DNA from: a virus | DNA: 64,000 bases | Direction: 5' to 3' (one strand) | IMG/VR virus record: IMGVR_UViG_3300023296_000994 | Shown: positions 1 to 64,000 of the stretch, one piece after another | How the letters are laid out: every line of letters starts with the position of its first letter | Numbering within the stretch: position 1 is the first letter of the stretch | The notes under the pieces: generated by a model | What the model saw: the letters and a program-made list of their open reading frames with translations, nothing else | Told to the model about the DNA's origin: nothing | The model's database searches: none | Position numbers and translations under genes: made by a program

Positions 1-29
1 AATTTACAAATATTTTTGAAGTTTTTACA

Positions 30-62
30 AAAAAAAATGGGAAGTTCTATTGAACCTCCCAC
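30..62 (-). terminator. Rho-independent terminator
   Basis: Minus strand TGGGAGGTTC-AATA-GAACTTCCCA followed by a T-run. Confidence 0.8.
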
Positions 63-91
63 TTGGAATATAATTATATTATAAGCGGAGG

Positions 92-223
92 TTATGTGGC
101 CAATTCCTTTGTATCAAACACATTATTAGTGTTTAAATTGGCGCGGGTCGGTTGGATTGGTTCCGTTCTATACGGGCCAGCAATCGCTTCGAGTCTACCT
201 AGTTTATAATTTGTTGCTTTCAT
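92..223 (-). CDS. Small 43-aa ORF (MKATNYKLGRLEAIAGPY...KELAT), not in the ORF track
   Basis: Open from ATG 223 to TAA 92, directly downstream of a class-2 promoter motif (228-254) and upstream of the terminator. Confidence 0.45.
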   Translation of the reverse strand: MKATNYKLGRLEAIAGPYRTEPIQPTRANLNTNNVFDTKELAT

Positions 224-256
224 CTGTTATAAGTATATCGGTTTATTAAAACCGTG

Positions 257-326
257 TTGCCCGCTTCGGGGTCGAACCGAATTAACAAGTCTTATGAGAA
301 CCTGTCCTTTTCCACTAAGCCGAGCA
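257..326 (-). tRNA. Degenerate tRNA-like gene, anticodon CAT (Met/Ile2)
   Basis: T arm TTCGG-TTCGACC-CCGAA, anticodon loop CTCATAA, acceptor TGCTCG/CGGGCA. The D arm is short and poorly paired. Confidence 0.55.
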
Positions 327-330
327 GTGT

Positions 331-783
331 TTATTTTTGTCTAGCGGCCCGTTTTCTTTGTTCTCTAATAAGAGCCGCTTCTTTTATTTTCTTTCTTGTT
401 TCTGCGCTAGGTGATCCCCATTTTTTACCTGTAGACCACTTTCCAATTTTAGCCTTAGTTTCATCTGTATGAGTTTTACCTTTGAAATGAGGTCCGCCTT
501 TGCCGCCAATAGCTGAATTATAATTGGTATCAGTTGAAATAAAGCTTTCGGTTACAATCTCCATTTCCTTATCATTCATTTCATCTTCTGAATCAAATAC
601 AAACAATATGACTTTCTTAAAAGTTTGCCTTCCGTGTTTCTTAATAGCATTGTTTAAAGCTATACCTGATCCCAAATATGAATCATTTATTTTTTTGGTT
701 TGGTGCTTTCCTATATAAATTTTATTATTTAATAAATTTATAGTTTTATAAATGGTATAATATAACTGTGTTTCCTTCCGCAT
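331..783 (-). mobile_element. Free-standing GIY-YIG homing endonuclease (Seg-like) with NUMOD3 motif
   Basis: TIY...IYIGKH...YLGSG motif, HTDETKAKI NUMOD3 motif, located within the tRNA cluster. Confidence 0.85.
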
Positions 784-819
784 GTATATAAATATACATT
801 GAGTCAGAAAACGATCGGG

Positions 820-892
820 TGGCGGATGAAGGATTCGAACCTCCGACCTCCGGATTATGAGCCCGGTGAGCTGGCCACTGCTCTAATCCGCG
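820..892 (-). tRNA. tRNA-fMet (CAT)
   Basis: CGCGGAT/ATCCGCC acceptor with a 1:72 mismatch, CCGGG-CTCATAA-TCCGG anticodon arm, canonical GGTTCGAATCC, no encoded CCA. Confidence 0.9.
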
Positions 893-911
893 ATGTTTAT
901 TTTTATTGTAA

Positions 912-1940
912 CCTTGAGACTATAGGTTTTACACTGATACTTTTGTTACCGTACCCATAAGGTGCTACCCTACAGTTAATAACTTATCCACTAACCCATC
1001 GGATTAGTATACCAGCAATACCGCCTTTTTTAAAGTGTGGCTTTTCACTTGTCATAATGAAACTACTCGACTTTCATCCTTTTCCTGACCTTGCGAGCCA
1101 TTCATTCCTGCTAAGGAATTAGATGTGGAATTCAATCAAATCATATCTGCCTTGCGAGCGTCAATGATTCTGTGTTACTTTTCAGTCACAGAATTAGGTA
1201 ATTTGTTTTTCATTACCGTAGTGGCCTTTGCGTTTTGTTTATACTTGCGTATAATAGTGTACGAGTCGAACGTACTACCTTTCGTTTAGAAGACGAATGC
1301 TCTACCAAATGAGCTAACTATTGAAGTTATTTAAATCCACCGAGATGTGCCACTACGGTCGCTTCATATCTTTTTGGGATACAAAATACAACACACCTCA
1401 TGCGTTTCGGGCTACCAACCCTACTGTGCCATATTTCAAGATTAATAGGAATCTTTAACGATTCCGTTTACCTTTTATATTGAATAACCGCTTTTGTACT
1501 GGTGGTACTTTAACCGTTATTCTACAACTTGTCTAATTTTGAGTTCGAAGATTTAGCGTGACATAGCAGGGTGCTAACCCTTTTGCTCTCACCGTGTGGC
1601 ACCGAGCTTATCTTTCCCAAAGACTATTATCAATCAACTTATTCATATCAACCAGTTTGGATCTGATTGCTGCGCTTGGGAGCGTAGTAAGATGTTGCTT
1701 GCTTAAATGAACTTATTGCTAAGCGGAAACGTGTGGAACTATTTCCTTTCATATTCTTACGAATACATATTCTTTTTTTAGACAATACACCTTATCGGCG
1801 GCTATGCCGTTCACGCGTCGATGTATTGCCAAATGGATATCAAGCTACCCATATATTTTAAAACTACTTTTTGGAAGCCAAAAGCAACATTATCTATACT
1901 TCATCCCAGATTCCAAGTCTGAGCCTATAGTCTTAAAGAC
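912..1940 (-). ncRNA. GOLLD-like giant structured ncRNA with an embedded tRNA
   Basis: About 1 kb with no ORF in the track, inside a tRNA cluster. Two GCTCGCAAGG loops, GAAAGTCGAGTAG, the GAGGTGTGTTGTATT...GGCACATCTC helix and a 3' ...TATAGTCTCAAGG end resemble GOLLD. The ends pair (917-926 with 1924-1933). It has its own promoter at 2018-2049. Confidence 0.75.
1251..1323 (-). tRNA. tRNA-Arg(TCT)-like, embedded in the ncRNA
   Basis: CAATAGT-TA-GCTC..GAGC-A-TTCGT-CTTCTAA-ACGAA..GTACG-TTCGACT-CGTAC-ACTATTA-T. Confidence 0.85.
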
Positions 1941-1977
1941 ATATAAATTACATTTAGTTTAAAATGCTTTCATCATG

Positions 1978-1986
1978 TTAAAGAAC
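1978..1986 (-). promoter_or_regulatory. boxA-like antitermination element (GTTCTTTAA)
   Basis: Resembles the rrn boxA (GCTCTTTAACA) and lies between the promoter and the ncRNA. Confidence 0.45.
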
Positions 1987-2017
1987 AAGATTCGGAACCT
2001 TTTCCGAACCAACAATA

Positions 2018-2049
2018 CTAAGATACGTAATTTTCATCGAAATACCAAA
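2018..2049 (-). promoter_or_regulatory. Bacteroidota-type sigma70 promoter TTTG-N20-TATCTTAG (one of 12 copies)
   Basis: Same spacing at 2475-2506, 3378-3409, 5995-6026, 6289-6320, 9851-9882, 9973-10004, 29603-29634, 33106-33137, 36514-36545, 41543-41574 and 50053-50084. Confidence 0.8.
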
Positions 2050-2089
2050 TTTCTTTGGACTTTTTTTGAAAAAGTTATCCACATTGTAG

Positions 2090-2164
2090 AGCGGTAGGGT
2101 GGATATGAGCCACCGGCCTTCTAGTTGGTAACCAGACGCTCTGACCAGACTGAGCTACTACCGC
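2090..2164 (-). tRNA. tRNA-Gly with rare ACC anticodon and altered T loop
   Basis: GCGGTAG/CTACCGC-T acceptor (Gly identity G1-C72, C2-G71, G3-C70, U73), TCTGG-TTACCAA-CTAGA anticodon arm, T loop CTCATAT. Confidence 0.8.
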
Positions 2165-2366
2165 AAATGTTTTATCAAATTAGCCATGTTTCCATGTTAC
2201 CGATTACGCCACGAGGAGGCTTTGATGTGTAATCGTCTGGGTTTCGTTGTTACTTGGACCTTATCTATAGTTGATCCTTTCACCGTTGTATGTTATTTTA
2301 AATCGCCGTCTGCCTAATACCCTTTACAGGGACGATTATAATGTTAATGAATTCTTACGGTATTAT

Positions 2367-2453
2367 TGCCCAGTGTTGGATTCCATACCAACATATCTTC
2401 CTAGAAAAGCGTCCTTTAGATGGGTTAACATCGGATATTGGACTAACTGAACA
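2367..2453 (-). ncRNA. tRNA-like element with expanded D loop and shrunken anticodon arm
   Basis: TGTTCAGT/ACTGGGCA stem, GTCC/GGAC D stem, GTTGG-TATGGAAT-CCAAC T arm, just downstream of promoter 2475-2506. Confidence 0.5.
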
Positions 2454-2598
2454 CCGTCATCATCACCAACAATACTAAGATACGCAATTTTCTAACAACT
2501 ACCAAATTTTTAATGTTAAGAAACTGTTAAATGTTTTCATAACCTTTACCGTTCATATTGTAACATATAAGTATATGTAATTTTATAAAACGGGATTG

Positions 2599-2686
2599 GG
2601 TGCATAACGAGAATTGAACTCGCGTAATACTTTCGTATCCCTGATTCACAGTCAGGTCCGGCTAACCAACATCCGGCTTACACACC
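2599..2686 (-). tRNA. tRNA-His(GTG) with long variable arm
   Basis: G-1 and C73, CCTGA-CTGTGAA-TCAGG anticodon arm, extra GATAC-GAAA-GTATT hairpin, GCGAG-TTCAATT-CTCGT T arm. Confidence 0.85.
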
Positions 2687-2697
2687 ATATATAAATA

Positions 2698-3135
2698 TTA
2701 TTTATTTAATAATAAATCTAATTCTTTCATATTTTTCTTAAGCAACTTATTTAGCCTATCAGATTCCTTTTTAAGCTTTCTGCTTGCTATGTCAATTCGT
2801 TTAAGTTCTGCCTGCTTTATTTCGGTCATGTTATTTTCAAGCCAAGTGTTATATTCAAGTAATTTGGATAAATACTTTAGTCGATCAGATTCATATACTT
2901 TTTCCCTTGCAGCGAAATGTTCATCAGGTTCATCGCCAAGCCAAGCCAATTTCATAATGAAATCACCAAAGCGGTCGGGCACGGCATCGATATATGCGAG
3001 ATTAGGAACTACGTTATATTCTTTACATTTATCTATCAATTCCTGTACAGTACAGTCATATAGGTCAAATGTCATTGATACCTGAGTCCGACGTACAGGC
3101 GCAATAGGTTCAATTGGCTTCTTTTTCATTCTCAT
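2698..3135 (-). CDS. Hypothetical protein with coiled-coil C-terminus
   Basis: 145-aa ORF between tRNAs. Confidence 0.7.
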   Translation of the reverse strand: MRMKKKPIEPIAPVRRTQVSMTFDLYDCTVQELIDKCKEYNVVPNLAYIDAVPDRFGDFIMKLAWLGDEPDEHFAAREKVYESDRLKYLSKLLEYNTWLENNMTEIKQAELKRIDIASRKLKKESDRLNKLLKKNMKELDLLLNK

Positions 3136-3149
3136 AATAACTGTTTGTG

Positions 3150-3223
3150 CACACCCAGAAGGATTCGAACCCTCGTCCCCGGGTTTGGAAGCCGGTATCC
3201 TGGACCAACTAGACGATAGATGT
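3150..3223 (-). tRNA. tRNA-Trp(CCA), atypical
   Basis: ACATCTA/TGGGTGT-G acceptor, loop TTCCAAA, C31-C39 mismatch, canonical T arm. Confidence 0.75.
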
Positions 3224-3271
3224 GTATTATTTATTAATGTTTATATAAGTATAAGTTTATTTTGTGTCCAA

Positions 3272-3372
3272 TTACCAGATATAAATACTGATATTGCTGA
3301 AACTTGAGTGTCTTTCTGTAGTACCATTATCTAATGTACCATCGAAGTCAAATGATACCCTTTGTTCGTCAT
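3272..3372 (-). pseudogene. Remnant of a HAD-family phosphatase gene
   Basis: Encodes VSFDFDGTLD (HAD motif I) out of frame with its ATG ACG AAC AAA and stops after about 30 codons. Promoter at 3378-3409. Confidence 0.5.
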
Positions 3373-3448
3373 TAGAAACAAGATACGTAATAATGTTCGT
3401 ATTTACAAACTTTTCTGAAACTTTAACATATTTTTATAATTATAATTG

Positions 3449-3521
3449 AGGCCCGGGCTGGATTCGAACCAGCGTAAATGGATTTGCAGTCCATCACCTA
3501 TAGCCACTCGGACACCGAGCC
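3449..3521 (-). tRNA. tRNA-Cys(GCA)
   Basis: GGCTCGG/CCGGGCC-T acceptor, ATGGA-CTGCAAA-TCCAT anticodon arm, canonical T arm. Confidence 0.92.
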
Positions 3522-3556
3522 TTGTTGTATATAACTATACAGTATAAAAGTTATTT

Positions 3557-3952
3557 TTATAGTAATCTTGCGAATCGTTTTGGAAGGTATACGTTATTCA
3601 GTTCTTTTGCACCTTCGAACAATGGACCTACTTGTTTGGGCCTTAACCCGGCTAAACCACACCCTATTTCAGTTACAAGGAACGTGAGGTCCGGTCTAGA
3701 GCGCGCGAATTCTACAAAGCGGTCTACGTATGGTTTCATCTGATCTAACGTTAGGGTACGTCTGATGGCCGAATCTTTGCTAGGTATGCCGTATGTCCTA
3801 CCTTGCAGGCCTTCTGCCTGGCCGTACACAGCGCCCCATGTGAGCGCTTGGCGCGCGGCGCCTTTACCATGCCGGCCACCTTCGTTAGAGCCAAATACGA
3901 ATACCTGATTTTCAGCTAGCGTTGTTATATTTTCTGGTGTATGTTTCATCAC
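3557..3952 (-). CDS. A1S_2505-family phage protein (macro-domain-like)
   Basis: FVFGSN..GRHGKGAA...YGQAEGLQG.TYGIP...FLVTEIGCGLAG. Confidence 0.75.
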   Translation of the reverse strand: MMKHTPENITTLAENQVFVFGSNEGGRHGKGAARQALTWGAVYGQAEGLQGRTYGIPSKDSAIRRTLTLDQMKPYVDRFVEFARSRPDLTFLVTEIGCGLAGLRPKQVGPLFEGAKELNNVYLPKRFARLL

Positions 3953-3970
3953 GTTAAATATGTAATTGGA

Positions 3971-4117
3971 TTAGCGCCGGCTTCTACGATTCCAAGTTTT
4001 CTGTTCGAGTAGAGTTCTGTCAAGTTTTTCTGTTAGTTCATGAATTAACCTTTCTAGTTCTTCAACTCTACTTTCTAGGACTTCGATTTTGTCAATAAGT
4101 TTCAGTTCAGCATCCAT
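3971..4117 (-). CDS. Small coiled-coil protein (48 aa, MDAELKLIDKIEVLESRVEELE...)
   Basis: Open frame filling the gap between neighbouring genes, with a heptad pattern. Confidence 0.6.
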   Translation of the reverse strand: MDAELKLIDKIEVLESRVEELERLIHELTEKLDRTLLEQKTWNRRSRR

Positions 4118-4130
4118 TGTCTATTAGTTT

Positions 4131-4724
4131 TTATGGTATGTATAGATTGGTAAAGTTATCTTTATGTACTTCAACTTCAGGATAAAGTAAGCTAAATGCT
4201 TGTAAATTAAACGGTTTAGTTACATAATGATATCCATTTTTCGATGGAATAATATCAATTAATTTATTACCTACTGGTAATATTGATTTAAGTTGTATCG
4301 GTAGGTTCATATTATACTTATCGTTATCAAATTCATCAATATCAATAATCCATTTTTTACGTTCCTTTGGAGTACTGGCCCTTCCAACCGTACTGGTATA
4401 TATTCTATGTGAGTAATCGGTTTGGTTTGACTTTATTACCTTGAGCATAGCTTCCACAGAATTAAAAGCTACGTCATATGAGTTACGTACATTAATCCAG
4501 AAAGCTGCCCTGGCAGAAAACATCTCACATAACTTAATAATTTCGGGTATAGTTTTATCATATTGCTCTACGCTGTAGATAAAATAATTCTTAACTATAT
4601 ACGAATTACGACCCAGGTCGGGATTTTCTTTTTTACGTTGGATGACTTGTAGGTAATAGAAATCACCTGGGTCTGTAAACGTTAAAAAGTTATCCCTAAT
4701 TTTGGTTATATTATCAGTCATCAC
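4131..4724 (-). CDS. Conserved phage protein, AEP primase-like motifs
   Basis: WIIDID and SKNGYH resemble AEP motifs I and II. Confidence 0.55.
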   Translation of the reverse strand: MMTDNITKIRDNFLTFTDPGDFYYLQVIQRKKENPDLGRNSYIVKNYFIYSVEQYDKTIPEIIKLCEMFSARAAFWINVRNSYDVAFNSVEAMLKVIKSNQTDYSHRIYTSTVGRASTPKERKKWIIDIDEFDNDKYNMNLPIQLKSILPVGNKLIDIIPSKNGYHYVTKPFNLQAFSLLYPEVEVHKDNFTNLYIP

Positions 4725-5961
4725 CTAACAACTTAAAAATGTCATCAGTGCCGTTTATCTGTACATATCTTTGTACAACTTGCTTAACAAACGAACGTTC
4801 AGAATCATTTCCACCAGACGAATCATAATGAGGAAATACACATACTTCACAAGATTCTTCCAATGTAAACCCATCTTCAATGAGCGATGTAAGTTCCACC
4901 GAATTCCGCGTACTAATGGGATGGTCAATTTTACCATTTTCATTAGCTGCTTCCACCCGCGTGAGCGACACAATTTCACAAATAGCGTCAATCATTTCCG
5001 GTGCAACATCTGGGTATAATTTAGACAACAAACTGTTTTCCTGGTCATTGTCCAGTAGGTCCATTTCAATAATAGTAAATCGGTCAATTAGCGCCTTATC
5101 CATTTGACGTGTGCTGGTGTATTCATGTCCGATATTAGCCGTAGCGATGAAACAAACACCATCAGCTACCTTTACAGTAGGAGAGTCTGCATGTTCATCA
5201 ATCCGTAAGTACCGCTGAGTTTCATCCAATACGGTCATCAGAATATTTCCTGCTTCGGGATGAGCCCGGCTAAGTTCATCCAACAGAATCACCGCGTTTT
5301 CAGTCTGAATAGCCTGGATGAACAATGATTCAGCGAAAAAAGTTCCTTCATCTTTTGCGAAGTGAGTGTTTCCGATAAGTGTGGACCGAGGGTCCTGAGT
5401 TGCCCCAAGATTAAAGTAAAAGTTAGGACGTTCAAATGCTTCGAATGCACTTCGGGCGGCCATTGTTTTACCACAACCAGCGGGCCCTGTCATCAGTACA
5501 TTCTTACCACGTAGAATACTACGAACAAGATACTTCCATTTAATTTCACTGATTTTCAGCAATTCTGGCTTACGGTCCAATGAATCAACGTGTACGGCCT
5601 GGATGAAATCCATTTTTGCCATACTAATAGTTGAAGATGGAACAGCCTTCGGCTTTGCCGATGTGCCTTCACCGGGTTGTGACGGCCGGACGGTGCCTGA
5701 TGAACCTTTATACCGACACTTAGGCGGAATAGCTTTATTTCCTACATAATCCATAGGTAGCTTCATACGATCCAAGCACAACTTTTGATTCCCAGCGGGT
5801 AGGTGTGTTTTAGTTAACCGAGCATTAATGCCACTGACGAAACACTCACTAGCGTAGGTATCAGCATCAATGGATTGGTCCAGACACGAAGTATCTAAGA
5901 TATTTCCATCACAGTCAACAAATTTAAGCGGCCCTTCTTCCGGCACTTTTAGAATAATCAT
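4714..5961 (-). CDS. MoxR/CbbQ/CobS-type AAA+ ATPase
   Basis: GPAGCGKT Walker A, ILLDELSR Walker B, ATAN and ALIDRF. Confidence 0.9.
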   Translation of the reverse strand: MIILKVPEEGPLKFVDCDGNILDTSCLDQSIDADTYASECFVSGINARLTKTHLPAGNQKLCLDRMKLPMDYVGNKAIPPKCRYKGSSGTVRPSQPGEGTSAKPKAVPSSTISMAKMDFIQAVHVDSLDRKPELLKISEIKWKYLVRSILRGKNVLMTGPAGCGKTMAARSAFEAFERPNFYFNLGATQDPRSTLIGNTHFAKDEGTFFAESLFIQAIQTENAVILLDELSRAHPEAGNILMTVLDETQRYLRIDEHADSPTVKVADGVCFIATANIGHEYTSTRQMDKALIDRFTIIEMDLLDNDQENSLLSKLYPDVAPEMIDAICEIVSLTRVEAANENGKIDHPISTRNSVELTSLIEDGFTLEESCEVCVFPHYDSSGGNDSERSFVKQVVQRYVQINGTDDIFKLLGDD

Positions 5962-6035
5962 GGGTATGAATGTAGGTACGAATTGTGTTACGTACTAAAT
6001 TACAAATTATTAGGTAGAATACCTAATGTGAAGTG

Positions 6036-6269
6036 TTAAGAAATTGTTAATTCCGGTGTAAATTTGGACACTTGATATCCATAGGCCCAGTGGCCGTCAT
6101 CAAAAAAGGCGACGAAATACCCAACTGGAAGCGTCTCAGACGCTTTGTCACCGTCTTCGTCCTTTTCATGGTCTGATACGTAGAGGTCAATGATTACCGC
6201 TTGTGTAGGGTCATCTAAGCCCCAACATCCCTGATAACTAACTGTTTCACCTACCTTGTAAATAACCAT
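6036..6269 (-). CDS. Hypothetical protein (start re-called to ATG 6269)
   Basis: The promoter at 6289-6320 lies inside the longer ORF call. Confidence 0.6.
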   Translation of the reverse strand: MVIYKVGETVSYQGCWGLDDPTQAVIIDLYVSDHEKDEDGDKASETLPVGYFVAFFDDGHWAYGYQVSKFTPELTIS

Positions 6270-6361
6270 AAGTCCCTTTGTTACAGTACTAAGATACAAC
6301 ATTCACCTGACTCAATCAAGCGCTCATTGAAACTTTAACAAATCTTTTTGCTACATATATG

Positions 6362-7129
6362 TTAATTATTATCGGTGTCTTTTATGAAGTCTTCTATTTC
6401 TCCTTTACTGATATTAAAATCATTGATATGATTATTATCCATTTGTATTTCTTCTTCTATAATGTTAGCGCTTGGATATGTACCTAACGAATCAAGGTTG
6501 ACCGGATTCCCATCAATGTCCACTTCAACATTTTCTATCATGTCTTTTTGACGCATGGCATCGGGAGCTTTAGTATGGTGTGGCTTATTATAATACCATT
6601 TCCTACGTCCCCAGGGATTACCTACGGTAACAAAATAACAATTGTAACATAATATTTCTAAATTTTCAAGAGTGAAATCTTCCTTATCACCATTTTTATG
6701 CGACACTACAAGCGGATATTCACCGTCTGTTATTCTTGATTCACCGTATCCACAACAATCACATTCCTTAGCCTTTAGATTGGCTCTCCATAGTCTGTGC
6801 TTGAGTTTATGTAGCGGGTACTTAGGTACTTTGTTATCCAAAATATCCTGTAAGGCCTTCATGGATGAACCTTTACCGCCCTTAGAACGCCGACCACGGG
6901 CTGTAGGCCTACCAATACCGATGCCCGTTGGGTTCAATTGAATATCAAATAACGTTTTTTTTGTTCCCGCGTCAATATACTGTATTGCCCATTTTCTATA
7001 TGTGTTATAACTAACCTTGAGCCATAGGGCAGCAGCCTTATTACTTTTCGTATGCTTCATAGCATCTCGGATTTCCGACTCAAGTATAATTATTGGCTTT
7101 CGGCCGCCGCGGCCATCTTTTCTAGGCAT
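6362..7129 (-). CDS. HTH plus HNH-like zinc-finger protein
   Basis: AAALWLKVSYNTYRKW, then CDCCG...HKNGDKEDFTLENLEILCYNC. Confidence 0.7.
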   Translation of the reverse strand: MPRKDGRGGRKPIIILESEIRDAMKHTKSNKAAALWLKVSYNTYRKWAIQYIDAGTKKTLFDIQLNPTGIGIGRPTARGRRSKGGKGSSMKALQDILDNKVPKYPLHKLKHRLWRANLKAKECDCCGYGESRITDGEYPLVVSHKNGDKEDFTLENLEILCYNCYFVTVGNPWGRRKWYYNKPHHTKAPDAMRQKDMIENVEVDIDGNPVNLDSLGTYPSANIIEEEIQMDNNHINDFNISKGEIEDFIKDTDNN

Positions 7130-7130
7130 A

Positions 7131-7451
7131 TTAACTCCAGCTTATATAGTACATATACCCATCAATAATATAACTTGATACTTTGTTAGAATATGAACCT
7201 ATAGTATTTATCGCAAGCGGATCCAATGGATATTTAAATCGGGTGATTTTAATATCAGATGAATATGGATAGCGGTCTTGGAATGCTACCGGACCTCCAT
7301 CGTATACATCGCGCGTAGTTTCAATAAACAGTGACCTAAGATATACTTTATCTTGCCAATGTACGTCTGTACCATAATCAAATCCTCTGGTTATAGAAGA
7401 TAGGGCTTTATCAGACATTATATCTGATTTACTACTGTGTTTAATATTCAT
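7131..7451 (-). CDS. Hypothetical protein
   Basis: ORF packed with its neighbours. Confidence 0.6.
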   Translation of the reverse strand: MNIKHSSKSDIMSDKALSSITRGFDYGTDVHWQDKVYLRSLFIETTRDVYDGGPVAFQDRYPYSSDIKITRFKYPLDPLAINTIGSYSNKVSSYIIDGYMYYISWS

Positions 7452-7453
7452 AA

Positions 7454-7750
7454 TTAATTAATATATTTAAAATCATTATCACTAAATTGTATTCCTTTTG
7501 GTTTGGATATACCACGTATCGATCTGTTGATATTTTTATCCCAAACAAATTTGGTAATATATACGTTTCTCCATGCCTGTAATACGGTCTTTGCTGAGGT
7601 TAATTCCGGGCCGTATCCAGGTGAAACTAAATTCCGTCCCATTTGATGAACCATAAATTTCCCATTTTTACAATATGTCTTTGAGTCCGGATACTTTTTT
7701 TCAATTTCATATCGCATGAAATTATAATCCGATAATATGTTTTCAATCAT
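7454..7750 (-). CDS. Hypothetical protein (start re-called to MIENIL)
   Basis: This start avoids a 160-nt overlap with the VWA gene. Confidence 0.6.
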   Translation of the reverse strand: MIENILSDYNFMRYEIEKKYPDSKTYCKNGKFMVHQMGRNLVSPGYGPELTSAKTVLQAWRNVYITKFVWDKNINRSIRGISKPKGIQFSDNDFKYIN

Positions 7751-7760
7751 AATATTTAAT

Positions 7761-9839
7761 TTACTTATTAATAAACAGTTTGTTAATTGATTTCGAAAGA
7801 GGGAGCAGTTCAGCCACCGATATGTCCTGCGAATCTTTTTCACCGTACATACGTTGGAATGTGGATAGATGATCGTTATGTACGTCATCATTGATAAAAT
7901 AACTGAGTATTTTAATCCCACGGGCTTTCATTTTATTTATTTCGTTACGAGTATATGCCTGGGCATACGCGCCAAGGAAGCTGCAGTACCCTCTTGCTGC
8001 AGCGGAAGTATATCGGCCGAAAGGCATTCCATCTGAAAAGTTTATGAAGTAACTTTGCCGATTGTTATTTGAATCTAAGATTTGCGATTGAATTGCTTCG
8101 AAGCAAAGGCCTTCGGGTGTAGACTGTCCATTAGGATTAATAAATTTAAATAGATTCTTAATTTTACTAATCTTATCTTTATCGGAGTCATATGCTATTA
8201 ATACAATCGGGTTAACAATATTGGTGTTTTTTGGGTTACATACCGATCGATAACTGATAACCACCCGAATATTATTAGACATTGAACAAGCTTTGGCGAT
8301 AGCGGCAACTGCCGTTTGTGTATTGAGCCACTTAATACCGTACATTGATGCCGATGCATCGACTGTAAGATGAACAAATGCGTCTGAATATTTGCTGGCG
8401 CGATTTACTTCAAATACAATATCTGACCCATATCCAAGCGCGGATATCATTCGTTTGTCAATTCGCCCCTGTCGTTGTCGATTATACTTGGTATGAGTTT
8501 CATAATTACGAATCATTAACTTCTTACCTAGTGCCTTTCCGAGCGACAATCCAATATCAATATGGGTTTGATTTCGCGTTTCTCTACTGCATGAAAGTCC
8601 CTGGCTATTATTAAAACTACGTAGATATACATCAGTTTTCATAATATTTGCGTCAAATACATTAAGTACAATACACTGTGTCAATCCGCCTTTTTCAAAA
8701 CCGTACATAGTAGACGTATTTACATCTACCTTAGAAACATCAGAATTAGCCAATTGATTAATTTCTGCAGCTTGCTTCTTACTTATTGAAGTTTTTTTTA
8801 TATTATCATTAATAAAGGCTTTTTGTACTTTAATAGCTTTATCCAACTTCTTTTGTAGAGTAGCGGATAATTTACTACTTGGAACAGGAGTAGAAGTGTC
8901 ATCTGGACTGTCTTCGCCTTCCGTACTAGAGTCATTTGAATCATTTGAATCATCAGAGTCATTTGAATCATTTGAATCATCAGAGTCATTTGAATCATTT
9001 GAATCATCAGAGTCATTTGAATCATCAGAGTCACCTGAATCATCAGAGTCACCTGAATCACCGGATGTATCTTTATCTGGCTCCTGACTTTTTTGAGATG
9101 GAACGTTTACTATTGAATCATTAATAACCTTATAAACATCCTGAGCGACAATAAAGGCTTCTTCAGTTGACTTAAGCCTAGCGATGTTACTGATATCAAT
9201 CATTTCCCATACTTGTCTAAGTAAAGGAAGCGTATCCAAATTACGATTTGGATTGGTAAAGTTAATAATGTGAAACATATAATCATCAAATGACGTGGGG
9301 TCATTCTTTTCTCCAAGCTTCAAAGCTTTGTCGATTATAGTATTATTGAAATATCGACTATAAAGTGCTTCATAGTATCCGGTGTAACCTGGCGAATTGG
9401 AATAGATAAATTTGTCAATTCTACGATCTTCAATTATATTCAACAACGTCTTAACCGTTGATTTATGAAAATAATCATGAAACATGATACTATGCGGAGA
9501 AAATACAGTTTGAATATATTTAAAATCAGTTAATAGAATGTGACTACCTTCATGAAGCGCCAGACCTACTACTGAATCAAATGTTTTTTGTGATATATTA
9601 GACCCGATTGTGATATTTTCACCATCGGTATAACTATTATCATTCGTACCATATGAAACGCCGATATCAGTACGATTGGTTACAATCCGTACAAAGTTAG
9701 ATATGGCACGTTGATAGGAGGCCAATACTACAGGGTCCGCGAACCGTGCCGAAGCCACAGCTGTGTTCACGGGCATTCCGTAGTTGTTGTTATCTGAAAG
9801 CCAGAATGATGAATGTAGGTCCATGTTTGGTAGTGTCAT
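7761..9839 (-). CDS. Metallopeptidase-like (HExxH) plus acidic linker plus VWA domain protein (CobT-like partner of the AAA+ ATPase)
   Basis: LHEGSH, NIIEDRRI, DASASM MIDAS motif, TPEG, FSDGMP. Confidence 0.85.
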   Translation of the reverse strand: MTLPNMDLHSSFWLSDNNNYGMPVNTAVASARFADPVVLASYQRAISNFVRIVTNRTDIGVSYGTNDNSYTDGENITIGSNISQKTFDSVVGLALHEGSHILLTDFKYIQTVFSPHSIMFHDYFHKSTVKTLLNIIEDRRIDKFIYSNSPGYTGYYEALYSRYFNNTIIDKALKLGEKNDPTSFDDYMFHIINFTNPNRNLDTLPLLRQVWEMIDISNIARLKSTEEAFIVAQDVYKVINDSIVNVPSQKSQEPDKDTSGDSGDSDDSGDSDDSNDSDDSNDSNDSDDSNDSNDSDDSNDSNDSSTEGEDSPDDTSTPVPSSKLSATLQKKLDKAIKVQKAFINDNIKKTSISKKQAAEINQLANSDVSKVDVNTSTMYGFEKGGLTQCIVLNVFDANIMKTDVYLRSFNNSQGLSCSRETRNQTHIDIGLSLGKALGKKLMIRNYETHTKYNRQRQGRIDKRMISALGYGSDIVFEVNRASKYSDAFVHLTVDASASMYGIKWLNTQTAVAAIAKACSMSNNIRVVISYRSVCNPKNTNIVNPIVLIAYDSDKDKISKIKNLFKFINPNGQSTPEGLCFEAIQSQILDSNNNRQSYFINFSDGMPFGRYTSAAARGYCSFLGAYAQAYTRNEINKMKARGIKILSYFINDDVHNDHLSTFQRMYGEKDSQDISVAELLPLSKSINKLFINK
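8929..9062 (-). repeat. Coding tandem repeat (27/18/9-nt units encoding SDDSNDSND and SDDSGD)
   Basis: gagtcatttgaatcatttgaatcatca occurs three times, followed by 18-nt variants. Confidence 0.9.
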
Positions 9840-10006
9840 TGGTTACAGTACTAAGATACGCACTGGGACGGTAGCATCCAAATAAATCTACGTTTGTTAA
9901 CAATTATTTAACATTAGACGATGATATAGTGTCCTAAACATTGGACGTACAACGCCAATCATGCATTATAGTACAATATACGGACTATTGATGACTAATC
10001 CAAATA

Positions 10007-10201
10007 TTAATCAAAATACTTTTTTGCTAATTTAATGGCCATTGGCTCATCGATTAGTCCTGCCTTATATAACTTTCTGTAATAGTTTGAATCTTCCGAT
10101 GTATGGTCTTTGGCTATTTTTAATGCTAATTTAGCATTATCTGTATGTTCCATTTCAACCGATGTACCAACTACCAGTTCACCACGATTTGGCTTACTCA
10201 T
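10007..10201 (-). CDS. DUF5661-like small phage protein
   Basis: G..VEMEHT....A.KIA.DH..E...YY.KL. Confidence 0.7.
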   Translation of the reverse strand: MSKPNRGELVVGTSVEMEHTDNAKLALKIAKDHTSEDSNYYRKLYKAGLIDEPMAIKLAKKYFD

Positions 10202-12111
10202 ATATTAATCCTCTTATCCGGTGTGTTGAAATCTTTTTTCCTCATAACCGTTTTAGCAATAGCCCTATTACTTTTTTTCATAAACGGAATGTTTATGTTT
10301 GTCCTATCATCTGTAGTTACAACTTGTTTGTACTTATTTAAGAAGGTAACAAACTCTTTTTTCTTTCTACTCAAGCGCTTAAAAAAGCCGATCAGTTCTG
10401 CACCGGATATATCTTTTTCATTCCTTGGGTCATTAAGTCTATCGAAAAAATGCTGACCTGTAAGTACAATATCAACCGGGTCCAATTGCTTGTCGGCAAA
10501 TTTGTCGATTTTTTGTAAATCAGCCATAGGTATTTCAGTTAAGAATGATTCACCTAATCCACCTTTATCAAATTTATTAGAGAATTTCACCAGCTTACCA
10601 AATTCAGGGTCTTGAGCAAACTTCTTTTGTTTTTCTGGTCTCATCACACCGAAGTTCTGTACGCGCATATGATTCTTTACTATATAATATACAGTATCAA
10701 CGTTGCCACCCAATTTAGTAATTACACTACTGTATTTTTTAACTAATTCAGCGGATACCTTTTCATGATTATAATGTGTGACTTTTCCTGTCTTGGCATG
10801 TATTCCACTTGTTTCATCTTTTCCGATATCATGAAATATTGCAGCTAAAGCGTAATCTATATGCTCACCATCCTTTAGCGCGCGATTAACTACCATGATG
10901 GTATGTTTCAATACATTTCCTTCTGGATGATAGGTTGGATTTTGACCAATGTACTTTAAGTTAAAGATTCGTTTTTGTAGTGGTGATGGTAGTTTACTGT
11001 ATAATGATTTAAAGTTATTGACAACTTCATTTATAGATTCACTAAGAAACTTTTCAGTTTCCAGACGTTTCACTTCTTTTCCAATATCTTGCTTTTTAAA
11101 TCCTCTATCCATTACATCTTGACCATTTACACTTAGCTTGAACTTGACAAACTTAGATAGGTCTTTATTTACCAACTTACCCCATTCGATTATTTCCGAA
11201 TCAGATAAATCGGTATTGTCATGTAACCTCTTTAAAAGGTATATATTTTCTGGATTGAATTTATTTAACTTAATTAGGAAATCAACATCAAATGATTCTT
11301 TGTCAGTATACTTTAACTTCTTAAGGTACTTACCTACATTTGGTACATCCAACAACAAAGTAGCAAGTTGTAGCTTGTAATTGTTGTTATTGATGAAACT
11401 AGTTGAATACTTTACATTCGGAAGTATTAGATGTAATATCTTTAATGTATGGGCCAATTTCAAGTACCAAGTAGTTGATTTCGCACTTTTGATAGATTTC
11501 AGAAATTCGTCACGAATTCGTTCTGCTGATACACCATCTAAGCCTGGGCTTGTTTTTAGTGCAAGTAATGCTGACTTTTCAATTTTGCCGCCAAGTCTTG
11601 CTGCAAACCTTAGTACCCGTAGCTTTCGGAGCGGGTCTTCATCAAATCGTTCTTGTGCTACACCTACGGTACGAATCTGCTTATTCTTTAAGTCTTTGAT
11701 TCCACCTACCAGGTCGACTATCTTATCTGTTCCAATATCGTAAAAGAGAGCGTTGATAGTCAAGTCTCTACGTTTTACATCACCTTCGATATCGGTGAAA
11801 TCAACTGAATCCGGGCGCCTACCCTTGCCTATATCTTTTCTGAATGTAGCTATCTCGTGGCCACCGATAATTACAACACCAAATGATTTACCAACTTCAA
11901 CTACGCTATAACCAGCTTTCTTAGCCATAGCGATAACTTCGTCGGGTTTAGCATCTGTTGCCAAATCCCAATCCTTCGGAGTCTTACCTAATACAGCATC
12001 ACGGACAGCACCGCCAACTACATACAATTTCTTACCATTCTTTTTGAAGATACTGTGTATTTGTCGTATGTCCTTGGGTACTACTAAATTCTTTACTTCT
12101 AAGAGTACCAT
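10198..12111 (-). CDS. cca: CCA-adding tRNA nucleotidyltransferase fused to an HD domain and a third C-terminal domain
   Basis: VGGAVRD..LG..PKDWDLAT, RRDLTINA, EDPLRKLR, SAERI; HD domain HPEG..LKHT...HDIGK. Confidence 0.88.
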   Translation of the reverse strand: MVLLEVKNLVVPKDIRQIHSIFKKNGKKLYVVGGAVRDAVLGKTPKDWDLATDAKPDEVIAMAKKAGYSVVEVGKSFGVVIIGGHEIATFRKDIGKGRRPDSVDFTDIEGDVKRRDLTINALFYDIGTDKIVDLVGGIKDLKNKQIRTVGVAQERFDEDPLRKLRVLRFAARLGGKIEKSALLALKTSPGLDGVSAERIRDEFLKSIKSAKSTTWYLKLAHTLKILHLILPNVKYSTSFINNNNYKLQLATLLLDVPNVGKYLKKLKYTDKESFDVDFLIKLNKFNPENIYLLKRLHDNTDLSDSEIIEWGKLVNKDLSKFVKFKLSVNGQDVMDRGFKKQDIGKEVKRLETEKFLSESINEVVNNFKSLYSKLPSPLQKRIFNLKYIGQNPTYHPEGNVLKHTIMVVNRALKDGEHIDYALAAIFHDIGKDETSGIHAKTGKVTHYNHEKVSAELVKKYSSVITKLGGNVDTVYYIVKNHMRVQNFGVMRPEKQKKFAQDPEFGKLVKFSNKFDKGGLGESFLTEIPMADLQKIDKFADKQLDPVDIVLTGQHFFDRLNDPRNEKDISGAELIGFFKRLSRKKKEFVTFLNKYKQVVTTDDRTNINIPFMKKSNRAIAKTVMRKKDFNTPDKRINI

Positions 12112-12116
12112 AATTA

Positions 12117-12863
12117 TTATTTTTTCTTCTTACCTAACTTAAATACAATGTTAACCATAGATGGTATTGATAATGAAGATAATTTCTTTTTATTTGAATC
12201 GCTAATTTTATCATATACACTAACGATTGCTCCTGCTGAAAATAAATCAACTAATACGTTCGTACCAGTTTTAGGATCTTTTACTTTTGCCGCAGTACCC
12301 TTAGCGACAACACTTCGTATTTGAGTTATAACATCTGGGTCAGTAGTTTCAGCTATAGATTCAGTAGTTTCACTAACTCTTGATTCGTATTTATCCCATT
12401 CAGACTTAGCCATTGTACCAAGCCCGCGTATACCAGGCTTTTCCATCATTTTCATATTCTTATTCGACCACATAGCGGCCGCGTGACCCGATTTTAATAT
12501 CTTAATAAAGCGTTTTTTGCCGCTGTCTAACGTAACATATCCTACAAATTGGCCATCCATATACTTCAATTCATCAATAGTACTTTCCCGTAAGTTGAAA
12601 GTTTTGCCATAACGTTTGATTGCCAATTTTCCAGCCGAATTCAATTTAGAATTCTGACTTACAATATCCGGCGAAGCATTTTTTGTATATTTGCTAATTT
12701 GCTGGATGGCCGATTTCATAGCACTGTATTTCTTAGGATTATCACTCATTTCTGCGTAATTATCAAATGTGTTTAGTACTGATATTAAATCATCATCATT
12801 TTTAATTGCCGTACCTTTGGCTGCGTCGGCGTATGATACTTCGTTTAAATCTTTAGATTCCAT
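12117..12863 (-). CDS. Hypothetical multi-module protein, probably virion-internal
   Basis: LNE, LRE and IAE motifs at module junctions. Confidence 0.6.
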   Translation of the reverse strand: MESKDLNEVSYADAAKGTAIKNDDDLISVLNTFDNYAEMSDNPKKYSAMKSAIQQISKYTKNASPDIVSQNSKLNSAGKLAIKRYGKTFNLRESTIDELKYMDGQFVGYVTLDSGKKRFIKILKSGHAAAMWSNKNMKMMEKPGIRGLGTMAKSEWDKYESRVSETTESIAETTDPDVITQIRSVVAKGTAAKVKDPKTGTNVLVDLFSAGAIVSVYDKISDSNKKKLSSLSIPSMVNIVFKLGKKKK

Positions 12864-12875
12864 AGTGTGATTTCC

Positions 12876-13151
12876 TTAGAATGCGTTGTGTATACTATCG
12901 TAATTAGAATACATGGATTTAGCCATTGCAAATAGCTTATCATCCAATCTACGTCTAATGTTTTGATTAGCGGTTGAAAGATGACCATCTCTTCGCTGCA
13001 TTTTCATCAGCTTGTCATACGCGGCTGACAGCGTGGTATGGGCCATTGTTCTGGCTAGAACATATCTTGCTTCGGTGTGATTATTAGCATCAGTTAATTT
13101 TTCTATTGCTCGAATAGTTGTAACCGGGAGTTCACTTGCTTCGTTAATCAT
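12876..13151 (-). CDS. Hypothetical protein (MINE leader)
   Basis: ORF with a TD.N.HTEAR motif. Confidence 0.65.
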   Translation of the reverse strand: MINEASELPVTTIRAIEKLTDANNHTEARYVLARTMAHTTLSAAYDKLMKMQRRDGHLSTANQNIRRRLDDKLFAMAKSMYSNYDSIHNAF

Positions 13152-13164
13152 AGTTTATTGACTC

Positions 13165-13485
13165 TTACTTTTTCTTTCGTTTGACAATTTCAAGTGTATC
13201 GGTTCCAAACCAAGATTCACGGAGAACCTTACATTCGGATGCCCACACCGCTAATAGAGTTTCTACAAATAGTATAGATGTATTCACCAGACCTGTTACC
13301 AATCCAATTATAAATATTACAAGAGCCTTAGCCTTGGTATATGCATTAACCGAAAAGTCAACTACTGGGTCAACTACCTTATTCAGAAATGAATACCATA
13401 GATTAGAAAAGAAACCGGCTACAGTATTCCATGTATCTACAAACCAATTACCTATCTTTTCAAAAAATGATTTAATCTTTTTCAT
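13165..13485 (-). CDS. Hypothetical membrane-associated protein
   Basis: Amphipathic Trp/Phe repeats and a hydrophobic segment. Class-2 promoter at 13501-13528. Confidence 0.65.
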   Translation of the reverse strand: MKKIKSFFEKIGNWFVDTWNTVAGFFSNLWYSFLNKVVDPVVDFSVNAYTKAKALVIFIIGLVTGLVNTSILFVETLLAVWASECKVLRESWFGTDTLEIVKRKKK

Positions 13486-13515
13486 ATAAAATTCCTTTCA
13501 TATAAATATACAGAT

Positions 13516-13659
13516 TTATTTTAAATCGGTTTTTGCACGGCGTTTCTTTGGTTTCAAGGTTGAATCATCAAAACTATCGGTGAGCTTCTTTTTGCTCTTA
13601 ATCTTAACCTTTTTTGCTGGAGGGATTTCTATATAATCGTCCAAGTTAATTTTTTTCAT
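13516..13659 (-). CDS. Small basic protein (47 aa, MKKINLDDYIEIPPAKK...)
   Basis: Its ATG overlaps the stop of the upstream gene (ATGA). Not in the ORF track. Confidence 0.55.
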   Translation of the reverse strand: MKKINLDDYIEIPPAKKVKIKSKKKLTDSFDDSTLKPKKRRAKTDLK

Positions 13660-13901
13660 TTTAATCTAATCTTCAGGGGTTCAATTTTTTTTAAAAATTC
13701 GGTTATTGTGTATGTTCCACCTATATCGGTTCTTATCTTAACAACCATAAGTGCATCTGGATTATTTTCTGTCATCTTAAGTAATATATTCATAGCTTGG
13801 CCACCCCAAAATACACCAAAGCCATTATCTATACCTAATAAATTTGAATCGAAGCCGGCTGTTTCTTCTGTGTCGCCGGGCATCTGTAAATAGTATTCCA
13901 T
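13656..13901 (-). CDS. Hypothetical protein
   Basis: Coupled ORF. Confidence 0.65.
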   Translation of the reverse strand: MEYYLQMPGDTEETAGFDSNLLGIDNGFGVFWGGQAMNILLKMTENNPDALMVVKIRTDIGGTYTITEFLKKIEPLKIRLK

Positions 13902-13902
13902 A

Positions 13903-15129
13903 TTATTTGTTAATAAATATCAATTCTTTAGAATGATCTTCCAATTTATTGATAGTAATTAGTAAATTTCCTATTTTAAATTCACCTATTTCACCACTAT
14001 CTTTTATAATTTCTGATAGCTGGGCGGTTATATCATGGTCCGATTGAATGTACGTATTACCATCAATATTTACTATTACATCGTAAAAGAAATCCATTTC
14101 ACCACCATCATAGAAATTGTTGATGTGTTCTCTTAAATCAAATAGAGTATTATCTTGCTCTGATTTGATATACGAATCAATTTCATCTTCGGATAAGTCG
14201 CATTCAATCCGCGAAGCCCAGGGTTCTACTATGTGTAATAACTGCTGTGTACAATTATCAATTTTAAATTTGATAATATATTTAGGTGGAATTATTGGTT
14301 TCATATATTCATCATGCTTAACCATATGGCCCCATTTACGAATAAAATTTCGCGTTGACTTTTGATTTTGAATTAACCATTCATCTGTTTCACGATTCTT
14401 CATGAACACTTGGCCAGCTGGATTACGTGTAGCGCCATCTGCAAATCTACTTCCGCGGCAGGTCATATGATATACATAACCTTCCCATGTTTGAATGAAT
14501 TTAACACCATTCAATTGAAAGCGATTGAAGATATCTGAATCTTCTTTTGATTGTGGCGCGAATAATGGATCATGGCCTCCAATTTCTTGAAAGTCTTTTT
14601 TCCAAAATGCCCACGGTGCAAATATACCTTCTGTATTTTTATATTCTCCATCGGTATGTACCAGCCATAATAATAGAGCATCTTCATCAAATTCCTCGGT
14701 TTCAATACCAAAATCCATTATAATTTTTTCCGGACCAGGTGGATGTAATGGTGGTTCTATTCGAGTAAGTGATACTATTGTTTTTGAATCTGAATTACCT
14801 ATATTCTTTTCAATTGCATCTAATGCGACTGGACATAAATACATATCCGCATGAAATATCATACAAATATCATGAGTTGCAACTCTATTTACTAAATCAT
14901 CATATAAGATAGTATGCCCAAGACGTTTCGGGCCAGCGTTACGCATCCATTTGAAATGTTCATCACGTTCAGCAGTATCTTGGCACCATACATCAGTACC
15001 ATCATCAGAAAAGTCATCTGCCACACAAATTTCTACGGTATGGTCTCCTTGATTTCGTCTAATGGAATCATATGACCATTTAAGATATTTTAAATTATTA
15101 CGAGCCGGTTGAATTATACTAATATTCAT
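13903..15129 (-). CDS. Glycosyltransferase family 2
   Basis: ISIIQP.RN, DDFSDDGT, HADM, EDSD. Confidence 0.85.
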   Translation of the reverse strand: MNISIIQPARNNLKYLKWSYDSIRRNQGDHTVEICVADDFSDDGTDVWCQDTAERDEHFKWMRNAGPKRLGHTILYDDLVNRVATHDICMIFHADMYLCPVALDAIEKNIGNSDSKTIVSLTRIEPPLHPPGPEKIIMDFGIETEEFDEDALLLWLVHTDGEYKNTEGIFAPWAFWKKDFQEIGGHDPLFAPQSKEDSDIFNRFQLNGVKFIQTWEGYVYHMTCRGSRFADGATRNPAGQVFMKNRETDEWLIQNQKSTRNFIRKWGHMVKHDEYMKPIIPPKYIIKFKIDNCTQQLLHIVEPWASRIECDLSEDEIDSYIKSEQDNTLFDLREHINNFYDGGEMDFFYDVIVNIDGNTYIQSDHDITAQLSEIIKDSGEIGEFKIGNLLITINKLEDHSKELIFINK

Positions 15130-16073
15130 TATTGAAATTTATCATAAAATTTACTTAAAAAGATACGTTCAGAATAATGTGTATCATAAGCCTTCTGTGT
15201 AAATATACTACATTCTTTGTAGAAATCCAAATCTTGAGCTAACTTTAACATAACTTTTTTAGCAGAATGTATATCTCCTACATCTACTGTAGTTTCTGGG
15301 TGGCAGACCATTTGTGTATCCAATCCATTATAACCAATACATGGTATACCAAGGAATGCACAGTTTAGGGCAAACGTTCCAGCTGCATGTGTACGCATCA
15401 AGTGTATTCCTACCTTATACTTAGACAGCTCAGCTATCCAATCTACCCATTTCATATATGGTAAATGAACCAGGCCATCTACTTGTTCTTCTCCAACAAT
15501 CTTTCTACCCATTGACGGTATATAGACTGTATCGCTGTATTCTTTGGCTACTACATACGAATCAAATCCGCTGTACCACGAACAGAAATTACCACCTATA
15601 ATAACATCCTTTGTTTTTTCAGTTAATGGCCTGATAATAGAATTTTCAATCATAAGAGATTGTAATGTATACACGGATTTATCTGGAAAATGTCCCTGAT
15701 AATATAGTACATCAGACTTATTATGTGCAAAAATAGTATCTACCCGACTTAAAATACCATAATAATCAAACTGTTGTTCAATTGGGTAATCCTGCCAATA
15801 CCAATTCGGTCCTTCTTGCATGACTGCCAATTTACCACATGCCGGTTTCAAAGAACTTAATATGGCGTCCCAGTCATACTGGCCTTTTTTTGGTATAATT
15901 ATTATACCCAAATCATGTGATTCAAATTTACCGTGGTCCGGATTATTTTTATTTGGTAGAGTATAATGATTAGCATCGAGTGCACACATCCAAGCAAATT
16001 CCGTACGCATTTGTTCGAAGTTACGAGGTACCTTACCGGTAAATGTGTTTTCTGAAAAAAATGCTATTTTCAT
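15129..16073 (-). CDS. GT-B fold glycosyltransferase-like protein (start MKIAFF)
   Basis: GTFALNCAFLGIPCIG donor-binding-type motif. Confidence 0.65.
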   Translation of the reverse strand: MKIAFFSENTFTGKVPRNFEQMRTEFAWMCALDANHYTLPNKNNPDHGKFESHDLGIIIIPKKGQYDWDAILSSLKPACGKLAVMQEGPNWYWQDYPIEQQFDYYGILSRVDTIFAHNKSDVLYYQGHFPDKSVYTLQSLMIENSIIRPLTEKTKDVIIGGNFCSWYSGFDSYVVAKEYSDTVYIPSMGRKIVGEEQVDGLVHLPYMKWVDWIAELSKYKVGIHLMRTHAAGTFALNCAFLGIPCIGYNGLDTQMVCHPETTVDVGDIHSAKKVMLKLAQDLDFYKECSIFTQKAYDTHYSERIFLSKFYDKFQ

Positions 16074-16702
16074 AATTTTCCTTTTAATAAGAATCCAATA
16101 TAATGATAGATTCCATCGGGCATATTTATATCTTCTAAGTTTGATTTCCAAAGAACAGGGTAGCCTCTGATATCAAACGTATCCAGTGTATAATGTGATA
16201 TGTGTTCACCAAAACAATCATCTACCGTATCTACTGTGGATATAAATGCGTATTCACAATGGTCTAAGATATTATCAATGATTTTATAATTGACTCCTTC
16301 TTCTATGTGTTCAATAGTTTCAAGGCATGTAATATAGCCAAAGTCAGCTTCAATTGGATTTAATAAAATATCCCTACATTCAAATGTACATAGTGGCGAC
16401 TTTATAGTTGCTGCATCTATAGCAGTCTTGGAAAAGTCGTACCCTGTACATTCCCACTCTGGATGATTTTGTTTAAAATATTCAATAGCGTATCCTGCTG
16501 CACACCCTACATCAAGAATACTATTACGTTCGAATGATTCGCCATTGATTCCAAGTATATCGGACGCAATTTTAACATAGCTTGAATCTTCAATTGTGGT
16601 GAAATCGTATTCGGTATTTACTTCATACTGTTCAGTATGTTTCTTTTCCCAGTAGTCAACTGTATTATTTCCTCTAAACATTATGCGTAAAATTTTACCC
16701 AA
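16070..16702 (-). CDS. Class I SAM methyltransferase
   Basis: ILDVGCAAG, ETIEHI. Confidence 0.85.
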   Translation of the reverse strand: MGKILRIMFRGNNTVDYWEKKHTEQYEVNTEYDFTTIEDSSYVKIASDILGINGESFERNSILDVGCAAGYAIEYFKQNHPEWECTGYDFSKTAIDAATIKSPLCTFECRDILLNPIEADFGYITCLETIEHIEEGVNYKIIDNILDHCEYAFISTVDTVDDCFGEHISHYTLDTFDIRGYPVLWKSNLEDINMPDGIYHYIGFLLKGKL

Positions 16703-17652
16703 AACTGCACCATTTCGTCCATCATGGCTTCAAATGTATATTCGGGTTCCCATCCTAATTCAGTTCTTATTTTAGTTGAATCGCCTTTTAAATATGGTAA
16801 TTCTTCTGGTCTAAGAAACTTTGGATTTTGTACAACGTAATCATTATAATCAAGTCCCAGACTACCGAAGACATAATCGCACATTTCACGGACTGAATGT
16901 GTCTTGCCTGTAGATACTACGTAGTCACCTGGTTCGTCTTGTTGTACAATGGAGTGCATTGCCCTAACATAGTCCTTTGAGTGACCCCAATCCCTATATG
17001 AATCGATATTTCCCAGTTCCAACTTATCTTGCATACCAAGTGATATACGAACCGCAGCCTTAACTACTTTATTAGTAACGAAGTTCGAGCCTCTACGTGG
17101 TGATTCATGATTAAAAAGAATACCATTGGATGCATGGAGCTTATAGGCCCGTCTGTAATTACGTACAATGTTATATCCAAATACCTTTGCGCATCCATAT
17201 GGAGATACGGGATTCATCGGTGTTGTTTCACGTTGGCAATTATCCTCATCAACTGATAAACCAAACATTTCCGAACTACTGGCTTGATAAAACTTGGCTT
17301 TTGGACAACTTCGCCTATAAGCTTCCATCACATTCAATACACCTATGGCATTTGTTTGTACTGTGAATTGTGGAATATCAAAACTAATTCTAACGTGGCT
17401 TTGTGCTGCCAAATTATATATTTCATCTGGTTGTATGTCGTCCAGTAGTTTTTCTATTCCACCTTGATCTAATAAATCACCATAGTAGGTATTGATTTTA
17501 TCTTGAATATCCGTTATACGGGTATCTTGATGTTCTGGAACAGAATTTCTGCGGACTATACCATGTACTTCATATCCCAATGAAAGTAAATATTCGGCCA
17601 GGTACGATCCGTCCTGTCCTGAAATTCCCGTGATAAATGCTTTTTTACTCAT
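16681..17652 (-). CDS. gmd: GDP-mannose 4,6-dehydratase
   Basis: ITGISGQDGSYL, NLAAQSHV, QASSSEMFG, SPYGCAK, LFNHESPRRG. Confidence 0.95.
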   Translation of the reverse strand: MSKKAFITGISGQDGSYLAEYLLSLGYEVHGIVRRNSVPEHQDTRITDIQDKINTYYGDLLDQGGIEKLLDDIQPDEIYNLAAQSHVRISFDIPQFTVQTNAIGVLNVMEAYRRSCPKAKFYQASSSEMFGLSVDEDNCQRETTPMNPVSPYGCAKVFGYNIVRNYRRAYKLHASNGILFNHESPRRGSNFVTNKVVKAAVRISLGMQDKLELGNIDSYRDWGHSKDYVRAMHSIVQQDEPGDYVVSTGKTHSVREMCDYVFGSLGLDYNDYVVQNPKFLRPEELPYLKGDSTKIRTELGWEPEYTFEAMMDEMVQFWVKFYA

Positions 17653-17658
17653 TACTTG

Positions 17659-18072
17659 TTAAAGATTTTCATTTGTGTTAAATTTGTAACCCTTGAATTT
17701 ACCTTTGGTTACGGGTTTCTTTTTTTCAATACTATTTCGTATAGCAGTAATTGATATTCCTAATGTTTCGGATGCCTCACTAATAGTGGGAAACGTAACT
17801 TCGTTTTTATCACCATCTATACATTTTACAGAACAACCAACACCATACATAGGGTTATTAATCCCGTGTTTAACTTCACTCATTTTATCAATGGTTTCCT
17901 TACGATGTTTTTTACCATACATAGGATGATTTTCACCCTTTATAGAATCTGATATACGTTGTTTAACATCGTCATTCCATTTTGTCCCAGTTCTTGATTC
18001 CGATATTTTTTTCTTGGCTTCATCAGTATGTGTTTTACCATACATTCCATTTTCCTTACCGTGATGTACCAT
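17659..18072 (-). mobile_element. NUMOD3/NUMOD1 DNA-binding protein (homing endonuclease lacking its nuclease domain)
   Basis: Repeated N.MYGK.H..E...KIS motifs and an F.TISEAS..LG HTH, with no catalytic domain. Confidence 0.7.
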
Positions 18073-18074
18073 TT

Positions 18075-18665
18075 TTAATTATTAAAAACATCCATCAACG
18101 AAATGTCTGGCCAATCATTAATATCCCATTGGTGAGGAATTGTTTCTACTGCTTCTGCAAACTTATATATGCCTTCGGCTGCCGTTTCTGGCGTCATATA
18201 ATAATGATATCCCATCGTATCGATGTTTTGTTCACGCCAAGGTACATCTGGCAATCTACCGTCATACGACATTTTTTTTAACGCCACTGCTTGATCTATA
18301 TTATCAGTTAATATCATTCCACCCCGACCTAAACTAAGATGCTTTCTATATTGAAATGATATACACATTAATGTATTGGGTACATATGTATTTTCACCCC
18401 ACAAAACTGCTGCATCTATAATATCAGTCGTAATATAGTAATAGTCCGACCAAGTACAATCAATCCATTCTAAATCAATTGACAATTTATCTGCTAAAAA
18501 AGGTACTGATATGTATGTCCTGCGGGGAGATTGCATTTTATCGGCCTTAGTATATCTTAGGCATAATTCCAATCCATGTGTACACGAATCTACTGCTACA
18601 CCGTACTTAGCACCAAAATAACTGGCTACTATATCTTCGAAGGATGTTATTGTATTAAAGCTCAT
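18075..18665 (-). CDS. Short DegT/DnrJ/EryC1/StrS PLP aminotransferase
   Basis: AVDSCTHGL, IDAA, SFQYRKHL..GRGGMI. Confidence 0.85.
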   Translation of the reverse strand: MSFNTITSFEDIVASYFGAKYGVAVDSCTHGLELCLRYTKADKMQSPRRTYISVPFLADKLSIDLEWIDCTWSDYYYITTDIIDAAVLWGENTYVPNTLMCISFQYRKHLSLGRGGMILTDNIDQAVALKKMSYDGRLPDVPWREQNIDTMGYHYYMTPETAAEGIYKFAEAVETIPHQWDINDWPDISLMDVFNN

Positions 18666-19234
18666 TTTATTGCTTCCATATTTAAACTAATTAATGTACC
18701 ATTCTCTTTATCCATGTGTGGTAGGTAAGCCTGTGAATGATCGTCATACATACTGTGCTCAGTATCTTTCCAATCATACATACGTACATAGTTGAATCCC
18801 GCCTTAAATAATACCGATTTTAATCTAGCATAATCATATGCTGTCTTGTGATATATTGCCTTACCATCCATATACATTTTGCCGTATAGTGGGCCCAAGA
18901 AAGATTCCAATGGATATTGTCCGGCCATATATAAAGAAGCCATTGCGGCGAAATTAGGAACGGCTATTCTAATTGTTCCACCTGGTTTCAATTTACGATA
19001 CCAGCCATACATCAAAATCACAGCCGCATCATAATCGAAGTATTCTAATACATGACTGGCATATATTAAATCTACGGTGTTATCTCTATATGGTAGAGTT
19101 ACAATATCATGTGAATCTAAGTGACTATAATCGCCGCCGTCAATATGTACCCAATCTTTACCAAAGTTTCGCCAGCCACATCCTAAATTTATTTTAATTT
19201 CGTTCATGTTTAATTTATTCAAAGTTATATCCAA
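18662..19234 (-). CDS. SAM methyltransferase (type 11-like)
   Basis: NLGCG, SHVLEY, LKPGG. Confidence 0.85.
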   Translation of the reverse strand: MDITLNKLNMNEIKINLGCGWRNFGKDWVHIDGGDYSHLDSHDIVTLPYRDNTVDLIYASHVLEYFDYDAAVILMYGWYRKLKPGGTIRIAVPNFAAMASLYMAGQYPLESFLGPLYGKMYMDGKAIYHKTAYDYARLKSVLFKAGFNYVRMYDWKDTEHSMYDDHSQAYLPHMDKENGTLISLNMEAIK

Positions 19235-19874
19235 AAAATTTCAAATCATCCGAGTGCATTTCAGCCACCAAACCAATAGTATAATCATCATAATATGTTC
19301 TAAAATCGTTGTGTGATGATTTTCGTTCATGTTTTGAAATAGTTACATCTATACCAATGGAATTCAACATATCAGGCCATTTACCAATGTCTTCCATTTT
19401 AAAAACAGCATTAACATATTCATTTCTATCAATTGATATCCAGTCTATCATTTGTTGATATTTGGGAGTCAGTTTACCATTATTATAAAATGTCAGTTCA
19501 TCCCTATATTGGTATATATTTTTCATAAATTCTGGAAACGATAACTGAGTCCATTTAGATTCTATACTAAAATCATTATCAACACTAGCATGTACTTTTA
19601 AAAAATGATACCAAGATACATACCATGAATACGGATTTCTGACAAGCGAAAATGTAATTAAATTTTTAAAGTCTATGTTTTGTAATCTACATATACCTTT
19701 AATATCCGTTAAGGATAAGTGGCCGGTTATTGGTCCTTTATTTTCCCACCCATAAATCGTGTCTATTTCATCATACATTGACAATACTTTTCCGATTGTT
19801 GTGCCGCCGGTTTTTGGTATGTGAACAAAACAATAATGTGCATTATTCGCATCATTTTTAAATAAATATGCCAT
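19215..19874 (-). CDS. Sulfotransferase family 2
   Basis: FVHIPKTGGTTI (5'-PSB), VRNPY.W.VS.Y (3'-PB). Confidence 0.85.
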   Translation of the reverse strand: MAYLFKNDANNAHYCFVHIPKTGGTTIGKVLSMYDEIDTIYGWENKGPITGHLSLTDIKGICRLQNIDFKNLITFSLVRNPYSWYVSWYHFLKVHASVDNDFSIESKWTQLSFPEFMKNIYQYRDELTFYNNGKLTPKYQQMIDWISIDRNEYVNAVFKMEDIGKWPDMLNSIGIDVTISKHERKSSHNDFRTYYDDYTIGLVAEMHSDDLKFFGYNFE

Positions 19875-19877
19875 TGG

Positions 19878-21386
19878 TTATTTACGTTTCCAACATTCCC
19901 AAACAAACGGATATGAAAATACAAGTTCATGTGTTTCTTTCAATCGTTCTATTATTTTTGCTCTATCGGATATAGGATTAACTGCTAAGTAATGAAACTG
20001 AACCAATATACGGTCAACCTTATTAATAAATTTCGAATCTATAATTTCATTAAGTAATTCATATTCTCCACCTTCAATATTAATTTTTATCAATGAAATA
20101 TCATCAATATTGTTTTCTATTACAAAATCACGGAATCTAACCTTACTGCATGTTTCCTTTGACCCGGATGTAAATTGCGACGATGAATTACCATCAACCG
20201 AAATTTCAAATGTAGAATTAGAATCACCCAGTGCAAAATTATGTAGTGTAACGCTATCCGGTAAATGTTCGCTTGAATATCGATAGAAAGATTGTACTGG
20301 TTCGAATGCATGTATACGTAAGGTATGTTTATTACGTAACATAAGCTGATTATAATAATCGCCTTCATATGAACCAACGTCGAACACTACCGAGTCTTCA
20401 TTTAAATCAAAATATAAATGAGTTGAATCGCCACCGTTTGAAAAAAACTGGTCAAGCCAATGACGCTGTACATGTCCATCTACTGTAGTTCTAAAGTCAT
20501 CGGGACTTAAATCTATTATTTCTTTATCTGATGTTTCATGTAAATTCTTAAATACATTATCATATATCCAATCTTCTTGACAATAATAATTACGCATCAT
20601 CGCGTTGTTTTTCATGACAGAATGTAACTTACGTTCATATAAATCAGTAGTTAGTGTAGAAAGTATATCATCCAATTCCGATATAGTATCGAACATTATA
20701 ATTCCGTTTTTATCAAAATAATTACCTATTGCATTTGGTCCATAGTAAATTGGGATAGTACCAACGGCAAAACAATCTAGTAACTTCTCTGAAAAGTAAT
20801 CCGGTATCTTTGAATTTTCCACTACAATTGAAAATCTATATGGAGCAAGAATTTCTTCTTTATAATCAAAGTCTATACCTGCCCCCGAACCATACCTATC
20901 TACATCGGGAAACATTCTAGCAATTTCATGACGTAGTTTATGACCGTCAGTTAATTTCTTGTTAGAATATATAATATTTACATCCTTTGATTTTTCATAC
21001 ACGCCTATGTTATCTTCTAATACCCATGAGCCACCAAACGGATAATATATACATTTTGTTGGATATTTGTCAATCAAGTCACGATTGTACGTCAATATAA
21101 AATCAAACAAATCTATAATGGTTTCTATATTAGAATACACATTTGAATTGATTTGTGGTGGTTCTATTATCATACCAACCTTATATGTGCTTTCCACAGA
21201 AGTTACCAACTCACCATTACACATCCAATCATCTGAAAATATAGTGATACCATTGTGCTTCATTTTATTTCTAACCCATTTCCAATTTTTAGGAATACGA
21301 TTATCAGTCATTGAAAAATGACCGTTGTCTCTGTCCAGGTGAGTAAATCCGCCAAACAAATTTACTTCCATTATATCTTTATCCAT
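19878..21386 (-). CDS. GT10 (fucosyltransferase-like) plus FkbM methyltransferase fusion
   Basis: YRFSIVVENS...YFSEKL.DCF..GTIPIYYG; FDVGSYEG, FEPV, KINIEGGE. Confidence 0.8.
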   Translation of the reverse strand: MDKDIMEVNLFGGFTHLDRDNGHFSMTDNRIPKNWKWVRNKMKHNGITIFSDDWMCNGELVTSVESTYKVGMIIEPPQINSNVYSNIETIIDLFDFILTYNRDLIDKYPTKCIYYPFGGSWVLEDNIGVYEKSKDVNIIYSNKKLTDGHKLRHEIARMFPDVDRYGSGAGIDFDYKEEILAPYRFSIVVENSKIPDYFSEKLLDCFAVGTIPIYYGPNAIGNYFDKNGIIMFDTISELDDILSTLTTDLYERKLHSVMKNNAMMRNYYCQEDWIYDNVFKNLHETSDKEIIDLSPDDFRTTVDGHVQRHWLDQFFSNGGDSTHLYFDLNEDSVVFDVGSYEGDYYNQLMLRNKHTLRIHAFEPVQSFYRYSSEHLPDSVTLHNFALGDSNSTFEISVDGNSSSQFTSGSKETCSKVRFRDFVIENNIDDISLIKINIEGGEYELLNEIIDSKFINKVDRILVQFHYLAVNPISDRAKIIERLKETHELVFSYPFVWECWKRK

Positions 21387-22972
21387 GATTCTGGTATTAT
21401 ATCTTTATCGCTTAAATTTCTTTTTTCGCCGAACCATTGTTTAGGTGCAATTACAACTTTATCGGGGTTTTCATTTAGCCATGCTCCCCACCAAGAAAAT
21501 GTAGAGTTGGCAATAATATTGTGATTACATTCAGACATTATCAATAAATCCAAATAATCATCACAATCACATACAAAGTGTTTATTTGATAACGACGAAA
21601 ATAATTCATTATTCATACACCAGTCAATGTCATCACTAAATATAAGGAATAAAGCTGATGAATCAAAATAATCTATGGCATTTTTATAATAATCCATCGG
21701 AAGTATAGGGTGCATTTCTGATAAATTAGTGTAATCACCCCTACGTACATGAATTGATACTACGTTGCCAGTAAATGGTAATAACGTGCTTAGATTCTCC
21801 TGTACCGGCTTCATCATATCGTCATCGTGTTTGAACATATTTAGTATGGCCTGACGATTGTGAACAAAGAATTTTTCCGATTGAAAGTAACCAGAATATT
21901 TACAGTTTGGATAAAACGGTGTATCACTGTATGTAAATTCTGGTTGTTCATACGTCATAGTATGATTTACACTTGGGGTAGTGCGTATTTTACTAAATAT
22001 ATTATTTGTATATCCGCCAAATTGAGGCGTTTTTAATTGAGGAAGAATTAATGTTGCATCGTTGTCCTTTGCCATTGATATTCCGGTAGCAACCTGAAAC
22101 ATCAAATTACCTAATCCATAATTATGTATGCCACCAGGCGCACCAGGACCCTTCAAATCAAATGTAATATTTGATGTAATAATTCTGTCCATCGGTGGCT
22201 TAGTTCTAATTCTTTTTTCTATTTCCTTTTGTTCTTTCTGCCTAACGGATCCTTCGTTATTTAAATCAGCGGACCTATTCAGTATGTACAATATATCATC
22301 ACATCTATAGATATGATCCTTACCAGCCATTTCTACCATTGGAATACATAGGGCATGGTCCCAAGCGGCTGAGAAGTATTCTCCCGTACAATCATCTGTT
22401 AATCTATTGGTAGGTATCCTACTAAACAAATGGTACTTATACGTCTTTAGATGGGAAAACGGGAACGGTGTGAATCTATAAGTATTAGCTGAATCTACTG
22501 CTTGGTCTATACCCATATTATAATGGCCGCCTGTTTCACCGCTTGGATACATTTGGTATTGGCCATAGGTCATCCATACAGCATTGTCGGTATAAATTTG
22601 GCTTATATATTGTAACGTAAATACACTTGATAACCAATCATCACCATCAACTTCAACTATTATATCTTCATCTGAAATTAAATCGTTTACCTGTAGCCAA
22701 CTAATTCCAAACATATAGGCTTTACCTTGACTTCCATTATCATCGTTACGAATTACATGGCACCTATCATCACTATGAGTTTCATCTAGTAACGTAGTAT
22801 ACGTACCATCAGTAGAACCATCATCAATGTATAGGTACAATACATTCTTATAACTTTGATATTTGTTCATGGCTATATTCATTCGAATATAATCATTTAC
22901 ATTATAGCATGTAGTTATAACTACAAATCTATTGTTCATTGATGAAAGTTTTATCGAATTCTTGGCCCTCAT
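21371..22972 (-). CDS. GT2 plus GT11 (alpha-1,2-fucosyltransferase-like) fusion
   Basis: DDGSTDGT, VDGDDWL; GLGNLMFQ, GYFQS, HVRRGDY, IANSTFSWWGAWL. Confidence 0.85.
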   Translation of the reverse strand: MRAKNSIKLSSMNNRFVVITTCYNVNDYIRMNIAMNKYQSYKNVLYLYIDDGSTDGTYTTLLDETHSDDRCHVIRNDDNGSQGKAYMFGISWLQVNDLISDEDIIVEVDGDDWLSSVFTLQYISQIYTDNAVWMTYGQYQMYPSGETGGHYNMGIDQAVDSANTYRFTPFPFSHLKTYKYHLFSRIPTNRLTDDCTGEYFSAAWDHALCIPMVEMAGKDHIYRCDDILYILNRSADLNNEGSVRQKEQKEIEKRIRTKPPMDRIITSNITFDLKGPGAPGGIHNYGLGNLMFQVATGISMAKDNDATLILPQLKTPQFGGYTNNIFSKIRTTPSVNHTMTYEQPEFTYSDTPFYPNCKYSGYFQSEKFFVHNRQAILNMFKHDDDMMKPVQENLSTLLPFTGNVVSIHVRRGDYTNLSEMHPILPMDYYKNAIDYFDSSALFLIFSDDIDWCMNNELFSSLSNKHFVCDCDDYLDLLIMSECNHNIIANSTFSWWGAWLNENPDKVVIAPKQWFGEKRNLSDKDIIPESWIKI

Positions 22973-23360
22973 ATGGCCCAGTCTTATATTCCAACACCCG
23001 TGTACCGTCTTCCAATATCAAATAATTGTGGCCACCCTCTAAAGTAAAACTGGCGTCAAACTGATTCAATATCATCTTACACAAAACACCATCATCCAAA
23101 TCATAGAAAGTACATTCAACTTTACCACGTAATACTACCCAAGATTCCTGAGCAATCTGATCTGTATATGAACGATGCTTCTTTATATGTCGGTGCGGAA
23201 CGAATGTTTTACCTTCTCCCATACCAAGTACGGAACACTGTAGGAAATTTTCGCCTGATATAATATCTAATCTTCCATCATATTTAGAATCAAGTACATC
23301 GGTAATTACCATGTGCAATAGCTTACCCGGTTCTACCGCTGAATATATTTTGTTAATCAT
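22929..23360 (-). CDS. WbuC-like cupin
   Basis: PHRH...QE...GGH...E.KTGPY. Confidence 0.7.
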   Translation of the reverse strand: MINKIYSAVEPGKLLHMVITDVLDSKYDGRLDIISGENFLQCSVLGMGEGKTFVPHRHIKKHRSYTDQIAQESWVVLRGKVECTFYDLDDGVLCKMILNQFDASFTLEGGHNYLILEDGTRVLEYKTGPYEGQEFDKTFINEQ

Positions 23361-23980
23361 AACGTATTATAAAATTCGTTTTGGCGTTCTTGTCTATTAA
23401 TATCCTTAGCGTGAAATAACGAATATTCTGTTTCGGTAGGTAGGAATGCATATGATGCAGCGCCTATTATTCGTTCATGTACGTGATTCGTCCATTGTAT
23501 TGAATCCTTATTTCTATAGATTCTACTTTGAAAGTCAGGAAAATTGACTCTACCCTGATCATCTTGTATCCATCCCCATTTACGAATATGATGTGGAGTT
23601 ATACCTTTAACAATATTTACCCGGGGAACCCACAGTAAATCGGTTGCTTCATTTTCAACCAAAATACCTGGCAAGACTTCCAATAAATGTTCATCTGGAA
23701 CTTCATCGGCATCAATTTGAAAAATCCAATCACCGTTACACATTGAATTCAAATAATTCTTCTGGTCCGCAAAAGAGCCTTCAAACGGTCGCTCATACCA
23801 CATATATTCCGAATTAACAGAATGTGATCGTAAGTATTCTTCTACGTATTCATGGCCGTTTTTTGAATCATATAAAACTACAATTTCATCTTCGGAACGC
23901 TTGTTGTCTAATAAATGAGTAATCAAATGCTGTATTTGATGTAGTTCATCTTTGACCGGAATTGCATAACTAATCTTCAT
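23357..23980 (-). CDS. Glycosyltransferase family 2
   Basis: FADQKN...WIFQIDADE, PDFQ.R, VHE. Confidence 0.85.
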   Translation of the reverse strand: MKISYAIPVKDELHQIQHLITHLLDNKRSEDEIVVLYDSKNGHEYVEEYLRSHSVNSEYMWYERPFEGSFADQKNYLNSMCNGDWIFQIDADEVPDEHLLEVLPGILVENEATDLLWVPRVNIVKGITPHHIRKWGWIQDDQGRVNFPDFQSRIYRNKDSIQWTNHVHERIIGAASYAFLPTETEYSLFHAKDINRQERQNEFYNTL

Positions 23981-24458
23981 TACTGTCTACTTTAATTGGC
24001 TCGGGAGCAGCACATGGGTATTTATTTTCTAATTCTTTGCCGAATTTATATTCTATTACCGATGAATTTTTAAATGAATCTGTTAGTAAAGTTCTATAGG
24101 CTTTCTTAACATCTGGAAACCGTGAACTCTTTATTGTATCTAAATAAAATCGTTGAGTGTTGGTTTCGGTAATGTCTACCATTGGAATTTTAACCATACG
24201 CTTGTTGTTAACGCAAACAATACCCAGTTCGGTTATTAGCCTTAGAAATACATGGCGGGGAATATCATTCATCTTAATAACATGGCACATGCCCGAATTA
24301 ATGGGCCAATCTGGACTAAGTACAACCAACATATATTTTCTCGCTTCACCTGTTTTGGTATTGTAGTTTGCTTCTACTATCATACCATGTTCAAATTCGG
24401 CTGGTGTGATGCGGCTCCGTTTCCGTATATTATACTGATGTTCAATTAATCGGCTCAT
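23970..24458 (-). CDS. Hypothetical protein
   Basis: Coupled ORF. Confidence 0.65.
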   Translation of the reverse strand: MSRLIEHQYNIRKRSRITPAEFEHGMIVEANYNTKTGEARKYMLVVLSPDWPINSGMCHVIKMNDIPRHVFLRLITELGIVCVNNKRMVKIPMVDITETNTQRFYLDTIKSSRFPDVKKAYRTLLTDSFKNSSVIEYKFGKELENKYPCAAPEPIKVDSNED

Positions 24459-24918
24459 CGTCGGTATTTATTAAGGTTTGTTGTTCGAAGCTGATATCAC
24501 CGAGCGAATACCCATTTATGTTTTTAATTGCATCTAAATGACGCTTGTAATATTTGGCGTTTTTCATATCAGCTTCAGACGTAGATTCATTATCTATTAC
24601 AGGTGCGTAACACCATTCCCAGCTTTGTAATGTACCGAGAGGAAAAACTATACCATCGGATGCTTCTACTACAATTGGATACCAATACGATTCACCATCG
24701 TCATGTCTCAGATTTTTAATTAATTCTGGAAGTCTAGCTTCGTATCCATCTTGACCAGTTAGGTTTTCATCTGGATATTTGATATAATTTAAAGGATATT
24801 CATTAGTGAAAAATCCACTTTCAATATCATACTTAGATTTATTTCCCTGATCGTCGTGTTCGACTAGTACAGATTGTTTATCTGTAAATGGGCTAGTTTC
24901 CCATGTTCCGTTTGTCAT
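24442..24918 (-). CDS. Hypothetical protein
   Basis: Coupled ORF. Confidence 0.65.
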   Translation of the reverse strand: MTNGTWETSPFTDKQSVLVEHDDQGNKSKYDIESGFFTNEYPLNYIKYPDENLTGQDGYEARLPELIKNLRHDDGESYWYPIVVEASDGIVFPLGTLQSWEWCYAPVIDNESTSEADMKNAKYYKRHLDAIKNINGYSLGDISFEQQTLINTDDEPIN

Positions 24919-26183
24919 TGTGCTATCTTATTTAATTTTGGAAGTTTTAATTCTACTTTCTTTGAAACGTACTTATCTAATATGTCACCGAATTCAACCG
25001 TCATGCTTCCGTGATTAAATTGTTCCCTTGATATCATTGCTTGCTTTCGCGCATCGACTACATAATCAGAATAACTTTCATACACGGCTTTTAGTATATT
25101 ACTTGCAGTTGGATAATTAACATAAAACCATTTTGATTCCGGAATAATTACATCTTCCCATACTGCTGACGGGTGTACATTTTTTAGTTCACCAGGAAGT
25201 AAAACTGATTTTGTTAGGAAATCAATATGACCGGACCAATTACTTGCAATTACCGGCTTCTGTGTTACTGAAAATTCTAGTAGTGGCCTCCCAAAACCTT
25301 CACCGTGAGTAAAGGAAACCATAGCTTTGATTTTCGGGTGGTTATACAACCCATTGACTTCAGCGGGAGTTAAGTCACCGTGGAACAGATATACCTTCGG
25401 TAGATCCTTTTTTTGATATTTGGATGTAATAGATTCAATTTGTGCTATCATAGTATTTCTATCGGTAACACTGAATCCTGATCCACTTATTTTAAGTATT
25501 AGTGCAGGTCTATTTCTAGGTGCCATACCCTTAAACGTTTGAATGAACGTTGATATAGTTCCGCCAATATCCTTTCTATCGTGGGTTAAATCACCTTTCA
25601 ACCAATGACCCATGACAAGAAAACAAAAGTCTTCGGGTACTGATTCCATTTGGGTGACAATGGTAACTGGAATATCAGGCGTCTTATGGAATATGTCAGT
25701 ATTAATACCTTCAAATAAAACTTCAATGGGCGTTTCAACCTTAAGTTCACCCACTTGTTGCTTAGTATTATTATCTACAATTTGTAGTATAGAATTTACA
25801 AATGATGCCTTAGAATGATTGGATGTAGTAATTACCAAATCCATATTATTACATCCTTCAATCCATTTTTGAGATACTTTATCGGTTTCCATTCCAGCCG
25901 TAATACCAATATTAAATTTCCCTTGTTTTTGAAATTCATTTGGTACTGTCACTTGAATCCATACGTCAGGTTGATTAAGCTGTTGGCCAGGCTGCGCAAA
26001 TAAATTGGTAATATCAGTATCATTGGTAGTCAACGCGTTTTTATCGCATGACCCCCATCGCTGATCCATTATCTTTATATCAAATCTATCCAACGCAATT
26101 AAACTACGTATAATGTCTCTTGAATGATCGCCGTATCCACTTCTACTACTTGCCGGGCAACTTATAACTAATGATTCTTTCAT
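24915..26183 (-). CDS. Glycosyltransferase family 4 (GT-B)
   Basis: SGYG, HGEGFGRPLLE...PVIASNWSGH. Confidence 0.85.
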   Translation of the reverse strand: MKESLVISCPASSRSGYGDHSRDIIRSLIALDRFDIKIMDQRWGSCDKNALTTNDTDITNLFAQPGQQLNQPDVWIQVTVPNEFQKQGKFNIGITAGMETDKVSQKWIEGCNNMDLVITTSNHSKASFVNSILQIVDNNTKQQVGELKVETPIEVLFEGINTDIFHKTPDIPVTIVTQMESVPEDFCFLVMGHWLKGDLTHDRKDIGGTISTFIQTFKGMAPRNRPALILKISGSGFSVTDRNTMIAQIESITSKYQKKDLPKVYLFHGDLTPAEVNGLYNHPKIKAMVSFTHGEGFGRPLLEFSVTQKPVIASNWSGHIDFLTKSVLLPGELKNVHPSAVWEDVIIPESKWFYVNYPTASNILKAVYESYSDYVVDARKQAMISREQFNHGSMTVEFGDILDKYVSKKVELKLPKLNKIAQ

Positions 26184-26196
26184 TTAATTTTTTGTT

Positions 26197-26739
26197 TTAA
26201 TCTAATTTGATATTAATTCTGTATTCTTGTCCATCCGGTACGGAATAAATAGCGTACTGTGGCGTCGCCTGAAATTCATTGAAATTAATCTGGTTGAGTA
26301 TATCGATATATTTTTTTCCCGTTCCAGGTGTTAGATATGCTATAGTCATGTGAGGATGATAATCAGGAAACTTAGTCGTATGTGGTAATTTTCCCAGCGC
26401 TTTATTTGTTTCATTTAAGTTGGCACCCTTTACATCAAACTTAAGTACATCATAAAATTCACTACTGAAAGTAGATGGATTGTGTAGCCTACACGATGAA
26501 TATGTGTAATCATCAAGTACTGATTCTACTTGGTGTTTACTTACACCATCATGTAATCCATATAACAGCGTAGCGTGCGGGTGTACTTCTAGCCCATACG
26601 TGTCACCGTTCGGCTCTTCAAATACGTCATTAGTAGCAATCATATCATGAATACGTTTCATTTCTGGAAATGAAAAATACAACATAGCGCAACCGAATGA
26701 ATATTCTGCTTCCGCCAATAAACTTCTAAGTGATATCAT
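26197..26739 (-). CDS. 2H phosphoesterase, Acb1/T4 gp57B-like (candidate anti-CBASS nuclease)
   Basis: Two HxT motifs: PHATLLYG and FPDYHPHMTIAY. The start MISLRSLLAE overlaps the upstream TGA. Confidence 0.75.
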   Translation of the reverse strand: MISLRSLLAEAEYSFGCAMLYFSFPEMKRIHDMIATNDVFEEPNGDTYGLEVHPHATLLYGLHDGVSKHQVESVLDDYTYSSCRLHNPSTFSSEFYDVLKFDVKGANLNETNKALGKLPHTTKFPDYHPHMTIAYLTPGTGKKYIDILNQINFNEFQATPQYAIYSVPDGQEYRINIKLD

Positions 26740-28256
26740 AGTAACGTACAATTTGTATAGGTAACATCTTCTTTATGTGATACGTCAATGACCGAAAATT
26801 TATTTCTTGGATGAAATCTATCCATACACATATCCAACGAATAAACGGTTCTACTACACATATTTTCTTTTGTAAACCCGTTTTTAATTGACCATGATCT
26901 TCCAGCTGCTCCTGCTTTAATTCTATGGTCATCACCTTTCAAGTACCAATACTTCAGGCCATCACGTAGCGATGTAATAGGAGCAATCGAATCATATATA
27001 TATGGCGTTGCGGGTGAACCTTGTAAATTATAAATTGGCCATAACGGATATACCCAATTTCCATGTTCGGTTGTGATGTTACCCGAACTATTACTAGCTA
27101 CTGCATCGGTGAAATCATTAACCGTAAGTTCCTTACCGTCTTTAGTAAATCCCATTTGGTCCTGTAACCCACCGATGACGGTAGCTATGGTAGGTGTTCC
27201 TGCCATTAATGATTCCATATGTGATAATCCAAATCCTTCAGCGGACGATGGATTACAGGTAACATCGGCCAGATTATACAGACAATTTAACTCGGTAGTA
27301 CTTATCTTTCGATTACTGAATATGATATTTACATCGGGTGCAAGTGCCTGTGCGACTGCTGGTAAATCTGTACCATGTTGGTCAACGGGGTCGGTGTGCA
27401 TCAACAGGTAACAATCACTTCGTTGTTCTTCGGGAAGACTATCAACCATTAATTTAAATGCCAATATCAAATTAGACGGGCATTTCCGTCTTACATTTCT
27501 ACTATTAAAAAATGCTACGAATTTTGGATCTTTATTTCCAAATATTGCCTGCTTAACTTTGGCCAGCGTAGGGTCTGTAGATTTAAGTGGTGTAAACGTA
27601 TCTGTATCAATACCATGCGGTACATATGTTAATAATGGTATGGGTCTCCACGGTGCTTCCTGCCCAGTATTACCAACCAATTTCATTCTATTGACATCAT
27701 CAGTTTTATCTTCTGATTCATAGTAGCCATGGCCTAGTACCATTCGATTTAAATTGTATGTTTGTTTTGATATAGCCATTAATAAATCACATGATTCATA
27801 TGCGTTACGATTCCAATGTGGTGCCGGTAAATCATCCCATATATTAAGATATGCAATTGGAATAGTTTGCCTAATTTCATGTTCCATGTTGTACAGCCAG
27901 TCCCAAAATCTGGGGTCTGTAAAGTGAACAATGATATCAGGCTTTTCAATTAACAATATTTGTCTTAGAACATCAGGGTTACCATATCCACTAGCACAAT
28001 ATACTTTGACCGAAGCATCACCTACACCCGTTACAGTAGCTGCATCTTGGCTCATATCAAACACCTTACCTTGATCTTGATGATTAATTGCTCCACCAAT
28101 CTGAACCCAATCATACGTGGCCACGGTTCCGTATACCATTTCTCTGGACATAGTTCCTACTCCAGATGGTAATCTAATATCATCCGATAATAGTAATACT
28201 TTTTTCTTTGGAGGCTTAGATGTATCTACTTTTCGTAACTTAGGTAACTTATTCAT
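26736..28256 (-). CDS. Glycosyltransferase family 4 (GT-B)
   Basis: SGVG, PHGID, RNVRRK, SSAEGFGLS..ES...GTP. Confidence 0.85.
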   Translation of the reverse strand: MNKLPKLRKVDTSKPPKKKVLLLSDDIRLPSGVGTMSREMVYGTVATYDWVQIGGAINHQDQGKVFDMSQDAATVTGVGDASVKVYCASGYGNPDVLRQILLIEKPDIIVHFTDPRFWDWLYNMEHEIRQTIPIAYLNIWDDLPAPHWNRNAYESCDLLMAISKQTYNLNRMVLGHGYYESEDKTDDVNRMKLVGNTGQEAPWRPIPLLTYVPHGIDTDTFTPLKSTDPTLAKVKQAIFGNKDPKFVAFFNSRNVRRKCPSNLILAFKLMVDSLPEEQRSDCYLLMHTDPVDQHGTDLPAVAQALAPDVNIIFSNRKISTTELNCLYNLADVTCNPSSAEGFGLSHMESLMAGTPTIATVIGGLQDQMGFTKDGKELTVNDFTDAVASNSSGNITTEHGNWVYPLWPIYNLQGSPATPYIYDSIAPITSLRDGLKYWYLKGDDHRIKAGAAGRSWSIKNGFTKENMCSRTVYSLDMCMDRFHPRNKFSVIDVSHKEDVTYTNCTLL

Positions 28257-28282
28257 TTATTATAACTTTATTATAAATATCG

Positions 28283-28708
28283 CTAATATACAATAACGAC
28301 TGGTTTATTTAATTTTTTTGTCTTATTTATTATATCGATTATTCCTTTATTCGAGTCACCTTTATCGATGAACACCATTAAATAATCGATATGCTTACAA
28401 AACATATCGTTTCTGTGAAATATATATCTTGGGCTGTATTCCTTCCCGTAATAGTTTTCATGACAGGCGGAATATAAATTAGCATTTGTATATGCCGGAT
28501 TAAATTCTTTATAGTTACATTCAAGTTCAAGACAAAACTTCTTAGCCATCTTATCGGCTCCGTCTTTATTTCCCGTTGACACTATTTGTAGTTCGCTGCC
28601 GAATCGTCCTTTCATTTTCCAAATACTATCCTTTATTTTACGTCTATTCTGCCATCCCAAACTACCAACTATTCCGACTCTGGTTTGATTCTGCTTCCTT
28701 TTGGACAT
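28283..28708 (-). CDS. SLOG/YspA-like (DUF2493-type) protein
   Basis: IVGS...IVS.G..DGAD..A...RN. Confidence 0.65.
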   Translation of the reverse strand: MSKRKQNQTRVGIVGSLGWQNRRKIKDSIWKMKGRFGSELQIVSTGNKDGADKMAKKFCLELECNYKEFNPAYTNANLYSACHENYYGKEYSPRYIFHRNDMFCKHIDYLMVFIDKGDSNKGIIDIINKTKKLNKPVVIVY

Positions 28709-29598
28709 AATTCATAGTTGTCTTTAAATGCGCAAAATTTACAGCCGGTTTTCCATGCTGGATATTCCGCTTCTTTATTGTGTTTTCCTGTTTCTAAAAA
28801 TGCCGTGGATATAAAAGAATTAAACTTTCGCTTTGTTCTATTCATACTTACCGACCCATGAGCCGGCCTAAACTGTTGAATACGTGATTGCGGAAAATCA
28901 GTATTTTCATATAACTTCCTCTTTACTATGAAATATTCAACTAAAATAGAATTAGCATCTATACCCAATTGCTTAGAATAATGTTCTTTATAAAGTCTAA
29001 TTTGGTCGCCTTCAATCTTTTTTCTTGCCGGCTTCCATCCATAGAATGAAGATTTAATATCATATAGTACTACGTTATCACCTTCTTGCATTATAATATC
29101 TACAAATCCAATGAACGATACATTATCGTTACTTTCAACGGGTTGTAATATTGGAACTTCAATTCCAATTAATTTGCAATTACGTTTACCAAAGTATTTA
29201 GCGCGCTTCTTTAAAAAGAAATCTAATATTTCAATACCATCGTAATAACATTCCTTCAGATCATCGGACGTAAGGAAATGTACACCTGTTTTTTCATATT
29301 CGGTATTGTATTCACGTATCAATACTGCTTGCATCATTTGATGTAAGCCAAGTTTATTAGCTTCCTTTATAGAAGATTCATACATGACTGTTAAGTAGTG
29401 TTGAAGACATTCGTGTATAGCCGTGCCAAATATACTAAACACATTTGCATCAAATGACTTATGCTTGTCTATGTACGTTAGCTTCCATTGTCTGGGACAA
29501 GTCCTATACATATTAAACTGGCTATAGCTTACCGGGGTTTTACCCTGTTTGTAGGCAGCTATAGCCAGTTCCTTCGGAGATTTGTAACCTTTATTCAT
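28669..29598 (-). CDS. PD-(D/E)XK Cas4-like exonuclease
   Basis: SYSQ...CP, FGTAIH, GFVD...DIKS, C-terminal CKFC...C. Confidence 0.85.
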   Translation of the reverse strand: MNKGYKSPKELAIAAYKQGKTPVSYSQFNMYRTCPRQWKLTYIDKHKSFDANVFSIFGTAIHECLQHYLTVMYESSIKEANKLGLHQMMQAVLIREYNTEYEKTGVHFLTSDDLKECYYDGIEILDFFLKKRAKYFGKRNCKLIGIEVPILQPVESNDNVSFIGFVDIIMQEGDNVVLYDIKSSFYGWKPARKKIEGDQIRLYKEHYSKQLGIDANSILVEYFIVKRKLYENTDFPQSRIQQFRPAHGSVSMNRTKRKFNSFISTAFLETGKHNKEAEYPAWKTGCKFCAFKDNYELCPKGSRIKPESE

Positions 29599-29637
29599 TA
29601 CAGTAATATAGTAATAAATTATGACATTACCAAATAA

Positions 29638-30300
29638 TTACTTACCCCATTTTCCAGTATTTACTAATCTAGCGATAATTCCATACACAGATAAATCTTC
29701 ATATGTATCATCGATAGCCTCACCCACTTCGTCTGGTTGCCCCATCACTACAAGTTGTTTGATACGTTGAATTTTATCATTCATTCTAAAAAATAGGCCT
29801 GTCAATGATAATTTTATATCTTCCGGCGTTGTCAATGGGGTTCCCACTGATATATTTGCTGGGCCGTAATTCCGTTGCTTTTTACAAAACGTGACGTACA
29901 TTTCATCTTGTAATCGCTTGAATTCAGTTGTACATAATGGATACATTCGTTCACAATATTCTATAGCTGTTTCGTTTCGTGTAAGCGCCAGAGTATCCGG
30001 TGTATCACGTACATATGGATTTGGTTCACTGACAGTAACTGGGTAATCGCCATACGGATCAAGAATAGGCAACATTGGCCGAGCTCCTGGAATTGTTGGT
30101 CTTGGAGGCCACGTGGTCCAATCCACGTAATGATACCACGTAGATAAATCCCGCGTTTTGTTTACACTTGGCCCTTCGTTACTCCGGCCCAGGGCTTCGG
30201 CCACTCTATCTTCAGTTGAGTCTTGAGCAACGGGAGTATTTTCAGTTTTATCGGTTCCACGAGTACCACATGGTACTACAACCTTTTTTTCGTCTGACAT
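29638..30300 (-). CDS. DUF1599 / nucleotide-modification-associated domain protein with Pro-rich N-terminal extension
   Basis: KKQRNYG..NI...RMNDK..R...E.I.DT..DL..Y.II. Confidence 0.7.
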   Translation of the reverse strand: MSDEKKVVVPCGTRGTDKTENTPVAQDSTEDRVAEALGRSNEGPSVNKTRDLSTWYHYVDWTTWPPRPTIPGARPMLPILDPYGDYPVTVSEPNPYVRDTPDTLALTRNETAIEYCERMYPLCTTEFKRLQDEMYVTFCKKQRNYGPANISVGTPLTTPEDIKLSLTGLFFRMNDKIQRIKQLVVMGQPDEVGEAIDDTYEDLSVYGIIARLVNTGKWGK

Positions 30301-30304
30301 ATTA

Positions 30305-30565
30305 TTACGTTTTTGGTAAAAATTCTTTTCCGATTTCATTACATTCATCACATTTAAACACCTGTAGTGGAATCATTCGTTCCTTTCCATCCGGTGACAT
30401 AACTGCCGATAGTGTTTTGAATACAAATGCCTGAACAAATGTTTGATTTCCACAGTTATTACATGTGTAATCAGTTAAATCTTCCGGTTTAATATTGAGT
30501 TGTGGTTCCTGTGGTACTGGTGGAGGCGGAGGGCCTTTACCACCCATGTTAATTGTCTTTCCCAT
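30305..30565 (-). CDS. Zinc-ribbon protein
   Basis: CNNC...CDEC. Confidence 0.7.
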   Translation of the reverse strand: MGKTINMGGKGPPPPPVPQEPQLNIKPEDLTDYTCNNCGNQTFVQAFVFKTLSAVMSPDGKERMIPLQVFKCDECNEIGKEFLPKT

Positions 30566-30567
30566 AA

Positions 30568-32217
<1,650 letters not shown>

Positions 32218-32227
32218 TTATTTTCTT

Positions 32228-32596
32228 TTAAATGTGCGCGCTGTTGCGGTCTGTCGGAGGCATTGGTGGAGGTGAAGGGTAGTCTGAACTCGATTTGTTT
32301 TTCGGTCCTGTTCTGTTTATAATAGACAATAAATCAGATTCTTGGACTGCCATCAATCCGTCTGTATCTTCCATTACTTTCGCAGATAATTTAGTATACA
32401 ATACGATATCACCCACAATACACTGCATGTCACCTCTGGCACCAGACAGTAATAATAATCCAGGACCCACAGCAACTACTTCAGCTGTGTTTACACCTTC
32501 ATCATTTGTTTCTGGTACTATTACTCCACCGGATGTAATGTCTTGTTTGGTGGGCTTTATTATTACCCGGCCACCAATGGGAAAAAACTGCTTCAT
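32228..32596 (-). CDS. groES: Co-chaperonin GroES
   Basis: PIGGRVII, TSGGVIVP, VVAVGPG, ESDLL. Confidence 0.9.
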   Translation of the reverse strand: MKQFFPIGGRVIIKPTKQDITSGGVIVPETNDEGVNTAEVVAVGPGLLLLSGARGDMQCIVGDIVLYTKLSAKVMEDTDGLMAVQESDLLSIINRTGPKNKSSSDYPSPPPMPPTDRNSAHI

Positions 32597-32628
32597 AACT
32601 TATTTTTTATTTACTATTATAAATATCA

Positions 32629-33078
32629 CTACTTTTTCTTAAAGCTCGTGAGCTTGGTTATTTTTTTCTTATCAAGACCATACGCCTGTAAGATAGATTT
32701 TACATCATCCTTATCCATTATTTCTAAATATTGAATCACTTCGCGTGATGAAACTTTATACCATTTAATGAGGTAATCAATCAGTTCACTATCATACTTA
32801 GATGTACCCTTTCCTTTAATGTATTTGTCATACGTTTTTACTTTGGGTAAGAAATCATAATAAACTTTATATACATCTCTTGGTTCTAATAATCCAATGG
32901 AAAATATTTGAAATTCATTTACGAATTCAATTAAGTCCTGGTTCATACTTAGAAATCTATTTATAAGAAATGGACTAAACGATTTTTTATCCAACTCACT
33001 TAAGGTATTCCAAGGTACTTTCTTATCCTTTATACCTGCTAAGTGTTCGAAGATTGTTTTTGGTTTCGTTGTACTCAT
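32629..33078 (-). CDS. Clamp loader small subunit (gp62-like)
   Basis: FSPFLINRFLS...Y.KY; adjacent to the RFC gene. Confidence 0.75.
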   Translation of the reverse strand: MSTTKPKTIFEHLAGIKDKKVPWNTLSELDKKSFSPFLINRFLSMNQDLIEFVNEFQIFSIGLLEPRDVYKVYYDFLPKVKTYDKYIKGKGTSKYDSELIDYLIKWYKVSSREVIQYLEIMDKDDVKSILQAYGLDKKKITKLTSFKKK

Positions 33079-33200
33079 TTTATATATTTACGTAGCTTAG
33101 CCTTTACAATATAGTAAATCATTGGGACAAATCCAAATAAACTTAGTAAAGAAAAATGTGGTTCTCCGCATGTACCTAAAATGTGGTGTATAATATGCAT
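33075..33200 (-). CDS. Small membrane protein (41 aa, MHIIHHILGTCGEPH...)
   Basis: Overlaps the start and stop codons of both neighbours. Not in the ORF track. Confidence 0.55.
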   Translation of the reverse strand: MHIIHHILGTCGEPHFSLLSLFGFVPMIYYIVKAKLRKYIK

Positions 33201-34129
33201 TAGTTTATAATATCTAAGATTCCCATAATGGTTGCCATTATATTAATTTCTGAGTCCACTACAAAGCTATCTTTATATTGGCCATCAGCCAACTTAATAA
33301 TTACTTCACCTTGTTTTTGTGGAGCATACTGATCTACATTGTCATAAAGAAACTTAAAGAATTGAGTAAAGTCCTTAACCTTACTATCAGCTATAGTCTG
33401 TCTTATAAGTACAAACTTATTTTCAGTACTTGCCTTAGATGTTAGGTGAATCAAACATTCATTCATGTAATTTGCCTGAATGATAGATTGCTTATCTATT
33501 GTCAACTTACCATTTATTATTTGACTTTGTGCCGATCCCAATATACGTCTTATGTCAGGGTATCCATTATTAACAATAGACACTACATCCGCATTGTCAA
33601 AGGATACTCCTTCTGCGCTGAGGATGGACACGAGCCTCTTAGCCACGTCTGCTTTGTTAGGAGGTGTTATGGCAAATGATTGGCATCTACTCTGTATAGG
33701 GTCTATAATTTTTTCAACGTAATTACATGTAAGAATGAAACGTGTAGTTTTTGAAAAAGTTTCCATTAAATTACGAAGGGCTGCTTGGCCGTTCGGAGTC
33801 ATATAATCACTTTCATCAAGAATACAAATCTTCCACTTTCTGAATCCCATTGAACTGGCAAAGTTTTTGATTTTGGTTCTTACCGTGTCTACGTTGTTTT
33901 CGTCAGACGCATTTATATAAAGTACATCCGCGTCAATTGAATTAGATATAATTTTGGCTAGTGTAGTTTTGCCAGTTCCAGCTTGACCATACAATAATAA
34001 ATGAGGTACGTCTCCCGATTCAATATATACTTTAACTTTACTTTTCAGTAATTCATTACCTACATATCCGTCCAAATCGGCGGGACGATATTTTTCTATA
34101 AATAACGTATGTTCTGTATTTCCTATCAT
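33200..34129 (-). CDS. Clamp loader AAA+ subunit (gp44/RFC-like)
   Basis: EKYRP, GQAGTGKTT, NASDE, LDESD, SRC. Confidence 0.92.
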   Translation of the reverse strand: MIGNTEHTLFIEKYRPADLDGYVGNELLKSKVKVYIESGDVPHLLLYGQAGTGKTTLAKIISNSIDADVLYINASDENNVDTVRTKIKNFASSMGFRKWKICILDESDYMTPNGQAALRNLMETFSKTTRFILTCNYVEKIIDPIQSRCQSFAITPPNKADVAKRLVSILSAEGVSFDNADVVSIVNNGYPDIRRILGSAQSQIINGKLTIDKQSIIQANYMNECLIHLTSKASTENKFVLIRQTIADSKVKDFTQFFKFLYDNVDQYAPQKQGEVIIKLADGQYKDSFVVDSEINIMATIMGILDIIN

Positions 34130-34560
34130 TATTCTCCAGTTGAACCGAATCCACCTTCACCACGTTCCGTATCTTCAAGTTCTTCAACCTCTTCAAATTC
34201 TACGGACGGAATTGGCATAATTACAAGTTGACCTATTCTATCACCTACTTTATAAATTTCAGCTTCTCTGTCACCCCAGAAACGAAGCATTAATTCACCT
34301 CTGTAACCACTATCAATAACACCAACACAATTAGATAACACCAATTGCTTTTTATATATTGAACTTCTGGGATATATCAGACCAACGTATCCAATCGGAA
34401 TTTCTATTGCTATGCCGGTTCCATATCGTATAATTGAATTCAATTCATGTTCTATCGATGTGGCAGTTAAATCTGATCCGGCATCACCTGGATTTGCAAT
34501 TGTAGGAATTACTGCCTTATCGTGCAGCTTCTTGAATTTGACTTTCAATTTCGTTTTCAT
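34129..34560 (-). CDS. dut: dUTPase
   Basis: AGSDL, PRSS, GVIDSGYRGE, RGEGGFGSTG. Confidence 0.95.
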   Translation of the reverse strand: MKTKLKVKFKKLHDKAVIPTIANPGDAGSDLTATSIEHELNSIIRYGTGIAIEIPIGYVGLIYPRSSIYKKQLVLSNCVGVIDSGYRGELMLRFWGDREAEIYKVGDRIGQLVIMPIPSVEFEEVEELEDTERGEGGFGSTGE

Positions 34561-34567
34561 AATTTTA

Positions 34568-35791
34568 TTATCGACCAACTTCACTTAAATATTTAGATTT
34601 CATTTCGTCCCATGAGATACCAACTGCATCAATGTAATACAAATGGTCTGGCTTAAGCCTTCCTTCTGTATGTAGCTTAGTATAACGTCTAATTGCTTTA
34701 GGTTTCCACCAATTATTAATGTAATCAATACCCTCTACAAACTTCTTTTTCATAACAAGTTCGTCTTCGGATATTTTTCCACATAAAAAGTCATTGCCAT
34801 TATCATATATAAATGCTCCGTAACAACCACGTTTGAACCCGTGCTGATACTTAGACTGTGATATTTTACATTCGGAAAATATTTTACTAATTATTTTCTG
34901 TTTGATTCCACTTACTGGGCCGCTGCGTGTATTGTCACCTTCTTCTATAGGGAGACCATCTTTACCACGTTCTTCTGTCACATTTATTTCATACCATTGA
35001 GTACGGTTTTCTTTTATCCATTGGTGCCACGGAGTATAAATTGAATCATCCGGCTTAATACTAATTTTCCCGGCGGATTCACCCAAAGTTTTGAAATGGG
35101 GAATAGCGTTATACTGTGAATGAATACCGTATAATGATGTTGTACCTACTGCTACAAGTGTCTGACCATACGATGATTTCCAATAATCCCTAACATCAGG
35201 GGTTGTTGTCATCGTTGCTATCAATTTTCCACCTAAGAAATTATAACCAAGTGGCTGTGTACATACAATGGTAGATGCTATACTTGTGTGGTTTAGTTTT
35301 CCGGCGGCAAATTTATCTTGTAAAGTCCACCCAATATATTTATCACGTACAGCAAGAGAAGTTATATCCGATGCCATTGATACTTGACCTAATAACTTAC
35401 CACTTACCCTATCCTTTATATTCAATTTGACATTTCGTCCTGGGTTAGGAGTCCAACTCATAGTATGAATCATACGGCGTATGTGGCTCCACTTAGTAGA
35501 TTCCTTTTCCGTTGTTACTATTTCAACGTAAGGGTCCAAGTTTTCTATTTCTCTTACCGTCAAATCATAATCATATATATCGGTGGGATTCCACTGATTA
35601 TCATATAGCTCTGCCAGTAGCGATTTATTTTTAATCACGGCTGGATCTTGAAGTTCAACCCATTTTTTATATAGGGTTTGTTCTTCCACAGTCATACTTG
35701 CCAACGTATCTAAGTTCTGAATTAAATTCTGCTTTTCTTTTGTAAAATCAAATTCATCATCAGGTACTTCGCTGTCCCAAAATGGATTCAT
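34568..35791 (-). CDS. DUF4338/DruA-like protein
   Basis: PGR...D..SGKLLG...RDKYIGW...PLGYNFLGGKL...TTSLYG..SQYN. Confidence 0.7.
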   Translation of the reverse strand: MNPFWDSEVPDDEFDFTKEKQNLIQNLDTLASMTVEEQTLYKKWVELQDPAVIKNKSLLAELYDNQWNPTDIYDYDLTVREIENLDPYVEIVTTEKESTKWSHIRRMIHTMSWTPNPGRNVKLNIKDRVSGKLLGQVSMASDITSLAVRDKYIGWTLQDKFAAGKLNHTSIASTIVCTQPLGYNFLGGKLIATMTTTPDVRDYWKSSYGQTLVAVGTTSLYGIHSQYNAIPHFKTLGESAGKISIKPDDSIYTPWHQWIKENRTQWYEINVTEERGKDGLPIEEGDNTRSGPVSGIKQKIISKIFSECKISQSKYQHGFKRGCYGAFIYDNGNDFLCGKISEDELVMKKKFVEGIDYINNWWKPKAIRRYTKLHTEGRLKPDHLYYIDAVGISWDEMKSKYLSEVGR

Positions 35792-36486
35792 TACGCTAAC
35801 TTGACCAAGTAATATTCAGATGTATAATCCGCCGTAGCGAATGTTAAATGACATAACCCTTTACTTGAAATCTTCATTGATGCACTTTCACTATTCTTAT
35901 TAGCAACAAGAATTGACTTTAAATAATCTGCTGAAAATTGAATGGGCTTCATATCGCCGGATGATGTACATTTAACTACCATTGATACACGATTGGTGTT
36001 CAGTGTGGAATATCCTAAGATAATTTCGCCTGAGTCTGCTGAATAGCTAAATGTAAATTTATCACTATCAGGAAGAGCTGCTTTAGATTTGATGAATCGA
36101 GTGATGAAATCAATATCAAGTTTAATGTCAGCTTCAAAATCGGGAATCTGCTTCATTTCTGGTACATCGGGAATAACTGCCATGTCCGATAAAACGTATG
36201 TTACTGCTGTATTACTATCAGACAACTTAATTGTACTATCAGAGTGTCTAACCTTAATGTCAGAATCAAGTACAGTTAACATCGATTTGAGTTGACTGGT
36301 TGTATATATACCAAATTCTCCAGCAGGAAAATCGGGTTCGTTTGATGTTACATTACCCAACAATGTTTTATCATCGGATATAAATGATACATACATTCCA
36401 GCGGAATCTGCTGAAATTTTAACAGATTCAACTTCACCTGATAGATTGTATCGGGTTATAAATCCGTCTAATTTAGATTTGTTCAT
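35791..36486 (-). CDS. Sliding clamp (gp45/PCNA-like)
   Basis: Size of 231 aa, beta-rich repeat pattern, and position between the polymerase and the clamp loader. Confidence 0.75.
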   Translation of the reverse strand: MNKSKLDGFITRYNLSGEVESVKISADSAGMYVSFISDDKTLLGNVTSNEPDFPAGEFGIYTTSQLKSMLTVLDSDIKVRHSDSTIKLSDSNTAVTYVLSDMAVIPDVPEMKQIPDFEADIKLDIDFITRFIKSKAALPDSDKFTFSYSADSGEIILGYSTLNTNRVSMVVKCTSSGDMKPIQFSADYLKSILVANKNSESASMKISSKGLCHLTFATADYTSEYYLVKLA

Positions 36487-36556
36487 AGTTTACTTTACTT
36501 TTTTGGAGTGATTACAATATAAGGATAATTACTGATAATACCAAATTATTATCAGG

Positions 36557-37461
36557 TTAAAATGAAAAGAATTGTGATGCGGTTTCCAAATTTTCATTTG
36601 GTAGTTCCCATCCAAGTGACGTATAGAATTGTTCCAACTTCTTACCGATTTCACTATTCCATATCTGATCATAATCAATGTATGTATTGATTATATTTAG
36701 GATTTCATCGGAATCTTTGTAGCCTGTGAAGGCAACTGATTCCAATCCAAGATTATTATGTAGTAAATATACCCACTTGATTTTATCACCGTCCTTAATC
36801 GGTTCATACTTAGTAGTAAGATTATAATGTGTAAGTAGTTGATTATGGGCTATACATGATTTGACGTGAGCAGGTGTACCTTTGGTAAACGCACCTAATA
36901 ATTGGTCTTTATAAGTGTATTTACTTATACCCTTTACACCTGAATTACGTCCCAATGATGTAATCGGTTGGTTAGATATATCTTTTCTGTATGCCAGAAT
37001 TTTGTTATCCACTGCCACCTTATTTTCAACTTTAAGTATGTCCATCAGTACCTCAGACATAATAGTTTTGAAGTATGGTGGAAATGATGACCTACGTACA
37101 TCTAGCCCCTTTACATCAAGTTTATCACAGTTAACCCCCTTATCATTAATAATCCACTGAGCATATCGTTTCTTTGCAACCCAGAATGCGCTCTTAGCAA
37201 TTGTTTCTTGTTTGATATTAAATCGATGTGATTCAATATTAAACATTCGAGTGGCCATAACATCATATGTCGAGTTAATATGATTTTGAATTTCACCTGC
37301 TACTGATAGAATGGCAGGTATCATTTGATCATCATTGTTTTCATCAATATCTGGATTACGTGTTTTTACAAGCGGCGTTGATTCGTAGAATACTGAGTCA
37401 GTTAAGTGTCCACGTAAATGTTATAATCTACGTGGACTTTTTCAATTTTTTTGATTTTCAT
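36557..37461 (-). CDS. DNA polymerase B, C-terminal subunit (299 aa if the 5-nt gap in YVDT/DS is bypassed)
   Basis: ATG 37461 gives MKIKKIEKVHVDYNIYVDT then a stop. DSVFY resumes at 37399 in the frame carrying KKRYA and VKGLDVRRSS. The protein ends ASQFFSF. Confidence 0.85.
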
Positions 37462-38126
37462 AAATAATAATAAATTCACACCCTAGATGGGTTGTTATTT
37501 CGTTTTGTCTTATTTTATCCTTTTCAATTCGATTAGTATGGAATGATTCGTAATATTCAATTACGATATTTTTTTCCTTACTATATCCATCAACCCAGTA
37601 GCCAAGTTCTTTAATATAAAATTCTCCGCCATTTTCGGCGTGTTGGAGGTCTACTATATCAAGTTCTTTTGCTTTGGCCTCAATGATGGAAATTGATGAT
37701 GGATTATAGTTTGGAGAAATACCATGCTTGGATATCAATTCGTCAATTCTCTTTAATCTTAGTTTCCTAACACTTTTGGGATTATCCATCGGATTCTTAC
37801 CAACCGAAGTCCAATACTTATATCGTATTTTCTTCATCGCGGCGGTTGCATTTTTCTTCCAAGTCGGGTGTTTATTTCTAGTTTCTATCATTGAATCAAT
37901 ACTATCCTTGCTATGTCGTTTTCCTTTAAATGGATTTTTATCACCACGAACATCAGCGTGATTCTTACTTAGACTTTCTTTATGTTTATCACTAAATAAT
38001 TTACCTGTCTTAGAACAACTCAAACATTTCTTATTTTCAGCTATAGCTTTTTCATGAAACCATTTAGTTTTAATTGTTATTTCGATGCCGCAAGTGGGAC
38101 AATTTCGTACATATTTTCATCATCAT
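37442..38126 (-). mobile_element. Free-standing Vsr/DUF559-like endonuclease with Zn finger and NUMOD3, frameshifted just after its ATG
   Basis: CPTC..CLSC, NPFKGKRHS, HAENGGE...YWVDGY...IEYYE..H. ATG AAA A TAT GTA places the start one base out of frame. Confidence 0.75.
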
Positions 38127-38172
38127 ATCTCCTATAATAAGTATATGATTATTCAACTTTCTGTATGGAGTA

Positions 38173-40116
38173 CTAGACAACAATATCATCATCTTCCGTT
38201 AATTCACCAACTTGCTTCTTACTACCATCCATTAACGTAACAAATTCATTTACACCAAATATTAATTCTTTGCCATTTTCTAGTGTGAGTTTATGTGGAT
38301 TTATGTGTTCATTGTAGTATGCGTTGGCAATCTTTTCCGTAGTTTTAATAATGGTTTGACCACACTCTGTAACAGCTGCAGCATTATCAAGGTCATAAAA
38401 TCTGAACGTGGCAAGCCCAAGACAGCCATATAAACTATTAAGCATGATTTTTTGGGTATGCTGCCTTCTATCGTAGAATTTATACAAATCGGTGGCTCCG
38501 GCCTTACCGTGTGATTTCATTAACTTTGTATATTCTGTTCGTTTTTTAAACCAAACATCTAAGATTTCTGCAATGACACCAACTTTATCCTGTCTATACA
38601 ATACACCATTGGATGATACCGAATAGTTAGATTCTGATAATAGCTCTTGGAATTTAGCTTTGTTAATAGCAGGATAATAGTCGCCGTGACTATCTTCAAT
38701 AATGTATTCATCTATTTCATCGGATATATATCGTTCCGTAGTGAAATTATGAACCTTGCCCATCTTAGTTTCTGGACTAATATTTAGGCTCATAATAATA
38801 CTTGGATACAATGATGTTAAGTCCAAGTCATATACCCATTTATATAATCCGGTAATAGGTTCCTTTACATATGCTCCTACAAAATCAAGTGCCACCTTAT
38901 AATCAGTACCAGCTTCTTTTTCTAGTGGCTTTGATAATGTAAATGTTGATCCATCATATGAATCATACGATACAATAATATAGCTGGATGTAGATTTACT
39001 TATTTTTAATCGGCCTGTTCCAGGTACGTTTGTCAGTATGTTAGATTCCATATTAAGCTTCGTGGTTCCAACGGGATGCTTTCTACTTAATACTAATGAC
39101 AAACGGGGTGGTGAATTTGTTGCAATTCTATTATTCCGTCTAAGGAATGTTAATATAGCACCTTCCAGCCATTTAGATGAAAAAAGAAAATCTTCATATT
39201 GAGTGTGACCGGCATGAGTAATTGAACGAGCAAGGTCAATGAATTGTAGCTTACGGTCCATATCTACCACAAGTTCAACGTCTACCAAGTTATATTCTAC
39301 AAACGTTTCAATGTCATCTCTGAATAGTTCATCTAGGCTTCCAACGTATTCTATTTTACCCCTACCCAATACTTCCTTTGCAATAGTATCCAATCGATAA
39401 TTTGCTAGTTCACTATATGTGAAGTTTTTATATAGAGCAAGATAATCAAGGGATGATACACCTGCTATTAAATAACGGCCGCGTCTTTCATTCCAATCAA
39501 CTATACCAATCGGTGACAACCTATTAGCAACACCTTCCGAAAATACAGTCTTGATTCTGTTATAGAGATATGTAATATCAAAATAATCTATGTTCCACCC
39601 AGTTATAATGGTGGGATTTATTTGTTCCCATTTATTAAGGAATGCAAGTAGTAAGCTATCTTCATCTGGAAAAGATTGTACAATGGCTTTCTTAATCTTC
39701 TTATCTATTGATAAATCTGATATCACATATACATAATAATCATCTGTTGTAGAATCATGTAGCGCTATTGATGTGATTGCATTATCAGCATCAGTTAAGT
39801 CAGGTAACCCCGTTACCATTTCAACTTCAATATCAAACGTAACTACAGTATGGCCGGTGGAAATTTCATCACTGTCACCATACGTATCAATTAAGAAACG
39901 AATGATTGGATTTATATCGCTTTCGTGTAATTTACTAGTGGTATATTTATCCCATTCTCCAATTTTCCTTAATTTCTCCCCATAGATAGATTCAAATGCT
40001 CCATTAGCATCCGGTACATATGCATACTTATGGTATTTTTCTTGCTTGTAACCAAGCTCGTCATCCCAATAATGTATAGTATTGGTCTTCCTATCAAAGT
40101 GCACATTCTGATACAT
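38173..40116 (-). CDS. DNA polymerase B, N-terminal subunit (3'-5' exonuclease and palm motifs A and B)
   Basis: FDIEV, GWNIDYFD, YNLVD, DLTSLYPS, KIMLNSLYG. Confidence 0.92.
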   Translation of the reverse strand: MYQNVHFDRKTNTIHYWDDELGYKQEKYHKYAYVPDANGAFESIYGEKLRKIGEWDKYTTSKLHESDINPIIRFLIDTYGDSDEISTGHTVVTFDIEVEMVTGLPDLTDADNAITSIALHDSTTDDYYVYVISDLSIDKKIKKAIVQSFPDEDSLLLAFLNKWEQINPTIITGWNIDYFDITYLYNRIKTVFSEGVANRLSPIGIVDWNERRGRYLIAGVSSLDYLALYKNFTYSELANYRLDTIAKEVLGRGKIEYVGSLDELFRDDIETFVEYNLVDVELVVDMDRKLQFIDLARSITHAGHTQYEDFLFSSKWLEGAILTFLRRNNRIATNSPPRLSLVLSRKHPVGTTKLNMESNILTNVPGTGRLKISKSTSSYIIVSYDSYDGSTFTLSKPLEKEAGTDYKVALDFVGAYVKEPITGLYKWVYDLDLTSLYPSIIMSLNISPETKMGKVHNFTTERYISDEIDEYIIEDSHGDYYPAINKAKFQELLSESNYSVSSNGVLYRQDKVGVIAEILDVWFKKRTEYTKLMKSHGKAGATDLYKFYDRRQHTQKIMLNSLYGCLGLATFRFYDLDNAAAVTECGQTIIKTTEKIANAYYNEHINPHKLTLENGKELIFGVNEFVTLMDGSKKQVGELTEDDDIVV

Positions 40117-40406
40117 TAAACAGACATTGTTATTTCAGTGATGCGGTAGTTTCCCATATAGCTAAGTAAATCATGTGCATCATCTATCATAAATTTCATG
40201 TTTCTATCACCACCCAACCAATCCTTACGAATAAAATTGTCATATGATATGGGATTAGGTATATTGTACCCCATCGCTTTCGCGCGGTCTTTAATTAACC
40301 TAGCTGTCCGTGAACATCTACATACAATTACATCGGAAGTAGCTGCCGATTTACGTATCAAATGAGTTGTTTTTCCTGAGTTTCGTTTTCCTATATTTAT
40401 TTGCAT
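40116..40406 (-). CDS. Small P-loop protein
   Basis: GKRNSGKTT, MIDD. Confidence 0.6.
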   Translation of the reverse strand: MQINIGKRNSGKTTHLIRKSAATSDVIVCRCSRTARLIKDRAKAMGYNIPNPISYDNFIRKDWLGGDRNMKFMIDDAHDLLSYMGNYRITEITMSV

Positions 40407-41536
40407 GTACTTAATTTTTTGTGTAAATTTTCAATCATTTTACCTTCGTTTAAAGATAAGTCATTTGCACGAGATATACAACTTAATTCCGATTTTTTTC
40501 TAAAATCATCATCATCTAAAACGGCGTCCAATAAACTAAACAGCTGTGTTTTCTTACTGAAAAACTGGCCGTCTGGGTCTATTTCATGATAACAATCCGA
40601 TTCTTGCCAAATCATAGGTGTGCCGTTCATCATACAATCAGTACCACTTACGGACCAGCCATAATTTGTCTGTCTCATTTGTATTCCAACCTTACACGTC
40701 TGTAATCTAGTGTAATATTCATGCTTTGGTACTTTTGTATTGTCTACCCATCCATGCGGAGGTGTACCATTCAATTGTGGAACCCACACTGTAAAGTCTT
40801 GTCGATGTGTTCTATATTCTTCCATTAGTTCCATGAACTTAGGATATCCTTTATATGCAGCGGCCCTATGATTGAATACAATTATATTTTCCGGATTGTT
40901 GCTAGCTGAAGTTACAATTTTTTCTTTGGGTAATCCTAAGTTCCAAACTGTAAGAATTCTATCCAATTTATCAATAAAGTCATCGTTGAATGTTTCCCTA
41001 GCTTCCGATAATACTCTGTTCTTTTGGTCTTGGGTATTTAAGTAGCACGTATCCATTTGAGACATACCAAGTAATTCAATTGGTAGCCACATCCACTTTG
41101 CTTTGCCAGCTCTACGGTCAATACCATTACAAGATTTCATTTCCCACCAATGGCAGTAACCAATTATCTTTGTGTCAATTGATTTTTTGTACCTACCTAC
41201 TTGCGGCCAATCTGGCAGATGAGAATAAATTACATCGTAGTCAACATCCCTTAATATAGCCATCAACTTATCAGACGGAAACGCGCGCTGGTTCATCATG
41301 TCACCAGGAATATCAATTTGATGTTGCTTTACATTTGGTAAATTTAACTTTTTACTAACGTTTCCCGTTGGCATTATTATATGCCAAAAGTATTCACCAT
41401 ACTGATTTAATCCTTTGATGTGGTTATGTATTACATCTACAAACGAATCCTTTTCTATATTGGATGAATTTGTAATATTAGGTATAACCAATACTTTGCG
41501 AGCTGATGCGTAATCTATACTATCCCAGAATTCCAT
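40397..41536 (-). CDS. GT-B glycosyltransferase-like protein (possible DNA glycosyltransferase)
   Basis: VFNHR...YKG, WSVSGTDCMMNGTP; lies within the replication genes rather than the glycan cluster. Confidence 0.6.
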   Translation of the reverse strand: MEFWDSIDYASARKVLVIPNITNSSNIEKDSFVDVIHNHIKGLNQYGEYFWHIIMPTGNVSKKLNLPNVKQHQIDIPGDMMNQRAFPSDKLMAILRDVDYDVIYSHLPDWPQVGRYKKSIDTKIIGYCHWWEMKSCNGIDRRAGKAKWMWLPIELLGMSQMDTCYLNTQDQKNRVLSEARETFNDDFIDKLDRILTVWNLGLPKEKIVTSASNNPENIIVFNHRAAAYKGYPKFMELMEEYRTHRQDFTVWVPQLNGTPPHGWVDNTKVPKHEYYTRLQTCKVGIQMRQTNYGWSVSGTDCMMNGTPMIWQESDCYHEIDPDGQFFSKKTQLFSLLDAVLDDDDFRKKSELSCISRANDLSLNEGKMIENLHKKLSTCK

Positions 41537-41566
41537 AAGTGTACAATATACACATTTTAATTGACA

Positions 41567-42358
41567 TTACCAAAAATTTAACGAACTTTTTTCATACGAT
41601 GTATAATGGTGGTGTATTTCATTCATAAACACATCACTATTTTTAGGATAATCCTTTTCAGGATGTTTAAGTAATTGCTTAAGATTCTTTTTGGACCGGG
41701 GATTACCTATTAACTGAATATATCTATGCTTGGACGCTTCTATACGTCTCCAAAATTCAGTTATATTTTGCTTACCAATTTCGCGTCTCAGATGGTCCAC
41801 GTTACTAGATCCCCACTTAGAAAATACAGTTCTACTGTGAATCCACTTATACGGATTTTTTTGTAGTGACAATTCATAATTGGGCATTAATGCCAAATCT
41901 GTATTGGTTCCCTGGTATATCCAATTTGTAGCCTGATATATCCTACCTAAATGAGCTTGGCTGGCATCCGCATAGGATATCAGCGCTTTAATATCAGGGT
42001 CATTTTCCTTAATCCACTTGAATGTTTTACCAAGTGCATATGATTCTATATTTGACCCGTATCCATCATGTATATACAGTCGGGTCAATTCCAACACAGA
42101 ATCTATCGCCAGTGTGTCTGAGACGCTCGCTGCCGCTGATCGACCAACAGGATTACCGTAGATAGCGCAGCCAATTAATACATCGTCTCCGAACGTATCA
42201 GAGCTACTATCGACGTAATATATACCAATAGCGTACTTACATGAAGACCATGAATGTGTGTAATGATATTTTACAATCATTTTTTTGGCTACCACAGCAT
42301 TTATTTTTTTAATAAACACTTTTGATGTATCACAGTAATGTTTTCCTTCTTCTTTCAT
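41567..42358 (-). CDS. Mom-like GNAT DNA-modification protein 1
   Basis: KYHY, LELTRL, ISYAD..Q.HLG.IYQATNWIYQG, K.RY. Confidence 0.8.
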   Translation of the reverse strand: MKEEGKHYCDTSKVFIKKINAVVAKKMIVKYHYTHSWSSCKYAIGIYYVDSSSDTFGDDVLIGCAIYGNPVGRSAAASVSDTLAIDSVLELTRLYIHDGYGSNIESYALGKTFKWIKENDPDIKALISYADASQAHLGRIYQATNWIYQGTNTDLALMPNYELSLQKNPYKWIHSRTVFSKWGSSNVDHLRREIGKQNITEFWRRIEASKHRYIQLIGNPRSKKNLKQLLKHPEKDYPKNSDVFMNEIHHHYTSYEKSSLNFW

Positions 42359-42945
42359 GATATATCGTATGTAAATATGTGCTTTGGTTTTGTATCAATT
42401 AACACAACACCTTCATCTTTTTCTTTATATCTTCTATTGATTTCGACGCCATACGGTCTATCTAACATTGACAATGTACGAACATGAAATTTCTTTCCGT
42501 CTACCAGTAATGATTTGCCAGTAGAAGTCAATCCCAAATATTTGAAATTTGATGCTCTATAAATTACACCTGTGTGGCCTTGTTCGCCGTCTGCATATGA
42601 TATGACAAATTTCCAATTTGAATTTTTCTTTAACCACTTTAACGTCCGACTTACAAAAAATGATTCGGCGTTTTTAGGAGTGTCATCTATACAGCATAAC
42701 CTACGTAGTTCTAAAACTGCCATCGGATTATCTGGATAATATTTTGCTCCTGCTGCTGCACCAGCCGGCCTAGTGTAAACACAGACACCGACAATTTCGG
42801 GAATATTAAATTTTCCAGGGCGTAGTAAGCAGAACGTATGTTTGTGTTGAATATTAACGTAATCGGAATAATGCCAACACCTCATAAATGTACGAATCGA
42901 TTTATTAAACGAAGTGTGTTCTACCCAATATGATTGTAATGCCAT
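42355..42945 (-). CDS. Mom-like GNAT DNA-modification protein 2
   Basis: WHY, LELRRL, ISYADGEQGHTGVIYRASNF.Y.G. Confidence 0.8.
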   Translation of the reverse strand: MALQSYWVEHTSFNKSIRTFMRCWHYSDYVNIQHKHTFCLLRPGKFNIPEIVGVCVYTRPAGAAAGAKYYPDNPMAVLELRRLCCIDDTPKNAESFFVSRTLKWLKKNSNWKFVISYADGEQGHTGVIYRASNFKYLGLTSTGKSLLVDGKKFHVRTLSMLDRPYGVEINRRYKEKDEGVVLIDTKPKHIFTYDIS

Positions 42946-42946
42946 T

Positions 42947-43612
42947 TTAAAAAAACTTGTTTATATACGATTCACGTACAATATTATCTCCGGCATCATA
43001 TCTACTATTTTGCCCCTTTGGATACGGTAACACATCATATTTTTCCATTAATTCTTTTCTTAATTTCTTTTTTTGATGCTTATTTCCCGTCACCTGAAAG
43101 TATCTATGTTTGCCTTCTTGTTCTTTGAATGTAATTGTATATCCCATACCAATCAGCGCGGGTATAGATGATGTACCGTATCTGGCAAATATTGTCCTAC
43201 GGTGAGTTTCTTCACCATTGACATATATTATCTTTTCTTTTGATGACATACCGGTATACATCCAATTAGTTGCTTGGTATATATATCCGTGATGACCCCA
43301 ATTCTGATCAGCATACGATACAACATGCGGGTCTTTAATTAGATTCAGGCATCCGGCTAAAAAGAACGAGGTAATGTTTTTTTGATTTAATTCGTTTGTA
43401 ACCAGCCTACTTAATTCGTATGGTGAATCTTCTAAATCAAATCTAGCGATGGCTGGAGAGAAAACACAAACTCCTTCAATGTGATTATTTATAAAAAGAC
43501 CGAAAGATTTCGATATAGTTGGCATTCTTTTTAGATAATGTTTATCCAAAAGCCAATCAGTACATACCGATTGTTTTATGCTAACTATATTAACGTTCTT
43601 AGTATCTATCAT
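42947..43612 (-). CDS. Mom-like GNAT DNA-modification protein 3
   Basis: KHY, YELSRL, VSYADQNWGHHGYIYQATNWMYTG, KHRY, YPK. Confidence 0.8.
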   Translation of the reverse strand: MIDTKNVNIVSIKQSVCTDWLLDKHYLKRMPTISKSFGLFINNHIEGVCVFSPAIARFDLEDSPYELSRLVTNELNQKNITSFFLAGCLNLIKDPHVVSYADQNWGHHGYIYQATNWMYTGMSSKEKIIYVNGEETHRRTIFARYGTSSIPALIGMGYTITFKEQEGKHRYFQVTGNKHQKKKLRKELMEKYDVLPYPKGQNSRYDAGDNIVRESYINKFF

Positions 43613-43614
43613 TC

Positions 43615-45471
43615 TTAAATTATTTCACACGAACCACCTGCACAGGCTAGTTCACCTGTAAGATCAGTATTATCTTCCGATTCAATTATCTTACTTACAT
43701 CGATTTCATGTAGGTTTTTAGACAACGATTCATATTCTTCTTTGGTAATATCCTGGAAAGGGGCTTGGACATAAGTATGATTTGAATAGGGTAGTACAGA
43801 CAACCCGTTGTAATGATTTCTATTATTCCACATCCAATCACCAACTAAATCCCATTCATCATCCTTGACTGATATGGTAGCTGATATATTATGTGTGTTG
43901 TTTCCATTTCTATGACCGGGATATATCCATTCTGTAGATAGTTTCTTTATTCTATCCAATAAATCAAATGTAGATTCAGTACGAATTATGGCGCCGAATG
44001 GAGCCTTCTGTGGTACTTCAATCACCGCTGTATCATGTGGCCGGAAATATTCATCCTTTACTAATTCGGGATGATTTTTTAATAGATAGGAATAAATAGC
44101 TTCATTCTTACCCACTCTAAGTCTACGGAGATAATAGTCATTGTGCCATGCGTGAGCTCCAGATGATGTACCAAGAGTCAATGAAGTTGTACCTGCTGGC
44201 TTACCACATGTGGTTCTAGCAGCTTTATTAATACCAATTAATTTAGCTACCCTTTCGTTTTCATCATTTACAATTTTAGCTGCTTCGGTCATATCATATC
44301 CCAAAACAATACCACTTGCAATACCTGTCATACTAACTCCAATAAGTGCATCTTTTTCAGTAGTACGTTGCCATACAGGTCTAAGATAATGAAAATCAGT
44401 ATAGGCCGCCTGTAGTGTTGCTATGAAGGATGCTGCTCTAACCCTATTATTATAATCTTCCTGTGATTCTATGTTAGAAGCATTTACCTCAACTAGATTA
44501 CAAAACTGATATGGTCTAAGTGCAATTTCACAGCAGGGATTAGTGCCCCAATCTTTATCATTTGATAGGTAGATTCCTGGTTCACCTGCGCCGGATAATT
44601 CAATACGTTTCCATAAATCAAAAAAGAATTCTTTACTGATTCTATGTCGCATCAATACCGCTGAATTATTAGCTCTACCACGTTGCGGATTGTTTTCCCA
44701 CCATGTACCACTTTTTGCTGATATCATATCATCATCATCGGCAGAAAATAATGCAATAAGCGCTGCTCTACGGATACCGCCGGCCAATACAGCGTCAGCT
44801 ATATGACATACAATATCATAAACTTCAATTGGAGATAACTTATCACCGTTGTTTTTATTTGATAAGATACCTCCAATTTTTACTAAACACTCTTTTAATG
44901 GTTGGGGGCCCGGAGCCTTTCCACCTGATGTTATCAACAATGAGCCTTTTGGTCTAATGTCTGAAAAATCAAATTTAATCTGGCTACCACCAAATAAATA
45001 ACTTTTCATTAAAACCTTAACTGCATCAGCCCAACCCTGAATTGAGTCATCGATTAAAAATCGTCTGGTTCTATTTGTATTTGGTCGCCTAATTTCAGGA
45101 AGAGATGCAACATGATGCTTTTGTACTGAAAAGCCTACGCCTGACCCACCCAGAAGTAGAAACATAATTTCACTAAATGAACGCCAGTCATCTATGGGTA
45201 GATATGCACAGTTATATAATCGATTGGGACTTATTTCAATTGGCTTCCCAGCAAACTGCATGGACCGCATTGAGGGTAAAATCTTTTTATCATAAACATA
45301 TGTATATGCGTGCTCAATTTCATCTGTCAACTGTGGATATTTTTTTAAATGCATACCCTTATTTCGGTCAACAAGTTCGTACCAAGTTTCCCTTCTTTTC
45401 AATTCGGGGATGTATTTGGCGTACTTCATGTGCACCGTAATTTCGCTAAGTATTTTGTTGGATATATCCAT
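43615..45471 (-). CDS. nrdJ: Class II (B12-dependent) ribonucleotide reductase
   Basis: PSMR, YNC, GGIRRAA, GTNPCCEI, FCNL, KPAGT, C-terminal CAGGSC. Confidence 0.9.
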   Translation of the reverse strand: MDISNKILSEITVHMKYAKYIPELKRRETWYELVDRNKGMHLKKYPQLTDEIEHAYTYVYDKKILPSMRSMQFAGKPIEISPNRLYNCAYLPIDDWRSFSEIMFLLLGGSGVGFSVQKHHVASLPEIRRPNTNRTRRFLIDDSIQGWADAVKVLMKSYLFGGSQIKFDFSDIRPKGSLLITSGGKAPGPQPLKECLVKIGGILSNKNNGDKLSPIEVYDIVCHIADAVLAGGIRRAALIALFSADDDDMISAKSGTWWENNPQRGRANNSAVLMRHRISKEFFFDLWKRIELSGAGEPGIYLSNDKDWGTNPCCEIALRPYQFCNLVEVNASNIESQEDYNNRVRAASFIATLQAAYTDFHYLRPVWQRTTEKDALIGVSMTGIASGIVLGYDMTEAAKIVNDENERVAKLIGINKAARTTCGKPAGTTSLTLGTSSGAHAWHNDYYLRRLRVGKNEAIYSYLLKNHPELVKDEYFRPHDTAVIEVPQKAPFGAIIRTESTFDLLDRIKKLSTEWIYPGHRNGNNTHNISATISVKDDEWDLVGDWMWNNRNHYNGLSVLPYSNHTYVQAPFQDITKEEYESLSKNLHEIDVSKIIESEDNTDLTGELACAGGSCEII

Positions 45472-45519
45472 TTAATTTTCCTGTATTTTTTGTTATTAGG
45501 TTTATATAAATATCAGCCA

Positions 45520-46875
45520 TTAGGCTCCGCCAGTCAATTCTTTGAACTTATTTTTCAAATAAGCTCTGGAATGATCGTCGCCATTGGCCATCGATGTTGC
45601 CATCTTAGTACCCTGGCTAGAGTTTCCGTCGAACACGTCAATTTTTCCATTAGATGCATTCATTTGGGTTGGCAATGTAATACCATCAGGTCCGAATCTG
45701 TTTTTGATAATGTGAATTCTACCAGTACCAGCTATCTTATCATCCAACTTTCTACTTAGCGACATTACAACATCAGCGGTCATAATCTTACTGTAGTCTT
45801 CTGATATCTTGTCGGCACCGATCACATCATCTTCAAGTGACGATCTGTTAGCTTGCGAGGCGGTCCACAGTGGAACTTCATATTCACCGGCCAACCCTCT
45901 TAGATGTTCGTATATACTACCGATTTCATGTCGAACTTCTTTACTTGTCAATGTACTTCGAAGCAAGTCTGCATAATCCACTATAATTAAATCAGGCTTC
46001 ACATCTTGAATCATACACTTTTCGATGTGACTTGATATAGTATTCGTTGTAGCTGATTTGGTATTGTAGTGTTTGATAATTAAATTACCGTCGAGTGTAG
46101 ATAATCTACGTTTAACATCATCTAAATTATACTTTAAGTTTTGGTTTGGTATTCCTGTTAGGATTGAATCATAACGTAACCCAACATATGCTGCATTTAA
46201 TTCAAGAGTATAATGTAAAACAGTATAGCCGGCCTTAATCGCATTTGCGCCGATGTTGGCCAATAACCAAGATTTACCAATACCAGCGGGGGCCACTACC
46301 ACACCTAATTCACCCTTACCTAAGCCACCATCAATCAGGTCATCGATTACATCCCATCCCGTTTCCTTACATGCTCGTACTGATTCTTCATATCGTTCAT
46401 CAATATTAACCATATAGTCATGGCCTATGTCACGGTCACTTCCAGCTTTCATAGCTGCATCAATCATTTCTTTAATAGAATCGTACTTACCATTCTTAAG
46501 TAAAGATACGGATTCCATAATAGCAGCTTTAAGCTTTTGATTCTTACAAAATTCTATACTTTTTTCCTTGACAAATTCTAAGTCAGCTGATTCTGTGTAT
46601 TTCCATACATCTTTTAAATGGTCAATGACCACTTCCTTTAATACTTTATCTTCTATTTCCGCTATGGCAACTTTCATTACTTCCAACGTAACATTTGATT
46701 TATACTTTATAAAATATGCACGAATTGCATCAATTATAAATTGATTGGCATCGCTTTCAAAGTATTCTGTTTCTAATATATCAATTATTTGATTTAAAAA
46801 AACCCTATCTTTGAATAGGGCTGAAAGTAGTTTTATTTGGAATACATATCCAAATTCACTTAATTTGTCGGTCAT
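45520..46875 (-). CDS. dnaB: Replicative DNA helicase (DnaB/gp41-like)
   Basis: APAGIGKS, TLE, VDYAD, TASQANR, KNRFG. Confidence 0.92.
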   Translation of the reverse strand: MTDKLSEFGYVFQIKLLSALFKDRVFLNQIIDILETEYFESDANQFIIDAIRAYFIKYKSNVTLEVMKVAIAEIEDKVLKEVVIDHLKDVWKYTESADLEFVKEKSIEFCKNQKLKAAIMESVSLLKNGKYDSIKEMIDAAMKAGSDRDIGHDYMVNIDERYEESVRACKETGWDVIDDLIDGGLGKGELGVVVAPAGIGKSWLLANIGANAIKAGYTVLHYTLELNAAYVGLRYDSILTGIPNQNLKYNLDDVKRRLSTLDGNLIIKHYNTKSATTNTISSHIEKCMIQDVKPDLIIVDYADLLRSTLTSKEVRHEIGSIYEHLRGLAGEYEVPLWTASQANRSSLEDDVIGADKISEDYSKIMTADVVMSLSRKLDDKIAGTGRIHIIKNRFGPDGITLPTQMNASNGKIDVFDGNSSQGTKMATSMANGDDHSRAYLKNKFKELTGGA

Positions 46876-46879
46876 GGTA

Positions 46880-47932
46880 TTATGAATGTGTTTTTGATGC
46901 CATGGCATCTAAGGTGAAAAATACTTCACGTAACCACAAGTCTGGGTTTTTAATTGATCCGTTCATCATATCCTCAAGTATCATTTTGTTAATCATCATC
47001 TTGTTTAACCTGGGAATTGGATTAATAACTTGGTTTGATATTGAAGTTTTTGCATGCCCTGAAATATCTACTTCTTTAAGCTGCATTAATATATAGTTAC
47101 GTTCTACTATGTCGAATGAATTGCGGACAGCAGCAAGTAACTTAAGCGTAGATTCACTGTCAGTTACAAATTTCTTAATGTCATCCATTTCAACCTTATC
47201 GGATTCGAATAACATTGGTATTATTTTTTGTAGTGTCTTCGGCCCAGCGCCTTTAATACCACCAATACCATCTGATGTATCACCTATGAAAGTTCTATAT
47301 TCAAGGAAGTTATGAGCTTCAACTCCAAATTCTTCTTTAATAGTAGAATCAAAGTAATATTTTTTCTTTGTCGGACTCCAAACAGCTACTCTCTTATCTA
47401 CCAATTGAAGAAAATCCTTGTCCGTAGACATTATGAAACATTGTGCTTCGGTGTATATCTGCTGAGAAATATATGCAATAGAATCATCGGCTTCAATGTT
47501 ATCTATACATAAAACCGTCAATGGCATTTTCTCCAGATATTCCAACAAACGAACCATTTGCTGTTGCATAGAGATTTCTTCGTCTGCAACTGACAATGAT
47601 ACTTGGCGAAACGGAGTTACTTTGTTTTTTCTATTTTCTTTATATCCGCTATATAACTTTTTTCGTCTAACAGAGCCGCCCGCGCCATCGAAACAAATAA
47701 TTACTCTGGTGGGTTTGATATTCTTTATGGCGTATCCAATTGACAATAAGAACCCAGCCATACCACCAATATGAACACCATTTTCATTTGTTGCTGGATT
47801 TGCTGCGAATGCACGAATAAAAGTATTGAGGCCGTCCACTAACAAGACCCTAGAATTAGGGTCATTGTTAAGTGTGGATTGGCCTTCTTTTATACCGTCT
47901 AGTATTTTAAAATATCTAGATGACTTACTCAT
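46880..47932 (-). CDS. 5'-3' exonuclease / RNase H (FEN family)
   Basis: VDGLN, FDG, YKENR, EADD, STDKDFLQL, GDTSD..GIKGAG. Confidence 0.92.
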   Translation of the reverse strand: MSKSSRYFKILDGIKEGQSTLNNDPNSRVLLVDGLNTFIRAFAANPATNENGVHIGGMAGFLLSIGYAIKNIKPTRVIICFDGAGGSVRRKKLYSGYKENRKNKVTPFRQVSLSVADEEISMQQQMVRLLEYLEKMPLTVLCIDNIEADDSIAYISQQIYTEAQCFIMSTDKDFLQLVDKRVAVWSPTKKKYYFDSTIKEEFGVEAHNFLEYRTFIGDTSDGIGGIKGAGPKTLQKIIPMLFESDKVEMDDIKKFVTDSESTLKLLAAVRNSFDIVERNYILMQLKEVDISGHAKTSISNQVINPIPRLNKMMINKMILEDMMNGSIKNPDLWLREVFFTLDAMASKTHS

Positions 47933-49047
47933 TGTTCGGGAATATCTGAATCAAGTGTTATTTCATCGGGCGCAATATCAGCTGTCTTATATGACATAAT
48001 CACAGCATCTGCGATACGGTCATAGATATCAGCTTTATTAGCCGGGTCTGATAACACTTTGGCCAAGAAATCCTTAGCTTGAAATTTGATTTCTTCTCCA
48101 GATTCTTGACTAACGTATGTATACCAAGCCCCGCCTTGTTTGACAATATCATAATCAACCATTACCGATAGCCATCCGGCTTCATCGCTAATACCCGAAT
48201 CAAAATATATTTCAAATTCAGCGGTTCTTAATGGCGGTCCCATTCGATTCTTGACCACCGTAGCTTTCGTTTTAATCCCAATTACATGATCTTTACCACC
48301 TATTTTTATTGACAATTTTCCAATTGACTTTAATCGTAAGCGACATGATGAATGGAATTGTAGAGCCTTGCCACCTGATGTAGTTAGTTTGTCACCAAAC
48401 ATCACACCAAGTTTTTCACGTAATTGATTTGTAAAAACCAAACATACGCGCTGGCGGCCGATAAGTTGAGTAATCTTCCGCATAGCCTTTGAAATAACAA
48501 TTGCTTTTCCGGTTGACCACCCATCTTTATTATAATCGGCGTCTTGTTCTAATTTAGTTGTGGCCGCTGCCACCGAATCAACTACTATAGTTACAAGTTT
48601 ATCTTTATCAGATTCTCTAACTTTCAAAATAATATTTTCAATTATTTCGAATATATCTTCTATAGTTTCGGTTTGAATATATAGTAGCTTTTCTAAATCA
48701 ATTCCAATTGCTGTAAGGAATTCTTCATGTATTGCGTTTTCGGTATCAATGAAAACAGCAATACCATCCTTTTTCTGTGTATTAGCCAAAACATGTGCAG
48801 CTACTAGAGATTTTCCAGATGCTTCCATGCCTGTTATTTCGGTAATCCTGCCAACGGGAATACCACCGTGCTTTCGATTTGATATAGCAAAATCGAGCAT
48901 CGATGATCCGGTTGAAATCCATTCCGTTAAATCGGTAGGGGTTTCTTCCGAACCATCCAAAAAATAAGCGGTCTTATGGTCCTTAAATTTTTTGTTTATG
49001 CTGTCAGCTATAACTTTACTTAAGTTATCCTTGTTCATCGGAGTCAT
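47929..49047 (-). CDS. recA: RecA/UvsX recombinase
   Basis: GMEASGKS, IDTE, VVDSVAA, NQLR, TSGGKAL.F, KNR..PP. Confidence 0.93.
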   Translation of the reverse strand: MTPMNKDNLSKVIADSINKKFKDHKTAYFLDGSEETPTDLTEWISTGSSMLDFAISNRKHGGIPVGRITEITGMEASGKSLVAAHVLANTQKKDGIAVFIDTENAIHEEFLTAIGIDLEKLLYIQTETIEDIFEIIENIILKVRESDKDKLVTIVVDSVAAATTKLEQDADYNKDGWSTGKAIVISKAMRKITQLIGRQRVCLVFTNQLREKLGVMFGDKLTTSGGKALQFHSSCRLRLKSIGKLSIKIGGKDHVIGIKTKATVVKNRMGPPLRTAEFEIYFDSGISDEAGWLSVMVDYDIVKQGGAWYTYVSQESGEEIKFQAKDFLAKVLSDPANKADIYDRIADAVIMSYKTADIAPDEITLDSDIPEQ

Positions 49048-49213
49048 TCCAATTTGTAAGTATATGTCTAATATTAGTTAGGATATATTCTGTAATCTTC
49101 TGAATATTTCCGTTGAATACACCAAGCTTTACCAACTCAGCAGCAAGGCTGCTGAGTGGTTTTTCGATTTTAGCGTGTATTTCCTGTTTACCATCTGTAT
49201 CAATTATTGGCAT
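49025..49213 (-). CDS. Small hypothetical protein (MPIIDTDG...)
   Basis: Fills the gap between SSB and RecA. Confidence 0.55.
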   Translation of the reverse strand: MPIIDTDGKQEIHAKIEKPLSSLAAELVKLGVFNGNIQKITEYILTNIRHILTNWNDSDEQG

Positions 49214-49220
49214 AGTATGA

Positions 49221-50000
49221 TTACTTTTCGTCCGAATTAAATAATTTGTCAAACGCATCACCTGCGTTATCAGTGGAATTCGCGCTTGTAGTAGAAAGGC
49301 TGTTAGCGGTTGTATCCGTATCAGTACCAGATTCTACTTCGTCGCCAGCTTCACCAGCGAACTTTTCCAGCGCTCCCTTCAAGTCATCGTAACTTACTTT
49401 TTCAAACACATCATAAAAATCAGTTTGGTCATTGATGATTTTCTTTGCGATATCCTTGTCTTCCGTTGCAGGAAGAGCATTCGGCTTAATAAGAAGTGTG
49501 GTACTTGGGAAGTTGTTAGCATCCCCAGCTGTATACTTCACTACGATATCGCGGCCTGATTTCAAGTCTGTGATATCACCATAGTCCGGGTCAGCCATGT
49601 ATGTAAGAAGTTCTTCGTACACTTTTTTACCGAATCCCCATAGTTTAACACCTTCACTTTCCTTTCCACGGACAATGACAGGTGCATACACACGCATCTT
49701 AGGATCCAATTTCCGTCCTTCTTTCCAATCATCTTTGTTGCCGGTGGACTTTAGTGCTTCGGCAAATTCAACAATAGGATCAGGTTCTCCGTATGTGGAA
49801 GGTGAAAGATAAGTTTTTCCTGCAAATCCATAATGGAAATAAGCTTCAATGAATGGGAAATCCTTATTGAATTGATATGGTACAATTCTAATTCGGTTAT
49901 CACCACCGGCATCTGGCTTCCAGGTATAATTTGATTTCTTGGTTGTTGTTTTCTGTAGGTTTGATAACCTGTTTTTGATTTGATCTAAATTTAAAGACAT
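49221..50000 (-). CDS. ssDNA-binding protein (gp32-like)
   Basis: WKP..G...IRIVP, VKLWGFGK, DITD..SGRD, acidic tail ending FDKLFNSDEK. Confidence 0.85.
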   Translation of the reverse strand: MSLNLDQIKNRLSNLQKTTTKKSNYTWKPDAGGDNRIRIVPYQFNKDFPFIEAYFHYGFAGKTYLSPSTYGEPDPIVEFAEALKSTGNKDDWKEGRKLDPKMRVYAPVIVRGKESEGVKLWGFGKKVYEELLTYMADPDYGDITDLKSGRDIVVKYTAGDANNFPSTTLLIKPNALPATEDKDIAKKIINDQTDFYDVFEKVSYDDLKGALEKFAGEAGDEVESGTDTDTTANSLSTTSANSTDNAGDAFDKLFNSDEK

Positions 50001-50203
50001 AATGTTCTCTGTTTGGTTTTTGTTTGTTTAATTTGTTCCCAACGTCATTGTACTAATATAGTACTTTCTTTTTGATTTACCAAATTTTTATCTGAATTCT
50101 TTTGAAATTCTTTATTATCTGGTAGTTCCTCCTTCTTTATTATATTGTAAATATACACATAAACATTCGAAAATACAAGCGGCCAATGTTAACAAATAGT
50201 TAA

Positions 50204-50548
50204 CTATACCTTCCATAGTATTTGAATACCCAATATAGTAACAGCTAATAGAACTGAAACCAGTGTTTTAAAGTTTATAGATTCGCCCATGAAATAGTAA
50301 GTTAAAAAAGCGAATATAATTATACCAATACCGAACCCTATGAATCTGCCAGGCCATATGACGCCATCGAAATAAGCGTAGGTATGTTTGGTACCCATTA
50401 TCATAATGTATGTGACAAGTACCGAACCTAAACTAACAAGTAGAGGATTCTTTTCAATTACTGGATAAATAAATTGACCATTAATTTGAAACCACAATAT
50501 AGACTGACTTATAAAGAATAGAATAATTGCGTATACTAAGTGAATCAT
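50204..50548 (-). CDS. Small four-TM membrane protein
   Basis: Four hydrophobic segments. Confidence 0.7.
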   Translation of the reverse strand: MIHLVYAIILFFISQSILWFQINGQFIYPVIEKNPLLVSLGSVLVTYIMIMGTKHTYAYFDGVIWPGRFIGFGIGIIIFAFLTYYFMGESINFKTLVSVLLAVTILGIQILWKV

Positions 50549-50940
50549 TGAGTTATATCTATTACGTCATATAGTTCAGTACAAATATCAATCAATTCAA
50601 AGTTTCTAACTATCAATAACATATTTCTAAAGTCCGGCCAATAGATAGAATATTGTTTATCCAGTATTCCATTATTTAGTTCCATTATCAATTTATTTAG
50701 TGCATTTATAGTGTATAGCGTACTTGTTTCTTTTTTTCTATGAACCGATATTGTATCGGGGAGCATAGTGTACTTTGATTTATACGATACATTATACGTA
50801 CACATCAATTCATCGTAATTATCGGCATTTTCCAATACAAATATTTTACTAAATGGTATATCGTGTGATTCTATAATAGAACTTATGTTATGGTCCAGTG
50901 TGGATGGACTAGAAAAGGTACATAGTAGTTGTGTTTTCAC
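50545..50940 (-). CDS. Conserved hypothetical phage protein
   Basis: TQLLCTF...TYN...HRKKET.TLYTINALN. Confidence 0.7.
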   Translation of the reverse strand: MKTQLLCTFSSPSTLDHNISSIIESHDIPFSKIFVLENADNYDELMCTYNVSYKSKYTMLPDTISVHRKKETSTLYTINALNKLIMELNNGILDKQYSIYWPDFRNMLLIVRNFELIDICTELYDVIDITQ

Positions 50941-50953
50941 GCATATTCTCCAA

Positions 50954-53116
50954 TTATGATTTTGACTTAAAACAATTTTGCATAGCGGTACTGTATGTCA
51001 ATGTATTGTTTGTTTTGCCGGTTGCACCAGCCTTCGACCTGTAACTTTTCTTACCTATATCTATTGTATTACCATCCGAATCTATAGCGTATACAAACAC
51101 TGTTTTGCCTGTTATATTACCTTCGGAATCTTTACTGAATTCATCAGTTTCACTTAATCTAAATTTCTGCTTAAATTCGTCAGTACTACCTACGCCAATA
51201 CATTGACGTAGTATATCACCATTTACTTCTACCCCACCCATATTAATATCAAGGGCCTCACCAGCTATAGTACTTGAATCACCGGGAACATAGTTCTTTG
51301 TCGGATAATCCATTAAATCCAAATGAAATCCTCTAATACTTTCTTCTGCTTCCATTAACACTCCGACTTGGATTAGTTTATTCCCTACCTTTACCATAGT
51401 TTTATTTAATTCATTGACACGTTTACGCTGTAATGAAACCACACGTTTGCGTTGAACAGACAAATTTGATTTTACATCAATACCACCTGTATCTGGATGT
51501 AATGCTTGATACGCGAGGCCGATCTTGTTTATAACTTTAACATCCAAAGCCTTGCCATTACCCCCTGCAACCAATGACTGAATCATTCTGTATTTATCTT
51601 GTATCGAAAGCTGCTTAGCGCTTTTTCCAGAGGGTGCCAATAACTTATATTGATCTTTTATACCGGTTTTACCTATTATAGCCGCATCAATATTCTTTTT
51701 AATTGTCCCTTTATCGTTTTTTATAATACCCAATTGGACAGTTAATGGTAATTCTATCAATCTAGCAGCCATCGGAGTCGCCTGCTTGGTATAATTAGCT
51801 TCTATTTTAGATATCTTATTTGAATACGAAGTAACAATTGATTTCAATTTTTGCTTAACTGCCTTATTAGTTTTGATTTCACTTATATAATCTTTATAGT
51901 TTTCGCCTTCTTGGTTCAAGGTAGAATTATCCTGTATGTCACCTGTGGTAGTCTTATCTGAATGAAATTGAACTAATAGATTATTATTTTTATCCATAGC
52001 GAACGTAGCAGTATCAGACGGGTTCGTTCCGCTTCCACCTGCATTTATAAATTCAACTATATCTTCCTTATCCACCTTAGTTCCATTGGGTAATATAACG
52101 GTGTTAGCGTCAGCAACAGCCTTTACCTGAGATTCAATTGATTCAGATGAACCATAGTAAGTTTTTACTGTATCTATGGTACCAAAAAGTCCCTTGGATC
52201 GTAACGATTTAGCTCTATTAACAGTGTTATTAAACTTTACTTTCGCAGAACGACTTGCTACAATGCATTTACTATACAGATTAGGGTTATCTATATTATT
52301 TGGTATTTCACTTTTTTTAATGCCCGAAGTAGCCTTCTGTTCCTTACCAAGTTCACTATCCTTATAAGTGTCGTACATAGTTTGTGCCAAATCTTCGGTA
52401 GTCATTTCGTCATTATTCATTAATAAATGGACACCTTCACCAGACGCTATTTCATTAAACGCGCTTCCTGGTCCTCCAGGGGCCGGCTTTTTACCTGTAT
52501 TCTTTTCGTAATTAGCAATTCCATATTCAATTACATCTCGTTTTACATCAAAGTCATCTTCACCCGAAGTACCATGAACCTTAGTAGGTTCTTTGTCATC
52601 TTGCTTATCAGACGATTGTTCATCAGCGTCTGATCCGGGCTCAGGTGTAGTTAGTGTTTTCACAATTGCGGCTTTCCGTTCTTCACCCTCTTCCTTTTCC
52701 CTTTTTAGTCTATCGATATCCGATTCAGATCCATCATCCGTTTCTGCATCTGTATCATTGGTTGATGAACTACCACTTGGTGCCGTCTTTGTTGGTTTCT
52801 TTTCAGTATCATCTTCACCTGTTAGCTTATTGTATGCTATTTTTGCCGGATGTGCATCCGCTCTAGTTCTTGCAGACTTAGCTTTCATTTCAGTACTGGC
52901 ACCATCTTTGTCCACGTACTTTATCATTTCGTCATCTCCCACAGTACGTTCGGTGAGATGTAATATATATTCGTCAATGGCGCTTTGTGGCCACCCGTTC
53001 TGAATTAGAACTTCTCGAAACAATATTATATGAGAGTTGTTTTTTGGATCAACAACTCCATCATTTACTCTGTATTCCCAGTCGCGAATCAGTCTATGGA
53101 TATTAGTGTTTATCAT
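50954..53116 (-). CDS. Large hypothetical protein, probably virion-internal
   Basis: N-terminal W.YRV.DG..DPKN..H leader ending in LTE, followed by an acidic linker. Confidence 0.65.
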   Translation of the reverse strand: MINTNIHRLIRDWEYRVNDGVVDPKNNSHIILFREVLIQNGWPQSAIDEYILHLTERTVGDDEMIKYVDKDGASTEMKAKSARTRADAHPAKIAYNKLTGEDDTEKKPTKTAPSGSSSTNDTDAETDDGSESDIDRLKREKEEGEERKAAIVKTLTTPEPGSDADEQSSDKQDDKEPTKVHGTSGEDDFDVKRDVIEYGIANYEKNTGKKPAPGGPGSAFNEIASGEGVHLLMNNDEMTTEDLAQTMYDTYKDSELGKEQKATSGIKKSEIPNNIDNPNLYSKCIVASRSAKVKFNNTVNRAKSLRSKGLFGTIDTVKTYYGSSESIESQVKAVADANTVILPNGTKVDKEDIVEFINAGGSGTNPSDTATFAMDKNNNLLVQFHSDKTTTGDIQDNSTLNQEGENYKDYISEIKTNKAVKQKLKSIVTSYSNKISKIEANYTKQATPMAARLIELPLTVQLGIIKNDKGTIKKNIDAAIIGKTGIKDQYKLLAPSGKSAKQLSIQDKYRMIQSLVAGGNGKALDVKVINKIGLAYQALHPDTGGIDVKSNLSVQRKRVVSLQRKRVNELNKTMVKVGNKLIQVGVLMEAEESIRGFHLDLMDYPTKNYVPGDSSTIAGEALDINMGGVEVNGDILRQCIGVGSTDEFKQKFRLSETDEFSKDSEGNITGKTVFVYAIDSDGNTIDIGKKSYRSKAGATGKTNNTLTYSTAMQNCFKSKS

Positions 53117-53117
53117 T

Positions 53118-54146
53118 TCAATTGTCTGCCTTCATATAGCCATAATGATTTCCTACACTACATCGCGATGGGAATTGCAATTTTGACTTAATAAGTTCTT
53201 TGATATAAATATCAGTCTTTTTCGTATCAAAGAGAAATGAATCATACGTATACAATACTAATTTGGATTCTAACGGAGATAATATATCAAATAATTCAGT
53301 CAAAATCAACACATTCATTTCGGTTTCATATGCCTGGATGAGATAGTTGAATAGTTTTCGTGGATTCATGTCATCAAAATTATCACCACTTAATCTACGT
53401 TCTGCAATCGGTGTTTCAATATACCCGTTCGATATGTACGATACCCATAGACGTTCAATATATTCATCGATTAACTTAAAAAAGGTTACGTTACTATATT
53501 CATCGGCAATTCCACCATATAACATTGTAAATGATATTGATTTGGATTGCTTATATTCATCATCAGTTATATCGTCCTTATCATAGTATAACTTAGCCAT
53601 GTGTGTATGAAAACTATCATCGGGTGCATCATATTCAATAAGAGTGGATATCAAACGTAAGTGATATGCATCGTAATCAAATTCAATAAGCTTTCCACCT
53701 TCAAACCTGGATTTAAATCTAGTTCGTGACCCATCATCTTTATTTAAAGCGGCGTAATTTACCCCTCCGTTGGAATTGGATGGGCGGCCGGTTTTTGTAT
53801 ATATGTTATAATGAGTATGCTCATATCCATCTGGAGTATATAATCCAGAGTCTTCTATCTTTCTAAAATATGGAATTAACTTATTTTTGTAAAATAACCA
53901 CGGCGTTGAAGTAGTAAGATTGTCATCAGCTATGGTAGAATAATAGCTCTGTAGTAGTGTGAGACGCTCCCTGTGCTTACATAAAGGTATAATCATGTCT
54001 ACATCGGTTCGCTTCCAATACAACCGTTTGTAGAACGAATGAGCATCGGTTTCAATAGTATCAACGTCAAAGGCACTATTATATTTCAGATAATGAGTTA
54101 ACTGTATATCGTCACATATAGATCGTATTTCGCTGATGACTCCCAT
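53118..54146 (-). CDS. Compact family A DNA polymerase-like protein
   Basis: TGRPSN, FDYDAYHLR, K..SF..LYGG, NY.IQ, YDS. Confidence 0.8.
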   Translation of the reverse strand: MGVISEIRSICDDIQLTHYLKYNSAFDVDTIETDAHSFYKRLYWKRTDVDMIIPLCKHRERLTLLQSYYSTIADDNLTTSTPWLFYKNKLIPYFRKIEDSGLYTPDGYEHTHYNIYTKTGRPSNSNGGVNYAALNKDDGSRTRFKSRFEGGKLIEFDYDAYHLRLISTLIEYDAPDDSFHTHMAKLYYDKDDITDDEYKQSKSISFTMLYGGIADEYSNVTFFKLIDEYIERLWVSYISNGYIETPIAERRLSGDNFDDMNPRKLFNYLIQAYETEMNVLILTELFDILSPLESKLVLYTYDSFLFDTKKTDIYIKELIKSKLQFPSRCSVGNHYGYMKADN

Positions 54147-54197
54147 GGTTTGTAAATATAGGCATATTAATCGGTTAAACCAAGCGCTTTATGAAAA

Positions 54198-54671
54198 TTA
54201 TCGTCTTGGGATTCGACCTGGCGCCAATGATTCACCACCTATACGACCTATACGTACATCTACATCAGATGCATTAAATTGTAATGGATTATTCAAATGT
54301 AGCTTAAGACCAGGTAGCTGTACATTAAGTCTATGTATTTCAGATATATTTCTATCCTTTGCTGACGTAGTTCCAATCGTATACGGTGCAACCAAATTAG
54401 ATGTATCAGATAAAAACCACTTTAACGTACCTCGAAAATATAACCCCTTTGATAACTTACTGAATTTAGTGTTGTAAAATTTCTTACTAACTTCAATCGG
54501 ATTCGAATCATATCTTTTAACAAAATATCGATCCATTTGACCATTGGTATAATCTGTATCAGATGGTATTGGATAATATGAAATTACTTCTGAAAGGTAT
54601 TGAGATCCAGCAAGTATTTTATCTTTATTTTTAGTAAAGAACATTTTTAATTCTCTGTCGGTGATAATCAT
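54198..54671 (-). CDS. Hypothetical protein (tail region)
   Basis: P.P...DY..G...RYF motif. Confidence 0.6.
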   Translation of the reverse strand: MIITDRELKMFFTKNKDKILAGSQYLSEVISYYPIPSDTDYTNGQMDRYFVKRYDSNPIEVSKKFYNTKFSKLSKGLYFRGTLKWFLSDTSNLVAPYTIGTTSAKDRNISEIHRLNVQLPGLKLHLNNPLQFNASDVDVRIGRIGGESLAPGRIPRR

Positions 54672-57076
54672 TGTACTTTTCCTGATGGTTTAGGTGTACG
54701 TTTGTATATTTTATATAACAATCCAACTACGCTGGCGCCTGCAGCTACGGCTGATCCTACACCAGCAGCCTGTCCGTTTGTTCTTAAATCCATTAGTTGT
54801 TTAAGTCGATTTCTCCGGCGCGGTGCCATTGGAGCTTGAGCAGTAGTATTTTTCCCGCTTCGTAGGTCGAAATCTAAGTCAACGTCATTAATATAATCTG
54901 CAAAGAAATTAGCATCTTCTATGTATTTGATGCGAACTGCTGGCTTGTGTCTTAGCAGTGTACTAATATTAGTTTCCCATTTAGTAGTATCAATTGTGTG
55001 TGATACTTCATTACATTGAAACAATGTATTAGCTTTATATCTGTCTGGAAGCCATCCTCCTTCATTAATACCTTCTACTGTAAATGAATTACCCATGTAA
55101 ATTCCAGTGATTCCCGGTGTTACAATTGACAATTGAAGGCTTGCCAGAGGCTTGAAATCTAATCCGTCAGTACTATTCTTAAATTTATTAACAAGATTAA
55201 CAAGTGACGATTTTGCTGCACCTTTTTTATGTCCTGAATTTATGTATATGTATACATCGTTGAAATATTCAAGTACTGGATTTATTTCACCGGCCGCTTC
55301 GTTTGACTGATCTATTGTTATTAAATCAGGTGTGGCATTAGTAGTCGTAGGTGGTATTTTATTTCTAAGTTTATCCACTATTATCTGGTCGTTGTTATGA
55401 CCGTACAATGTGAAAAAAGATCCATCTTTTAATTCAGTAGAATATGATGCTCCAAGTGAAGAAGCGTACGCTGCAGATGCTAATCTATCGGATAGATTAG
55501 TTGTCATGTTAAGGCTCTTTAAGAACGGACGCTTAATAGTAAAGTCAAGTAACGCGTTTTTTGATTTTATCAAATCAATTATATCTGCGTTGATGCAATT
55601 AGTATCATATACGGCAAGGCCTGTTTGGTCATATGGTTTCCCGGCCATTGAAAATTCCCAAAGATTACCACATGATTCATTAATTCCACTTAACAGTCGA
55701 TTGATAAAATCATTTAAGCGTGGGTTATTACCAAGTGAATTATATATACGTTCAATATAAGAAACATTAACGGCAATATTTCGTAAATATCCTCTCTTTG
55801 GATTACCTGGAACAGTAAAATCTGCAAACTTGTAATCTATTGGCTCTGGTGGGCCAGCGGCCGATGTTTCTGGTGAAAGTACACGTTGGTATGGATATAT
55901 ATTGTGTTCTTTGTTTACATAGTTTTTACTACTATTTTTAATAACTGGTGTGGATGCTCCGGCAATATCAACCGTTTGAGTCTGAGGCATGAATTCTTGT
56001 CCAGGTAACATACATACATCTAAGTCACATGATCTTAATTCAGTAAAGTTTAATATTTGATTTGATTCTACACGTGCTTCACTTTCATTATATATTCTAC
56101 TATTTATCGGAGTATTTATATACGCTAATAAATAATCTTCGATAAATCCCCAAGTTACAAACATTCTATATTTAGCTGATACCGTTACTTCGCCGGGGAT
56201 GGAAGCCACAGAACCAAGCTTAGTAGCTACTGTCAATGCATCATCTGAATTTTTATATAGAGTATTGTATCCATCGCCGCGGAAATTAAGACCCGGTTTC
56301 TTTTTCATTTCGCCATGAGGGGCATCAGGATTGCGCCAATTGCCGCCCCACTCCATTCCGTTATTTAAATAGGCTCGGCCCAATGCTACCCAAAATGGGT
56401 GGTCTAAATTGGGCGGATATATTTCATCTATGGTTGCGCCGCGCGGGAGTTGTATAGCAATATCCACCGCTTGGGCAGCCGGCTTTCCTTTTGAATTTAC
56501 AAAGTTATGATACCCAAAATTTACTTGAGTATTCGGACCTTTATTGAGATGTTCCTGCCGAGCCGTACTTCTGTAAGTTTCCATTATTCTAGGATTAAAT
56601 CCTTGATTTTTCATTTCGGTTATCACCTTCACCACGGCTTGTTTTGTTACCGGATGTAATAAATCTAATGAAGTTTGAGATTTAGTTACATTTTCAGTGG
56701 TAGGTGTATTATTTGCAGGTGCTGTAGTCGTACTACTGTCAGGCCCAGAAGTTTCAGGCGATGAATAATTTGATGCTGGTTCTTTATTATCAGTATCAGT
56801 ATTCGTGTCATTGTATGGTAGATATAACGTTAATCCCTGTACAGTATCATCTTCATCGAGTATTATATATTTATCGGTAGCACTAAGAGTATCAGAGTTA
56901 GTACGGTTGTTTGATATATTACCATTATCTACGTATCGGTATCTATAATATACATCTTTTTCCGTAAGTATGGCTTCTGCTGCTACTTTGGTGAAAAATC
57001 GATTGGGATCATCTATACCCAAATCACTATCGTATGGATAGTTAATATGATATAATATTTTTTTTATGTCGTCCAT
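54668..57076 (-). CDS. Baseplate hub-like protein with an inserted M15 peptidase
   Basis: ETYRS..RQ, GYHN, AVD, WGGNW..PD.PH.E; C-terminal GITGI..G..F...LP.RY...F....VSH.I....W.T. Confidence 0.7.
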   Translation of the reverse strand: MDDIKKILYHINYPYDSDLGIDDPNRFFTKVAAEAILTEKDVYYRYRYVDNGNISNNRTNSDTLSATDKYIILDEDDTVQGLTLYLPYNDTNTDTDNKEPASNYSSPETSGPDSSTTTAPANNTPTTENVTKSQTSLDLLHPVTKQAVVKVITEMKNQGFNPRIMETYRSTARQEHLNKGPNTQVNFGYHNFVNSKGKPAAQAVDIAIQLPRGATIDEIYPPNLDHPFWVALGRAYLNNGMEWGGNWRNPDAPHGEMKKKPGLNFRGDGYNTLYKNSDDALTVATKLGSVASIPGEVTVSAKYRMFVTWGFIEDYLLAYINTPINSRIYNESEARVESNQILNFTELRSCDLDVCMLPGQEFMPQTQTVDIAGASTPVIKNSSKNYVNKEHNIYPYQRVLSPETSAAGPPEPIDYKFADFTVPGNPKRGYLRNIAVNVSYIERIYNSLGNNPRLNDFINRLLSGINESCGNLWEFSMAGKPYDQTGLAVYDTNCINADIIDLIKSKNALLDFTIKRPFLKSLNMTTNLSDRLASAAYASSLGASYSTELKDGSFFTLYGHNNDQIIVDKLRNKIPPTTTNATPDLITIDQSNEAAGEINPVLEYFNDVYIYINSGHKKGAAKSSLVNLVNKFKNSTDGLDFKPLASLQLSIVTPGITGIYMGNSFTVEGINEGGWLPDRYKANTLFQCNEVSHTIDTTKWETNISTLLRHKPAVRIKYIEDANFFADYINDVDLDFDLRSGKNTTAQAPMAPRRRNRLKQLMDLRTNGQAAGVGSAVAAGASVVGLLYKIYKRTPKPSGKVQ

Positions 57077-57100
57077 TTATATTCTAATTTAAAAACCAAC

Positions 57101-58072
57101 TCAATTACCATCTTCTTTTGGGATAGGGTCTAGACCCATGGTCGCCAATTCTTCCGGAGATATTAATCGGCCTGGGTCAACAAATCGATTGTCTAATCCA
57201 TTATTATTAGAATCATCGGGGGCGACGCCTATTGCGTTACCATTGATAATCAATTCACCTGGTAAAATTGCATCCTTACTTTCATAAAGAGAAGGAGTTT
57301 TAATTGGTATTATGTCAGGCAAATAATTAGTCGTGATAGGACGCTCCGCTAAAAAATAGGACGGTGCAATCAATTCTATATTGGCTATATATCCGCCGCC
57401 TTCGCGGCCTGAATATTGAAAACTATATATTACCCCCAGCATAGCACCGTATTTACCAGCGGTATTGTCATCGGGTCCTAAATTACTAGCCAAGAGTTCA
57501 TTTAATGGACTATCGACCGATAATATTTTTTTAAGTATTTTATCTTGAATTAACGGCTGTGTATCAGTATCTAATATATTAAGTAATCCACCATCATAGT
57601 CACTCCACCCCCATTCTAATACACATGATACACCTGGAACCATATAAAATTTTTCAATTAATTCAAGGTCTTTTTCATATGGTATAGTTATTGAAATAGA
57701 TGCTTTTTGAATTGAACCTAATTTACCTTTTTGACCTATAGATACGTTGGTTATTCCTGGACGTGGTGTATTACGTCTTGCATATGAATATTGTGTTCCA
57801 GCTTCTTCAGTTGACCAGCCGGATAATTTACGTGTGTATGGTGTTAATCCTTCACTCTTTACTACATCACCCTGTAATACCCAGTCCTTTGCATGTAGTT
57901 CATCATTAGTTTCAGAATCATATACATTCTTAGCATTGGATGTAAGCCGCATCCAAGGCGTTTTCTGATGAATAGATGGGTCTTTGCTCGCATACTTACG
58001 TTCTTCAATATCAATTCTATTTCTGATATTGGCGTGAATAGGATCTAAAAATACACCTCTTATACCACTCAT
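57101..58072 (-). CDS. Baseplate hub N-terminal-type protein
   Basis: PWMRLTS, PRPGIT, PG.S..LEWGWS, Y.AMLG.I..F. Confidence 0.6.
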   Translation of the reverse strand: MSGIRGVFLDPIHANIRNRIDIEERKYASKDPSIHQKTPWMRLTSNAKNVYDSETNDELHAKDWVLQGDVVKSEGLTPYTRKLSGWSTEEAGTQYSYARRNTPRPGITNVSIGQKGKLGSIQKASISITIPYEKDLELIEKFYMVPGVSCVLEWGWSDYDGGLLNILDTDTQPLIQDKILKKILSVDSPLNELLASNLGPDDNTAGKYGAMLGVIYSFQYSGREGGGYIANIELIAPSYFLAERPITTNYLPDIIPIKTPSLYESKDAILPGELIINGNAIGVAPDDSNNNGLDNRFVDPGRLISPEELATMGLDPIPKEDGN

Positions 58073-58407
58073 ACTTGATTTTCATTTAATTTATCTTTAA
58101 ACGATTGGATGTCGGCCGGGATTCTTAATTGGATTCCCGGTGTAACGAATAGACTACCTTTACCCATACTATTAGCAAGTGCTATTATCCACCATAAAGA
58201 CATATCACTATAATATTTATCTGCCAATAAATCTAATCTATCGGTAGATTTAGAAATTATATATAAATCATTATTACTACGATCAGTTGCTGAATATAGT
58301 GTTGACTCCCTCATTTGAGGTGACTTATTTAACCCGGCTAGTTGATTGGGTATTTTAGGTTCTTTACCTATATACTTTTTTATCTTTGTGTATTGATATC
58401 TGGACAT
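58069..58407 (-). CDS. LysM/gp53-like baseplate protein
   Basis: DRLDLLA.KYY.D.SLWWIIA.AN...G.QLRIP. Confidence 0.8.
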   Translation of the reverse strand: MSRYQYTKIKKYIGKEPKIPNQLAGLNKSPQMRESTLYSATDRSNNDLYIISKSTDRLDLLADKYYSDMSLWWIIALANSMGKGSLFVTPGIQLRIPADIQSFKDKLNENQV

Positions 58408-58414
58408 GGTATTA

Positions 58415-59926
58415 TCAGTTTGTTAGTCCGCCTGGCAATCCCAGCGTACTTCCACCAGAAACGGAATCTATGGTTGTAATTGGTGATACTGTTGGTGTTT
58501 CCAATAAAAAATCAGAATCGGAATATGATCTGAATCCCTGGTTGTCGGTTGGTATAGTATTGTGAATAAATTGGAATCCTATATTTACACTGGCCGCTTT
58601 AGGTAATGCATTTCTAATTCGTTTTGTATTTGTATCATCAAACCCCAAATCAAACGGTATATCTGTGTTAGGAGATATGTTAAGTGAACTTATAAATCCA
58701 AGTTGCCCCTTATATAGTTCACCAATTGTTAATTTAATTAATGGTCCTATCATCCTATTTGTATCAGTCATTTTTGGCATTGTTAGCTTTGATAAAAAGT
58801 CAAGCTTTCGAAACATTGCTTTCAATTCTCTTGGATGATGTACATATACTTCAAATGTGAATGCAAGTGATCTATCCATGCCAGTATAGTTATATACCTT
58901 ATCAGGGCGGCCTAGATATTGATAAGATTCCCAAGACGGACTAAATGAATCTGCTATTCCTGATATTGTTCCTCTGAATACTGATTTGTTTCCTCCTAAC
59001 CTATCGAATCCAATGGGAATTAAATCACTGTTATTTAGGGTGTTTTGGTATAGATCTTCATCCACATATATGCCATCAATATCAGTTTGCTTCTTAATTC
59101 CAAAAAATTCTTTAATTGTATTTGATGTGGCATACGAATCAGTTTTTCTAGTATCCAATATTCCTACCCCTGGGATGGCTGGTATTAAATCGGATAGCTT
59201 TTTATTATTATATCCAACAGGCGGTGGTAATCTAAAGTCCCTCCCTGCTTTCTTAACTTCGAAAAACGGTGGCTTAGATTTTAACGTAGCGCCTTTATCA
59301 TATGGTCTTGTTTCTTTGTATAATTGTAATATAGCTTTATTAATACCAAACTTAATTCCATTCGGTGTTAATGCAAATTTTGAAAGTCTAACTACATCGA
59401 GAGCTGCTCGTTCATCGATAGCGCCAATACCAGAACCACCTATTCCCCATCGTTGCGGTTCCTGTGATTTACCTGATCTTTGAATACCCCTTAATATAAA
59501 TGGTTCCAAACTTCCAGGTGAATCATTCCGTAAATTAAATTTACTGTATTGCCTTAATAACGGCGATTTAGAATTCTGTGTTATTGCATATTTTGTTAGT
59601 GGGCTGGTTGATATATCTGTGGTGGATACAACTGTTCCATATCTATTATTAGTACTGAATAGATTCTTTTTAAATGTTTTTATTTCCCTGCCATCCGAAT
59701 AATTTTTATGTGATACATCCGATGTAATGGTTATGTTCTTCCCTGTTGTTGTCAGTTGAACACCCTTATTAGCCGATAGAAATTGGCTAGTAGTCATATT
59801 ACGTGTAAACCCTGTTGCGTATATATCAGCTATATTGTTTACCGTTCCTGGTACAATATTAGTTGGATTACGCTTCACGTATGAATCATAATATTCTTTT
59901 AGATTTTGTTTTAGTTTTATTGGCAT
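58415..59926 (-). CDS. Tail tube initiator / baseplate protein
   Basis: FRGTI.G..DSFSPSW....Y.GR....Y.Y.G..R...F.F...LTIG. Confidence 0.65.
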   Translation of the reverse strand: MPIKLKQNLKEYYDSYVKRNPTNIVPGTVNNIADIYATGFTRNMTTSQFLSANKGVQLTTTGKNITITSDVSHKNYSDGREIKTFKKNLFSTNNRYGTVVSTTDISTSPLTKYAITQNSKSPLLRQYSKFNLRNDSPGSLEPFILRGIQRSGKSQEPQRWGIGGSGIGAIDERAALDVVRLSKFALTPNGIKFGINKAILQLYKETRPYDKGATLKSKPPFFEVKKAGRDFRLPPPVGYNNKKLSDLIPAIPGVGILDTRKTDSYATSNTIKEFFGIKKQTDIDGIYVDEDLYQNTLNNSDLIPIGFDRLGGNKSVFRGTISGIADSFSPSWESYQYLGRPDKVYNYTGMDRSLAFTFEVYVHHPRELKAMFRKLDFLSKLTMPKMTDTNRMIGPLIKLTIGELYKGQLGFISSLNISPNTDIPFDLGFDDTNTKRIRNALPKAASVNIGFQFIHNTIPTDNQGFRSYSDSDFLLETPTVSPITTIDSVSGGSTLGLPGGLTN

Positions 59927-61581
59927 TATGATAATCCTTCGGGTACACTTCGTATCGACAAGCTTTCGTTTACTTTGTCTCTGTCCAATGTAATAGTACC
60001 TGATTGACGTACAGCTACAATAAGTTCTTTTAGTAATGCGTTTGTTTCACCACTGTTACCTGACAGACTTGTGCCGCCGATTAACAAGTCATCTTTATTG
60101 AATTTAATCGGTGGTTTTCCAGGACGTAAAATGAAGTCATCTACTTCTGTAGCTTCAGCTGCTACACTATTTCTACCTTTACCTCCAAATAATCGACTTC
60201 GTGCCATACGATCAAGCGCTGGTACTATCTTTTTCAATATTGCGTCTTGTATACCAATAACTGCATCTTGAATTTTTTCTTGTGGAGTTCTAAGTTCTTC
60301 TAACTTAGCTGCTACGGCTTCAGACCCATGCGAAGCTGCTATTTCTTGCATTTCAACAGCCTTAGACAGTTCATCAAACGATAGTCCAGCTGCGGATGCG
60401 AATGCTTCCTGTTCAAGTAGATTCGCATTTCGTAGGAACGGGCCAAACTGATCTATAACCGATTGAACAGCTTTAGCAGGGTCATTTAAAGCCAATGCTC
60501 TGGTTTTATCTAAGTTGAATGATTGGCCCGTAAGTGCTTCTAGCGTAAATTGCGATTCTAATGATGAACCTATGTCCAAGAATCCAAGAGCAACTGATCT
60601 GGCACGTTCGAAGTTAATACCAATACGTTTTGTTATTGCCACTTGCTTAATCAATTCGGCAGTTTGGCCCTTATATTGCATCCTTACACCCGCTGATAAT
60701 TTGACTAAATCCTTAGTTACCGAGCGTGCATCTACTTGAATGGTATTTCTTTTATTTTCAGCATCAAGTACAGATTCCAATTGAGAATTAAATTCACTGA
60801 CGTTTTGACCTGTAGCTAGTGTATATGCAAGTAATTGCCCGGCTTCATCATTACTTAATTTGAATTGACGAGTCAACTTTGTTACGTCAGCAACCATGTA
60901 CTTAGTCACTTTGGGCATAAACCCAAGTTCACTTGACATTGCAGTTAACGTTCCCAGTTGTTGGTCACGTAGCTTACCGTTCTTCGATAGCATTAGGTTT
61001 AATCCTCTGGCGGATTTTTCCGTCACACCGAATTCCATTCTAATTCGTTGAACTTTCTTTTCATTTGCCGCGAACAATTTAAGTAGGGCAGCGGCTGCCA
61101 ATACCAATAATCCGATGCCTGTTGCTGCAATTGCCCTAGTTATCATAGCAAATGCCATTTTACCAGCATTCATAATAGCCTTAAATGAACTTAGACCAGC
61201 CATTTTATTTTTCACATACGCGTCACCCAATGCTTGCGTCATACGGCCTATGCCCTTTTCTATCTGTAACAAGTCGGCAAGCTTATCACCCATTGGTAAT
61301 CTACGTAATTGGGCATCAAGTTTCTGTGCTCCCTTAAGTAGCGGACCATTGAATATCTTAGCCTGGTCTGTAAACATATCTTTAGCTTTTGCGGCCAAAT
61401 CTACTGCTTTAGATTGTAACTTTAGCTTTTCCTTTAATAGTTCAGTTTCTTTTTTTATAAGAGCATTAAGCTGGCCTTCAGTTTCAACACCATTATTCTG
61501 AACTTTTGTCAGTAAAGTTTGAAGCTGCTCAATTTGAGATTGAATGGCCGACAGGTCATTTATTGGATTTTTTGATGGCAT
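59926..61581 (-). CDS. Tape measure protein
   Basis: Helical, Ala/Leu-rich, downstream of the tail chaperone, with a DDFI...D.L.GGT.L C-terminal motif. Confidence 0.75.
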   Translation of the reverse strand: MPSKNPINDLSAIQSQIEQLQTLLTKVQNNGVETEGQLNALIKKETELLKEKLKLQSKAVDLAAKAKDMFTDQAKIFNGPLLKGAQKLDAQLRRLPMGDKLADLLQIEKGIGRMTQALGDAYVKNKMAGLSSFKAIMNAGKMAFAMITRAIAATGIGLLVLAAAALLKLFAANEKKVQRIRMEFGVTEKSARGLNLMLSKNGKLRDQQLGTLTAMSSELGFMPKVTKYMVADVTKLTRQFKLSNDEAGQLLAYTLATGQNVSEFNSQLESVLDAENKRNTIQVDARSVTKDLVKLSAGVRMQYKGQTAELIKQVAITKRIGINFERARSVALGFLDIGSSLESQFTLEALTGQSFNLDKTRALALNDPAKAVQSVIDQFGPFLRNANLLEQEAFASAAGLSFDELSKAVEMQEIAASHGSEAVAAKLEELRTPQEKIQDAVIGIQDAILKKIVPALDRMARSRLFGGKGRNSVAAEATEVDDFILRPGKPPIKFNKDDLLIGGTSLSGNSGETNALLKELIVAVRQSGTITLDRDKVNESLSIRSVPEGLS

Positions 61582-61595
61582 CTATTCAGTCCGTA

Positions 61596-61793
61596 TTACT
61601 TACCAGCGTTCTTTAAGTCTTCTTTATATTTTTTTAAAAATTCGTCCGTACTTTGAACAAGAGCGTCTACCTCACGCTTCAAATCAGCAATTTCGGACTG
61701 TAATTCACTATCTTGCGCATCAAATTTCTTAGCTAACTTAGATGGGTTAATATCTACTAGCGAAAATATAAATCTGGTAATCAAGCTATTCAT
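61596..61793 (-). CDS. Small coiled-coil protein
   Basis: ORF downstream of the class-2 motif at 61808-61816. Confidence 0.6.
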   Translation of the reverse strand: MNSLITRFIFSLVDINPSKLAKKFDAQDSELQSEIADLKREVDALVQSTDEFLKKYKEDLKNAGK

Positions 61794-61834
61794 AGTAATT
61801 CCTTTGATATAAATATCACGGCAGGTGAATTCTA

Positions 61835-62072
61835 TTACTGCTGTGTATTAAGTAATGATTTAACAGAATCATCCATTGCTATAGATTGACCATCTTCAGT
61901 GCTGGAATTCACTTCCTCATAGAATTCTACAGACTGAGTAATATAAAACTTCCTTAGCCAAATGGGCATATTATACACATCTTGCCAAGTAAAACCACCC
62001 TTACCGTGGAATATCAGACCAAATATTTGTTGGTGCAGAATGGGCCTGTATTCAAGCCCCTGGCCAAAAAAA
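61835..62072 (-). CDS. Tail assembly chaperone frameshift extension
   Basis: LH.QIF.L..HG.GGF.W.DVY.MP.WLR.FY, with no proper start. Reached through a TTTTTTT slip. Confidence 0.7.
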
Positions 62073-62885
62073 GTCAATGCCGATGGGTATATCAAAGAAT
62101 TCTGATATTTCCTCATCTTCTATTTCTACTTTTATCCTCAAATCTACATCAGGTTGGATTTTTTGTATATATTCCTTTAGTAATATAGAATCACTTGAAA
62201 GTAAATACGTATCTACAAAATCATTAATAGTCGAACGGGAATCATCGCCATCTACAGAAGTTATTATGTGCTTCATTCTAGTGGAGTTGGTTCTTTCTAT
62301 TCCAGATGTATTCTTTTTAGCCTGCCGCGTTAAGTCACTCTTTATAGCTGCTTCGGCATGACCATCTAATATCTTAAATGTAATTTGCTTATTAGAATTC
62401 GGTAATAGAAATGGTACGTTATTACCATGCTCTGTAAACAAATCTTCATCAAATTCTTTATCTTTTAATGTGGTGAGGTCTATTTCAACTTCATGCGGGT
62501 CATCTAACTTAGGAATAATAATTGAAACGCCGTATAACTTACCATATCCAAGTACTCGGGATGCAACCATTATCGCGTTCTTATCACCTAAAACCAAATC
62601 TCTATAATTAAACGATACACCTTCACCGTTACTAATTATCAATGATTCGAATAATTTGTCTAAAACTATTCCTTTTTTTATTAATGACGGTGTTGAAAGT
62701 ATATCTTCCTCACGGGCAGTCATATATTTCATTTCGACCATACCCGATCGTAAAGGATGGCCTTCTGGATATAGGAGGCCTTTTGACGGTAAATCGATTA
62801 TTTCAGTAGGAAACTTTAATTCTGTTTTGGTATACTGGGCAGCGACTTGCGCTTTTAGCGCATCATTTGATAATTCTGTTGACAT
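62052..62885 (-). CDS. Tail assembly chaperone / gp26-like hub assembly protein
   Basis: LPSKG..YP, MTAREEDIL, GD..AI....R..GYG, FFWP end. Confidence 0.75.
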   Translation of the reverse strand: MSTELSNDALKAQVAAQYTKTELKFPTEIIDLPSKGLLYPEGHPLRSGMVEMKYMTAREEDILSTPSLIKKGIVLDKLFESLIISNGEGVSFNYRDLVLGDKNAIMVASRVLGYGKLYGVSIIIPKLDDPHEVEIDLTTLKDKEFDEDLFTEHGNNVPFLLPNSNKQITFKILDGHAEAAIKSDLTRQAKKNTSGIERTNSTRMKHIITSVDGDDSRSTINDFVDTYLLSSDSILLKEYIQKIQPDVDLRIKVEIEDEEISEFFDIPIGIDFFWPGA

Positions 62886-62902
62886 AACTTATTTTCGTTT
62901 AA

Positions 62903-63391
62903 TTAGAATTGTAAAATTGCAAAATCATAGGAGAGCGAAAGAGTAATTGTTGAAAATGCGTCTTCAGCCCAATCCATAGCAGAAGGAGTCATATTCAATA
63001 TAAATGCTCCTTTAAGTGTCCATTCTTCTACCTTATCACCAAGTGGTCCTAAGACGTTAATAGTAATATCCTTTTTATAGAAGTCAGCGTAGCCTGCACG
63101 GCCTGTTACTGATTCATAATGTAACCTCATCCATTCCATTACCGCTTGTGCACCAGATGGTACAATTGGATCATACAATGTCAATTCGATATCCTGCCAT
63201 TCAGTCTTACCAGTTACATGTCGTTTTGTATTTATATGATCTAATGTTACTTTGTTAGTAGTAAAGTTTGGTCTTGCCGCACCTTTGATCATAAACGATG
63301 GGATTCCATCAACATACATAATAAATCTATGATTCTGTTTTGGCTGAAATGTACGGAACATTAGCTCATTAGGATCAATTAGTTCTGGCAT
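62903..63391 (-). CDS. Tail tube protein (gp19-like)
   Basis: PKQ..RF, W..I.LTLYDP, YKKDI, EEW.LKGAF, LSYD. Confidence 0.85.
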   Translation of the reverse strand: MPELIDPNELMFRTFQPKQNHRFIMYVDGIPSFMIKGAARPNFTTNKVTLDHINTKRHVTGKTEWQDIELTLYDPIVPSGAQAVMEWMRLHYESVTGRAGYADFYKKDITINVLGPLGDKVEEWTLKGAFILNMTPSAMDWAEDAFSTITLSLSYDFAILQF

Positions 63392-63413
63392 TATTCTTAT
63401 TCCTTTGTTTTAA

Positions 63414-64000
63414 TTACTGTATATAAGTATCATTAATTTTAGATTTATCTTTATTAAAATCGGATTCCCATATTATGCCAACAACATATCCATTAGATTT
63501 TAACAATTCAATTCTATCTAAGTCAGATTTCCATATATCTTCAGCTATCTTGTGAATTTGTGTGTGGTAATAATCTTTATCATACTTTATTGGATTACAG
63601 TGCCAATAATCACCAAAATATTCTATAACTTTATTTTCACTTGGTATAAATATATCTACTGATATGGCAACATCTTTTAAGAAACATTCAAGTTTAGCAT
63701 CACTATATTTTTGTTTAACTATTTCATATAGCTGTCGCTGTCCATTTGAAATTGATTTTCCGTTCGATTGTACGTGTGGTAAATATACTGCATATGGAAC
63801 ACCATACTTTTCCATCATTGTTTTTTTATTCAATTCTGGATTATTGTAATTCTCATCCCCATATCTTTTCAATTTGGTCCGTCTAACTTTATCTTGGCAT
63901 TTTTAGTATTCCAATGATTTTTTTCACTGTTAGCCCAGACTTGTAATTTCTTTCTTTTTTCAATTGATGAAACACTGCAGTAATTTGAACAATACTGGGC
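63414..64000 (-). mobile_element. Vsr/DUF559-like homing endonuclease, 5'-truncated by the window and frameshifted near 63900
   Basis: YCSNYC, KRYG/EKYG repeats, VDIF...IEYFGDYWHCNP...IWE. A 5-A run breaks the frame. Confidence 0.7.

Follow-up and report, generated by a model that had tools for sequence, protein, structure and literature searches.

Natural programmed translational bypassing has so far been known almost wholly from gene 60 of phage T4 and its homologues in one gene, and counterparts over shorter distances have 'long been presumed' (2016 review, PMC5009743). The 50-nt bypass of T4 gene 60 lies within a MobA homing-endonuclease element (Manning and Atkins, bioRxiv 10.1101/2022.08.31.505936; review PMC5009743); for MobA and the gene 60 insert, immunity of the element to its own nuclease has been reported (as summarised in 10.1101/2022.08.31.505936), and the same preprint, in which polymerases are not mentioned, terms the bypass cassette 'unique'. 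Pairing of the mRNA behind the ribosome has been proposed as the driver of forward bypassing (10.1101/2024.12.09.627546). Low-efficiency stop hops, in which 9 nt specify one amino acid, are described for synthetic E. coli constructs (PMC5009743), and +5 and +6 hops were reportedly observed in Weiss et al. 1987. Split family B DNA polymerases (PolB) are described for Aeromonas phages 25 and 44RR (split gp43, 43A/43B; Petrov et al. 2010, as summarised in PMC2988022), and the subunits co-purify and polymerise DNA (PMC2988022). Genes fractured together with free-standing Vsr-like or GIY-YIG endonucleases were reported by Dassa et al. 2009 (PMC2677866).

The locus analysed here is a phage PolB gene with five bases, beginning with a stop codon, inside catalytic motif C. 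It was found in a stretch of viral DNA of 64,000 nucleotides (IMG/VR record IMGVR_UViG_3300023296_000994), which as a whole is called the window. The five bases are likely to be passed by a hop of the ribosome, which would make the site a natural and very short counterpart of T4 bypassing; this has not been shown by experiment, and no description of a PolB hop was found in the full-text literature searched. As in the synthetic stop hops, a peptidyl-tRNA would leave a stop-flanked codon and re-pair a few bases downstream; the synthetic hops are unprogrammed and reach about the per-cent level, whereas the PolB site is natural, conserved, located in an essential gene and equipped with a dedicated hairpin. 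The Aeromonas gp43 genes likewise encode a T4-type PolB in two cistrons, in phage 25 with a seg-type endonuclease between them, but no coding gap or recoding has been reported for them. The genes of Dassa et al. are also marine phage-type genes broken by a Vsr-like/NUMOD3 or GIY-YIG endonuclease, and their intein-less SbcD-like case has added residues on both sides of the break; most of these genes, however, depend on split inteins, an insert with a stop codon is absent from all of them, and bypassing was named only as an unlikely alternative. The mitochondrial 'byp' inserts of Magnusiomyces capitatus resemble the PolB site as short skipped inserts with imperfect codon matching (two-out-of-three pairing; PMC5009743) and differ from it in being mitochondrial, genome-wide, 27–55 nt long, independent of mRNA context and without a nuclease cassette.

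The split polymerase gene of the window

The window derives from an uncultured T4-like phage in which the PolB gene is split in two by a selfish nuclease gene. All features lie on the minus strand, in a T4-type replication block in which sliding clamp, dUTPase and clamp-loader genes come after the PolB C-part. The closest cultured relative is Microcystis phage Mel-JY01 (42–47% identical); megablast of the locus against GenBank phages gave no match. The N-part (43A-like; 38173–40116; 647 aa) comprises the exonuclease, motif A and motif B regions (Pfam DNA_pol_B, 5.4e-28; DNA_pol_B_exo1, 1.8e-21). Residues 1–605 were covered in a tblastn comparison with phage PolBs, and likeness to unsplit PolB stops near ...ANAYY. 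The C-terminal extension (CTE) that ends the N-part (38176–38313; ~46 aa, ...LTLENGKELIFGVNEFVTLMDGSKKQVGELTEDDDIVV) is missing from unsplit PolB and kept in all cassette-bearing relatives, with similar tails in L045, L054, L026, L115 and LR756508; it is presumed to be a docking tail, which is an inference. A free-standing homing endonuclease gene (37442–38116) follows, with a CxxC...CxxC N-terminus and a C-terminal HAENGGE...VDGY...IEY.E..H motif. A split-intein fractured gene was considered and rejected, as no Pfam Hint or intein domain was found in the 647-aa N-part, the tail lacks a Cys or Ser where one would be expected, and only 11 leader residues come before the PolB sequence is taken up again.

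The leader, an N-terminal extension of the C-part (37402–37461), consists of 19 codons (MKIKKIEKVHVDYNIYVDT) and TAA; its ATG (37461–37459) lies within a 20-nt stretch that is shared, in different frames, with the 3' end of the endonuclease ORF. The last eight leader codons are genuine PolB motif C (DYNIYVDT, homologous to unsplit relatives), so a change of frame is required exactly between DT and DS (or between D and TDS). The take-off codon ACT (37405–37407), which encodes the Thr of DTDS and is ACN in all relatives, is followed by the five bases that would remain untranslated, TAACT (37400–37404; stop TAA at 37404–37402, then CT), and the landing codon ACT (37402–37400) shares the last A of the stop. 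From there the C-part (36557–37402; TDSVFYESTPLVK... to ...ASQFFSF and a stop; rest of palm, thumb) continues with GAC TCA GTA... for 281 open codons to the stop at 36557. It matches Pfam DNA_pol_B (3.6e-09) and is 58–65% identical, from its first residue, to the best 80 IMG/VR PolBs. Skipping five nucleotides yields DYNIYVDTDSVFY, and unsplit relatives have exactly DYN[IV]Y[VT]DTDSVFY at this place. The exonuclease, motif A, motif B and motif C regions of a family B DNA polymerase are present, with Pfam matches on both halves, and motif C (YxDTDS) is whole only if the 5 nt are skipped. An earlier note, made from the sequence alone, had given this minus-strand sequence with its coordinates, the 19-codon ORF ending in Y-V-D-T-stop, and an identical ACT 5 nt further on that overlaps the TAA and is in frame with the C-part; these points held. 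Its statement that a 5-nt skip restores YxDTDS held by comparison with the unsplit relatives.

A conventional frameshift of −1 (or +2) at the stop would give YVDT-LT-DS (or YVDT-T-DS), that is, one or two extra residues in motif C. In its favour, +5 equals −1 or +2 in frame terms, a stop codon in the A site also stimulates frameshifts, and the ACN at the landing position would then simply be a conserved Thr codon. Against it, there is no slippery sequence, and re-pairing of tRNA-Thr with YAC or NTR would give 0–1 base pairs; the extra L/V-T or T would part two catalytic aspartates at a place where all 44 distinct unsplit relatives have DTDS; and the 6-nt variant described below would be out of frame under −1 or +2. 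This explanation was considered very unlikely. The window also encodes a PolA-like protein (342 aa; 53118–54146), and PolB therefore need not be its sole polymerase. None of the window's six tRNA genes is a tRNA-Thr gene that could favour a hop.

Recurrence of the break in related phages

Relatives were collected from the best 80 IMG/VR loci, from a degenerate pattern scan of JGI/ENA metagenome contigs and from variable-gap scans of IMG/VR. The same interruption was present in 7 of the best 80 IMG/VR loci, in which uninterrupted genes read ...ANQYY..IG...DYN[IV]Y[VT]DTDSVFY...; the metagenome scan gave 31 matches, 24 of them real polymerase loci, and the variable-gap scans additionally gave L121 and the L125/L145 lineage, their other matches being due to chance. 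In total, 23 distinct versions (the window and 22 others) were obtained from more than 25 independent metagenome assemblies, with C-parts at most 65% identical to that of the window. These relatives share ancestry, and sequence counts are not counts of independent events. When 0–14 nt after the stop were allowed in the IMG/VR scans, only the 5-nt class and one 6-nt variant were found at the DT/DS position, and gaps of 7–11 nt were not. A scan of GTDB genomes with the hop pattern gave six matches, all of them chance matches, so no clue to the host was obtained.

A stop codon (TAA, TGA or TAG) stands immediately 3' of the Thr take-off codon in 23/23 distinct sequences. In the 5-nt class the insert is always stop + C + N (TAACT, TGACA, TGACT, TGACG, TAACA, TAACC or TAGCT), with an invariant C as fourth base; variation is seen in which stop codon is used, in the base that ends the insert (T, A, C, G) and in the wobble position of the take-off codon (T, C, A, G). 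The AC of the landing codon is kept in every 5-nt site but one, while flanking bases vary freely; the exception, TAGCT, lands on GCU, which would form a G.U pair with U36 of the anticodon. Take-off and landing codons do not overlap, and the same tRNA-Thr can pair with both at the first two positions. Matching of the two codons, as claimed in the earlier note, is exact in the window; among relatives it runs from ACN to ACN with frequent third-base mismatches (ACG to ACU, ACG to ACC, ACU to ACG), and once to GCU, so strict codon matching as in gene 60 fails. Leaders begin M[KI]IK.I[KR][KR] (MKIK.IKK-type), are 19–30 residues long and start with ATG or TTG. A similar leader start (MKTKKIKN) is found in LR756508, which has no hop site, and the motif may therefore serve docking and not nascent-peptide signalling.

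The break might also not be decoded at all, either because assembly or sequencing introduced it or because the polymerase gene is dead and its phage defective or helper-dependent. This could be supported by the lack of read data behind the 5 nt in the window assembly, by the nearby endonuclease gene with its 1-nt frame problem at an AAAA run, and by the PolA-like gene at 53118–54146. Against it, more than 25 independent assemblies carry this break and diverge synonymously to either side of it, long open frames have persisted in both halves at 45–65% identity, the 5 nt are not a homopolymer, and the broken gene is the only PolB in a genome judged 90% complete (a 175-kb contig in which the two halves are the only PolB matches). 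Since 22 further distinct sequences, from independent assemblies, show the same design, the break is not an assembly error, and the explanation as a whole was rated as highly improbable. From the contig in which this gene is the sole PolB, and from retention of the break after loss of the endonuclease, it was inferred that the gene is needed and in use.

A further alternative is termination and restart, in which the leader would be freed as a peptide of 19–30 aa and the C-part started separately downstream, giving a three-chain polymerase. Ribosomes can re-initiate near a stop codon in phage operons (PMC2988022), and the L125/L145 lineage has a 6-nt in-frame insert, TAAATG, in which TAA is followed at once by an ATG in frame with DSVFF; this variant is possibly a +6 hop onto AUG (with G.U at the middle position) or possibly a restart at ATG. 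The 5-nt class, in contrast, lacks ATG, GTG and TTG codons from the stop up to the first internal Met of the downstream frame, with a GTG in L026 as the sole exception; the catalytic DTDS beta-turn would have to be shared by a free peptide and a chain starting at D or T, and nothing would account for the conservation of AC in the landing codon. We therefore regard restart as a most improbable explanation.

The hairpin and the mobile cassette

The hairpin in front of the break (37437–37408) has 12 bp counting one G.U pair (GTCCACGTAGAT, loop TATAAC of 6 nt, ATTTACGTGGAC); its 3' arm consists of the motif-C codons I-Y-V-D, and its last base directly precedes the take-off ACT (position −1). The 91-nt region around it has a folding energy of −19.1 kcal/mol (z = −3.69), which none of 200 shuffled sequences reached. 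In relatives the hairpins are at least 12 bp long, and pairing ends on the third base of the Asp codon that precedes ACN; the hairpin end abuts ACN in 21/21 sequences, including those with a leader 10 residues longer. Covariation was tested on an ungapped alignment of ten short-form sequences with 500 shuffles. All 108 alignment cells were paired (100%), and compensatory changes on both sides were present at 5 of the 12 hairpin pairs, for example Y-V-D/V-H-V in the window and Y-T-D/V-G-V elsewhere. The covariation score was matched by 0/500 shuffles, and slid registers dropped to 18–45% paired; across all 20 distinct sequences double changes were found at six pair positions.

The mean minimum free energy of the 60 nt before the take-off codon was −20.4 kcal/mol for the loci with the insert and −5.9 kcal/mol for 34 unsplit relatives, in which the hairpin was not found. 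The uncultured phage LR756508 shares the split, the tail and the leader, but between D and TDS it carries an intein in place of the 5 nt (S...VVHN followed by T; Pfam Intein_splicing 1e-6, below cut-off), and its leader has no hairpin (z = 0.11). The hairpin tracks the insert and not the split, as it is absent both from unsplit relatives and from this intein-bearing split gene. It is under selection and specific to the break; that it drives a hop is inferred. The fold shows no helix involving ACT or TAA, and the gap is just 5 nt; a gene 60-type take-off stem-loop is thus absent. In the earlier note an 11-bp hairpin had been placed just before the first ACT, and of this the placement held and the length did not. 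Its further proposals, a short stop-hop in the polymerase and matched-codon/stop insertions recurring at DT/DS in related polB genes with compensatory hairpin changes, fared as follows: the insertions and changes were found, and comparative evidence supports every named element of the hop, without direct evidence of one polypeptide.

Removal or alteration of the 5 nt in the RNA (tiny hairpin-guided splicing, or editing), followed by standard translation, is a rival reading of the same structure, which adjoins the insert and is conserved. No Rfam family, group I intron included, was found in 36400–38400 on either strand, however; to our knowledge no bacterial or phage system excises 5 nt, and the stop + ACN design would have no role. 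This reading was likewise judged to have very little probability.

The break is part of a mobile cassette of ~1 kb that comprises the polymerase tail, the homing endonuclease, the short Lys-rich leader and the cassette's own diverged copy of motif C with the 5 nt inside. Between the broken L054 and the unsplit L069 the flanks are 97–98% identical on both sides, and ~1031 nt of L054 replace ~66 nt of L069, from after ANQYY to the end of DSVFYE. The N-part tail encoded by the cassette follows the pattern ...LENG....G.N..V.L.NG..KKVSELT..DDVLI. In a tree of the C-part, broken and unsplit genes are interspersed, which requires a minimum of four changes; the sister of L026 is the unsplit L081.

The nuclease of the window gave a weak NUMOD3 match, below the Pfam cut-off, and aligns with the nucleases of L045 and L054; its look-alike clusters in the Atlas carry NUMOD3 and DUF559/Vsr (score 0.93–0.96), in which they resemble the Vsr-like family of Dassa et al. 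2009. A sequence search of the nuclease profile against solved structures gave designed repeat proteins only (E > 0.05). The first canonical in-frame start is TTG 38023, and ATGATGATG at 38126–38118 is one base out of frame; at an AAAA run the reading frame of the gene is off by 1 nt. Nucleases of cassette relatives are mostly of the window type, with a GIY-YIG enzyme in L026 and L116, so that two nuclease families share one cassette architecture. In L115/L117, L119, L113 (remnant) and perhaps L099 the nuclease is lost or reduced, while tail, leader, hairpin and insert stay.

The cassette and the MobA element of gene 60 are alike in several respects: both interrupt an essential replication gene with a free-standing homing endonuclease and add tails to the two halves; the leader (NTE) overlaps the nuclease ORF out of frame, and a CTE is present; the host sequence that was replaced is present in the cassette as a diverged copy (HomR region); an untranslatable insert opens with a stop right after the take-off codon, with a landing site that suits the same tRNA; and the nuclease can be swapped (Vsr-like and GIY-YIG in the PolB cassette) or lost with the bypass remaining. 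They differ in the host gene (motif C of PolB here, the Toprim domain of topoisomerase (Topo2L) in MobA/gene 60), in the gap (20–50 nt in gene 60 and homologues, 5 nt here and thus ten-fold shorter) and in the take-off codon (Thr ACN here, Gly GGA in gene 60). Unlike gene 60, the PolB cassette has no take-off stem-loop and no internal SD; the 5' hairpin abutting its take-off codon is strongly conserved, whereas the 5' stem-loop of gene 60 is not conserved between clades; and its nucleases are NUMOD3 + DUF559/Vsr-like or GIY-YIG and not MobA (HNH). As far as tested, the two elements are analogous and not homologous. By analogy, the probable function of the 5 bases is to destroy the target site of the cassette's own endonuclease, which would lie in the gene's most conserved DNA. 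This self-immunity, already suggested in the earlier note, is an inference; it fits the anatomy of the cassette, which brings a diverged copy of motif C with 5 nt inside, and the MobA precedent. The intein at the same site in LR756508 shows that selfish elements target this stretch.

Proposed decoding and its meaning

The reading that best accounts for these data is that a peptidyl-tRNA-Thr hops +5 over a weak stop with the help of hairpin refolding; this is considered likely and is inferred, there being no read, RNA, peptide or reporter data. Ribosomes would start at ATG 37461 and read 19 codons, after which ACU, with its peptidyl-tRNA-Thr, would occupy the P site and UAA-C the A site. Of the fourth bases in E. 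coli termination signals, C after the stop gives the weakest context, as at the prfB shift site. At that point the 3' arm of the hairpin would be inside the ribosome and the 5' arm just outside; the hairpin would refold behind the ribosome and pull the mRNA forward, and the tRNA would release ACU and re-pair with the ACU 5 nt downstream. Decoding would restart at GAC and give ...YVDTDSVFY..., with the catalytic motif whole; the predicted peptide of the hop product is ...YVDTDSVFYESTPLVK, the product sequence predicted by the model is VHVDYNIYVDTDSVFYESTPLVK, and an example of a predicted junction peptide is NVGVDYNVYTDTDSVFYEALPLVK. The C-part would then join the N-part non-covalently, as inferred from other split phage polymerases. 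Synthesis of one polypeptide from two frames is inferred from sequence alone, without direct evidence. The proposed event fits the definition of hopping, as take-off and landing codons do not overlap (PMC5009743), and pairing of the mRNA that leaves the ribosome into a hairpin fits the forward-drive proposal of 10.1101/2024.12.09.627546.

A bolder reading, towards which we lean by a narrow margin, is that the cassettes form a second, independently evolved family of mobile bypass cassettes, with an efficient hop in diverse aquatic hosts, interchangeable homing endonucleases and the hop insert as an anti-self-cleavage scar in the best-conserved DNA of polB. The same joint claim includes a minimal, self-contained module: a 12-bp 5' hairpin directly before a Thr codon, a weak stop with C after it, and a landing ACN 5 nt on.

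If the hop reading holds, a conserved 5-nt hop is used in the essential polymerase of many environmental phages, and the link between homing endonucleases and recoding is strengthened. Natural variation already flags the key bases (the stop, the fourth-base C, the landing AC and the hairpin at fixed spacing), and hairpin-driven forward slippage could be studied at this site in a very small system that is easy to mutate. Polymerases of this kind will be mistaken by gene callers for truncated or dead genes. Should the bolder reading also be true, nuclease-driven bypassing would be a general evolutionary route and not a T4 oddity, and the PolB cassette would be the simplest natural model for forward sliding driven by refolding of the mRNA behind the ribosome.

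Tail, leader and the LR756508 split polymerase

In the window, the C-terminal extension of the PolB N-part (the tail, 38176-38313) carries the pattern xxVxLxNGxxKxVxELxxxDDVL, which recurs in the tails of the related loci L045, L054 and L026 and is reminiscent of the strands that open intein N-fragments. The leader stretch (37429-37461) of the short ORF opening the C-part begins MKIKxIKK, like the start of split-intein C-fragments. In tail and leader the nucleophile was absent, and no Hint domain was detected by Pfam. Tail and leader may together form a docking module, either intein-derived or convergent. PolB of LR756508.1, a 484-kb uncultured phage, is split as in the window, with a similar tail and leader (L120, taken from LR756508.1 262300-267400, at 3123-4988; L002 3001-6054); its halves are separated by 4 kb of other genes, without a nuclease. 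The hop is absent there and an intein (S1...VVHN|T) lies at D|TDS, the site shared with the 5-nt insert. The LR756508.1 N-part appears to hold a second intein around motif B (...ILINCFTPGHE...VLAGKNGKFNLIGQSVYG).

Endonuclease gene between the polymerase halves

No ATG, GTG or TTG precedes the zinc-finger-like start (CPTC...CLSC) of the window's endonuclease ORF (37442-38116, minus strand). Three ATG codons in a row (38126-38118, minus) are one base out of the endonuclease frame and are followed by an AAAA run (38117-38114, minus); deletion of a single A would bring them into frame with the ORF (whole region 38126-38109). The frame problem could reflect an error in the homopolymer, decay of the nuclease gene or a +1 shift. 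In the related locus L115 (about 5000-5078) the nuclease gene is absent, and the stretch from the N-part stop to the leader ATG contains two tandem copies of ATATAACTAAATATG. This has the appearance of a scar of repeat-repeat recombination that removed the nuclease.

Other genes of the window

A small family-A polymerase-like gene accompanies the T4-type PolB replisome (342 aa, 53118-54146, minus; Pfam DNA_pol_A, E = 2.2e-08, 33.9 bits, slightly below the Pfam cut-off of 34.3). Six tRNA genes are clustered at 817-3521 (minus; Met, Arg-TCT, Gly, His, Trp and Cys), with no tRNA-Thr among them; the tRNA-Gly has the unusual anticodon ACC.

Variant inserts at DT/DS in relatives

In L089 (1339-1370) and L090, which represent one lineage, the stop is TAG and the insert TAGCT, and the landing codon is therefore GCU instead of ACN; tRNA-Thr could pair with it only via G.U at the first codon position. 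L125 and L145 (IMG/VR 3300025644_000172 and 3300025659_000020) carry TAAATG, a 6-nt in-frame insert after ACG, with the same hairpin upstream. Ribosomes would either make a +6 stop-hop that lands on AUG or begin anew at this ATG; in the second case DT and DS would end up on separate chains.
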